From Eledone cirrhosa (taxonomy: Eukaryota), in assembly GCA_964016885.1 (NCBI GenBank), contig OZ024743.1, positions 154,814,001 through 154,878,000 on the forward strand: DNA of 64,000 nt. The letters are read 5' to 3'. Shown piece after piece: positions 1 to 64,000 of this stretch (the first letter of the stretch is position 1; each line of letters begins with the position of its first letter). Both the position numbers and the translations under genes were made by a program. Below the pieces are notes generated by a model. It was not told where the DNA came from and searched no databases. It saw only the letters and a program-made list of their open reading frames with translations.

Positions 1-140
1 TAAGAAACACACACACTAGTTGCTTTCACTCCAATTTATTATAAATTAAAAGGTTTTCCTACAAACATTTTTTTATTATGTTTTCAAAGGTTTTGCGGTT
101 GGTTGGTTGGTTCCACAACCGGAGGGTTGTTCATATATTG

Positions 141-181
141 TCAAAGTTCTTTCGTCACACATTATGTGACCTCTTCAGTGA
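141..181 (-). ncRNA. Minimal hammerhead ribozyme-like motif (degenerate)
   Basis: Minus strand reads UCA-CUGAAGA-G-GUCACA(uaaug)UGUGAC-GAAA-GAAC-UU-UGA. Core CUGANGA/GAAA/UH is present with a 6-bp stem II, but stems I and III are short. Confidence 0.5.
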
Positions 182-243
182 TTGGGGATTCTTTTCTTTG
201 TTTTGTGTCTCTCCTTTGTTCTGTCCTACGCCATCTTGTTTGT

Positions 244-321
<78 letters not shown>

Positions 322-531
322 TATTTCGTTTCTAAATTTGTTTAGCAAGATTCTTTATCTGAAATCGTGTGTTGAAACCGATATTGTTATACTTTGGGAG
401 GGTCATGTTGCCAATAAGAAACACACGCACCATGCTTTCACTTCAATTTATTATATATTTATAAATTTATAAATTTACAAATCTACAAAATTATAAATTT
501 CTGGTTGGTTGGTTGGTTCCACAACCAGATA

Positions 532-604
532 ATTGTTTATATATAGTCATAGTCCTTTCGTCACACACTATGTGACGAAAGGACTATGACTATATATAAA
601 CAAT
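532..604. repeat. Perfect hairpin, 34-bp arms with 5-nt loop
   Basis: attgtttatatatagtcatagtcctttcgtcaca-cacta-tgtgacgaaaggactatgactatatataaacaat. It lies in the second copy of a local duplication (~1-245 and ~414-660). Confidence 0.95.
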
Positions 605-917
605 GGGGATTCCTTTCTTTGTTTCTGTGCCTTTCCTTTCTTCTATCCTACGCCATTTTGTTTCTGTGTGTGTGTTGTGTGCTCAGTTTGCGCATGCGCC
701 ACATCCGGCTGTCTGTGTGTGTTTGTGTTCATTTATCTATTTGTTTATTTATTTATTTATTTATTATTGGTTGGTTGTTTGTTCTCTGTGTGTGTGTGTT
801 TTCATTTTGTCCTGTGTGTGTTTTCATTTTGTCCTTAATTGTAAGTTGTGATGTTGCTGTTCCACTCATATTTTCTATTTAATTTTGGTTGTAATTCGTT
901 TATGCTTACTGCCTCTG

Positions 918-1140
918 TAATTTGCCTAAACGTGCCGGCGTTGTATGGGCTTCGAAAAGACCATAAAACGGGCTGTGACCCTGTCGCGGGACCACCAACA
1001 CGGCCAGTCTGTGGAGCTAACATTGCTAGTAACTACAGACTGTCCTACTTCCTCTCCCTGATCATACGGTTACTCGCGCCGATTCTGCTGAGGAGGTCCT
1101 CCGTGCTGTCACATACATCTGGGGACATCTCAATGATGGG
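918..1140 (+). mobile_element. Penelope-like element RT N-terminal fragment
   Basis: ORF 848..1231 contains PALYGLRKDHK...PPTRPVCGANIASNYRLSYFLS, matching the PLE RT pre-motif pattern P-x-LYGL-x-K-x-HK...RP[IV]. Confidence 0.65.
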
Positions 1141-2392
1141 GCGTATGATTTTATATTATTTATACTCCAGTCCTACAAACTGTAGAGTGCTACTTATCCG
1201 ATATTTGCATTGCTTTATTGTGCTAAAGTAAAACTCACCTCCTACATATATATATATACACGCATACTTTCTGTAATCGATGGTGAAGAAGGGTTAAAGA
1301 TTTTTTGATCATGTTATGTGTAGTGGCTTGGGGTATATTTGGTGGCGAAAAACACAGTATATAATTTGTAATACTTTGTTAAGGGAATATGCAAATCCCA
1401 TTTCGTTGTCGAAGCATCCGCACCCCTTAGGATCATTGTGGTAAAGTTGACATTTATATTCTATCGTTCAGCTGATGCTGTAACTAGTAGATTCCTATTT
1501 CAACTTCCATAAATGGCTGGAGAACTTGGTCCTGTTTTCGGAATGACGCCACCTGATTGCTGTAACTTTTTTAAACTATTGTTCCGTAAGACCGATGTAC
1601 CACTTGAGATTGATAGTGCGTTGTGTTTGATGATTTCAATCTTGCCTTGTAGACTATATGGTGTCTGATATTCTCCCTCTAAACACATACATCTCTGATC
1701 TTACATTAACGTCCAGCTAGGTTGGTTAGTGATGGCTTAATGGTTATAATATATTTAATATTGAGCCTTGAGTTAAACTGACTTTTACGCTGTACCTAAG
1801 GAAGTGTGAGTGAGGATATACGCGTATATGTGCGCAACTGTATGTGTATGTATGTAAATACGTGTAGATACATGCGTGTGTGTTTATGTACGGATGCTGC
1901 ATGTTTGTGTGAGTGTATGTATTCATAAATATGTGTAAAGTTTTACGTAAAGTGACTTACCACCGCCAGTAATAGACATTCCAATGCATGAGGAACGGTC
2001 CTTGAATAAAATCAGCTTACTCAGGGGAAACTCAGAGAAACTACGAATGTATAAACCATTTTGTCATGTGCTTTATATAATATAGTCTTATTTCATGTAA
2101 TTGTTGTATATTATATAATATGCATTGTTGCATATTATGTAATATATTATGTATATATTTATTTCTAATGAAAGGAACACTTAAATTCCCGTGTAAGTCT
2201 TTTCTATAACAAGAGAAATTTATATATATATATATATATGTATAAGATAGATAGATATAGATATTTAGATACCTAGATAGATACAGAGATAGATGTATAG
2301 ATATATAGATAGGTATATATATATTGGTAGATTGATAAAAAGTGTATATTTACATGAACATTTCGCGTATGATTTGATATAAAATCACAGTC

Positions 2393-2474
<82 letters not shown>

Positions 2475-2547
2475 GTGTGGGGGGGGGATTTCCAAATGAT
2501 AAGGTATGATTATCATGTGTACGTCTCTATTTATGAAACAGACTTTG

Positions 2548-2612
2548 TATTTTATCTGAGGAATGCGTACCAATGTTGTGTTGGTTGCCCTTGAAATATA
2601 TATAATAAAATA
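2548..2612 (+). ncRNA. Minimal type-I hammerhead ribozyme
   Basis: UAUUUUAU-CUGAGGA-[imperfect stem II]-GAAA-UAUAUA-UA-AUAAAAUA. Stem I is a perfect 8 bp and stem III is palindromic. Same family as the copies at 41889 and 42029. Confidence 0.75.
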
Positions 2613-2651
2613 AATATGGTTTTATAAATATAGTTTCCATTTATTTAATAT

Positions 2652-2695
<44 letters not shown>

Positions 2696-2764
2696 TATGA
2701 AGAGAGAAGAAACATTTAGATATAATTAGTAATAAAATGTATCATACCTAAACTGCTCCTAAAT

Positions 2765-2854
2765 TCCTCGACTACGTAGTTTCGTGGCATAAACAAAAAC
2801 AATATATCATAAAGATATAGAGTCCTTGCGAGGTCTGCCGACTTATCAAGAGGA
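2765..2854 (-). ncRNA. Hammerhead ribozyme, U3:A8 core variant (copy 1)
   Basis: UCCUC-UUGAUAA-GU(C)GGCA...UGCCAC-GAAA-CUACGUAG-UC-GAGGA: 5-bp stem I, palindromic stem III ACUACGUAGU, GUC cleavage triplet. Confidence 0.75.
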
Positions 2855-3358
2855 TACCTCATTTTACTAGTCTCAAGAACGCGTCTACACGACGTGAGAA
2901 AGAATCCCAAAAGGCGGAGGGGGAGATAGTCACGCGATATAACGGTCGAGAAACAGAGCTAAGCCTCTTATAACCCCGAAGAAAATACCACGGAGGCGGA
3001 GGGGGTATTTATATCGAGGCCGTAGAAGAGGTGGTGAAGAAGGCGAGAAGTATGAGTAATGGAAGCTTTCCGGCTGTCCCCACACCTCAAAGGTTGCTCG
3101 ACCAGAGGGAGTTATTAACAATATATTTAGAAACACACAGATACATGCGGACACACACAGATATACATGAATGCATCCGCACCCAACTGTGAGTTAAGGG
3201 TGCCAACTTCACCGATGTTGCTCAATGAATGACTGGGACAGCCAATTCAGTTGAACTAGACTGAACCAGTATCAGAGTTAAAAATACATTATGAAGAGAG
3301 AAGAAACATTTAGATATAATTAGTAATAAAATGTATCATACCTAAACTGCTCCTAAAT

Positions 3359-3448
3359 TCCTCGACTACGTAGTTTCGTGGCATAAACAAAAACAATATA
3401 TCATAAAGATATAGAGTCCTTGCGAGGTCTGCCGACTTATCAAGAGGA
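3359..3448 (-). ncRNA. Hammerhead ribozyme, U3:A8 core variant (copy 2)
   Basis: Same sequence as 2765-2854, in the second repeat copy. Confidence 0.75.
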
Positions 3449-3741
3449 TACCTCATTTTACTAGTCTCAAGAACGCGTCTACACGACGTGAGAAAGAATC
3501 CCAAAAGGCGGAGGGGGAGATAGTCATGCGATATAACGGTCGAGAAACAGAGCTAAGCCTCTTATAACCCCGAAGAAAATACCACGGAGGCGGAGGGGGT
3601 ATTTATATCGAGGCCGTAGAAGAGGTGGTGAAGAAGGCGAGAAGTATGAGTAATGGAAGCTTTCCGGCTGTCCCCACACCTCAAAGGTTGCTCGACCAGA
3701 GGGAGTTATTAACAATATATTTAGAAACACACAGATACATG

Positions 3742-4968
<1,227 letters not shown>

Positions 4969-4976
4969 GTATATAC

Positions 4977-5069
<93 letters not shown>

Positions 5070-8000
5070 CATACGCACACACATACACACACATACACAC
5101 GCACTTACACATACAGACACACACACATAACCCAACAGGATAAATGATTTATTACCGCTTTTCGGCTTTTTGACACTCCCTTTTCAACGTGTTATGGTTG
5201 TAAGGACATACATATTGTATATTTGTATACACAATGTTTTTATGTGCTTGCATGTGTATGGGTTTCTCATATATAAATCTGTATAAACCTGTAAGGTTGT
5301 GTTTATCTCTTTATGAACCTTAGCTATCATTCACATAGTAAAACAATGTCAGCCAAAATGGATATATAAATTCTATGTAACACTATTCTTCGCAACATTT
5401 TCTCTATTATTCAATTAATATAATTTGAATATGTTTGTTTAACAGAAATTTCACGTCTATTAAATGTTTCTATGTTGTTGTGCGTGTGCGTGTTTATGTA
5501 TGTGTGCGTGTCTGCCCGTGTATTTATGTGTTTGTTTGTTTGTATCTGTATTTAGGATTCTATAGAAATATATAAAATAAAGAAATATATCTATGTTTAT
5601 GTGGCCAAAATTGGCGGTCCGTAAAAACGGGGATAGGTAAAACAAACACCTGACTTGAAACAATGTGCAGTGGGGTTGATGCGCTCCACTAAATTCTGCT
5701 GGTGTTCAAGCATGACTGCAGTCTACTGACGGAGTCAAAATTAAAGACTAACCAGATATCTGTTTGTGCTGTGTGCGTGTGCGGGCTTATATGGATGAGT
5801 GTATGAATGTGTTTTTGCGTGAACAACATTTGCGTGCATAAAATACTTTACTGTGAAGGGCAATGTTTATTTCTGAAAATCAACAAGGATATCTTAACCC
5901 CCACAAAGGAACTAATCTAAATAACTCATACTTTAAGAAAAACACATTACATATAGTACAGAATGCATACGCGAATATGAACAAACACAGTGTTATGGCT
6001 GCTAGCCATTCCATAAGTGCATTCAACTGCACATTGTAGTATATTCATATAACCCGACTTTACGTCATGGCATTTCGATTTCCGTAATGGCTTGGTCATT
6101 AGCCTTACTTTCCTTCTATAATAATAGGGATAATTTAGTTTGTGAAATACAGTTCTGGCATCATATCCCTAAAATAGTTCTCTTTGATGGATTTTATTAT
6201 CATAAGTGTCAATAATACTGGCATGCAAATATATCATGAAGGGTATAGATAAATTTAATCTTTCGAATTTTACTTAAGTATAACCTTGTATCATTAATAG
6301 AACATCCTTGATTATGCAGCTGGAAGGCTCTCTGATTTTTCGTTTCTTGTAGGATTTCAGAACTGGAATCAAAGCGAATATTGATTTTTGTTGTTAGGTA
6401 ACATGTGGAAAAGTCCTGCTTCAAACTAACAACTACGTTGAATCTTTATAGATTATTTTAGATTAATTCTCAGCCAATTAAGTATCTCCACCTGCGACAA
6501 CAAAACAACATTACATGAATTTAAATAGAAGACTCAGAAAACACTTGCATATATATGATATTGATTTTGTATGTGCACCAACGTACAGCGACACAAACCA
6601 AACCACCCTCCCCTTACATATGCCTCCCCATATATATATATATACATACCCATCCATAAGTATTTTCTCTGAATATTATTTAAATCCTTTCGATCGATCA
6701 CTGTTCACCGTGGTATTGGCATGACGCCCCGATATGGATTTACAGGAAGAGTCTTAAATATACACACATGGTAGTTGGTACGCGTTCAAGGTTTTACGCG
6801 GTCACAGTGTAATGTTAATGCTTATAGAATTACACACACGCACTCACACACTCACATGCACGCGCGCAAGCCAATGCTCTCATGAATATAGAGAAATATG
6901 TTTCTGTGTGTGTGCACCTGGGATTCGATTGGGACAACAAGCCTCTTTCACGACTATACTTCGAGAACTGCCTGATATTATTTATATTCTTGTTGCCATA
7001 CCGTGACTAACTGGAATGTTTGTTCTCAGCATGTTAGTTCATTCATCTTAAATAAGGGCAAGAGTCATGTATAAACTATTTTTCATTGCTATGTCATTGG
7101 TAACATCATATATATAAAGTACAACTCGAATGATTCCAATGGCTTCAAATTTTACAAAACCTACTGAAAGTTTATGATATGTATTACAATAAATAATCAT
7201 AATGTAATCGTTGTTTGAGCCAGTTCAATTTGGTAGTTCAAAGGAAAATTTGTGAGTGTGATATTGGGCAATATATTTACAACCTATCAATTATGTATAT
7301 ACATTAAGTTTGATATACCTACACATTTTCAAATTTATCAGAACTATGTGTGATATCATTCGATTAATTTCAACATTGTGAGCATACAAAATATGTTGAA
7401 AGTCATATATACCCCGATGTTTTGAACTCGTTTCCCCAATCAATTCAAAATGAAACCAATATATTAGACTGCACTTAATACCTGCATGAAGATACTTAGC
7501 CAGTCTATTCATTTACGTGATTTTATTTATTCATTAGCATTTTATTTATTCATTAGCATTTGTTAGGCCTCAATTCTGGTCTACCAGAGTAGACAATTAT
7601 TACCAGCTCATCCCGAATCGTCAGCTCAACCCGAATTATCATATTAGGGAACTACTGATATATTGAGATTTCCCTATAATGGTGAAGTACATGTCATGTT
7701 TACCTTTTTTATATAGGACATATTTGTGTTAATTTCGTTGTCTGAAATGAGTCAACTACTAGGCTGAGCATAAACGGACTTCATTAATCTGACCATCATT
7801 GGGCCTGATGTCTCCTGTCAGCCTAAAAGTATGCATGAAGAAGAATCAATCTTTCTCCGAATGCATGAATTCTGCTATATTCCATTATATCCGTTTTGTC
7901 TGGTAATCTAATCAGGATTGAATGAAAGTCAATCAGTAGAAATATATTCCATATTTGATATGAACTCGATGCAACAGAACATCAGCATGTCATCTAATGC

Positions 8001-9770
8001 ATGGAATAGACGAGGAACAATCCAATATTATGTTACACAAGTTTCATTGTTAGTGTTAAACTTCATATACGTTAGACATACACTGCATAGATATAAAAAT
8101 ATAGAATCAATGCAAATTGATCACATCACCATTATTGTTGGTGTGATCATGGGCTGGTAAATCGCAATTCAAATCCACACGTGTTACTAAATGTGAAGAT
8201 ATAGAAAGAAGATAGGTATAACTAATAATAATATAAAAAGAAACAACATAGTACATATTAAATTGAAATCAAAGAAAAAGGGAAAGGAATCTAAAAGTTT
8301 ATATATTTTTTTCTGAAACAGGTTAAAAAAAAAACCATACACTTATCTTTTGCCGGCAGAGTATATTCAGCTTACGATTTTCCTAGGAATAATCAGGGCT
8401 GAATTTTGTTAAAAGATTTAATAAATTCGTTAATAAATTTAGTATATAATGTTCCATATATGTAAGCCATCGAAATCATAATGATCTAAATATTAATTTC
8501 CATACGACTTGACGAGTATACAGCATGGCATCCTTATTTTTAATTTGAAATAATTAATGCACTACATTCTGTGCAGTCAAATTAAAACTTATCCTGATAA
8601 CACAGCTCTCAAATAAACCAAAAAAATATCTAGGCAATTCTATCTAAACATAATTACCAAAATAACCATTAACAACATTCACATTCGTAGCAGACTTTTG
8701 TATTGCTGTGATATTAATGTATTTAACAACTTCAAAGAAATATCAGACTTTGAAATGGGCAATTAAAAACAAAACCACAGTAAATGTGCCCCTACTGGTT
8801 AATACACTGCCAAGCAATATATTTTGTTGAACTGTATTTTATGGGTCCTTTTAATGTATGCATGGTTGCTTCCATGTAAGAGTCTATATGTAGACACACA
8901 ACCACTCAAATGTATATACATTCTTACACACGGACACATTTATACACATGTATGTGTATGAGGAAGTGTTTTCACCTCATGATCACTTGGTCATCGAAAT
9001 AGTCGAGATGGAGATTTCCGGTGTCCATGGTTCTCAGACCACCTACTTACTCACTACTATAAGAGCTGTAGTGCCTACTTGCATGAGGGAGCATCATCAT
9101 TTAGAATCGCTATTTTGATGCTTCACTCTTGCCATTTTACGGAACAACGCTTTCTCCAATCTGCCAGCATAACGCCCTTTCGTAAAGACGCTAGCGTGTG
9201 AGTTAAAATATACTATCTGACGTACCCAGCTTCGCCCGAGTAAACACATTATAAGAGAAGACAGGTAAAAGAGAAAATGACTGTATTGGATGTTTGTCTG
9301 TTGACAGTATGAGACGATTCCGTGTTGTCTGTGTGATACAAAAAACAGTAAAGAAAATCTTCCTGATATACCAGATTCTTCGTTGTACGGTGTGTGCATA
9401 GTATATGAACAATTCTAGGTGCTTCCACCTAGAATAGGGACCTCTTTTATATTATATGTAGATATAGATATAGATAATTAATATAAAAGATGTCCATCAA
9501 TGTAAAAAACGCTCCTATTTACTTGAAATGGTTTATACAAATGCCAAATTAATATGGATATGGATAACATGCTTATCTGTAAGTGGTCAGCTATAATAAT
9601 AAAACAACAAATTATATGACACAAAAATGTATTCACTAATTTCCAGTTCTTAGCCACTGAGTAATAGACAGTCAATATTGCCCAGAGTTCAACTAGGGGA
9701 GGTGGCCTGGTTTGAACTTCAAATGGCGAATCCTTCTACTTCAAAAATAGAATCGTTTTTCAATATTACT

Positions 9771-12700
9771 CTAGCCATGGCCGGCCATAGGCAACAACCT
9801 TTTGCCGGACTCAGCATATGATGAGGTTTTATTACCACTGCAATCAGAAGCGATACATTTGAAGGCAATTGAAGGCAATTTCTACCAATACTTGTTGGTT
9901 TTTATTGCTCATTATCGACAATAAATGACATTGAACATAAATGATAACTCTGTCAAAGCTCACAATACAGATGAAGGCTCACCAATGTCCAAATCATTTA
10001 CGTCGCTTATTGATAGCATTAAAAATATGCATACATCAGCTCAAAGCTTCATTGTAGACAATAGTCAGCGTTGTTCCTGTGTTAGTGGTATCAATTGCAC
10101 ATTTTATACCATCAGGATCGCACACTCGAGATACGGCAACATACAGTTGCCCTTGGCTGAATGCTGGACAATTCAAGTAGACACCGACTGGCTTGAAAGT
10201 CTGTTCCCGTGTCTTGTTGACAGTCATGGAGAAGGCCAAATTGACGGGAAACTGTGTCCTTTGCCAAATGAATGGCAGTAGATCTTCACTTGGTCTCAGC
10301 ATGATCCACGGAATAAGAAACGATTCCTCTCTGCCTGGGAGTTTAGCTTCTAAAACTCTTACGTTAATCAATCTCTCAACATTCAATCTGATACTATTGC
10401 AAATACCCATTTTATGATTGATATTTCTAAGCTATATAATCGGCATACCCTTTTTCGACCTCAAAATATGTGTGGGAAATCCGGTTATTTGAAGTGAATT
10501 CAGATACTCAGTCGGAACATCCATATTGTTCTTCTGATTAGGCTCCATTGTATCCGCACTGACGGTCAACCATTCCTCTCCACGAAACATTCCGGCAACT
10601 TGTGAATTTATATCATCGACCGTTGCATTCGTAATAGTTAGGATAACGCGTTCCGATATCCAGGAGATATTCTGCCAAAAAGCATTCAAAATAGGGAAGA
10701 ACCAGTCAATCAGTGCTTGGCGGTCCAGTGGCATGACCAAATGGACTGGGATTCTTACAGTGTGATTATCACCAACGTATGGCAATTCATTGTTTCCCAA
10801 CTGCATCAACCATCGGCCGTATGTCTCAGCCTCTTCGTCTTGCCCGAACATACGGAGTCGCATATTATCGTATAATCGCAAAACTCTAAAATGGCCCCTC
10901 AACGGGGACTTTTTCAGACATTCATCGACAATTTGCGCTCTTTGAGCATTCATAACAATTGGTAGCATCTGTCTGAAATCGCCACCAAGAACGATAGTCT
11001 TACCACCGAATGGCAGGTCACTACCGCCGATATCTCTCGAAGTTCTGACCAATGCCTCCAGCTAAATTCTGTGTGCCATAGGAGCCTCGTCCCAAATAAT
11101 CAGAGACGTATTGCGTATAAGGCCCGCGAGTTCACTTTGTCTTGTAATGTTACAGACACTCAACTCATCCGGAGCCAATGGAGCCTTGAAGCATGAGTGG
11201 AAGGTTCTTCCACCACTCAGCAAAATGGCAGCGAACCCACTGGTGGCCACAGGGAGAGCAATCTTCCTCTGAGCTCTGATTGCCGATAACATGTGTTCAA
11301 ACAGAATGTTTTTCCGGTGCCTCCTGGAGCATCTATGAAAGCACAAAGTTGCTCATTAGTGGAAATCGAGTGGAGAACGCCATCGACCAATTCTCTATGA
11401 AATTGGGTCAACATTGGCATACGTTCATCCACAATACGTTGCTTTTCCAGTGGATCAAACTGGAAGAGTTCCCTCCGATCAAGTGACAACCGTCTAAGCT
11501 GCAATCTCATGGTCAAATCTAAGACACGTTGCCGCATTTCTTCATCAGGAATTGGCAAATTGAAATCTGTTAAACATTTCAAATGAACTTCAAGCGGTTG
11601 CTCAATATTGAGCAAAACAATAGCCTTCATCAAACTTTCATCATCGACCTGAAGATGATGCCTGAAATCATCAGCCATAAATCCCCAATGGCGTTCAAAT
11701 AACTCTCTTGGATCGGCAGGGTTGCAGAATCCTAGAATCGTGACAAACAACTGCCTTATTTGAGCTGGCATCTGTGTTGTTCCTGCAGCTTCCATGGCGT
11801 TATTCCATTCAGCGTCATCCTGAAGGATTCCCAGATGTTGTCACGCAGCCTGATATGATTCATATTCCACGCCATTGATTGTTTTCAAATCAGCGAAGTT
11901 CTGTTTACCTCTCGAAAAATTACTATCCAACAGAATGCAGAAATAAAACACATCACCAGATGCTGGATGGACATTACAAACCCGTCCAATAATCATGAAT
12001 TTCAACTTTTGTTTTCTATCATTCCATTTCTTTCCCTTCTTATCCTACGTATAGTGCGAAGGAAAATCGCAGTAGAGTTGCCTTTGATCTGGGTTCAAAG
12101 CATGTTCCCTATTATGCTTGAACCACTCAGTCGATTCCGTCTTAGGGGGTGGTACGTTAGCAATTATTTCGACACCTCTACTAGTGTCCTGAAAACAGAA
12201 CATTTGCCTACTCTCTAAGTGAACCGTCAGTTTCTGAACGCTGGGTTTGCGTTCATTGAGATGAAAATCGAACAATCTCCAGCAAGCTTCGCTAGATCCA
12301 ATCGAGCGACCATCCTGGAACCTGCCAACATCATATCCTTCGTTCGCTTCCTCATTCCTGACATTGATCATTGCCCGCTCAAGACCTTTGTAAACATATT
12401 TGAATAGATATTTGCAAGCTTTCACTGAGCTACAAATTCCCACATTAATATGACAACGATATTTCATAATCAAATATGGATTGTATGGCTCAACCCATTG
12501 ATTTGTAACCTGTCGACCGTAAAATGATCAGCAAATGTGCATGTGACAATCCGCTTTTTCGGAATTCAATTATCTTTTTCCACATAATCCATTATCTTTT
12601 TCAGATATCCTTTGAATTCTCTTGCCACAATATCAGGACGGTCCTTTGACTGTTGTGGTGCCAAAAGTGCATCCTTAATATCAGTCAATTCAGGATTGCA

Positions 12701-14310
12701 TGTAACCGTTATAAACAAATCTGGCTTTCCAAACTTTCTGACAATACCAATTGCATTCTGATAGCAAATGTTCATATATCACGGGGCGCCGATGAACGAC
12801 GATGGCAAAATGATGCGTCGACCAAGTTGCTTGTAATTGGAATCATCGGCTGTTATCGCATCCTGTATATTATTATACAATTCAGCTCTGAAATGTTGCT
12901 GATGTGGAGCTATATAATTTAGCCTTTGATTTTCGATCTTTCCGTATGCCATACAACAGTATTCCTGGAACAATCTGCTGGCTTGAAATAGTGTATTTCT
13001 CTGTTGATTCTTCTCATTCAAATGGAACGCGTAAAAGTCGCGAATCGAATGATTGCTTCTATTGCCACCCCCCTGTTGATGCTGATTCTCATGATCATCT
13101 AAATGTTCACCTTTTGGAAATAAAAAACATAATGCAATGGATCGTATGCTCTATTTGTCTCATTGATAGTCTTGAAACCACCATCTCTGCGACTGAATAC
13201 GATATCTCTCGATCTAGGCTTATCGTCCATCAACACAGCAACTTCACAAAATCCCTCAGGGGCATTATATCGCCGTTCGTGTTGATACCTCGGCACTGCC
13301 TCAGCCATAATCACCAATGTTTGCTGCTGAACATTTTGCATTTCAGCCGCCAACATGAAATCCATAACATAAGGATTACACTGTCTAAGCCATAATTGCA
13401 AATCACGGATCAAATCACTTAAATTTTGCCGTTCAAGTTCAGTTATATATCTCGGCAACTTCATCCAACCGATCCTGATATCCTCTTCCGATTCACTATA
13501 ATCTGGATAGTGAACGTAAATTAGAGCAAATCGAAGCCATCTCCGAAGAAACATCTAAATTACCGATACAATGATACAAACGGCCTTGAATGACTACATT
13601 GGTCTGCTATTCTCCGCTCTCAAACATCTCACTAACTCTCTGCGATGCTAATGAATTGTTAATTTGCCGCGAATATTTGCGCGGTAATCTACTTCGGTCT
13701 CCTTGATCACCCCACATACTTAGTATTGTAAACTCCGGTGACACCTCATCATCCGGCATTCGCAAGAGGTTCTAGTTGAACTGCTCCTTTATGACAGCAC
13801 ATTGTGGTTCACGTCTTTTCGTGCCTCCAAAGCAATGCTCCACAATGTAGACACTCTGCTCGTTCACCTATCTGAAAATGACACGGTTGCCATGATCCAT
13901 TTTTAATATCATTCGTTCGCCTTCTAGCCTCTTTACTGGAATGAGGAGCACTTTGGCGACACATTCTCTGAACTTCTGTATTGCGCTGGCGCTGTTCAGC
14001 CAGATCCTCATTATCAATCGCAGCACGCCGTTGCTGCTGAATTATGGCCATCTGCTGATAATGCTCAGCCAGTTCGTCTTCAACCATTGTAGCACGCTGT
14101 AGCTGCTTGGCTCCAGTGTTTCGTTGGCGCTGTTTAGCCAGCTCCTCTTCATTCATGGCGGAACCTCTTCGCCTCTGAAGTTCAGCGTTCCGATGGCGCT
14201 CTTCGGCCCGTGTTTCTTCATTGCTGGCTGCACGCCGTCGCCGCTGTAGTTCACTGTTTGATAATGTCGAATTGCTTTTATTGTCAGTATTCATTTCGAG
14301 CAATTGTCAA
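9771..14310 (-). mobile_element. Helitron, degenerate autonomous RepHel (HUH Rep + PIF1-family helicase)
   Basis: N-terminal Zn finger CLHCGALLW...CC; Rep motifs FITVTCNP, IEFRKSGLSHAHLLI (~12526-12570) and KYLFKYVYKG; helicase motifs DAPGGTGKTF, IIWDEAPMAHR, GGDFRQMLP, QFPVNLAFSMTVNK and SQGQLYVAVSRV. Many stops and frameshifts. Candidate 3' palindrome plus CTAG at 9771-9815; termini are uncertain. Confidence 0.93.
10036..14303 (-). pseudogene. RepHel coding remnants (ORFs 13809-14303, 13099-13554, 12779-13021, 12566-12775, 12045-12473, 11217-11795, 11062-11346, 10432-11052, 10036-10410)
   Basis: Collinear fragments appear in canonical Helitron domain order. Confidence 0.9.
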
Positions 14311-14317
14311 ACAATTA

Positions 14318-14890
14318 CACAATAATAAATATAAAAGATGTTTGGCAATGTAAAGAAAGGTCCCTATTTACTCTCTCCACAACTCTGTGTATGTTAGACT
14401 GACAGACAGTAACACAGACAGATAAACTGCGTCGCGATTGTGGAACGCCACACACATACACGCATGGAAACGCGCACACGCACGTAAACTTACACTCGCA
14501 CACACTCACACATGTTGATAGATTTTACTTTCTGTGGAACGCTGCACGCACGCACACACATATAAACATACGTGCACATACATACACACGGACACATGTT
14601 AATAGTTATTGCTTTCCTTCCCCTCTTATTTCCACGCATCACACACATGTCTCTACACTGATACATATAGATAGTGTAAAAAAAATGACACAATAATAAA
14701 TATAAAAGATGTCCGTCAATGTAAAGAAAAGTCCCTATTTACTCCCTTCACAACTCTGTGTATGTTAGGCTGACAGACAAGCACACAGATAGATACACTG
14801 TGATTACTTACTTTGGAACGCTGCACGTACGCATGCACACATAAACATACGCGCACGTACATACACACGCACACATGTTAATAGTTATTG
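14318..14890. repeat. Diverged tandem duplication (~370-bp period) upstream of the Helitron ORF
   Basis: acaataataaatataaaagatg...caatgtaaagaaa.gtccctatttactc...cacaactctgtgtatgttag occurs at ~14318 and ~14688, with a related motif at ~9480. Confidence 0.75.
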
Positions 14891-15217
14891 AACACAGCGT
14901 TCACACTCTCCCCTGTCACTCCCTCATTTGCATTATGCATATTAATTTCAGTTTGGCGTCGTTGGGCGGAGTCGTTCGAAACCTATGAACCAATGATAAT
15001 CGATAATTGTGACACACGGAATACTGACGTTCTTCAAATGAATAAATAGATATAACTTCACTTTGTAACGGGCAGTGTCGGAAGCCTGTCCTGTGGGATT
15101 AGTAAACGAAATCTTTGATTTTAGTAAACGAAATATATGTCCAGAAATATAGTACGACTGCGTTTTGAAGTAAATACTATACATTTTAGTTCCCGCCATT
15201 TGATAATAATTTACAAA

Positions 15218-15686
15218 CCCAGAAGATCAAGCAACATATTCAACGCCTAGCTACCACGTGGAAAGGCATCACATATGTATGTCGTTGAAACACGTTGAAA
15301 CACAAACCTATACCTATGTAAATAGGGATTACACTCTCATCATGATACAATCATATTGGCTTTATCTATCGCATTAGATGAAAGCATACCACTATCACAG
15401 GAAACATTCAAACATTGATAAGAAAATTAAAAAGGAGAAATACGGCTCTAAATCTTGTAAAACCGCACGCTCCATGGTGGAATGTTTTGAACTGAAACCA
15501 GATTCAGATTCATGGTATAACCTCTCGATGTGTTTGTGTGACCTCTTCAGGATCCCGTGAACAAAGACCTTCCTACAGATATTCAGCATATCTCTCCAAA
15601 TGCTCTCTTTCGCCATTGATGAACTTGCCTATTCTCGATTTGATTGGATTTGTATTGCTCTGGGTTGGGCCGATGTCTTCATAGAG
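15218..15686. repeat. ~460-bp dispersed duplication of 19406-19859 (includes part of the RTE fragment)
   Basis: Near-identical translations MKAYHY.RKHSNIDK.IKKEKYG at 15378 and 19550. Confidence 0.9.
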
Positions 15687-16612
15687 ATATTAAATCTTAC
15701 ACCACTATTTCAGTACAACCAACTGTGTGTCAGACAAATATATAAAAATAATTTTATTAATTATATAAAAATGCTAATGGTTTAACGCGTTTCCGTTTGT
15801 TAAGGATCAAGCAAACTAATCCTAGAAAAATTTAGAAAAAAGACGAGATGATATTCACGCCAACAATAAAGATTACATTTATTTTTACCTTTAATTTTAT
15901 TAACATCAACGCCATCTCAACTACTACTTCAAAGTAACTGTCCTTCTACTCAACCACTTCTTTCTTTTCCTAGGCAATACGACATATCTTTGCACAATTT
16001 GATCGTGTTTTCCGTCTATTCTGGGAAAGAAAACAAGCTAATAGCTGATCTTACCATTTATACAGCTGTTTATATCGTCCATTGGCGCATTTTCAAAACA
16101 TAAACCACACGAAGGAAACGTTTATAATAAACGGAAATTGAGGAAATCAAACATATTTTGAACAAAACTATTTTGATTGTAATTATGTACAAAACCAATT
16201 TGTATAAAAATAAAGTGCTCAAAACTAAATATACGATAAAATGTATAACTGCATAAATTGACAGATAAAACGAATGCAATAAAAAATTTTCAAGTATCAA
16301 CAAAAGAAAAAAAAAATGTCTTCATTCGTCAAACTGTTTTTAAAAAAAGAAAAACAACGTGGCTGAATTAGTTCTGTACATTAATCAGTTTCTTGGAAAA
16401 TGCCCCATGGATACAAGAAGAATATTGGCTTTCCTGCTGTAAACTCTAATGGTAGCAGCTTTATAAACGATCATACAGCTGGAATTCATGAATTCGAATG
16501 GTTATATGCATTATGACAAACCAATTTGCAAATGTATAATGTTTTATTAAATGTTAATTTTATTTGCAATGTTAATTCTTAAATAAACTAATGATTATAG
16601 GTAAAAGCCAGC

Positions 16613-16670
<58 letters not shown>

Positions 16671-16672
<2 letters not shown>

Positions 16673-18716
16673 GTGGGAAAGTGAAAAATCGGAGAATAGA
16701 CCGTTAAAACATGTTTATTGAAAATATCCCCTACGTACGTTTCGCCCAGTTGGGCTTCTCAAGGGCATAAACAGTCACAAGTGTTCCTTATATAGTTTGG
16801 AAAGAGATTTGGGGGTTAAATCGACATCAAGATTCATTGTTCGCAAAAATATCTTGTTTTGATTTTGCAGCAGGTCAAGGGAGGTAGCTTTGGCTGGTGT
16901 TAGGGCAGTCTTTCCCGGATAATTTTTGGTATGCAGGGATCGTTTTCTGGGTGTTGTTTTGCTGCGCCTGCCCGCCGGGGTGTTAAGACTTGTTGCAGGG
17001 TGATCCAGTGTGTTATTTCACTCTCCATTCTTAACCCATCTAAAGAAGGATATTTTTAAGCGATGTGTACAACTTATCGCTGTTTCAGCTCTGCTGTTGA
17101 TGAGCTAGTGGGGTGCAGTTATGATGTGGTAGAGCTCCATGAGGCAAAGATCGCATTTCCTCTTGAAGTTGTACGGTGCAGCCCTGTCGACAATCTTCCA
17201 GTGCGTGGAGAAGCTAATGTTTAAGTCCTTTAGTGATGTGATGTAGTCCGCGAGCGAGGTGGAGTGCCTTAGTTTTCTATTTGTGAAAGAGTGGAGATGT
17301 GTTCGAAACCTAATTTTGAACGGGCCGGAGGTGGCCCCTATATAATGTTTAACGCTATTGTGGCTAGTAATAGTGCATCTATATATAACCCTATCGGTCA
17401 AGCAGTATCATCTAAGGGGGCACCGTCCTCTGTCGCGGCAGTTGCAATTTCTGTCGCTGTTTCGTCTATTTCCCACGATAAGGCTATCATTGTTGCTGCC
17501 TACGTTGTTTGCTGTGCTACCGCAGCTGTCGTTAGCACAATTACAACCCACAGCACGCGGGATGGTGCGATTGTTATTCCGCACGCCATGTTTTGCATGC
17601 TCCCCAGTCACTTCGCGGTCATTCTGGTTGCGTCTGCGGATGCCGTTGCCAACACTATTGGATGCTGTCAGGGAGTTGTTAAGGCCGATACAGTTATTGT
17701 CAGGTGTAGGTGCGTCTGCGTCGAGGTGCTGTGTCTTGGTGATCTTACTGTGGTTCGTTGTTCCTATGATGTCTGCTAGGTTAGGAGTAGTAGAGAAGGA
17801 TATGTTTATATTGTTCCTATTAAGAATGTTTCTATACCTATGGTTGGGTGGGAAGTTCTTCTCTAAGGCTTCGAAGAATATCCGGGGTATGTTGGAGGCC
17901 ACACTTCGAGAGTAGGGGGGGGGGGGGGGGTGGAACCATAGGACGTTACGGTGGCGATTACGTGTCCTTGTACTTTTGCTACGGGTGGTTCCATCTAAGT
18001 GATCGCTCTTATGTGTGTTAATGCGCCGTCGCCCGTTCGGTGCCCCTTTCACTTTATGCTCGGGTGCACTCTTTCTACCACTTCCATGTTTATGTACACG
18101 AAGATGTTGGTTGGAAGGCGTTGGTAGTAGGCCGTCGCCTTTGTTGGTTTTGTAATAGGGGAATAGTTTGAGTAATCTACAGTATTCACCGTCGCCGGGG
18201 ACGTGATCTTTGGTGCGGTTATCTATTCTATTATATCCGACTTTACCGAGGTCGCCGCGTGATTGGTTATAGGTATGGCTTACTATAACGTTAGTTTTAT
18301 GAGGGGGGTGGTTTCTAGAGCTAGCGTTAGGGATGTAGGAAATTCCTCGGTTAAAGCCGGCGCTTATCAGGGCCCTATTGTAGTAATCAGCCGCTTGGTT
18401 GAAGATATCCTCATTGGCGGATAGTCTTGAGATTATATGTGAGATACTATAGACTATGGAGTTGAGAGTCTGCTTAGGGTGGTTGGAGGCATAATTAATA
18501 TAAGAGAGGCACTCTCCAGGCTTATGGTATGGTTTGTATAAGCCCGTACTCAACTCCAGGGTCACGTCCAGGAAGTTGACAAACCTGTGGTTGAGGTCCA
18601 TAGTTACGGATAGGCCGTATGACTTAAAGAACCTGTGTATATGTTTGTTAAGGTTCTCTATCCTACGGGGGCTATGGTTCCTAACGGTAAACAAGGCGTC
18701 GTCCCTATATATACCT
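16671..18716 (-). mobile_element. Naiad-like Penelope element, 5'-truncated (RT C-half + linker + GIY-YIG + 3' region with hammerhead)
   Basis: One continuous frame from ~18715 to 17018 with two internal stops (TGA 17408, TAG 17105). It encodes GIYRDDAL, VNFLDVTL, PYHKP, SNHP, LWFHPP, CNCRDRGRCPL, VIYRCTI...HYIGATSGPFKIRFRTH and KCDLCLME. Flanked by (TA)n. Confidence 0.92.
16725..16769 (-). ncRNA. Minimal hammerhead ribozyme, U3:A8 variant, in the 3' region of a Naiad-like PLE
   Basis: UAUGCCC-UUGAGAA-GCCC(aacu)GGGC-GAAA-CGUACG-UA-GGGGAUA: perfect 4-bp stem II, palindromic stem III, stem I with 6 of 7 pairs. Confidence 0.85.
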
Positions 18717-19689
18717 ATATATATATATATTTTTTTTTTTTATATATATATAAAAACACACACACCCACACAAATATATATATACCAAATAAAATAAACT
18801 GAGAGAAAACTATAAACTTGAGGGATAATAGAAGATTGGTATATCACTTTGGTAAAAACAAAGAATACAGGGAAAATAAAAACTACGTATATAACAGATA
18901 CAAATAAAAAAAAATACAAAAAAAAATGAAAAATAAAAAGTAAAGATAAGGAGCATGTTAGCAGGTTTTATATGGATGTGGTTTTAAGCGGTCAGATTAA
19001 CTCACAGCTCATTGGTTAATTGTGCGTCATTTTCCGTTGTCGGGCATGTCGCATACTTATGGTACCGTTGAGCAGTGGTATGGTAATTTCGCAATAACAA
19101 ATCAACTATTGATGATAGCGATTTCAAGACATAATTAATTACATTTTAAGCGATAAAACATATTTTAAATCTTCTAATAAAACCTATTATATTGATTATC
19201 CAGTTAATCATCCTTTATCCGCTATTAATACTCCAAGAAATACTAGCTACGGAATTTTCCGCAGTCCACCCGCCGAAAAACGTAACTAAGTAAACATCCT
19301 ATTGAGTCAGCTAGCATTGCAAGTTGAAAACTTCCTCGGTAAAGATTACGCGTAATCTGACCTTAGAAACCTTAAACGGTATGTCGTTTACTTTGATACT
19401 CCGCTCCCAGAAGGTCAAGCAACACATTCAACGCCCAGCTACAACATGGAAAAGCATCACATATGTCGTTGAAACACAAACCTATACCTACCAATAGGGA
19501 TTACATTCTCCTCATGATACACTCATATTGATTTTATCTATCGCATGAGATGAAAGCATACCACTATGGCAGGAAACATTCAAACATTGATAAGAACATT
19601 AAAAAGGAGAAATACGGCTGTAAATCTTGTAAAAACTCACGCTCCATGGTGGATTCTTTTGAACTGAAACCAGATGCAGATTCATGGTA

Positions 19690-20200
19690 TAACCTCTCGA
19701 TGAGTTTCTGTGACCTCTTCAGGATCACGCGAGCAAAGACCGTCCTACAGATATTCAGCATATCTCTCCAAATGATCTCTTTCGCCTTTGATGAACTTGC
19801 CTATTCTCGATTTGATTGGATTTGTATTACTCTGGGTTGGGCCGATGTCTTCATTGAGACCCTCATATATACCCCGAATAATTACCTGTATCAAATGACA
19901 GATGCTTGCCTTTTCAGTAGTCATTTGCACAGCGTCTCGCAATCATTTCTTTGTTTTTCCTAGTTAATCACATTGCCAGCAGGTTTGCCCTGGTGGGCTT
20001 GTGTTTTTGCTTCAAAAATACGTCTTGCTTCTTCTCCATTGTCGCATTGATCTCATTTGCGCTCGCCTCAAACAAGTACTGTGTCATCCTTTGCTTCTTC
20101 CCGAGGTTTGTCAATGCAGCCCTATCGAGAGTGTCCCATCTCTACTGAATATCACCTTCCGGAGGATCTTCATGGAGGGCGTCCGCCAGTGACATAAGGT
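19690..20200 (-). mobile_element. RTE-clade LINE fragment (EN-RT linker)
   Basis: WDTLDRAALTNLGKKQRMTQYLFEAS...KHKPTRANL and RGIYEGLNEDIGPTQSNTNPIKSRIG...LERYAEYL resemble the RTE/BovB linker region. Confidence 0.6.
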
Positions 20201-20375
20201 TTGCAACTACTTTGCCTGACTGCAAAGTAGCAGTACCATCTATTCGCTGCTTGCCCGGATGCTTGACGTAGTGAATCAGTTTTGGTTGGAGTTGGAAATT
20301 GCAGCAATATATATATATATACATCATCGTCATATACTTAGCTGTTATATTGTTGGCAGCATTTCCCTCCCATAG

Positions 20376-20406
<31 letters not shown>

Positions 20407-20411
20407 CAACA

Positions 20412-20572
<161 letters not shown>

Positions 20573-21299
20573 GTACGTGAATGGTTGGGTAGTTTGAGAC
20601 TCAACATAACATTTGAAATATGTTATTTCATCTAGGTAAATGATTTAATCACTGAGTGCTTCGGTGTTTATCATCACGACACGGAAATCATGACTTGCAA
20701 TATATCACACAAACACAATATGTAACATACACCTGAAATAACCTTATAGAAAGATAAAATGATTTGCGGATTATTGCTTTCACATCATATTGAATTATAT
20801 ATAACAATTCCCTTAGCTACAAATATATGACAGTGATTGACTTCATGAAGCATATGCGTCTATTAAAAATGGATATATCAACCACGATATCTATTATATA
20901 AACGAAAAATGCACCAATTTTAGAAAGGTAGCGAAAGATCGCTTCAAGTTAATCTACTAAAGGACGCTTAAAAACATTGCATGCTCTATTCATTAGATAC
21001 ACGAGAAACATATATTGTGCTGGCGTTGCCCATTATGCGACGTATTTAACGGTTGTCTGTCCTTACACTCTATATAAATTATCGGATAAATATTGAAAGT
21101 GAGGCATTCAGTGAATGGAATGAAAGATGTGTTAGCTTGTTAAAGAGTAGGTTTAGAGGGTTGGATACGACGGTTCAGGGGATTTCAATACGTAATAGGG
21201 CCGAGGTAGACCAAATGTAGGTGAGTTCCATGAAATGTATATCATCCCACCTGCAGATATATCAGTAGATAATTTCGTTGTAATCTTCAGACGATATTA

Positions 21300-22225
21300 A
21301 CAGATGTTTTTAACTAGGGAATTAGGGTGTGATATTAAATATAATTTTAGTAGTATTGAAACATACGAGCTATGACCGTGCAATATCGGTTCATTGTTAG
21401 ATAGACTTAGACTTATAGTTGGAGGAGTTGAGTGAGTAATGATATAAGGATCTGTTTCCCCACAATCATCTTGATATTAAGGTTGCAAAAACGCCATAGC
21501 GAAATGGGTAAATAATTGGGGCTAATATGTGCACGAACAGAAAGAGGGATATTTCAGTTGATGAGGTTGTAGGGGTGATTAATTGGGCATCAAACTTGCA
21601 AATATCTGAATGGATGTGAAGTGGCCTTATGAATGTTTTACTAGATCATGCAGAATGGGCATAATAAAAAAAAATATGTATGGCTTTTCTAACCAATACC
21701 CTGATTTGAACGAGAAAGTTATCGGTATATTAATAAACCTATTTTTAAAAAAAGATAAGATTAAATGCTTTATTTAGGAACGACAAGGGTTTCATGTCTA
21801 CCATATGGTTCAATGGCTATACTAACTTGACAAAGGATAAACGAGAACAGGCTATCCGGTTTATATTGAATATTCCTTACGTTGCTTTTGCAGGTAGAGT
21901 TTATTCTTGCAGGTCAGAAGCATACCAATGGGCAATTTATATTTATCATCATATGAGTTTCACTACCTGGTAGGTTTAAGACAGATAGGGAGAATAGGCC
22001 TGATTAAGTAGTTGGGTGGATGGTGTATAGACATATATGTTCTTAATTACGGGTACTTAGAACTTTTACTATCCGGAGAATCTAGTGGCGAAAAGGAATA
22101 TTTGCGAGTTTAACTATTTAGATGTCACTATTGAGAGGTATGATGAGTCGTTTATGACAAATGTCTGCAATCATATTTTGGATTTTAGTTTTAATGTAGC
22201 ATGGATGACCTCCTCATCCAGCTGT
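21300..22225 (+). mobile_element. Highly degenerate Penelope-like RT (non-Naiad type)
   Basis: Fragments AIRFILNIPYVAFAGRVY, QVRSIPMG, YLSSYEF, YYPENL, NYLDVTI and DFSFNV occur in PLE RT order. Confidence 0.55.
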
Positions 22226-22227
22226 AT

Positions 22228-22267
22228 ATTTTATATTTCACGCACAGTTGTGCGTGAAATATAAAAT
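22228..22267. repeat. Perfect palindrome, 19-bp arms with 2-nt loop
   Basis: attttatatttcacgcaca-gt-tgtgcgtgaaatataaaat. Confidence 0.95.
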
Positions 22268-22989
22268 GTTCTCAAATTAAACGATGGATTTGCCAAATAA
22301 ATGTATTTAACATGTAGTGGAACAGTTATATGACACAAATTTGTGATACAGCATTTTCTTTGTAGTCTTGATATTAAAAGTTCTAGAGTTCGGAGGTTTT
22401 TTCACTTTGTAACTGGAATGTGTATGGCAATTAGGAGAGATTGCAGTTCTATTTTTTTTTTTTTTAACGATACATTTATATACTATTTTCCATCAAGGAG
22501 TAAGATTTGATTTAGTTGCAGGTTTATCGGAGTTAGGGGGAATAATTAATTCTCTCATTGACAGTCATAGGCAGTATTCTTTCAGATTACACCAAATAAA
22601 TGTCGGTGTCTTTAATGGCGTTCCGTTTAACCGCTCTTCTTTTGGTGATAGGGTTATAGGCTATAGTTTATGTTTAAACATAGAACAACATCTCTTAGCG
22701 TTGTGGTGGTTGAAGTTCGAGATAATGCTATAGGTGGGGGAATGGGAGTGGATTTTTGCACGAATAGTCTTTCTTTCTTTCCACCCGTCTTTCTTTCTTT
22801 TTTATTCCTTTTTTTTAAATGTTGCCGGACACCTGGTTAATTTTAATTGGACATGACTTAAGAAAGATAGATATTCCAGTAAATGAGTTTAATTTCGTAA
22901 ATTAATTTGGCAAATGTCCAATTTCTTATTTTGATCTTATTTCTGTAGTTACACGTATGTGTGTATATATGTATATATATATATATATA

Positions 22990-23690
22990 TAGCTCTGGTT
23001 CATCCGAACCATTGAGCACTTTGCCGCACATTTCGAAGATTGATTTTCGTTATTTCGTGGGCCAGAGTTTCGATTCTCGATAATTTTATTTGTATTTATC
23101 TCGACTCTAGCTATTGATCAGTTAATTTTATTGATATTTTTAGTGGATTCTATTGACAGATGAATAGCTTATGTTAACTTTAACTCGTCTTTTGAGAACT
23201 CTAATTCGATTTGTGATATTTTGTATTCTTACAATAACTGAATTCATTCGCCTAATATAGGGGTTGCCTCCCTTGCTGATCCCCACGTGGATTCAGTAAA
23301 AGGCTTCATCTGTATTATTGAACTAAAAGCCTGTTGAAAAAGCGAATTCCTGGTTCATCATCTTACCAGAAGCCGGACATTATTTTATGTAGGAGGACGG
23401 TACCTGATTTCGGAGTCGCAGAAAACCAAATGCTGGATTTTACCACCTTTCCTGGGGGCCCGGGCAAATTTTTCAATCATGTATATTTTTATTTGTTTGA
23501 CCCGAATTACTTGATCGTATTTTTTGGCTGTGCGAATGATTGTTTAAGGATCGTCTCAGTGTGTTTGGTATTAAACTTTAGTTATAGCTCTGGTTCATCC
23601 GAACCATTGGGCACTTTGTCGCACATTTCGAAGATTGTTTTTCGTTATTTCGTGGACCGAAGTTTCGATTCTCGATAATTTTATTTGTAT
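22990..23690. repeat. ~105-bp direct repeat (22990-23094 and 23585-23689)
   Basis: agctctggttcatccgaaccattg.gcactttg.cgcacatttcgaagattg... is present twice, ~595 bp apart. Confidence 0.85.
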
Positions 23691-23741
23691 ATATATATAT
23701 ATATTAAAATACAAATATTAATAACATAGATGTTCTTTTTA

Positions 23742-23810
23742 TCAATTATATTTTATTATACATATTTCAGATGTACAACAGTACGTCCTCATCAGACAAA
23801 ATATAATGAT
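23742..23810 (-). ncRNA. Minimal type-I hammerhead ribozyme
   Basis: AUUAUAUUUUGU-CUGAUGA-GGACGUAC(uguu)GUACAUCU-GAAA-UAUGUA-UA-AUAAAAUAUAAU: ~12-bp stem I, stem II with 7 of 8 pairs. Confidence 0.85.
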
Positions 23811-23942
23811 ACATGAAATACCCTGAGATGTTAAATGGTTAAGATTTAATCAATATTTTATCATTTATTAATATTTGTATTTTAATATTAATAACTCTGG
23901 AAAATTATCTTTCATAGAGTGCTTCCAATCTAATGTATATAT

Positions 23943-23991
23943 CAATATTCAATGAGTATATCTCATTCTTTGATATACTCATTGAATATTG
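23943..23991. repeat. Perfect hairpin, 20-bp arms
   Basis: caatattcaatgagtatatc-(9 nt)-gatatactcattgaatattg. Confidence 0.95.
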
Positions 23992-24015
23992 TTTAACTCT
24001 TTAATATATATATAT

Positions 24016-24099
24016 ATAGGAACGAGTAGGACCCAGACGGCTGAGCACAAGCCGTCGAAACCGCTTGAGCTCAGCCGTCCGGGTCCTACTCGTTCCTAT
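24016..24099. repeat. GC-rich hairpin, ~37-bp arms with 2 mismatches
   Basis: ataggaacgagtaggacccagacggctgagcacaagc-cgtcgaaacc-gcttgagctcagccgtccgggtcctactcgttcctat. Confidence 0.95.
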
Positions 24100-24175
24100 T
24101 ACCCACTCTACTACCCTAAGTATTGAGTACTTTGGTGCGTTATGGTCCACCTGGTTCCTTGCCACATTTCCTTCG

Positions 24176-24251
<76 letters not shown>

Positions 24252-24663
24252 ATTCTTGGGGAGGGTCATATTATTGTAATAATATTGCCAGAAATAATAA
24301 CTGAACACACTCACAAATATATACTCACAAGTATATATATATGTGTGTGTATATATATATGTATAAAATAAAATAAAATAAATAAGTCAAATATTTAAAA
24401 TTTCTCTTCGTTTATTAAAGGTGAAATGCTATATATACAAGCAACATATACTAACATATATATATATATATATATATGTATGTGTATATAAAATAATTGT
24501 CTTGCCTCATACACATTTCTATAGAATATCGTTTGTTCAAACTCATATCATTCCAGTTCCTCAGAGGAATAACAACACATCCAGGAGCTGGACATATCGT
24601 TGTATTGACGGCGTAAAACACACTTCAACAACATGTGTACCTGTCTTTCCCACACCAATTCAG

Positions 24664-24718
24664 ACTGCCTAAAGAGGTCACAGCCAATGATGGTTCTCAC
24701 CGAAATATATATAGCAGT
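24664..24718 (+). ncRNA. Hammerhead ribozyme relic (G5A core mutation)
   Basis: ACUGC-CUAAAGA-GGU...ACC-GAAA-UAUAUA-UA-GCAGU, with a perfect 5-bp stem I. Confidence 0.7.
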
Positions 24719-24874
24719 ATATCCAGTATATCTATAATTTATAATAACCGAAGCAACATTTTACATATTTGACTTAATTATTTTAAATTACTCCTGAGTA
24801 AATAAACCACACTGCGTACTTCGTCGAGTACTCCAAATTGCATACTGAGGTGTCGGTAAACAACCCACATATAT

Positions 24875-24942
<68 letters not shown>

Positions 24943-25603
24943 CATAAGGACATACGTATATATTTAGACATATATTTAGACATAGTCACATATACATATA
25001 TGAGTGTGGCTACCTTTCACGGTGAGGCTAAATGACAAATTTAATTAAGCAAATAATTATTAATCAGAACTATATATAAGATTACAAGTTTGAAGAATTA
25101 TTAGATAAAATATACACAGTCTTTCTTCTCCCTCGTCCGTAGAAATCAACCATATAGCTAATCATTTAAACAAGGCTATATGTTTAAAATGTAACTATGA
25201 AGAAATAATAAACAAATGATACAGACTATTTACCGCGAGGAAGAGTCAGATGAAAATTATATAGTTAATCCTTTTAGCCCGTAGAAATTAACTATACAAA
25301 TAATCAATTAAACGGAGCTAGGTCTAAAACATAAGTTAGAAGTAAAAATGCATATAAACTTTACCAACATTCCTCTAGTCTCGACTATCGACAGTTCCGA
25401 TAGTTATTTGTAGATATAACCGATCCTTCTATTATCCATGAGGATTCAGTATTATCAAGAGACTCTTTAAGTTTGGACTAACATTTCTACAGTCATCACC
25501 GCCAGAAATGAATTCAAAATGATTATTAATATGGTTGATTTCTACGAACTAGTGAGAGGAAAGTCTGTGTATATTTTATCTAATAATTCTACAAACTTGC
25601 AAT

Positions 25604-25656
<53 letters not shown>

Positions 25657-25662
25657 AGAGAG

Positions 25663-25712
<50 letters not shown>

Positions 25713-25764
25713 GGAGAGAGAGAGAGATTATATATACATATACACACACACACTCACGCACACG

Positions 25765-25802
<38 letters not shown>

Positions 25803-27029
25803 CAACCCCTCTCGTACCACTTCCACTTCTTTTTCAGTTGTTGACGAGATTGGTCTTAAAGAACAAGGTTCATCTTCAACATATCCTTGACATTATTTGA
25901 CAACATTGTATCACTTAAAAACATGAACAAATTAAAAGTTTCAGTGGCAGTGTTTTGAGTTTCAGTCAAAATTTAATCGGGTGTTTTTCGATATTTTCTT
26001 GCATCGTAAACTCAACAGAGGCTATAATCACGTCTATACATAAACAGCAATAACACACAACTGACTCAATCTATCATGGTGAATCAAGTATGTACGTGCA
26101 ACCATGTTCATACACAGCACGCATATATGCATGATATATATGCTGCTTTGACACGTCGTAACTGGGGTAATCAGTACGTTTACTTTCGGGACACACTTCG
26201 TACAATGAATTGATTTCACAATTAGAGATGAAATGAAAACCAAATTCTACTTTGCTCACCTCTGCATCGAAGATGTATATCACCAGTATTCTATGATAAT
26301 TACTGAATATTCAAAGTTCCTTCCTCGGAATCATATCCACAAAGAAATTTGTTCTTACGTATTTTTTTATGTTTTAGTACATTGTAGATAAATATGCTCT
26401 TGTTCTTACGATTTTGAACAGCATATTTAAAACAAAACAGATAGGTCGTTGTTTCATTTGTGTTTAAGACGAATACGTGAAAATAAAAATATCCCATAAA
26501 GCTACTGAAACCACAGGTTTGAATGAACACAAAAGCATGCCGGTCGAATAAGTCGACGTGATTTTATAGAATTAATCAATCGAATATGGGTGCCTTATTT
26601 TACGGTATCATTCTACAATGAAAAAAAAATGCAACAATAATTGATGTATAATAATATTGTACTTATACTCTTTAAGAAGATCCAAATGATAGTGTAACAT
26701 TTGGTGTAAGAGATAATATACTGCGCTTCGTGTCTTCTTTTAAGGAATTAAAACTAATGTAAACATATTTTCTGCTACACGAGAAGTAATTGTTGGTACC
26801 TAATGAAATAGATATTTCTGTTACTGAAACATATCATTCAGCATTCGTTAGTCTAACAATAGTAGGTTCAAAACTATTGGAAATAGAAAACCCTGTGGGT
26901 AAAAGGTTGACTATTCGATAATTGTGCTTGAAAGAACCTCATGCAGATTGTCTTTAACATTCAGCGTTTTGGGAGAGTAAATGATAGGTTGTGAGAAGCC
27001 GCTGTTAGCTAACACCGTGTTACTCTCCC

Positions 27030-28010
27030 ACTAACAACAACAGCAATAAGAAAACAACGCGCTAACAATAAACAAACTATCTGGTTCTATCCTCCCTTCT
27101 CACTCAGCGTTAAAACCAATGTAGGCAAACATTTTGTAGCCCTCTTAGATATACACTTTCCCATAGGCCATACATACCGCTCCATCTTTAACTGACACAA
27201 AGTAAAACTAGGATACTCCTGCGCTAAGAACAGGAAGGCCCACATAACCAACATTCCTAAGAGCAACACCCCACCAGGGTGCTCTTGCCGTACGCCCGAA
27301 GCTTGTCCACTTCAACAGCAATGCAACACACCCACTGTAGTTTATGAAGCTGTGGTCACTTCCAACCGACCAAATCAACCACAAGTGGTCAAATCCTATG
27401 TGGGTAAGGTGGAGGGCCTATTTAAGGAACGCTTCCTGAACTACCAGTCGACCTTTAGGTATACGGACAGACGTTCATCCACGAAACTCATAAGCCATGT
27501 ATGGTCCCTCAAAGACTCAAGAATAGACTACTCCATTCAATGGAAAGCCATCACTAAGTCCAAGCCATACGCAAGGGGAAATCCGTCCTGTGGGTTATGT
27601 ATTGTTGAGCGAATAAACATTCTAAAGATATTGCACAATAGCTATTGCCTAAACCCGAGGAATGAATTCTTAATACGTTGTCCACACGTCTGGAAATACC
27701 TCTTACATAACTACAAAGCTCCGGATTGAATTACAACAACATCCTAATTTTCTTATCTACTAGAAACTTTCGAACTTTCGCAGTTATCTCCCTTACACAT
27801 CTCGCACGCAATTTAGTATTGCCTGAGAGAAGTGACCGTTTCTGCGCATGCGCGTTCGTACGATTGTGCTTGCTGTTCCGTATAACCATGTCCATTACGA
27901 GCTGGGGATCCGCTAAGGTGAAACAATTGTTCTCGGTATGGTGAACTAACTGTTGTGTAACCACTTCTACTTAACTCGTAGGATGGACTGAGTGCTCTAC
28001 CACTACGGAT
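27030..28010 (+). mobile_element. Naiad-like Penelope 3' fragment (GIY-YIG endonuclease + 3' region)
   Basis: WFYPPFSLSVKTNVGKHF...GCSCRTPEACPL...VVYEAVV...SYVGKVEGLFKERFLNY...CGLCIVE...LNPRNEFLIRCPH (ORF 27352..27729). Confidence 0.9.
27892..27941 (+). ncRNA. Hammerhead ribozyme relic in PLE 3' region
   Basis: CCAUUACGAG-CUGGGGA-UCC(gcuaa)GGU-GAAA-CAAUUG-UU-CUCGGUAUGG. Core carries A6G; stem III is palindromic. Confidence 0.65.
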
Positions 28011-29397
28011 ATATATATATAGTGGTAGGCCACTATATATATATATATAATAACAGCAGGTTAGCCTAGTGTAATTCCTTGAAAGTTTTATTACACTATG
28101 ATCATTTCAATGACTGGGCTCAGTATGAATCCGGTGACATCATCATGTATTTGAAATATAACAAAGTAATATAATATACAAAACATATGGGGCTGCAAAT
28201 CAGAGACATGAGGGCGCCCGATCTTGTAGCAGCTTCTACCCCGTCCGACCGCTCTCGAGTGGTGATTATTAAACCTACTTATGTCCATCTGGTAAAGGGG
28301 CGCAGGCTTATAGTGTACTACTACCACCCCATCAATGACAGAGGCCAGCGTTGAGGTCAGCTTACAATCAAACTGGTCATGCTCGCTAGAATGTGCCGCG
28401 AAAAATATTATTTCAAAGAACATATATCTCTTCAACAAAGCTACATATAGTAATATATAGTGGGCGTTTGCATCTCATAAAGTATTGACAGAACAACGAT
28501 TAACAATTAGAAACGTTAAATTTATGTTTTAGTTTAGAAGATGCCATTTAATATGAAATTAGACGAATAAGCTTTTGGTTTAAAGTTATGAGATTTAGTT
28601 AAAGGAATTTACAGAAGCAGGCTTTTATGAAAAAGTTATGGTGTATTATAAATAGCCACGATAAAGTTTCAGGGTAGAATATAGAGTAAAGATGAAGCCC
28701 ATGCTTAGCGGTCAATAACCAGGAACGTGGCGGACCCCGGCCATCCCGTGTCCCAAAGGCGTGTCAGCTGTTCCGAGTATTATCGTCTAGCGAAAGAAAT
28801 TGACATTTAATTTTCCGAGCCTTCCAGGGGTGCTGACGGGAAATCCGCCACCATCGGCTGGCTATCGTATATACCAAACGTTTACTAGTTATCCACACTG
28901 GTGGGGAATTAATTAAGTGCTAGTAGAAGGAGGCATGATAAAGTTAAAAGTTATGATTAAGCCTAGAATTTAAAGGTACTGTTTGGCGGTTAATAACCGG
29001 TGGCGCGGCGGGTTCCAAGTCTGACAGGGCCCTAGGGCGAAGCAGCCGTTCCGAGTAATTTTGTTTGCCGAAAGAAGGGGAAATTTATTTTTCCAAGCAT
29101 TCTAGGAAGTCTGATCGGCCTGAGCGCCTGTCGTGCAGTCGGGAAAGCTGCCACATCCGTCGGATCATCGCGTGTACCAAATGATTATTAGTTATTCACA
29201 CGCGTGATGTGTAGTTGAAAGTGGTAAAATCTGATGGAATTTGCAAATAGACTATATATAGTCCCCAGTTAGTCCGGGTTATATGTAGTGTGGTTCTTGG
29301 GTGGGTAGGGGGAGTGAATAAAGATAAACAGATATAAGGGTACAGAGAGTAATATTCTAGGGTCCTGTGCTAAGGAGTACAATGACAAGTATATAAT

Positions 29398-29528
29398 TGT
29401 TTCTACGTTTTGGCACAATGCCACCAATTATCGAAGTGTATTACTGGTACTTTATTTTATCGACCCCCTAAGGATGAAAGCCAAAGTTAACCTCGGCGGG
29501 ATTTGAACTCAGTCCGTAAAGGGAAGTA
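29398..29528 (-). mobile_element. 5'-truncated tRNA-derived SINE with 17-bp target-site duplication
   Basis: Reverse complement matches the SINE at 55009-55200. TSD aatgacaagtatataat sits at 29381-29397 and 29529-29545. The insertion is absent from the opposite arm. Confidence 0.9.
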
Positions 29529-30063
29529 AATGACAAGTATATAATGAGACTAAAGCAAGTAAATAAATACATAAATAAAATGCAGTCGTATCTAGGGTAG
29601 TGATGTAGGGAGTAAAGAGGAACTATATAAGAACATATCCAATAAATCAAAATAGAGGAGAAATAAAGTACAGATCAAGGTGCAGTTGGAGAATACAAGG
29701 TTATACATATAGATATAGAGAATGGAAGAGTTGGAAGGGCAAAATGTGATACCTAGTGTATGTTCGAGTCTTAATTTTCAATGTGAATCCCCAAAACCCT
29801 GAAATATAGGATAGAGAATTCAGCTTTTTATTTATGTATTTATTTACTCGCTTTACTCTCATTATATACTTGTCCTTGTACTCAATACCACACGACCCTA
29901 CAATATTACTATCTGTACCCTTGTATCTGTTTATCTTTATTCACTCCCCCTACCCACCCAAGAACCACACTACATATATATAGTCTATTTGCAAATTGGG
30001 GGACTATATATAGTCTATTTGCAAATTCCATCAGATTTTACCACTTTCAACTTCACATCACGG

Positions 30064-30284
30064 GTGTGAATAACTAATAATCGTTTGGTACACGCGATGA
30101 TCCGACGGATGTGGCAGCTTTCCCTACTGCACGACAGGCGGTCAGGCCGATCAGTCTTCCTAGAGTGCTTGGAAAAATAAATTTCCCCTTCTTTCGGCAA
30201 ACGAAATTACTCGGAACGGCTGCTTCGCCCTGGGGCCCTGTCAGACTTGGAACCCGCCACGCCACCGGTTATTGACCGCCAAAC
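30064..30284 (+). ncRNA. Unclassified putative structured RNA unit B (mirror copy 28981-29201, minus)
   Basis: Nested helices AAUAACU/GGUUAUU, GUGGC/GCCAC, UUCC/GGAA, GACAGG/CCUGUC, UCAGG/CCUGG, CAGUC/GGCUG and UUCC..GAGU/ACUCGGAA. Confidence 0.5.
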
Positions 30285-30366
30285 ATTACCTTTAAATGCT
30301 GGGCTTAATCATAACTTTTAACTTTATCATGCTTCCTTCTACTAGCACTTAACTAATTCCCCATCA

Positions 30367-30586
30367 GTGTGAATAACCAGTAACCGTTTGGTATATACGA
30401 TGGCCAGTCGGCGGTGGCGGACTTCCCGTTAACACACCCGACGCTTAAGACAATTACATTCCAGGAGTGCTTAGAAAAATAAATGTCCATTTCTTTTGCT
30501 AGACGATAATACTTGGAACGGCTACACTAGGTGTAGCCCCGGGCTAGAGGGGGCTCCGCTATGCCGCTGGTTATTGATCGCTAAGC
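30367..30586 (+). ncRNA. Unclassified putative structured RNA unit A (mirror copy 28703-28898, minus)
   Basis: Paralogous to unit B. Helices AAUAACCAG/CUGGUUAUU, GUGGCGGA/UCCGCUAU and UUCC..GAGU/ACUUGGAA. Confidence 0.45.
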
Positions 30587-30719
30587 ATGGGCTTAAACTT
30601 TACTCTATATTCTAGCCTGAAACTTAATCGTGACTATCTATAATACACTTAAACTTTTCTATAAAACCTCCTTCTGTAAATTCCTTTAACTAAATCTCAT
30701 AACTTTAAACCTAAATCTT

Positions 30720-31502
30720 TGTAACGAATAATCCAGTTGTAACGGATAAGTGGAATTGTTGGTATGATGGTTTCAATGCAAAGAATAATACCAGGATTGT
30801 GTTGTTACAATGTTTATTTTATTATAATAATATTCCATTTGATTATTGAATGATAATATTCGTACAATAAGTAGGTGGCTCTTCGAATATACAAGTATCA
30901 CAGAAAACGATTATAATATAATCGTATTGTATCTGAAAGATACAATTTCACAAACAGAAATGGTGCTTGTAAAAATGCAAACAGTGTGAACTTACTATGT
31001 GTACGTTTGTGCGTATTAGTATACTTTCTTGTTTTAGCAGTAGTAGTAATCAATCAGCCAGGCGGGTAAAGCCTGTGAGAAATTAATAGACAGACGTTTT
31101 TCGTGAAGGGAGTTTTGACAGCGTAAGTGAAATACCTCTGTTCTTGTCTGTGGTATCAATTTTTCTGCCGACCGTAAACAACCCTTGTATTTATAAGGGT
31201 TGAAGTTAGAAGCATAGATATATCCTCTGAGCTCTTTTCTGCACGCTTAAACAACCTCTGACATGGGTTTAGCATCTCCCAAGGGGTTGGATTGCCGGGT
31301 GTAAACAACCCTTGTATTTACAACGGCTGAAGTTAGAAGGATGGATATATCATCTGCCCTCTTTTCTGCCTGGTGTAAACAACATCTGACCTGCGTTTAG
31401 CATCTCCCAAGGGGTTGGTCTGTCGGGCGTAAACAACTAACCACGGCTTGTCCCAGAGGCGGGAAAGCTCAGATTCGGTTTTGACTCTTCGCCGCCGTTA
31501 TA
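30720..31502 (-). repeat. 3' LTR of Gypsy element (~783 bp)
   Basis: Inverted termini TGTAACG...CGTTATA. A polypurine tract GGGAGGGGG (minus strand, 31507-31515) lies immediately upstream. Confidence 0.75.
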
Positions 31503-34500
31503 GTAGCCCCCTCCCAGTGAGAAAGCTAAAGATTGAACGATCTAGGTAAATGTGAAATTAAGATGACTAGGTGTTTTGTTAAATAAAATCAGAAAAAAAA
31601 ATACATTAAAGTCATTTATAAACAGGCGAAATGAAAGAAATCATGCACAGCAAAACAAATTTCGATGCAGGAAAATGTACTGTGATGTTACATAAAATTG
31701 AAAATGTTCATTCATTTCATAGAAATGGGAAAATGTTCTTTTATCTGTTCTCTTGAAGTGTATGATGCGCAGAGTCAATTGATTTTTGTGTAGCAATAGT
31801 TCATGACCACAGAAAGTGGACGATTCGTTGAAATGTACAAATTAGTCGAAATGTCGACTAGGTGCATAATTTGTACTTACCCGATAAACTTGTACGTATC
31901 GCGTGGGCCATCGAACTGTTCCTCCATATTTTGTGTGTCGGGGTTGTGCAGGATTTGTTGTGTTTGTGCCGGGTAAAGTTGTTGGTGAGTCTGCTGGAGA
32001 AATGGTGGGTACTGGTGGAAAATCCTGTTCCATGAACGCTTTTTTTAAACCGTCAATGGAGACGGTATTTCGTTTCCCGTTCAAGTCGAGGATGAATTAA
32101 TTAGGGTGTTTCTGTATCACATTATAGGGCCCGGAATACGGCGGACGAGGTTGCGTTGGAATACCGTCATTTCTAACGAAAACATGCATCCATGTATCGA
32201 TGTATTTTGGTATGGTCGAATTAACGTGCTGTTGTTTAGGGGCTGAAGGAGACAGGTGCGACATCGATGACCGTAAACGGTGCACATATTTTGTTGGGTC
32301 TGGAAGTTCTTGTGTCAAAACAGGAGCGAACCTTTGTCCTGGTACAGCGAGTACAGTCCATAAACCATTTTAGCCGGATAATGTCCGACTCCCTCCTTAA
32401 CAGTGGAACGAATACCAGGAAGAATGAGTGGGAGGTATTCGAACCAGTTAGTGGAGTCTGTGGAAGCCTTGATGGCTGATTTTAGCTGACGGTGGAAACG
32501 TTCTAACATGCCGTTAGCTGCAGGGTGATACGCCGTTGTACGGATGTGTTTACACCCGAGGAAACGAGTCAACACGGTAAAGAGCTACGAATCTAACTGA
32601 CGTCCTCTATCCGTAGTGATGGTCGCGGGCGTGCCGAAACGCGAAACCCAGTGAAACATTAGTGTTTTGGCGACAGTTTCCACGGTAATATCCGTCAGGG
32701 GAAAAGCTTCTGGCCAACGACAGAATCAGTCGACACAGGTGTGAATATGAGTGTAGTTGTGAGAAGAAGGCAAAGGTCCAACGATGTCTATGTGCACATG
32801 TTGGAATCGTGCATCAAGTGTTGCGAAAGAACCGTTCGGGGCTTTGTTGCGCCGGCAAATGTTCGCCTTCTGGCACACGATACAGGTCCTAGCCCATTCG
32901 CTGGTGTCCTTGTTGATATTGGGCCACACAAAGCGGGCAACCATCAGTCTCTTCGTGATAGTTCCTCGTCATCCTGTTGATCCGCTGAAATCTTCTGGAG
33001 ATCGATAGTGGCAGTGATGTGGATTTCGTTAAGCTCCATGTGCGACAGGACATCACCTGCTGAGTTGGTGGCACCCTTAATGTACCGTTTGTCAGTAGTG
33101 TACTGAGAAATCAAGTCCAGATGTCGGACCTCCCTGGGTGAATGGCGATCAGGCTTGGCGTTGAACGCGTACACTATTGGTTTGTGGTCGGTGTATATGG
33201 AGAACACACGTCCTTCTAGCATGTGTCGAAAATGCTTGACAGCAAGCTGTGCTGCCAATAAATCACGACTGAATGTGCTGCACCTAGTTTCGGCGGGATT
33301 TAATCACTTAGAGAAAAAAGATACAGGTCGCTAAATATCGCCAGAGAGTTGTTGAAGCACACCGCCAACTCCCTAATTGGATGCATCAGTCAATAAACAC
33401 ATTGGGGCGTCAGGTTTGGGGTAACTCAGATTGGTAGCTTCAGACAACATCTTCTTCAACTCAGCGAAAGCGTTACATTCTCTTTCGCTGAGATTGATGT
33501 TTGCGTTTTTAGGTGTACGCTGCCGCAGCAAATATGTGAGCGGTTAGGCTGACTCTGCACATTGGGGTATAAATCTTCTGTAGTAGTTCACCAGGCCAGG
33601 AAATTCTCGCAGTTTGCGAGGAAAATGTGGACTGTGGAAAATCAATGATGGATTTGACCTTCTCCTTACTTGGGCGAATGCCAGCTCCATCAATGATATG
33701 TCCAAGAAAATGAAGGGACGCAACTCCGAACTCACATTTGCTGGGGTTGATAACAATTCCGTATTCTCGCAAACGTGCGAATAGCAGGTGCAGGTGCCTC
33801 TCATGTTCTTCAACGGAGCCGCTGGCCACCAGTAACTCCTCGATGTATTCGTATACAAAAGGTAGACGTCTGGTGACTGTATCGATGAATCGTTGCAATG
33901 CCTGCGCTGCATTACGCAAACCTAAAGGCATACGCAGGAATTCGAACATTCCAAAGGGTGTTGTGACGGTGGTCTTTGGAATATCAGCGGGCTCCAGAGG
34001 TATCTGATTGTAAGCTCGCACACTATCGATCTTCGAAAATATGCGAGATCCGTGCAGCCAACTAGAGAAGTCATGTAGATGAGGAACTGGATAGGAGTCA
34101 GGCACAGTGCAGTTGTTCAGTGCACGGAAGTCGCCACCGATTCGCCAGTCGTTCGTCGACATCTTGTGTACACAATGTATGGGTGAGAACCAGTTGCTAC
34201 TTGACGGACGTATGACGCCGAGATCCAGCATGTGTTGAAATTCTTGTCTGACGGAATTCAGACGGTCTAGAGGTAGCCTTCGAGGTCGTGCAGCGACAGG
34301 TGGGACGTGGGTTTTTATGTGGTGGGTGACGTCATGTTTTCCAGGGCAGGCGTTGAATACGGATCGAGCAACGTCTGGGTATTTGTTGATTATATGGTTG
34401 TCGCGGGATGTTGTTGCCGATCGCGAAATGACTGGACTGAATGTGGCTGTCCGAGCGGCTATGCCGCGCACAGCGAGCCCAGTGGAGTTGTCAACGAGTC

Positions 34501-35600
34501 GATGGTTTTTCAGGTCCACTAGCAGTGAAAACTGCTGAAGAAAATCAGTCCTAAAATATGGGTCGGCAGCTTAGCCACAACGAATAACCACTAGAAAGTG
34601 CGGTGTAGTCCTAAATTTAGTGTCCGGCACCGCTCTCCGTAGGTTGGAATAGGTGAATGATTCTCCGCATGGAACCAGGTTGGTGTTTCTTTCCTTTTTG
34701 CAGGAACGCAGAAAACCGGGGTGATGCTGACTTCAGCCCCGGTGTCGACCAGGAACGCGTGCCTGCAACGCGATCCTGAATGAAAAACAGGTAACTTTGA
34801 TTATGAGGGCCAGAAAAGTCCGTCGCATTCAGTTTTCTGGCTGTGTCGTTTCTCTGTTTCGATCTCGGCACAAATGAACAGGGATAGCTGTACTTGCGTG
34901 CCCGTCTTCCTAATTTTTGGTGGGAGCAACGCATTTCTGGTGAATCACTACCAAATCGGCAAGTTCCACTGTTAGACCTACGCTTGCCATGGTTACCCTG
35001 TGACAAGTTCTGAATTTGTTGCGTCAAGACCTGTGTTGCTTGCTGTGCCAGTAACTGGTGTAGATCGGGCATATTTGTGGCACTGGATGGCTGAAGGAAA
35101 GGATTCGTGAAGGCACGGCTGGCGTCACATTCGCTAAAGTTGAGTAGGGATGGTACCTCCATGATCTTATCTGCCAGCTTGACGAGCTCTTTAATGGAGG
35201 TGGACTCTCTGGTGGGGGCTAAGATAACTTGTGTGGCAGAAGGCATACGCAGAAGGCATAACTTGTGTGGCAGAAGGCATACGCAAGAGTTGCTTGAACA
35301 TGTCATCTGTGAGTTTATGTTCTCCCAGGAACTGCTTCATTCGCCGTAGGAGTTGCGTCGGCTTTTTATCTCATAATTCCTCCGATATGAGAAGTTGGTG
35401 CAAGCTGTTCTTCTGCGTCTCCGACGTCCTCTTAATTAACGTCGTTTTAAATGTGTCCTATGATACAGAGCCGGTTGGTGCTAAAATGAGGTCTCAAACC
35501 TCATTCATAATATCCGGAGGCTTCGAACCAATGACGTGTGAGACGAGATGTCCTGCCAACGATCCGGTTCGATGTAATCGATGTGCGCAAACCACACATG
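30720..35600 (-). mobile_element. Ty3/Gypsy LTR retrotransposon, degenerate, 5' LTR missing
   Basis: gag (LHQLLISEEL...KPTQLLRRMKQ; LADKIME), protease region (LFFIQDR...), RT (WRIGGDFRALN, FSKIDSVRAYNQIP, TPFGMFEF, YIEELLVAS), RNase H (AVKHFRHMLEGR...TDHKP) and integrase (HVHIDIVGPLP, TTAYHPAANGMLERFHRQLK), in RT-RH-IN order. Confidence 0.95.
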
Positions 35601-36007
35601 TCTCAACGGACATGGAAGAAAGAAGTATCAGTTTATTTACTATACACAATAATATCCTCTATGAGGTCTCTAAAACTGCTGGAAACAGCAGCTAAATCTC
35701 CCCCATATCACACCTCTCCCTTCTCTCTTAAATTTGGAAAACACACATTAGACAACCATGCACAACAAGACCATCGAAGCTCTGTTGTTCAGCTGGCATC
35801 ATCTACGCGCGTGTTGCGCAATAACTGTGAAACAATAAATTTAAACACTTCTTTGCCCAGAGATAATATCCATAGGCGAAACTACAATTGTCACTGCTGG
35901 CGCAGCTCCTGCTTTGGCAGTCCACGTCTGCACTTCATTCACCCAATGCCTGGCAGACAAAAAGTTGGTGCCATAAAATGTGTGGTGCAACTTTGGTAAC
36001 TTACTGA

Positions 36008-36036
36008 CTCCGAGCAACGCCGGGCTTTAATGCTAG
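36008..36036 (+). mobile_element. Helitron 3' terminus
   Basis: Subterminal hairpin ccgagc-aac-gccgg, then ~9 nt, then CTAG followed by T. Confidence 0.7.
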
Positions 36037-36119
<83 letters not shown>

Positions 36120-36594
36120 TTAAGGGTACTATTTATGGTTATGTATGTAATAAAACCTTTAATGGTAATATATTATATATACAAACCTTAAATAGTGAAA
36201 GATAGTCATTAATTACTATCCTATTACCAGTAAGATAAATACCTCAATGTAATAACATCAGTTGCTCTAGACTGCCAACGCTTCATGTTTATCTTTATTT
36301 TCATTCTTGCTTATTTAATTTATTAATTCTTCACAGAGCTTAAAAGTGACCAGTTGCAACATATATATATCTATAACTTTATGTATATGTAAACCTTTAT
36401 ATTTAATAATCTCCCGTTAGGTTGAGATTCAATTTGGCGATATGTGGCTGCGCTTTCTAGCAGCAAGCCTATCCGCCGTAAGCAACCAATCACATTCTTT
36501 CTAGCTTGACCACAGCCACATAGCGATTCTTAGCCATTTTTGAATCTAATTTTGGCGCAATCGGGTTAGAAAACTAGATGTCTGATTTTGAGTT

Positions 36595-36673
36595 TGTCTC
36601 CTGATGAATCCTAACTCAAGACATTCCGATTATTTGGATGTCCAAAAATACGGATGAAACCATGGTACAGATA
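36595..36673 (+). ncRNA. Minimal hammerhead ribozyme with extended stem II
   Basis: UGUCUC-CUGAUGA-AUCC...GGAU-GAAA-CCAUGG-UA-CAGAUA. It lies between ~95-bp direct repeats (36311-36405 and 36961-37058), a pseudo-LTR-like arrangement. Confidence 0.8.
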
Positions 36674-37057
36674 TAATTACGGTATGTACACATTTCTTCT
36701 AAGTTTAATTTTACAACTAATTGTGTATGGTTGATGATATATTTAGTCAGTTTCTACATGCTGTCGAAATGTTGGATAAATAATCTATTGGGGCCACCGC
36801 GAAGAGGCCAATTTGTCGGAGATTTCTTCATAAGAGCCTTTCTTCTTATAGCTTGATCTAATTGATTTTTTTATATGGTTAATTATGCTAATTAGAAGAG
36901 GAAATATTATATATGTTATCTAATAATTCTAAGCACATGATTTATGATATATTGCTCTGATTATTTAATTTATTAATTCTTCATAGAGCTTACAAGTGAC
37001 CGCGGTTGCAATATATATATATATCTATAACTTTGTGTATATGTAAACCTTTATATT

Positions 37058-37103
<46 letters not shown>

Positions 37104-37120
37104 CATTTTTGTATCATATG

Positions 37121-37173
<53 letters not shown>

Positions 37174-37914
37174 GTATCTCTGTGTATCTCTGTGTATCTC
37201 TGTTCCTATCCATTCTAAAACGCCACGACCAAATCAATTCAAATTTACAAGGTAATATTAGACCCGGTAGTGTCAACATGTAATATTTATTTTCATTTAG
37301 ATTAAAACAATATAATCTGTTATCTAAAATAGTCATTCTATAGTCAACTAAGATAAATGACGACCACCATTACCACTAAGAGGTTGATGACGTCACATTT
37401 TGTATATGAATGGGTTTGTCTCTGTAGTGTGTGTGTGTGTTCGACTTCGTAACGTACGTTAGACCTCAGATAATTAAACAAACACATACACATCTTCACA
37501 TACATATACATATGTAGTGACCGAAAATAATAGATGTGCGTGAATGTATGTCCTTCTGTGTCTGCTTTAGTATATGTATGTGAGAATGCATGTCTAAATA
37601 TGTGTGGTAATTTTTATTTTAACATTAGACCTCAGAATATTAAACACACACACATCTATACATACAAATACATATTTGTTGACAGACAAGTAATAGGTGT
37701 GTGTGAATGTATGCCTGTGTATATCTTAGTATATATCTGTGTATATGTAAATGCCTGTGAGGGTGTATGTGTGTGTGTGTGTTTGAGAGTATGTGTGATC
37801 ATTTTTATTTTCATTTAGATTAAAACAATCGAAAACAACATAACGACGTCACATTTTTTATATGAATATGGATGTGTCTGTGTGTGTGTGCGGGATTTCA
37901 TAATTTACGGTATT

Positions 37915-37982
<68 letters not shown>

Positions 37983-37984
<2 letters not shown>

Positions 37985-38738
37985 CCGAATATATCAAAAG
38001 CATGTATTGAGTTAGAAACTGAAAAGAGTCTCATTACAGTAAAATTAGCTCTAGGAAAAAGGTTTTTGATATATTCGGCTCCATTAATACGTAGAGCTAA
38101 TTCAATTGTCGTGTAGACTTTGTTGCTATTTTTCGTGACGTGAGTCTGCGCGACGCGCTAAGTTCAGGAAACATGTGCGTTACATATACACCCGCTATCC
38201 AGTTTTTTATTTTATTTAGAAGTGATCTGGATTCTAATTGATGAGCTAAGAATTTGATATACCTCTTCACAATTAATATTGCGAAATGGTTCCATCAAGA
38301 ACCGTCCGGGTGATGGGTAGTTACCACGATACTGATTTGTATTTATTTTTCTTGATTTATTCTTAATTTTTTCTTTTTTGTTCAAATATACTATACGGCT
38401 CGGAAAAACGGTTTTCCTGGAGCTAATTCTACTGTAATGAGACTATTTTGAGTTTCTAACTCAATACATGCTTTTGATATATTCGGCTCCGTTAAATCCT
38501 AGAGCTAATTGAATTGTCGTGAAGACCCTTCTGCTATTTTTAGTGACGTGAAACACACTATCCAGTTCTTTATTTAATTTAGAAGTGATCAGGATTCTAA
38601 TTCTTCACCCGCTGATGCGCTAATACTTTGATATACCTCTTCACAATTAATATTGCGAAATGGTCAATCAAAACACGTCCCTGTGATGGGTAGTTACCAC
38701 AATACTCGTTTGTATTTATTTTTCTTGATTTATTCTTA
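37983..38738 (+). repeat. Inverted-plus-tandem repeat module (inverted 37983-38059/38412-38488; direct ~38064-38365/~38472-38738) with two degenerate hammerhead motifs
   Basis: Repeats are directly readable. Motifs are UUGAUGA-GC...UGC-GAAA-UGGUUCCA-UC-AAGAA (38238-38301) and CUGAUGC-GC...UGC-GAAA (38612-38660). Confidence 0.75.
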
Positions 38739-38984
38739 AATTGAGTCTAGCAAACCCTATTGTCTGTAGTTAGAAAGTTTTCACCTTAGCGTTTCTGGTC
38801 CATTACGATTTGAACGCATAGATGTATATGTCTGTGGTCGCTTTTATTCTTTGTTCAGTGATAATATATATAAATATATATATATGTATCTATATATATA
38901 TATACACACACACATACACACACAGACACACACATGAACACACACACATACACACACACACATATATATATATATATTCATACA

Positions 38985-40310
38985 CAAGATATCGATTTCA
39001 TAAATATTAAGCATAAACATAATTATAAGTTTATTCAAAAAGATATAGCCAGTTATTATTCCTTGATAACTCCCAATCTATTTAATAAGGCGCTATTTTA
39101 TGCATGCACACACACAGACGTATCTAGTGAGGAGATTATATTAACGGCAAGGCGAACTTTGATAGATTTTAATAATGTTCTCTGCACTGAGGCTGATAGA
39201 TTGAAGAATGTTGACATTACGATGAGTTCTTCGGACTCGGCCCAAGTTACAGACATAGTGGGCATTTTATCCTTAAACAGGATGAATAGAAAATTGCCGG
39301 AGATTACCGGAGGTTTATATATGGCCGACATACTAATTATTGTGGAAAAACATAACAATAGTGAACTAAATAGAATAAAGAAAGCAATTATAGAATATTT
39401 TTTTAAATTACGACATGAAATTAGAAATAGAAAATAATACTAAAATAGTTAACTTTTTGGATGTGAGACTAAATCTTAACTCAGGCCTTTATTACCCTTT
39501 CCACAATGCTAATGAGAATTATGTTAGTTTCTTATTCTAATCATCCTAATTATGTTAGTTTTTATTCTAATCATCATAAAGGTGTTAAGATTGCGAATAG
39601 AGTACAACACAGATTATCCAGGCTTTCTACTAATAGATCTATATTTAATAGTAAGGTTGTATATTATAATGAAGCGCTACATAAAGCTGGACATAACAAT
39701 GACATTGAGTATATAGATAAAAATACTGAAATCCAACAAAATAATATTTATTATAATCATCATAAAAATTAATATAAACATAACAAATGGAGAATTAATC
39801 AAAGAAGAAAGTAAGAACTAGATCTATAATTTGGTATGCACCGCCAATATCCTTAGGTATAAAGACATCTCTAGCTCACTTATTCTTTAAAGCTTTAGAT
39901 AAATGCTTCCCTAGATCTTATAAATATTATCTATCTTCAATAGACATACAGTTAAGTTATCTTAGTCAACTGCTATGAATATAGCTCAAAATATAGCAAA
40001 ATTAAATAATAAGAATCTAAAATCAAACCAACCTCTACTAAGCAATAATAATAATAATAATATATTAATTAATAGAAATAACAATAGCAATAGTCTAAAC
40101 ATGAATAATAGTATAATACCTTTAACTAGCAATGTGAATGGTATAATACCTTTAAATAACAATGAGAATAAATGTAATCGTAGAAATAGATCCGCATGCC
40201 CACTATAAAATAATTGCCAAGATAAAAATATTTTATATAAATGTACCATTAAGGCAAATGGTAATGTCTATAATTTCATAGGTTCCACTTCATCTAAATT
40301 TCAGGACCAG
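38985..40310 (+). mobile_element. Naiad-like Penelope RT + start of GIY-YIG, degenerate
   Basis: FIQKDIASYYSLI, ILTARRTL, DITMSSSDSAQVTDIVG, GGLYMAD, VNFLDVRLNL, SNH, IIWYAPP, KCNRRNRSACPL and ILYKCTI...FIGST. Confidence 0.85.
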
Positions 40311-41630
40311 ATAAAAAGTTCTAAACTTCACTTTGCTATCCCCTACCAGCACTCTGAAATCTCAGAATTTTGCCATCTTTGCAACGGGGGAATCCTTCAC
40401 ATAATCACAAACAATGACAATTTAATCAACAAAAATAATCAATTATTTAGTAGTTGTCATCATAAAATTGTAAGAATTTCCAGGCAATGTAACATTTCAA
40501 AAAAATACGGACAAAAATAACACCTTGAATATATGTAAATCTTGCATAATTGAAGTAAAAATTATAGATAGTTATATGTAATAGCATAACCTTATTTAGA
40601 GATTATTTATCCTACGAATTGATTAGGATAGTTCACTATTTAATTAGACACCAATTAAGATATATACATTAGATATGTTGAGGATCTTAAAAAATCGTTG
40701 GACGAGTGAGAAGATATTTTTTTCTTTTTACATTGTTAAAGAGTTATCTTCCTTTTGTTTTCATTGTCCGTAAATTATATTAACTTGCAAAAGTTATATG
40801 TAAAATTTAGATTAATAAATGATAATTAATAGTTTAATAATACATAGGCTATCATTAAACTTAAACTGTAATATTAGAATAATTAAGTATTGAAGTAAAT
40901 ATAAATATATCCCTTCATTAAGTGAAATAAAGTTTCACATAAAGTGGAATTTTGAATTACTTTAGATGATAAAAGAACAAAATATATTATATATTGATGT
41001 GAATATATGCATTTTTAATACATTGTAATACATATTTAATAGATATTTAATAAACGTTAAAGATAAATTCTTTAATATTGCATTATAATGCTAAATAGAA
41101 TATTTTACCTAACATTGTCATAATCTAGAAGGAATTAAATTAAATTAAATTAAGCATATAAATTTGTAATGAACTTCAATATTCGATTGCCGTAGAAATT
41201 AATATGTGCCTAATAATCTAGATATATTATAAACTTATAATTAACTAAAGCGTAATTCAATACAAGCGGCATTCACTGATAAATAATATAAATACATTTT
41301 TAATTTTTGTCTAGGATTTGAATACAACGGGTTTATTTTATTCTCTCCTTTACTTTATCCTTCCCTTTTCCTTGTCTTCTTTTCTTTATTTCCCTTCTTT
41401 TCACTCCGTATCTTCCCTTTTCTTCTTTTCTTTATTTCCCTTCTTTTCTCTCTGCATCTTCCCTTTCATCTCCCCTTCTATATTTCTTCGTTGCTCTACG
41501 TCCTGTTCTTCTCTAAGTTTATCATATCATTTGTTGTATATAAATGTTTAGTTGTTGGGGAAATAACCTACGGCCACTACAGGAATTGAAGATTCAAGAA
41601 CTTAGCAGTATGTCGTATATCTAATCTCTT

Positions 41631-41697
41631 ATATAGTTTATCTGATGAAAACGTACTGAAGACCATTGTAACTTGAAATATGTATAATACAATATAT
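41631..41697 (+). ncRNA. Degenerate hammerhead ribozyme
   Basis: AUAUAGUUUAU-CUGAUGA...GAAA-UAUGUA-UA-AUACAAUAUAU; stem II is weak. Confidence 0.55.
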
Positions 41698-41737
41698 ACT
41701 TTGGTTATGATAATATTTCTCATTTATTAATATTTTG

Positions 41738-41847
<110 letters not shown>

Positions 41848-41888
41848 ATAATATTAATAAATGGAAACTATCTTTATAAAACCATATA

Positions 41889-41949
41889 TATTTTATTATA
41901 TATATTTCAAGGGTACCAACATTTTGGAACGCTATCATCAGATAAAATA
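41889..41949 (-). ncRNA. Minimal type-I hammerhead ribozyme
   Basis: UAUUUUAU-CUGAUGA-UAGCGUUCCA(aaaugu)UGGUACCCUU-GAAA-UAUAUA-UA-AUAAAAUA. Confidence 0.75.
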
Positions 41950-42028
41950 CAAAATGCATTTTACAGATGGTGACATATCCCAAAACAAGAACTTATCGTT
42001 TTAAGTTCTATTGTAAAACAACAATTGC

Positions 42029-42088
42029 ATTTTTTCTGATGAGAGCGTGCCAAAATGTTGGTACCCTTGGAATATATATAATAAAATA
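42029..42088 (+). ncRNA. Hammerhead ribozyme (GAAA to GGAA variant), inverted partner of 41889-41949
   Basis: CUGAUGA-GAGCGUGCCA(aaaugu)UGGUACCCUU-GGAA-UAUAUA-UA-AUAAAA. Confidence 0.65.
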
Positions 42089-42225
42089 AATAAGGTTCAT
42101 AAATGTAGTTTCCATTTATTAATATTATTGATATTTTACTCCAGAAGAAAGATGTACGGTTCTTCGAATCTGTTATAAAAAAATGAAAAATGTGTTGAAT
42201 GACCAACAAATGAAATAACACTTTG

Positions 42226-42287
<62 letters not shown>

Positions 42288-42344
42288 TATAGGGAAATGT
42301 CTGACCTCAACGTCAGAGGTCAAGCCGTTTCGACGTGTGTATAT

Positions 42345-42381
<37 letters not shown>

Positions 42382-43013
42382 CAATATCGGAGAAAGCTTT
42401 TTAGCGATACTACGGCCAAATTCCAACTCACTCAACAAACGTTAGAAAATAGGTGATTATATTCCCAATTATGTGTTCGGGGTGCTAACTAAAAGAATTG
42501 CGTGGAAAATTGGCTGTATTATTTCAAATGAGACATATCTAATATATCTCTTCCCAGACGGACCTCTCGTTTCATTAAAGGATTCCTACAGTTTGGGTGA
42601 AATTATACCAATTTATGTAGGAGCTTGTATACCATCAATAGATATATATTCAAGTGGGCTCCTATAATTCATCAGTGGGTGCCCCAATAATACTAATATT
42701 GATAATCTAACCAACATCAGCATTTAGCGATAATCACTTTCTGTGCCTGAGGTATCTGTCAGGTTGCCAGTCCAGCGGTTCTGAAAGAAGTGCTCGAAAT
42801 GATTCGAAAAATGAGGAAGTGAATTACCACCAAAAAAAAAACAATACATGCGCGTGATAATGAACTCTGAAAGGAATTTAGGCTACGTGCTAAAAACTCA
42901 ATTGGAAATTGAAAAAATATCTATGTATGTACAACATTTGATGACACACACAGATATTTTCTCGGGCAAAATAATAGAATGAGATATAAGGAACAATCAA
43001 TATTCGTATATAA

Positions 43014-43063
<50 letters not shown>

Positions 43064-46000
43064 ATATAATATATACCTATATGTATACATGATGTGTACA
43101 TATACATTTTATATATATATATTTATATATTTATATACACATATATGTATATGTATATATTATATATACATATATGTATATATTATATATACATATATAC
43201 AAATAGGACTAGCGGCTTTAACTGAAGACACTTGAAGCATACACTGGGACGGAACCATACAATAAGTGTTTCGAAATGAACTCCTTAACGCAAAAGTATC
43301 GTCTGCGTTGACGATATTTGTGTATTCATATGAATCTTTTCCTTCATATCTACATATAAGGGCGCCCCCCAGACGTTTCCTTTAAGATAAAGAGGCTTAT
43401 TACGTATATATGCCTTAACATAAACACACACGCAGAAGCCAACGCTCTGAAATGCATTAATACATATAGATTTAATTAAGTTCTATACTATTGAATATAT
43501 AGCTTTAATCGTATTCTCTCTGAGTGAAATGACATTTGGTGTTTAGTTTAGATTTTTCCCAGAATCACTATTAATCACTCTCTCGTGATTGGTGGTAATA
43601 AATTATAGACATTCAAGATTAATACGTGCTAATCAAAGTAATTGATCATTGAATATCCACTGAGATTTGAGTTTTGTTTGTTTTTCTCTCCGTGCTGTTG
43701 TTCGTATCATTGGTGGATGATGGTAATTGGGATTTTACTGTGTTTACTAATGATTGAAATGTTCCCGATGGAGTTCAGGGTGATTCTCATTGTGCTGTTG
43801 TTCGAGAAGTCGCTTTCAATGCTTTTGCCTTTTTTTCCTCGATTTAGTTGCTCCTGCTACTGACAGTGATTATTTTTTAATTGTTATCGTCATTTTTATT
43901 TAACAATATTATTGTTAATATTCTTATTGATGATGAAGTGAGGCTGTTGATATTACATAGTTGATATACGGCAAAGTGTTTAGCCAATTTGATTTACCGA
44001 TACAAAAATATTTCTTGCACATACGACTTACTATACTTCAATTTTGTCATCATATTCTGTTATAGATTGATTAGTAATACGCCTCCAATGACGGCCAAAC
44101 GGAAGTAACATGTCATTAAGTCTATTGTTTAATGTGTAACATAACTGGTTTTGGTAGCTACCATGGTATGATAGCTACCAAATTAAAATTAATGTGAAAC
44201 AGTAGATTGAAAAGTAAGACATACTGTGTTTGTAATTTATGAAAATCTCTATATTGCAATTGAGCTGTAGATACTCTGGTTTGCTATTTATAAGTAAGAA
44301 TGATAAACTTGAGTAAACAAAATTCGGTCGTCGAGCCTGAATATAATCCCAAAGAGAGGGAAGAAAGTGGCTTTACGCTCATCTCGACTTGCGTTGTTGA
44401 ATACAAATATCAGGCTAAAGGTACTGATGTTTTTAAAGAGCAACAGTAGGGTTATGGAAGTCAACAAGATACAGAACGTGCTTCTAAAGACGAAATGTAT
44501 ATCAATGATACATAACATAATCTGAGATTCGTCTACAGCCAGAGATATTTTCACCTTAAATAACAAATCGAACCTTAGATACAGAAGGGAAAAATGAGCG
44601 TCTTCGCCGCATTAGTATATGTGCAGCATCTAGCATTTAAGGTGTGACCATTTGTAAGTGCTATTGTTTTGTTACGCATTTTCTGTGTGCTTTCGTCATG
44701 TCCAAGATTTGTTTCTATTTTTATTGCAGACATTCGAGTTATTTCTAATTCCAGATATTTATGTTTGTGTAATTGTCTATATTGTTTTGAGTAGTACACT
44801 GTAATTTGTTTGGATAGCTACCCAAAATGAAATGCATTTATTTCCTTGTAATATTTGACGACAATATAGCCGATTAGATATTTGATCTTCTTGATTCTAT
44901 ATATGATTGTATTTACATTCTTTAAAATGCTGATAGCTTATGCTTGTACAATCCCTTTTCTGTGGCTCTTTGAAAATACTAGCATAACTTCTAGTGAAAG
45001 TTAGTAAGACCTTATTCATGTCCGTAAGTAGATTATTTTTTTCTTGGCTCAGATTTGTAAGCTTATATTATTATCACAACCACCAAATGCATACGGTTTC
45101 TTAACATGTTATACTGAAGTTTGTGCATTTGGTGATTTCTTTTGAGTAAGATTTGATGTTTTGCTGCAGTGAAGATTTGTCAATCTTAGTTTTAATTGCT
45201 GCATTTTTAGACAGTCTTGTTAAGTTTCCTCGTCTACATACTCCTTGTTCACTTATATCGAATATTGGCAATATATAGTTTCCATCGTTTTATCATGTTA
45301 ACTTGTAGTTCTATCTCAGATTAGATTTTTAATGTTATCTGCCTGTTGGTGTTTCTCTTCTTCCTCATGTTCCTCATAAGCACCTGTCTTATCAGCTTTT
45401 ATTTCGTGTTTGTTGGCATACCTGAAGATACCAAACATCGTTTTGTTTTTCGTATTTAGTATTTATTCATATTAGTATTCCGTTATTCGTTTCTATGTAC
45501 TTTTTAGATTCCTACTCACGATATTCCATAATAGGTTTCTAGTTGCATAGGATCCCATACTTCCACTATTCGTCGAAAATGATCTTTCTATATTAAAGAT
45601 TGTCTGATTTATTCTAAATGCAGTGGTCATTTTTCTTTTTTTCATGTCTAGTTTTAATTATTGTTTTATTTTCGTACTAAGGTTATAATACTTATAGCTT
45701 GTATAACAACTTTCATCGCAAACCCATGTATTTCTATTCCAACTCGTATAACAAATTTCATCGCAAACTCACTATCAGCTTATAATCTAAGATGAAACAT
45801 ATACAAAATAAACGATGATTGTCATGCCATAACATTTTAGTCAGAATCTAGTTCTTTTTAATACGTCGGTTAAAGGGATGTGTACCAGAGGAAGAGAAAC
45901 ATTCTCGTCCATTCCCTGTTGTCCAAGGCATTTGGGATAGAGACATGATATTTTCGAGGAAAACACACGATGTAGACTCTAAGCAAAAGGGGAGCTTTGC

Positions 46001-46813
46001 CAGACTATGAAAAACGTATATACACTTCTTAGGAATGATGAAGCATGGCCAATTCTGGACATAATCTATCTACAACAGGGATAATTAGGGATGCATACAA
46101 GAATACGAAAACTATTTTCCGTTTACATTTGCCGGCAAATAGCCCCTTTTCGCATCTGTCATCAATTTGATGATTATAGCCAAATATATGTCAGACATTT
46201 CCCACTTCCACCAAACGCACTTAGGATAATTTGCAATTGATACAGTGCGCCCTTATATTTCTTGAAACGCAGGTGATAATACACAAGAAGATCGTGTAAT
46301 TCGCTGAACACAGCTGGAAAGAGGAATTTACTTTTATTAGGAGTATAATCCTAGATCTTTGATTGACATATATCGACACGTCCTCTATGGACGGGACAAC
46401 TACCTTACATTTTGTATAATTTATATTTGTCATTATCGATTTATATTTACCAGTAATGTACCGGCAAACAACGTTCTTGTGACAAATGACATACACTAAA
46501 CGGGTGGGCCTGAGGTAGCTTGTCATGAAGCAGAGAGAGAGAGAAAGAGAAGGAGAGCAAGAGAGAGGGAGATTGAGAGAGAGAACAAAGAAACAGAGAA
46601 TTCATCGTTCATACAACATTTCCTCCAGGATTACACGGGTTTCATAGAGAATTGGACCCTAGCTGTCTCTACTAATAATCTTCAGATACATAACAGGAAA
46701 AACCTGCAATTAATTATCTTCCTGAAAAAAAGAAGGCAAAATCTTGGTTTTTATCCAACCAATGACGTTATTTTACTGCGCGGCGTGGGAATGTAATTGA
46801 ATCAGAAACCATT

Positions 46814-46903
46814 GAGGTTAACTTTGCCTTTCATCCTTACGTGGTCGATAAAATAAAGTACCAATGACTACTGGCCTTGTGCCAAAAGTAGAAACAATTA
46901 TTA
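46814..46903 (+). mobile_element. SINE 3' fragment
   Basis: gaggttaactttgcctttcatccttacg.ggtcgataaaataaagtacca...ggccttgtgccaaaagtagaaacaatt matches 55101-55200. Confidence 0.85.
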
Positions 46904-47599
46904 CATCATTATTGACGGATAATGCCATGCTGTATTTGACTCTAGTAAGCTTTTAAATTTTGTTTGTATTTTGTAAACAATTGTGACTCTACTTTGACAC
47001 GATCGATAATATAATGCTGTGTTCTATATACCCAAAAATATCCTTTTAATAGCCCTCATGAAACGGGATGTGTTATTGAAACGGATGTTGAATTGTGTTA
47101 CCATTTCCGCCAAAAATTCAAAAATAACCAGCTTTTTCTTTCGCAAACAAGATAAGTAAGCATTTTCAAAAGCTGTTGAAAACAATAAAGGGGGTGTCAC
47201 AGCAGTTTTTGTAGCTACAAACAAGCTATCACAACCATGACAAAAGCAGCAAAAATAACAACGACGACAAAATCAGGAACAAAACTGCAACCAAAACATA
47301 GCTACAGATATTGAAGGTTATCCTACATTGTCCAGCACCATTACCACCACCATAGACTACGATGACAAAACAACAGCAACAGCAACAACGCGGCTAACAA
47401 TGTTAATGAAAACATTAAATATAGTGTCACATCAATGACAGCCACAAACAACAAGGTGGATTTATCTTTTTTCAGAGTAGAGAAGCTTCTCATACAGAGA
47501 AACAGCAGCAAAGTACAAATAGTGGTGCCGGAATATGAAATTGCACAATTAGTTATAAATGTGTAAATCTCCGCAGAAAACGCTGGCAGTAATCTTCTA

Positions 47600-50500
47600 T
47601 TCAGGAAGCTTAGCATATTTTAAAGGAGATATGGACGAAAAAAACCTTTGTCTCGCAAGGAAGACCGCATGGGAGGGTAGAAGTGAGATTTGCATCGGAA
47701 ATCGAAATAAAAGTTCCCTCCATTAGCCCCTTAAAGATGTAAATATGTAACAAAAGTTACACTAACAAATGCTCTGCCCGAGTTAAAAATCCCCGGGTTA
47801 GTAGATGCCATCCTGGGTGACGAAGAGGGTCATTGAAAACGTCCTCAGAATTCAAGCATTATGCAAGGAGAGCTGTTATAAATGAATCAGGAAAAGCAAA
47901 GAAAGGTTCCTGATACAATGGAGCTGGCAACTGACACACCACAGCGGATAGCTGTGGAAAGGAGGTCACCACGATGTTATAACTCCGGTTCAAACACTCG
48001 TCTAATGGCTTTCTCCTCTAAACAAGAAATAAATGAACGTAAATCCGCACTATTAACAATACCCAACCCGCAGCAACAACATACTAACAATAGCAAGAAC
48101 ATCTACAACGATGGCAAGAAAAAGAGGCAGGAAAAACAGTAGGAGCTGTCACAACAGACGTCACACAATTGGGTACAATTTGTGACGAAGGAGATGAGTG
48201 GAAAGCCGTTTTTCACAATAACAAAAAGAAGAAAAAAACACTCTGACTACCTTCTAATAAAGGAGAAAAAAAAGCTAACGCCATGAGGCAGCAAATACCA
48301 ACACCTACACCTACGTCACCAGCTCCACCAACACATGAGTTATCAACATTTAATCGACTACATACAACATAACACAAGCATTTCAGAAATACAACGTATA
48401 ATACCATACAAATTCGCACCGCCCATACACATCCTGAAGGATATACGGAGACATGCATGTAAACGAACCCACATGTTCCAAGGAGGGCGGAACAACCGCC
48501 TTTCCTCCAAGACTAAAGTAGGGGGCCTTTTCCACTTTTTCTTCATCCAAACAGGCAGTATAAACGCACGTGGTCTGGGATCGTCTTGGAAGCAATGTAA
48601 TCTGTTCAACTATTTTTAGGTCATTAATCATAGATGTGGTGGACATAAGCGAGGCCAGAATTTCCAACGCACGAATTTTGCACCCATCTTTGTCGGCTAC
48701 GTGGTGTACGCATCTCCGAACAGCCCCGGATAAGAGAACGGTGTCGCTGTGCTATTTCGGAAAAGCCTGGATCTTGCAATACAGACCATCGTCCTTGATC
48801 CACAATGAAATTTGGTGGTGCTAGACGTGACCAGAAGCTAAGTCTATGATTTCAGGCTAGTGGCTGCCCATGCCTCGACAAGGTTTAATCAGACGCCTTG
48901 ACAACTTTCTAGGAACGTATCGTTCATGAGCGTTAGTGGGGGGTATTTTGGATGTACACTAAGACTGTGTGGGACTCACAGATAGGGAAGGAGGGTGTAA
49001 AAGCCTCGCGAACCTGCTCAGACGGTTCCAACTGTTTGACGGGTACCGACTAGATATCCCGAATGTGCCAATGTAGGCATGGACAAACCGCATCGGGCCA
49101 TCTGGATCGTATTTAGATATGGTATTATGTATGGAAATAGATAAGTCTAGTATAAGTTGTCCACAATTCAAAGTTGTCGATTACAAAGACGACAAATTTA
49201 TATTCTCTGTAGTCAATCTGGATATGCTTCATAAACAAGGACCCGGGTACTGGAATCTGAACGCGTCATTCTCGGCGCGCAAAGACATAGACCGAATCAG
49301 TATATTAGTTAGGTGAGTGGCGACGAGAGCTTTGGTCAACAACAAATGTATTCTTCAACCTACAAACGGCTATTAGAAAACGATCGGTAAGGTTTAGTAC
49401 GGTTGAAATAATAGAGAAAACTTAAGGCATCACAGCTACGTTACTTGTGACGAGATTTGAACTAGACCAATTATTCAATGCTAAGCGCGAAGGCTGCGTT
49501 GTCAGAGCAAAGGTACGTGATCTTAGACATGAGGGGACGAAGGCATTTCAATGAGCTCCAGTGGCGGAGGCGAGGTGTGACAACAATGCCACAATTCGAT
49601 CTTTAGAGGAACACGACGGCCGCATTGTACTTGATCCCAAGCAGATGTGCGAGGTCTTTTAGAGACACTTCGCTCAAATGTACGGCAGCACAGTGAGTCC
49701 GATCGAGGGATGGATTTCAGAGCCTCCCTTGATGGCTTACCATGGCTCTCGGCGAGGGAGGCGAACTGTTGCCAAAAACTGATAATAGCCGAGGATATAT
49801 GGGGCGCAATGCCAAGATGCACGAGGGGAAAATCCCCTGCCTTTTATGGTCTGGTCTACGAGTTTTACAAAAATATGCCAGAGTTGTTCGCTGACATCTT
49901 AGCGGACGTCTATGCCAACTGGCAGCAGAACCGGAGAATTCCAAGTTCTGCGAGTCGAGGGGTGGTAGCGCTCTGGAGAAAGGACCCGAAAAAGGGAGAG
50001 TATATAGACAGTTTCAGGTCCATAATTCTTTTAAACACAGAGTTAAAATATTGGCCAAAGTATTAGCGAAGACCAAAGTATTCTCGGTGTCCTGGTAGGG
50101 AGGCAGCAAAGTTGCGCCATTCCGGACCTGTCCATGCACGACAACCTGCACCTCATGCGATACACTATAGAGAGGATTGCTAAATAAGCTTGTACGGGTA
50201 GGGCTCTGATAAATTCAGAACAATCAAATGCCTCCAATAAGATTGGCCATCGATACATTGCCGCCGTGCTCAAAACAGCACTCTTTGGACCCGTTTGGAC
50301 CCGTTTTCAGGAGCTGGATCACTTCAATGCACAGCGGAATCTGCTCTGTGTTTAAAACGAACCGTCACATTTCGGAACAATTTCTTTATCATGTGCTCAG
50401 TTTCACAAGGTAGTCCCCTCTCGTCCCTTTTATATGTGTTGACGTTTGGGGCATTACTACACAAATTGGAGACTTTGTGAGGCCTCCTGCCGGAAGTATG

Positions 50501-51135
50501 ATTTAGGAGATCTGTGTCGGCATAAGCCGATGACGGCAGTAGTATCGAACACTAATCATATTGAGATGATCGGCACCATTCTCAAGGAATACAAAGCGGT
50601 AAGAGGAGCAAAAATCAAACAGGTAACGTTGGTGGATCTGCAGCTCGGCATATGGTGAGGCATGTCTATGCCGACCTACAACGTCGTCGGGTGTTTGACA
50701 GACAGACGGGCTAAATTATTCGGGATCTGGCTTGAACCGTTCTTTCAGATGGACAAAAGCCGGGACGAAGTAACGTTCAAGGTGGCTTTCCCTCACTCGG
50801 ACATTGGCTGAGAGGAAGTTATTCTTGAAAGGCCGGGCAGAATTTCCAAACATGTACATCGCATCCTTCATCTATCACCGCCTGGCCTTCCTGCCTTGTA
50901 TTATCTCACGTCTGAGTGCACTGCAAAGTATATTCTTTGCCTTTTTGTGGGGTGTCACGTTCCATTGGTCAGGCGGTCTATCTGCTGTCAACATTCGCTA
51001 CATTGAGACTTGGGTATGCCGTGACTGATTATGCGCAAACATGCTCTGTGTCTACATATCCAACTTTACTTGAATGGTGAACAGGTGTGGTCGACGTTCG
51101 CTAAACATGATTTTCACCAGCTCATCTCTTTCCAA
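47600..51135 (+). mobile_element. L1/Tx1-like LINE, degenerate (possible ORF1 remnant + APE + RT)
   Basis: GSINARGLG, GVAVLFRK, GPGYWNLNAS, GLVYEFYK...FRSIILLNTELK, QSCAIP...HDNLHLMR, SVSQGSPLSSLLYVL and LFLKGRA. A decayed zinc knuckle PRCYNSGSNTR lies near 47970. Confidence 0.8.
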
Positions 51136-51479
51136 GAGGAAAATGAGAACATGTATCCCAGTTCCTCCACGAAACATATACACATATAAATACACAGACA
51201 AATCCAAATACTCAATCATACACAGAAACTTTTTCTTCACGTAGCGAAGACGTGAGAATAACACAACGTCTTGATAAAAAGAAACCTGGGAGCCTGACCA
51301 GTTGTATATTGTCATATAGATCGATTATTGATACGTTTGTCTTAGGTCAGTGGATAACGATAGTAGGCTTGTCCACATTTCCGAACGCTCACCTATTCTG
51401 TTCACAGATTGGTGATCTGCAGGGTGGACCTGGATAGAACCAGGTTAAATCCTGGTTACTGGATTCTCGATGCATCATT

Positions 51480-53240
51480 CCAGGCACGTAAAACATACTG
51501 GCGCTGGGTCACCATTTTATTAAAGAAGTAGCGTAGAAAAAATTGATAAAGGAGGTTGAGTTCATACTTAAATTAGACGAGGAATGTAGAAGAGGCATTG
51601 CAACTGTCGTGTTAGCGGCGAGAATGGAATTAGACAAGGAGTTTGCATAATCCGAGCTAATGCGCGAGTACTAAGAAATGAGAGGACGTAAGCTTTTCGA
51701 TGGGAATGTAAAGTGTAAGAGCAGCTTTGATGGACCGAAACAAATGCATGCCGAAGGATTACAAGCAAATGTGTGCAATTTGTTCGTCTTTTGATTAGGA
51801 GCTCTGGTTCAATGATGGCGGTGAACATCAGTTACTATTTCTAAATGCTCCAACATCTCTCTCCAGTCGATGATGCGGTGCTGCGAAAGGCCGATAAAAT
51901 AAGCTGAGATTCGAGTTGCCCTGGTCGGTTGCACCAGGCGCATTTCACACGGTGTTGTTGGTATGCCTACGACCTTTAGGTAAATGTACCTGACTTCTCC
52001 GATTTCCTCGAAGCACTCTGCTGCAACTGACAGCAGAACAGGAGTACTCTCAGTTATTTGTACCGGGCGTAAAGATGAGGAAAGACGAGAACATGAGGGA
52101 TACGTTAGCCAATTTCAGGCTCATAAATCTGCACAAAGTTTATTATTTTGGGCAAGATGATAGCGAAGAGGTTAGTAGTTGTGGTCTAGGTTATGTTTCA
52201 TACTCAACCTCCACCTCATGCGATACATCATGGAGAAGGTATAGTGTAAAACGGGCTTCCTTAATGTTAAGATCAATTTAGATAAATCGAAATATTTTGA
52301 TAGTGTCGGCCATCGATAATTGGAGACTGTTCTGAAGGCAGCAGGTTTTGTTCTGTTTTCAGAGGCTGGCTCGCTACATTGCACTGTGGCATCTGCTCGA
52401 TGGTCAACGTAAATATCCACCGTTCAGAACCGTTTCCGATCACCTGATCTGTCCATATTGTGCGTTTTCTCACATCCTTTCTGTGCGTATTTATTCTCGC
52501 GCTTGATTGCGGAACCTGCAGCTAATGCATGGCATGCCGGGAAGTGTACGATCTGCATCTGAAAATGCTGACGACATCACCGTGATAGTGTCGAACACCT
52601 CGGAAATTGAGGTTGCAGCTCCTTCTTAGAAGAATATGAAATGTTGACGGGAGCAAAACTGTACCCGGAGACGTCGGTGGGATTGCAGCGCGGCATCTGG
52701 AGAGGTTAATCTATGACTTATAACAGCGGCGTCGGATAATGGACGGATGGACCGGTGAAATTGTTCTGGGTCTACCTCGGACCAGAACTCCAGGCGGATA
52801 AGAACTAGGAAGAGATACGAGCAGCGTGGTTTCACTCACTCATAAACGCGCCGATATTAAGCTATTCCTGAAAGGTCGGGCTGATGTGGCAAGCGCGTAC
52901 ATCACGTCCATCATCTACTACCACCTGGCCGTCCTGCATTGACCCTCTTTTCATATACACATTGGAACGTCTGCTCTTCAATATTTGTGGAAGGCACAGT
53001 TTCCATTCGTGAGGCCGCCCATCTGATGCCAGCACCCTTTACGTGGAGGTCTGGCCATGCCCTGGCAGGATGATACGTAAAGGTTCTCTGCGGCTACGGC
53101 ATAGGCAGATATTCTTAAATGGTGAACAGGTGCGGTCGCCATTTGTGAGACAAGCCTTTCCGCTGCTTGAATCTTTGGGGTGCAGTCTTGTGTCAAAACG
53201 AGAATGAGACTGAACACCTGGCATCTGCTCACTGTGGTCA
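51480..53240 (+). mobile_element. Second, more decayed copy of the same L1/Tx1-like family
   Basis: DNA similarity to 49250-51100 (cagcagaac, acctccacctcatgcgataca, ggccatcgata, tattcctgaaaggtcgggc, atggtgaacaggtg.ggtcg) and ADDITVIV at ~52568. Confidence 0.7.
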
Positions 53241-55008
53241 GTGGAAATTATATTCTCTTGCTCTATACAGGATTAGTGATGGGCAAGAGGGCGCGTATAC
53301 TGAATTGATGAGAGTGACTTTGGCTTTTATACTTACCTCCCGTCTTCTGATTTCCGAATGCTGGAGCTGGCGCATTACTGCACCATCTACTGTGATTCTA
53401 GCACTTAATTCATACCCTCCTGCATTCCATCACTGGTGAACACGGTCCCGAGATACGTGAACCTCTCCATTTGCTTCAGCGGAACGCCAATCACTTGCAC
53501 ACTGCTGCGAAGATTTAGTGTCTCATTGGTTGCACCAGTTATTTCCTATGTAAGTTGTCATAGAATGCTCAGTTTTGTGGACTTCTTTGGCTTTAGGTAG
53601 TTTTACGATTCAGATAACAAGATGGGGTTCATTTGATAGTTCAGCCCCTTTCTTAACACGAACACACCCAAACAAATTAGTCAATTATTGATCTCTGTCT
53701 CATATACCCCTTATACGCTGTAGATTTATGAATGTCTCTGTGCTGGAAGATGGTGTCCATAATATGAAATCCATTGCTAGAACAGAAGTCGTATAAGGCT
53801 TTTCTATTCTAGCTGATTTTACTTCTTTACATATTCGTGTTATTATGTGTTTCAATTCCTGAGAAATGTGATGTCTAATAGTGATGTGCCATATCATGAA
53901 ATATTACTGTGATCTTGTATATTAATTTATGCGTTTAGATTCAAACAAGGTGAACCGTATTGAAGTGGTTTTCTCAGCAAAAAGAATTCGGAACTTTGAT
54001 TCAGTTTTCAGTCAAAACTATGTTTCATAAATAATGTTCCTGTAAAAAGCATAAATATTACTAATTGATTTCCATGAAACGACAGATCTCATACTATATA
54101 TGATAATATAATTATTTGAAAAATTGTGTTTACATAGATCTTAGCCTGGTACAGCAGTGATTCATATTCCTTTGCCACTAAGTGTGACAAAGATTATGAC
54201 TTGAAATTTGTTTTATAACGTCTTGCCAATGTTTGTTGACAAACTATACAAACGTAATAAATCAATATGGTAACATTTTCCCTATAGTTATACATTCTCA
54301 CGTATGATCTTTGATCGTGTTTTTCCATTTCACACTGTTTTATAGACAAAAGATTAAACAGCAACGACAATTCTCTTAGAGCATTGAAAGTTACTGCTCC
54401 ACCTAGTGTGATTGTTAACACCACAATCGTTAGAAATAAGTATTTGTATAATGTTTGTATTTGTATACAGTGAAACAGAATGTTATTTAATATGATTTTT
54501 GAATTTCTTTAATTATTCGGGCAGTTTTAGAAGAGATTACAGTAAACTTGAATGGTTTCATTTGACTGACTGACTGCCGCAAGCAACTGTGGAGCATTGT
54601 GTATTTGATTGATGCTAGTTATACAAATGTGGCTTCGGTAGTATTATAATTGATAATGGTATAGATTATCTCTGCTGCGTTGTGTTCTTCAGCAAAACAC
54701 TTTATATCCTGTTGCTTCAGTATACTCAACTGAGACGTGTAGCAGCATTGGGGAGGGGGATTAAACCTGTGATAAATCGGCAACATGCCCAGGGTGATTC
54801 TTTGCTCACAGTCGCTCGGTGCAGAGAAAACCGATGATAAGCACTGGCATGATGAGCTTTTCCCTTAGAACAGACTTTACCTAAATAAATTATGATTTTC
54901 TAAATAATAGTAGATAAATATCAACATTAGTTAAAAAATGATATACCGAATGACGTACGCAATAAAAATCACACTTACATCGCTATATAAATAAACAAGA
55001 TTATCATA

Positions 55009-55200
55009 GGGTGGCGGTTTGGCAGTATCGGTAGAGCGTCGGACAACATGCTTTGTAGCACAGAGTTACGCCCCTTTCTGATCTGAGTTCAAATCCTGCT
55101 GAGGTTAACTTTGCTTTTCATCCTTACGGGGTCGATAAAATAAAGTACCAGTAATGCACTGGTTAATTGCTGGCCTTGTGCCAAAAGTAGAAACAATTAT
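55009..55200 (+). mobile_element. Full-length tRNA-derived SINE
   Basis: Pol III A-box-like TGGCAGTATCGG and B-box GAGTTCAAATCC. The body is shared with copies at 29398 and 46814. Confidence 0.85.
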
Positions 55201-55779
55201 CAATAATTGTTTAGGAGTATTTAGAAAAAGGCCGCATAATTTCAGGATACTAAGAAATAATTTCACAATATCAATTTTGCATTTCTTTTATAAATTATTC
55301 CACATCCCTCCATTTATACTTTTGTGTATGCAAACACTTAGAGGGCAAACGGTGTTATGCTAATGAAGACATGTAAAACCAACATTTCTACGTATTCATT
55401 CCCTTGTCTGCAACTCCAAAATCATTTATCCTGTAAGAATTTAAATTGATTTTGAGAAAGTAATTATTACTGTCTTAAAATTATTTCTACTAGGCTGTGT
55501 CTATTTGGGAATTTTCGGATAGATCATTTTACATTATAATCTTACTTATATAAGTGATATATCTGATTACATGCTTTTACGATGGCGGCATTTAGATATT
55601 TAATTACAAAATTGATAACATAATATCGTTGATATTAATTTACTGTTATGATGTTACACATTCCTTGAACAGAAAAACGGAGCGTAATTTAAAACATGAG
55701 ATTCAGGAAGTCAATTGAATTAAATATGTTGTGATATAAGAAAACTTTATTACACAAATCTCCAATAACATACATCTAG

Positions 55780-56170
55780 CTTCTTCTTCTTCTTCTTCTT
55801 CTTCTTCTTCTTCTTCTTCTTCTTCTTCTTCTTCTTCTTCGTCGTCGTCATCGCCCACTTATTCCATACAGGGTCCTGGGGCAGAGTCGTCAACCACTCA
55901 TTCCATTGTTAGAAGCAACAGTTTGCAACTATTTCCGCTGGATCCCCAAACAATACCAGCGAAGCCAATGGCTGTTATATGCCCATCTTGCTTGTTCCTC
56001 ACACGTGAGTCTCCTGGCAGTTGGTTTTGCCCGTAAAATATGTCCTGTGATTCTTTTCTGAGACGTTCTAACCATATCCCCGTAATATTGGTGCTTTTAT
56101 CTTCCAATACAGAGAGCAGCGACCCTATCTGGAGCGACTCTCTGATCTCCCAGCTACACACTCTCACATG
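55780..56170 (-). mobile_element. LINE 3' end with (GAA)n tail (RTE-like)
   Basis: (CTT)n at 55780-55840 on the plus strand. The minus strand encodes KRITGHILR, resembling the LINE C-terminal W-x-GH-x-x-R motif. Confidence 0.45.
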
Positions 56171-57949
56171 CATGAACTTATGAAAAGAATATATGAGTTT
56201 TAATAATGGAAAAAACGTTGACAATACCAAACATAACTCAGACAAAATAATAGTATGATTAAAGGGTTTGATTACCCTCTGTAAAATCAGAAATCCAAAT
56301 TTTATTATTTTCAATCCACTTCGGTTTCACTGAGCATATCTTGTATCTGATTTAGTGTATCCTCTTCGTTGGGAATAATTTACTTTTCCCGTTATAATTG
56401 AAAGCCAGTCTAGTAGACAGAAATGATAAGTACTATTTCAGTCCCATATGATCTTTATCTGAATTGTATGCATACATCCTACGGTATACAGAAAGTAAAC
56501 AAAAGGACCAATCAACTGCAATTCCTGTCATACTACATAATAGTTCAACTGTTCCTTCGAAGAAACAATTAAAAAAAAGATTGCAACAAACATAGATCAC
56601 ATTCATTAATCTTGGGTGGGGGTAAAATGCTGATATGATTTCAAAACTGATCCTTACAATTCTGAGTGTTAGAGTAGGTCACCAAATAAATGTTTACTAC
56701 ATCTGATTGTTTCAGAAATTTTCCTCAGAATACTTGGCATTATCAGCTGGACGACTCGAAATTGCATCACATTTGTAGCTACTTCAGTTTTTAGCTCCTA
56801 GATGAGCGATTCATATCTCGAGCATAATGACTGAGCGAGAGCTCAATCTGCTGGAATTTATGACAGTATTATAACAACGTTTGTTATTTAGATACGTTAT
56901 TATGAATTCAGACAATTATCTCAGGGAATCATGCAAACATTCGCTGATAAAATAATAATGTCAAATTTAGACACATGTCCAACAATCTAGTTGACAAGAA
57001 ATTCTAATAAACCCACTTTCGTACTTGGATGGTGAATCATTTATTGACCCTGAAATGTGAAATTTAAAAATTGACCTGATTTGAAATCAGATCGAAAAGT
57101 GCCGGAACAAATGTCGTGAATTCTTTCTTAAGATGCCCTAACAACTTTATTAATCCATCATCTTTTTCTGGCGTCAAAATAATGAATGCATCTCCATGAA
57201 GTATTGGAAAGAAAATTCTCGAGTCTAACATCGATTTGAGCAGGTGGCCACTGGAGAAGGTATCACTGCATGTCATATCCTCAATTCAAAAGGAAATATT
57301 TTGATTCTCATCAGTCATTTACCCCATCCAATTGCCATAAAATCCATAAAATGATAGCATGGAAAACCGCATCCTAAGTGTAACGAGCTGTACTGACGAG
57401 CATAGAGGAAGACATTTTCAAAAGGCCTCAGCAATATCCGATGTTTACAGATAAGAAATTCATGCCTACGGCAGAGGCCAATTCGGGAATATTTGTTATC
57501 CATCTGTCTACCACTCCATCGCGAGGGTATTGTGTTCTGAATACACTGCTGATTGCCTGAGATGGGAAGTATAAGATACTACCCAACGCTGATGTCTAAA
57601 TCATAACGAACGATTGAGGTAAAATACTTACAAATTTCAATAAGGAAAAGCGGAAAGTGAAATACATTTTAAAATCTTATATTCCTTTTAAACCCTTTAA
57701 TAGGTAAGTTTGTTTACTTTAACAGTCTTGCCACTTTAGTGTTTGGTTTCAGTGTAAGATGGTGTAACCGCGTCAAATAAATGTTTTGTTCCATAACTTA
57801 TTCATGCATACAATATTTGGGAGTTTCTACTATCATATAATAAACCTGTTGTTTTTAAGAAATTAAAATCATTACAATCTCTAATTATGAATTATAATGA
57901 ATATTGTTATATCCAGTTACTTTAATGTTTGGTTACTATTTAGATCATT

Positions 57950-59400
57950 TTCAGCCGTAATCTAGCAGACATTACCAAATACATTCTAATCGTCGTCATT
58001 CTCTCATGTTAAGGATACATCAGATTGAATTATCTAATAATTTCTCTCTTAGTTACATGCGGCAATGTGTGATTCATGACTAGTGTATTGTATATGTCCG
58101 ATGACCAGGTAGACATTTCATAGTTGGATTTATATGGTTATGGCCTTAGCTAGATTTTATGACTGGGTATATATTGAGATACTAAAATCGGCTTGTAACC
58201 CATACAGAAAACTACAGATATTGCTGTAAGTAATACAATTTCCCTTCCACATAATTTATTTTCATATTCTCGTTTAATTTTAATTCCTTTATGAACTGCC
58301 ATATCTGATCGTCAAGAGCTTCATCGTTGCTGTTTAATCTGGCAAAAGTAACAGTCGAATATATGACATACTACGCAATGGGTACTTCACGAATTGCCAA
58401 ATATTTTCATCTCAATGTTATCTGGCAATATTATCACTCTACTGATAACAGATTTACGTTTCTTTATAACCAGTAATCTACATTTCTGGATTTGAAACTC
58501 CACCCCAATATCTTCAATGAAACACACGACAGCATTTTCTGATGATTCAAATTCTTTTCCAATCATAATGTTATCCGTAAATATGAGATGACTTATGGTG
58601 CCCTTTCTTTTTCCCAACACATATCCGGTTTTGGTTTTCCTCAAGATCATTGTGAGATGTATGAGGAGAATTAAAAATAATAGATATGAAAATAACTCGA
58701 TTTATACTCAATGCTCCAAAAATTAATCACTGGCAATAAGTGCCGTTTTCCATTTTTTCATACTTTTTTCCATAATTTCTGTCACATTATCTATCATTCA
58801 CATTATGTTTATGCTTTCCCATATCCAGGAATGTAGGGCTATAACATATGCCTTGTGTTAATCAATCGATCCCATGGATAGTCCAGTTCATCTCCATATT
58901 ATCAATTAACATCTAATCTTTCCCCCTGCCTGCCTTATACATTCGATTTTGATTGAATTAATTAAACATATTACTGTATCTACTCAACTTTGCTGCAGCT
59001 ACCTCAATCCTTTATTTGATTTTTACAACCCCTATTGAATATTGTATCTCTCATAAGTGAAGTGTTTCACATTTCATCTCACTATTTCCTATCAAATTTG
59101 TCCTAAGTAACTTAATCTTTTTCTCATGTTACTTACTCCACAATGATTCTCCTCCCTTTTCTTCCTTTATTTTCAAACCATATTCATGTGCCCCAACCTT
59201 AACGGCAACCAAAAGAATATTGTTTACTTCTATGCTGGATTTAAGAAAGAAATATTTGACATCATCAACAACAGCTTTAGTTTTTCGCAGATTTTTTCAG
59301 CTATTAGTTACCAACTCCTAAATTAACAAATCTATGATCCGAACCCTCTCATCATTTCCCACATCAAATCGCATACTAGTGAAGATTGCTTTTTCTCAAC
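57950..59400 (-). mobile_element. R4/Dong-like (RLE-type) non-LTR RT relic
   Basis: ILRKTKTGYVLGKRKGTISHLIFTDNI...EDIGVEFQIQKC (ORF 58387..58650) and KAYVIALHSWI near 58825-58860. Boundaries are approximate. Confidence 0.6.
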
Positions 59401-60131
59401 ATTTGAGCTGTTCCCAACATGTGTGGCTGAAAGCCTGGACCAAATACTATTTTCAACAGGTACTTCTGAAATTTCTCTGTCACAAATCAAAGATCAACAA
59501 GCACCACAAGGGACAATTGTGACTGTCTTCACTTCATTACTCCAGCATATCAAGATCACATATCGCAGGCCTGTATAACTCTTATTTTCACCTCCTTTTG
59601 ATGAACTATGGCAAAAGAGGAACACGTTATATCTATGAGTGAACAGTTTCATTCATTCTTTTGTGGTTTGTTCGTCTGAATATTCAATTTGGTCTCAATT
59701 GGAAAATCGCATATAAGATGTTTCTCGTTGTTCTGTAGAATTCTCAGATATTTCATAACAAAACGTTCATAGATTTTGTTCTGCACATGGAAATCCATAG
59801 TCTTTACATAAGCTGCAGTGCAGCATGACAGCCTCCTTATCTTGTCGACCCTTATTAAAATCTTACTCGGTTAACTGTTTCTGTTAAGAAACGATATGAA
59901 AACTGCCTTAGCTCTCTCAACACAAATTTTGCATTCAGCTTCAATGGTTTATATTTTTGTTTTCCCCTTTTCTATGTCTTGAATTTATTCGTTTTGTTTC
60001 CCTTTTAAGGTAGCTTTTCCGTAAACAGAAGCAAGACATTTTATTAATTTCCTTAGTATACGGACTTTTGAATAATTGCTTTTTTGTGCTCTTCAGTAAT
60101 AGTAGTCTCTGGGCGTCTCTTCTTTATATTT

Positions 60132-63019
60132 TGGTTGAGGATGTTGTCACCAATTTAGCGGAGAAGTATATTTAGAGAGTTGTAATGTTGCCACGAGCAA
60201 CCATCTTTGGTAGAAAGATATGATAGGAATATCGACAACGACTTTAGCTTGTTTTTACATTATTTATTAATAGAGGTTGAGCTGGCATGCCAAGAGAAAT
60301 AAAACAAATCAATTAAGATTACAAGAGAAAATACGGTCGACTGGCTGAGGCGTTTAACCAATTCTGTAGTAAAATTGTTGTGTCGTTACATATTATTTGT
60401 GCTGGCGGAGCAAAAGAACAAGTGGTGTTTACCTTAGCACGGTCTAGCTGGAAGTGATAATTTCCTCAAATCTTTGCGGGTTATTTCTCCCTCAGAACGA
60501 GTAGGGATACATCCTCTTCTACTGACGCCGATTGGCTGAGCTGAGCCAAATCACGCACAGAGAATGTATGTGAGCCCGCGGAATGTAGGTCACTACATCA
60601 ACTCCGAGCAGAATTTTAGCCGGAAATCGTTAACGATAAAGCCGAGGACCCACAGATTATTGAATCAGCAAGAACAAATGCCGAAAGAGCACATCAGTGA
60701 AGAGAGAATTGAGGAGAAAGATGCATGCAAGAAAAAAAATGAGGCGCGACGGGCCGTGTTGAGCTGTTTTGTAGTTTATACGTGACCACCAAAGGTCTAC
60801 CAGAAAACAGATAAAGTCTGACATGGGCGAAGTTGCTGTTCTTGCATTAAATGTTAATGGTAACTGTTGTATCAGTAGCTGTGGACGAAGCTATTATGGT
60901 AATTTACCAGTGCTGGCAAGAAGATGATGGGTAGGCGAGAAAATGTTGGCCTCCCAGATGTATTTCCGAATGTGCTAGGGAGCCAGGAAAAATGGCTGTT
61001 TGCTTTGAAAAGAAAAAAAAGCAAGTTGAATCTGTAGGTGTGTTGGAGTTCCATAATTCGGGCGAATCCACAGAAGTGTTGAAAATGCTGACAAGTCCAG
61101 TTCTATTTGTTGTTTTCCCGGTGATCTGGGTAAGATAACATGATAGGTTGTTATGGATGATGAGTGTGCAACGAGATGTGAAACTGTTTGAGTTCAGCTG
61201 CAATTAGCATACTCGTGTTGCTGTGCAGGTGAATTAAGCTGCAAGTGTCGATAGCATGTTTTGGTACCTCCAGAAGGTTAAAAGGGATCTCGCAGAATAT
61301 TACGACGCTTGAATATCATATACTATAGACAACAACATGTTGGTGTGTGTATATATGCAGGAATGTAATATAGCAAAGAAAATGTGTGCGTGCGGTCACA
61401 TATACAATGATAGAGAGAAATGAATGTTCATATAATACAGTTTAAAAAAAATAAATGTCCAAAATAAATGCCTGGAAAAAAAAGGAAGAAAGAAAGAATT
61501 GTTTCTTTTCTTTTAACAAAAAGTTCGCTTCTTTTTTCTTTGGGAACGCTCTTACTAGGGAGCTAGTAGAGTTGTTGTTAAAGCAAAGTCACAATGAATA
61601 TTCTGTAGAGTAGAAGTCGAGCGTTGAAGAACCCAGAGTCACCGATATGCCAGCCACGTCTGACGCCATAATGATGAGAAAACTAATGTCTTAATTTATC
61701 GAGTCCTTGTGGTAACGAGACAGAAGGTATGGTGGTTGCGTCGGTAAAGTTACAAGCCGTTCCCTGGTGTTGGTTAATAGTTAGCCATGTGTTGATGCTG
61801 ATGGGTGGTACTTGGTGGTAGCCGTTTCGAAATTTCCTCGTGGCGTAAAGTTTTTGAAATACTGCCAATTTTTTTTCAAAAAATATTCTAAAGAAATTTT
61901 GAATAATAAAAAAAATTATTTTCCATGAAAATCCCAAGATGGCCGATCGAAAAATGTGTCCGTGATGAAGAAGCCGTCATGTGGCACGATGCAGCCAATC
62001 AGACGGCTGGGATTGGAGAAGACAAGCTGCACGCGGGAAAACAACATTTCTGAGTCTCCATTTGTAATTTTAACAGAATGTTGAAAGCAAAATTTAATAT
62101 CCAGAGAAATCCTTTTTTTTTATTTTTTTTTTTTTGTTTTCATGAAGCTATGCTCGCAAAGTAAGTTGCTCTTAGTCGGTGGTCACCCTACTCATTTTAT
62201 CAACCAATTGAAATATCCCAAACCACCTCAACCGGATAGAAGACATCGCAGAATTTTCAATCCAAAAGAGACATTTTTTGTTAGTCGTCGAAAAAAATCT
62301 TTCTTTTGTGTTGTATTTTGTATTCGTCTGTATGCGTGAGTCAATAGTGTCACCATGAAAGTTATGACAGAAATATTGTGCAGGCCGCGTGCTTCAACAA
62401 ATGGAATATTATGAATTTTATTGACTTACGCTTAGTGAGTCTAGCTACCCGATTCGAATATTCCAAATGTTAAGCCACTCCACATTGCCTTTAAAACGAA
62501 TGTCGAATTCAAATAGGCTGCGTTTTCATTCTTAATCGTCGGTGTGACCAATTTGGTTGAGGATGTTGTCACCAATTTAGCGGAGAAGTATATTTAGAGA
62601 GTTGTAATGTTGCCACGAGGAACCATCTTTGGTAGAAAGATATGATAGGAATATCGACAACGACTTTAGCTTGTTTTTACATTATTTATTAACATAGGTT
62701 GAGCTGGCATGCCAAGAGAAATAAAACAAATCAATTAAGATTACAAGAGAAAATACGGTCGACTGGCTGAGGCGTTTAGCCAATTCCGTAGTAAAATTGT
62801 TGTGTCGTTACATATTGTTTGTGCTGGCTGAGCAAAAGAACAAGTGGTGTTTACCTTAGCACGGTCTAGCTGGAAGTGATAATTTCCTCAAATCTTTGCG
62901 GGCTATTTCTCCCTCAGAACGAGTAGGGATACATCCTCTTCTACTGACGCCGACTGGCTGAGCTGGGCCAAATCACGCACAGAGAATGTATGTGAGCCCG
63001 CGGAGTGTAGGTCACTACA
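60132..63019 (-). mobile_element. Non-autonomous LTR retroelement with two 466-bp LTRs (60132-60597 and 62554-63019)
   Basis: TG...CA termini and ~11 differences between LTRs by eye. PBS-like TGGTCACACCGACG lies 3 nt inside the 5' LTR (12/14 match to the tRNA-Trp PBS). Near-TSD atattt/atactt. The ~1.95-kb interior has no RT or integrase. Confidence 0.85.
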
Positions 63020-64000
63020 ATACTTTATATATAATTCCCTACCACTTTCTTTTCTTTTGACAACATCTGTTACATTCAAAATTCCCTTAACTCCCCACTT
63101 TCCTTTTCAATTGAGTATGAATGCATCACTTTGTGCATGCATTCTTCGCTTGTTAGTGAACATTTTCCTAGTTTTCTGATCAATTTCCTTCATCTTTACT
63201 TACATCCACTCTCTTATAACTACACCATACTTTAAAATTTCCACCGTTTAAATCGGACTTGAATATGGTCCTCAATCATTTCAGACGATTTCTGTTATTC
63301 ATTATTTGCGTTTTACTTTGTAGCCTACCTTGATATTTACATGCTTCGACTGTTTCCAGCGACTTGATAATATCACTATTCGGCAGTTACATTCCATCAA
63401 AATATACCAACTTTCTATGTTTTATCTCGATCATCGCACACTTTAAAATGTCAAACTTCATATGTTGCCTTCTGTTCAATGTTTATGAAGAATTCTACTT
63501 CCTAACATTTAAGTACGTTTATTTACTTCCCATGGAAATGTATGTATTACCTAACAACTGGAAACAGATAAAGAAGCTGAAACATGGAAATATCCTGCAC
63601 TGCCTATAAAAATAATTTTTTTTATGTGACATTACCAAATACAATCAGCATTCATTGAAGCGTTGAGTCATGTTTTCTGTTTATATTAATGTTAACATCC
63701 AATGATATTATTTGCTCTAATTTAAAGCGTATAAATTGGAACATTTTCGCATTATCAAGTCTAATACTTTCTTTGTAAATGCTGCGTTTTGTAGTTTTGC
63801 GTGTTTCAGTATTTGTTATATATTATGTTTTGCTTTTGAAAAGCTACAAAAAAGTGACAGGCTGTTTTTTAAATGATGTGAAGTAGAAAATGAAGTTCAC
63901 AAGAGCAAATAAAAAATTCAATTATTTTCGTGTCATATTGGAAATCTGAATATTGCAAGAGAATTATTTAACGATGCAATAAATAAATAACACGTGAAGT

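Follow-up and report, generated by a model that had tools for sequence, protein, structure and literature searches.

What are the four related, GC-rich units of about 200 nt that lie in the arms of a foldback within otherwise AT-rich DNA of Eledone cirrhosa, and do they act as RNA? The stretch that we analysed (hereafter the window) comprises 64,000 nucleotides of contig OZ024743.1. An earlier note, made from its sequence alone, had proposed that the units represent a new structured RNA borne by a transposable element or a virus.

Two decayed insertions of one repeat

All four units were found by alignment and sequence inspection where the earlier note had placed them, and each contains the seven motifs that it had named. 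In the left arm, on the minus strand, the upstream unit (B) occupies positions 28981..29201 and the downstream unit (A), which has a 25-nt deletion, occupies 28703..28898, as judged by alignment. In the right arm, on the plus strand, unit B occupies 30064..30284 (with a predicted rod at 30083-30284) and unit A, which is locally rearranged, occupies 30367..30586, as judged by folding. A covariance model scored these copies at 197, 113, 216, and 169 bits, respectively, and they were its only strong matches when run on the window. The two B copies are identical at 212/221 positions and the two A copies at 155/195, and B matches A at 152/213 and 138/195 positions (about 71%). We also observed a quasi-palindrome rewrite at ~30520-30540 in the right-hand unit A.

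The foldback was likewise borne out, with arms that are 84-94% complementary. Its left arm (28044..29397, minus strand) is the 3' part of a non-coding element resembling Penelope-like elements (PLEs), covering monomer positions ~600-1945 and ending just beyond a hammerhead-like motif. This arm is 80% identical by blastn to a natural monomer from locus L272, and most of 28 other loci have an equal span. A (TA)n-rich target at 28008..28043 adjoins the 3' end. Facing it is a second copy of the element, inverted and truncated (29826..30719, plus strand, monomer 565-1443), which forms the right arm. Between the two lie rearranged 5' pieces of the element (29525..29822, minus strand, comprising monomer 517-264 on the minus strand and 565-621 at 29525-29580) and an unrelated SINE-like repeat (29393..29529), further copies of which occur at 46814-46902 and 55019-55200. 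Inverted insertions with rearranged 5' ends are ordinary for PLEs; the window foldback is one of them, and both of its copies are decayed. The four units therefore stand as two insertions, one of them inverted, of a single repeat, and not as four independent examples. Identity between the arms (28569-29397 versus 29861-30719) falls from 93-96% by the spacer to 79-87% farther out, which suggests either gene conversion between the arms or two source RNAs.

Other mobile sequences are present nearby. At 27196-28008 (plus strand) lies the 3' part of a coding PLE, including a Zn-finger linker and a GIY-YIG-like C-terminus, for which a genome search gave 57,191 first-look candidates. It has a degenerate hammerhead-like 3' UTR and meets the non-coding element tail-to-tail at the same (TA)n, and both tails share TAACTC...GAGTGCTCT. 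On the minus strand we noted Helitron-like Rep/helicase remnants (10036-14306, identified by eye), a second PLE reverse transcriptase (RT) fragment (17408-18739), and an LTR-type RT (33509-35336, Pfam RVT_1). A tandem repeat of ~127 bp with GTAAACAAC is located at 31166-31437 on the plus strand.

A non-coding Penelope-type carrier

Unit B is a dispersed repeat in the ~3.0-Gb genome, as seen from 1,491 first-look candidates of which 40 were scored. A 25-nt motif from its 5' end has 175 exact matches (control, 0), and the tip pattern described below has 999, or 1,594 when its loops are left free (reversed controls, 0). Further families were traced from depth peaks over unit tips. The units do not travel alone, because a same-strand pseudo-LTR (pLTR) lies ≤1.5 kb downstream in 28/30 core-sampled loci, and again in 28/30 loci of a second, partly overlapping sample. 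Each B+A pair sits within a non-coding element of ~2.1-2.7 kb, and the two units of a pair are tandem duplicates of one internal module of this Penelope-type element.

The anatomy of the carrier was examined in 78 of 96 distinct insertions (18 were dropped, and a few rows are paralogue-alignment artefacts). Their 3' ends form two clusters past the hammerhead-like motif and their 5' ends are scattered. Inverted copies occur at the 5' junction of 16 of the 78, and (TA)n is found at the insertion end in 45, scored as (TA)4 ≤60 nt from the 3' end. The pLTR comes from head-to-tail tandems in L052 and L272, the latter being a dimer with a period of 2,077 nt; the monomer in L197 is ~2.7 kb. A fixed 3' end, variable 5' truncation, inverted 5' copies, a tandem pLTR, and AT-rich or (TA)n sites are thus all present, in agreement with the PLE features given in excerpts of PMC8557442. 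A DNA transposon with terminal inverted repeats was rejected because the inverted ends differ in length. The longest ATG ORF in the L272 monomer is 116 aa and of low complexity. An IRES, which the earlier note had listed among its suggestions, is unlikely, as it would find no ORF in the monomer to serve.

The 3' repeat of the element contains AUAC-CUGAUGA-stem II-GAAA-U(GAUC)A-UA-GUAU, which is predicted from its sequence to have the layout of a minimal type I hammerhead. Hammerheads are known from PLEs (excerpts of PMC6155905). The GAAA, the AUA triplet, stem I, and a palindromic loop III are present, and the base of stem II is U-U. The CUGAUGA core is intact in 26/30 sampled genomic copies and mutated in the window, where the decayed motif (AUAC-[C>A]UGAUGA-stem II-GAAA-U(GAUC)A-UA-GU(A>G)U) occupies 28093..28150 on the minus strand. 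Genome-wide, there are 5,551 exact matches to its 29-nt 3' half. An Rfam scan of the pLTR gave no hammerhead match, and inspection by eye recognised no RT or GIY-YIG frame upstream of 30 sampled motif loci. Further GC-rich hairpins, partly common to families, lie upstream of the hammerhead-like motif (L052:1990-2200 and window ~28170-28400, minus strand), and the element may contain additional structured domains. A more diverged element at L154:2960-3355 has a related tail (about 72% identity to the tail) and a hammerhead core. We also noted clusters of near-identical copies in L103-L108 (G000:C4:77.58-77.61 Mb) and L017/021/028/029 (C3:89-90 Mb), which have spacings of 4-7 kb and ~130-300 kb and are likely segmental duplications.

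A tree of 48 units, rooted by midpoint only, has one ladder of upstream units and a mirror-image ladder of downstream units, joined where the subfamilies are most decayed. The two units evolved in parallel along this subfamily ladder, and in one young family the upstream unit has been duplicated a second time. Along the ladder, the upstream unit drops a GUGUGAAUAAC leader and an A-box-like string and its basal stem is rewritten and shortened, while the tip GAGU-..-GGAAA(AAUNRA)UUUCC-..-UUUCG(N5)YGAWA-..-ACUC is kept.

These family data bear on the proposal that the units are either two tandem Pol III genes for small RNAs, as in the VA RNAs, or a signal derived from a virus, a reading that tandem GC-rich rods of ~200 nt amid AT-rich DNA would fit. 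The A-box-like string on which it drew is indeed present in all four window units. However, this string and the 5' leader are missing from several younger families, T-runs occur inside some units, and the units are tied to the pLTR. No conserved B box was seen by eye, ARAGORN found no tRNA, and the units had no matches (0) in viral and metagenome contigs. We consider a Pol III gene pair or a viral signal extremely improbable.

A constrained tip on a predicted RNA rod

The strand chosen in the earlier note is the transcript strand, as judged from the fixed 3' end and the hammerhead-like core. Each unit is predicted to fold as a rod on this strand. Among the window copies, stability relative to shuffled sequences gave z-scores of -2.37 (B-right), -2.14 (A-right), -1.01 (B-left), and -1.36 (A-left), versus -0.81 and -1.78 for the opposite strand of the right pair; these values are modest and are therefore weak evidence on their own. 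The majority sequences of six subfamilies, which represent 129/152 units after 15/167 were dropped for gaps, also fold into rods, with z-scores of -1.9 to -7.1 in the sense orientation and -0.3 to -3.0 in antisense (alifold, -67 versus -46). Across eight families, the corresponding ranges are -1.3 to -4.4 and -0.5 to -3.5, and a three-way junction is present in 7/8 minimum-energy folds. In one of these families, antisense is as stable as sense (-3.5 versus -3.4). The majority sequence of the A type falls short of the full junction. Real changes between subfamilies retain stability better than randomly placed ones in 9/12 sense and 2/12 antisense comparisons, which are not independent of each other. 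The earlier claim of a transposon-borne RNA structured on this strand is supported by the carrier element and by these sense-strand folds.

Evidence at the level of individual pairs is mixed. Across 21 natural copies, pairing holds for 89% of cells, and a two-sided change is seen in 32 (0/500 shuffles), although pairs of this sort are not unusually numerous (183/500). Compensatory pairs such as G-C/A-U (11:6) and U-A/C-G (6:5) were observed, but a tree-aware scan of 141 copies gave no significant pair (best E, 3.9). Across families, pairs are kept no more by internal than by private changes (79/213 versus 183/496), and there is no excess of G-U over A-C (51:42 internal versus 141:113 private). 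A within-family test of pair keeping was positive (30/59 versus 274/772, p=0.024), with a structure derived from the same sequences, which makes it partly circular. ADAR-driven A>G change as a source of G-U pairs was unsupported, with 20 A>G and 24 T>C lineage changes. Several specific pairings in the earlier note require revision. A 5' helix between AAUAAC and GUUAUU has a pair probability of ≤0.02 in six subfamilies, and the putative GUUUGG/CCAAAC pseudoknot is predicted instead as a nested closing helix with the 3' end (p 0.67-0.99). Among the rows viewed, the GAUAACUAG and AAUAACCAG variants, which had been put forward as covariation, apparently occur in no copies but those of the window. 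We conclude that the folding models support the rod as overall stability of the RNA strand and that the junction is a prediction.

The part of the unit that stands out is a 50-nt tip with the pattern GAGU..GGAAA-AAUNRA-UUUCC..UUUCG-N5-YGAWA..ACUC. It is located at 30163..30212 (plus strand) in the right-hand unit B, where it forms the predicted three-way junction, and at 29053..29102 (minus strand) in the left-hand unit B by sequence and alignment. Decayed versions occur in unit A at 28775..28824 (minus strand, sequence and alignment) and 30465..30514 (plus strand, alignment). The tip is under strong sequence constraint. Internal relative to terminal substitutions number 23/285 within it versus 371/1388 elsewhere (p=1.4e-9), a count that used 227/266 copies (39 dropped) from a sample chosen in part by the tip motif. 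For loci not picked by the tip, the counts are 6/178 versus 105/1074 (p=0.008). The near-invariant bases include the AAU..A loop and the GCUY linker, while the surrounding stems drift and shorten; two of the three junction linkers vary. The tip helices yield no covariation because they barely vary. A polyadenylation signal in the loop was rejected, as AAUUGA and AAUCGA loops occur in whole families.

Such constraint need not reflect function. Because PLEs routinely make inverted repeats, the units might be neutral relics of an old internal foldback whose apparent conservation comes from homogenisation or sampling, and the null pair-level tests and the use of the tip motif in choosing part of the sample are compatible with this idea. 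Against it are the persistence of tip constraint in loci chosen by other means, the strand asymmetry in stability retention, and the retention of both units along a long subfamily ladder, followed by re-duplication. Neutral origin is therefore highly doubtful. Somewhat less improbable, yet still quite unlikely in our estimation, is that the rods are general stabilising or compacting structures that protect uncapped, hammerhead-cut RNA and have no specific partner. Retrozyme RNAs are predicted to be highly self-paired (excerpts of PMC7229834), and the selection seen here acts on overall stability rather than on particular pairs, but general stabilisation leaves near-invariant loop and junction bases unexplained while stems drift.

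We also weighed whether the tip works as DNA, that is, as an internal promoter or enhancer, present in duplicate, for transcription of the element, with the rod being secondary. The tip contains two short palindromes, GGAAA-N6-TTTCC and TTTCG-N5-CGAAA, and its GGAAA/TTTCC half-sites presumably resemble Rel/NFAT sites. Furthermore, the tip is kept in sequence and not by covariation, in isolation it does not exceed shuffles in stability (z -1.2 to +0.5), and a promoter would be required by master copies. Nevertheless, the tip lies at the predicted apex of the rod in 7/8 families despite their differing stem sequences, stability is retained on the RNA strand, and the few fixed changes in the tip are G-U compatible (G-C>G-U in 6/20; G-U/G-C 15:3). 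We judge a DNA-level role to be unlikely.

Finally, the three-way junction could be the scaffold of a new ribozyme in each unit, self-cleaving or ligating, given invariant bases at the predicted junction, an element class known for ribozymes, and the lack of any Rfam match. This notion fares poorly because the element already has a hammerhead core, two of the three junction linkers vary, a mid-element cut would truncate the template, and there is no peak of insertion ends at the units. An apparent peak at monomer position 796, which might have indicated processing at unit ends, is a paralogue-alignment artefact. There is only a slim chance that the units are ribozymes.

Possible function and relation to known systems

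The reading that we favour, by a modest balance of probability, is that each predicted rod is a cis-acting RNA module whose conserved tip binds a protein that aids the copying of the element's RNA. The constraint on the tip implies that it helps the RNA to be made, retained, or delivered, because only copies that mobilise well as masters leave subfamilies. The non-coding element is likely mobilised in trans. It would be transcribed from tandem copies, and its hammerhead, judged by sequence, may cut the RNA to ~2.1-kb monomers. The RT/GIY-YIG protein of an autonomous PLE would then reverse-transcribe this RNA, starting in the pLTR tail. In excerpts of PMC11167929, a PLE protein binds RNA and initiates in an AC-rich stem-loop downstream of the hammerhead. 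The element has an AC-rich stretch in the same place, which the two 3'-end clusters appear to fit. Since RT binding and initiation map downstream of the hammerhead in that study, the rods are probably not the RT start site. They might rather expose the tip for recognition by a factor, either from the host or associated with RT, that acts in export, stabilisation, or docking near ribosomes that make RT. The two rods could be used much as the two Alu arms, which are bound by SRP9/14 (excerpts of PMC11581171), by analogy. A more far-reaching version, which we put forward only tentatively, is that the tip is a new protein-docking RNA motif with which a non-coding Penelope parasite captures the RT of unrelated coding PLEs, either at the ribosome or in an RNP, and that a 2-kb hammerhead retrozyme has here independently evolved an Alu-style dimer.

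The genome abounds in coding PLEs with a C-terminal GIY-YIG. The two coding families examined yielded no autonomous partner with the same pLTR; both are without the unit and the pLTR. The first family (29 loci) gave no unit match. In the second (36 loci), which is young and has intact 758-aa frames, the unit occurs at a single chimeric junction and nowhere else, and the pLTR is present solely as a separate insertion. At that junction (L220:1-1500, G000:C1:58.22 Mb), the 465-codon end of the young coding PLE is fused to a 5'-truncated element at the unit tip. A template switch could have produced this fusion, and the 758-aa-ORF family, with its many intact copies, is a possible helper.

On how non-coding PLE derivatives such as retrozymes gain access to RT, the excerpts of the sole in vitro PLE study map only RT binding and initiation near the hammerhead (PMC11167929). 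The graded subfamilies mark a 50-nt motif of which selection has preserved two copies in each element while the stems around it drifted. The tip can thus serve as a defined bait in the search for a binding factor, and its removal as a defined deletion in mobilisation assays.

No known RNA family accounts for the units, as the earlier note had stated. Rfam scans covered the window, the units of a second family, and the pLTR of that family; the window gave no match at gathering score, and the scans gave chance matches only (E 2.3-8.7). Adenovirus VA RNA I/II and EBER1/2 are tandem, GC-rich, stem-rich units of similar size. Unlike these, the units described here are without conserved A/B boxes, are not viral, and never occur solo. 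Derivation from 7SL, prompted by a likeness of motifs, was rejected for want of an nhmmer or Rfam match; among 18 local alignments to host 7SL, the best was equalled in 6/200 shuffles, and none was notable after multiple testing. About 20 host 7SL (SRP) RNA genes are arranged in tandem at a spacing of 1.2-1.4 kb in L275-L280 (G000:C12:42.10-42.13 Mb).

The likeness to the Alu dimer and SRP9/14 is a functional analogy only. In both cases two tandem structured arms belong to a non-coding RNA, which for Alu borrows the RT of another element (excerpts of PMC11581171) and here may do so. Unlike Alu, the units have no similarity to host 7SL, are internal to a 2-kb RNA, and have no Pol III boxes or poly(A) tail. 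The carrier shares the pLTR, hammerhead-like motif, optional tail, inverted 5' copy, and (TA)n microsatellite targets with C-terminal GIY-YIG PLEs (Neptune/Nematis) and with the non-autonomous MRC1 of Chlamydomonas, as far as these are described in excerpts of PMC8557442. It differs from coding PLEs in having no ORF and no pLTR similarity to the two families examined, which lack the rod. A reading of the 3' hairpin as Naiad/SECIS was dropped, as the neighbouring coding PLEs have a C-terminal GIY-YIG.

Our literature search, whose coverage was incomplete and did not extend to supplements, Dfam, or Repbase, found no description of the element or motif. The carrier could already be in the PLE consensus file of PMC8557442 or in Dfam/Repbase, while the conserved RNA motif is apparently undescribed. 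The excerpts of PMC6962438 count hammerheads in a squid genome and go no further.

The closest resemblance is to non-LTR (animal) retrozymes, which have been proposed to be non-autonomous PLE derivatives and which are likewise non-coding, with a type I hammerhead-like motif per monomer, head-to-tail repeats, and RNA predicted to be self-paired (excerpts of PMC7229834 and bioRxiv 10.64898/2026.07.22.740005). Retrozyme monomers are ~200-400 nt in these sources, in contrast to the ~2.1-2.7 kb found here, so the element departs from the short-monomer definition. Its copies are also mostly dispersed, 5'-truncated, and inverted, and it has a discrete duplicated module with a conserved tip. The best reading of the carrier is therefore a long, retrozyme-like, non-autonomous PLE, which widens the range of retrozyme-like elements to include multi-domain RNAs of 2-3 kb with thousands of copies.
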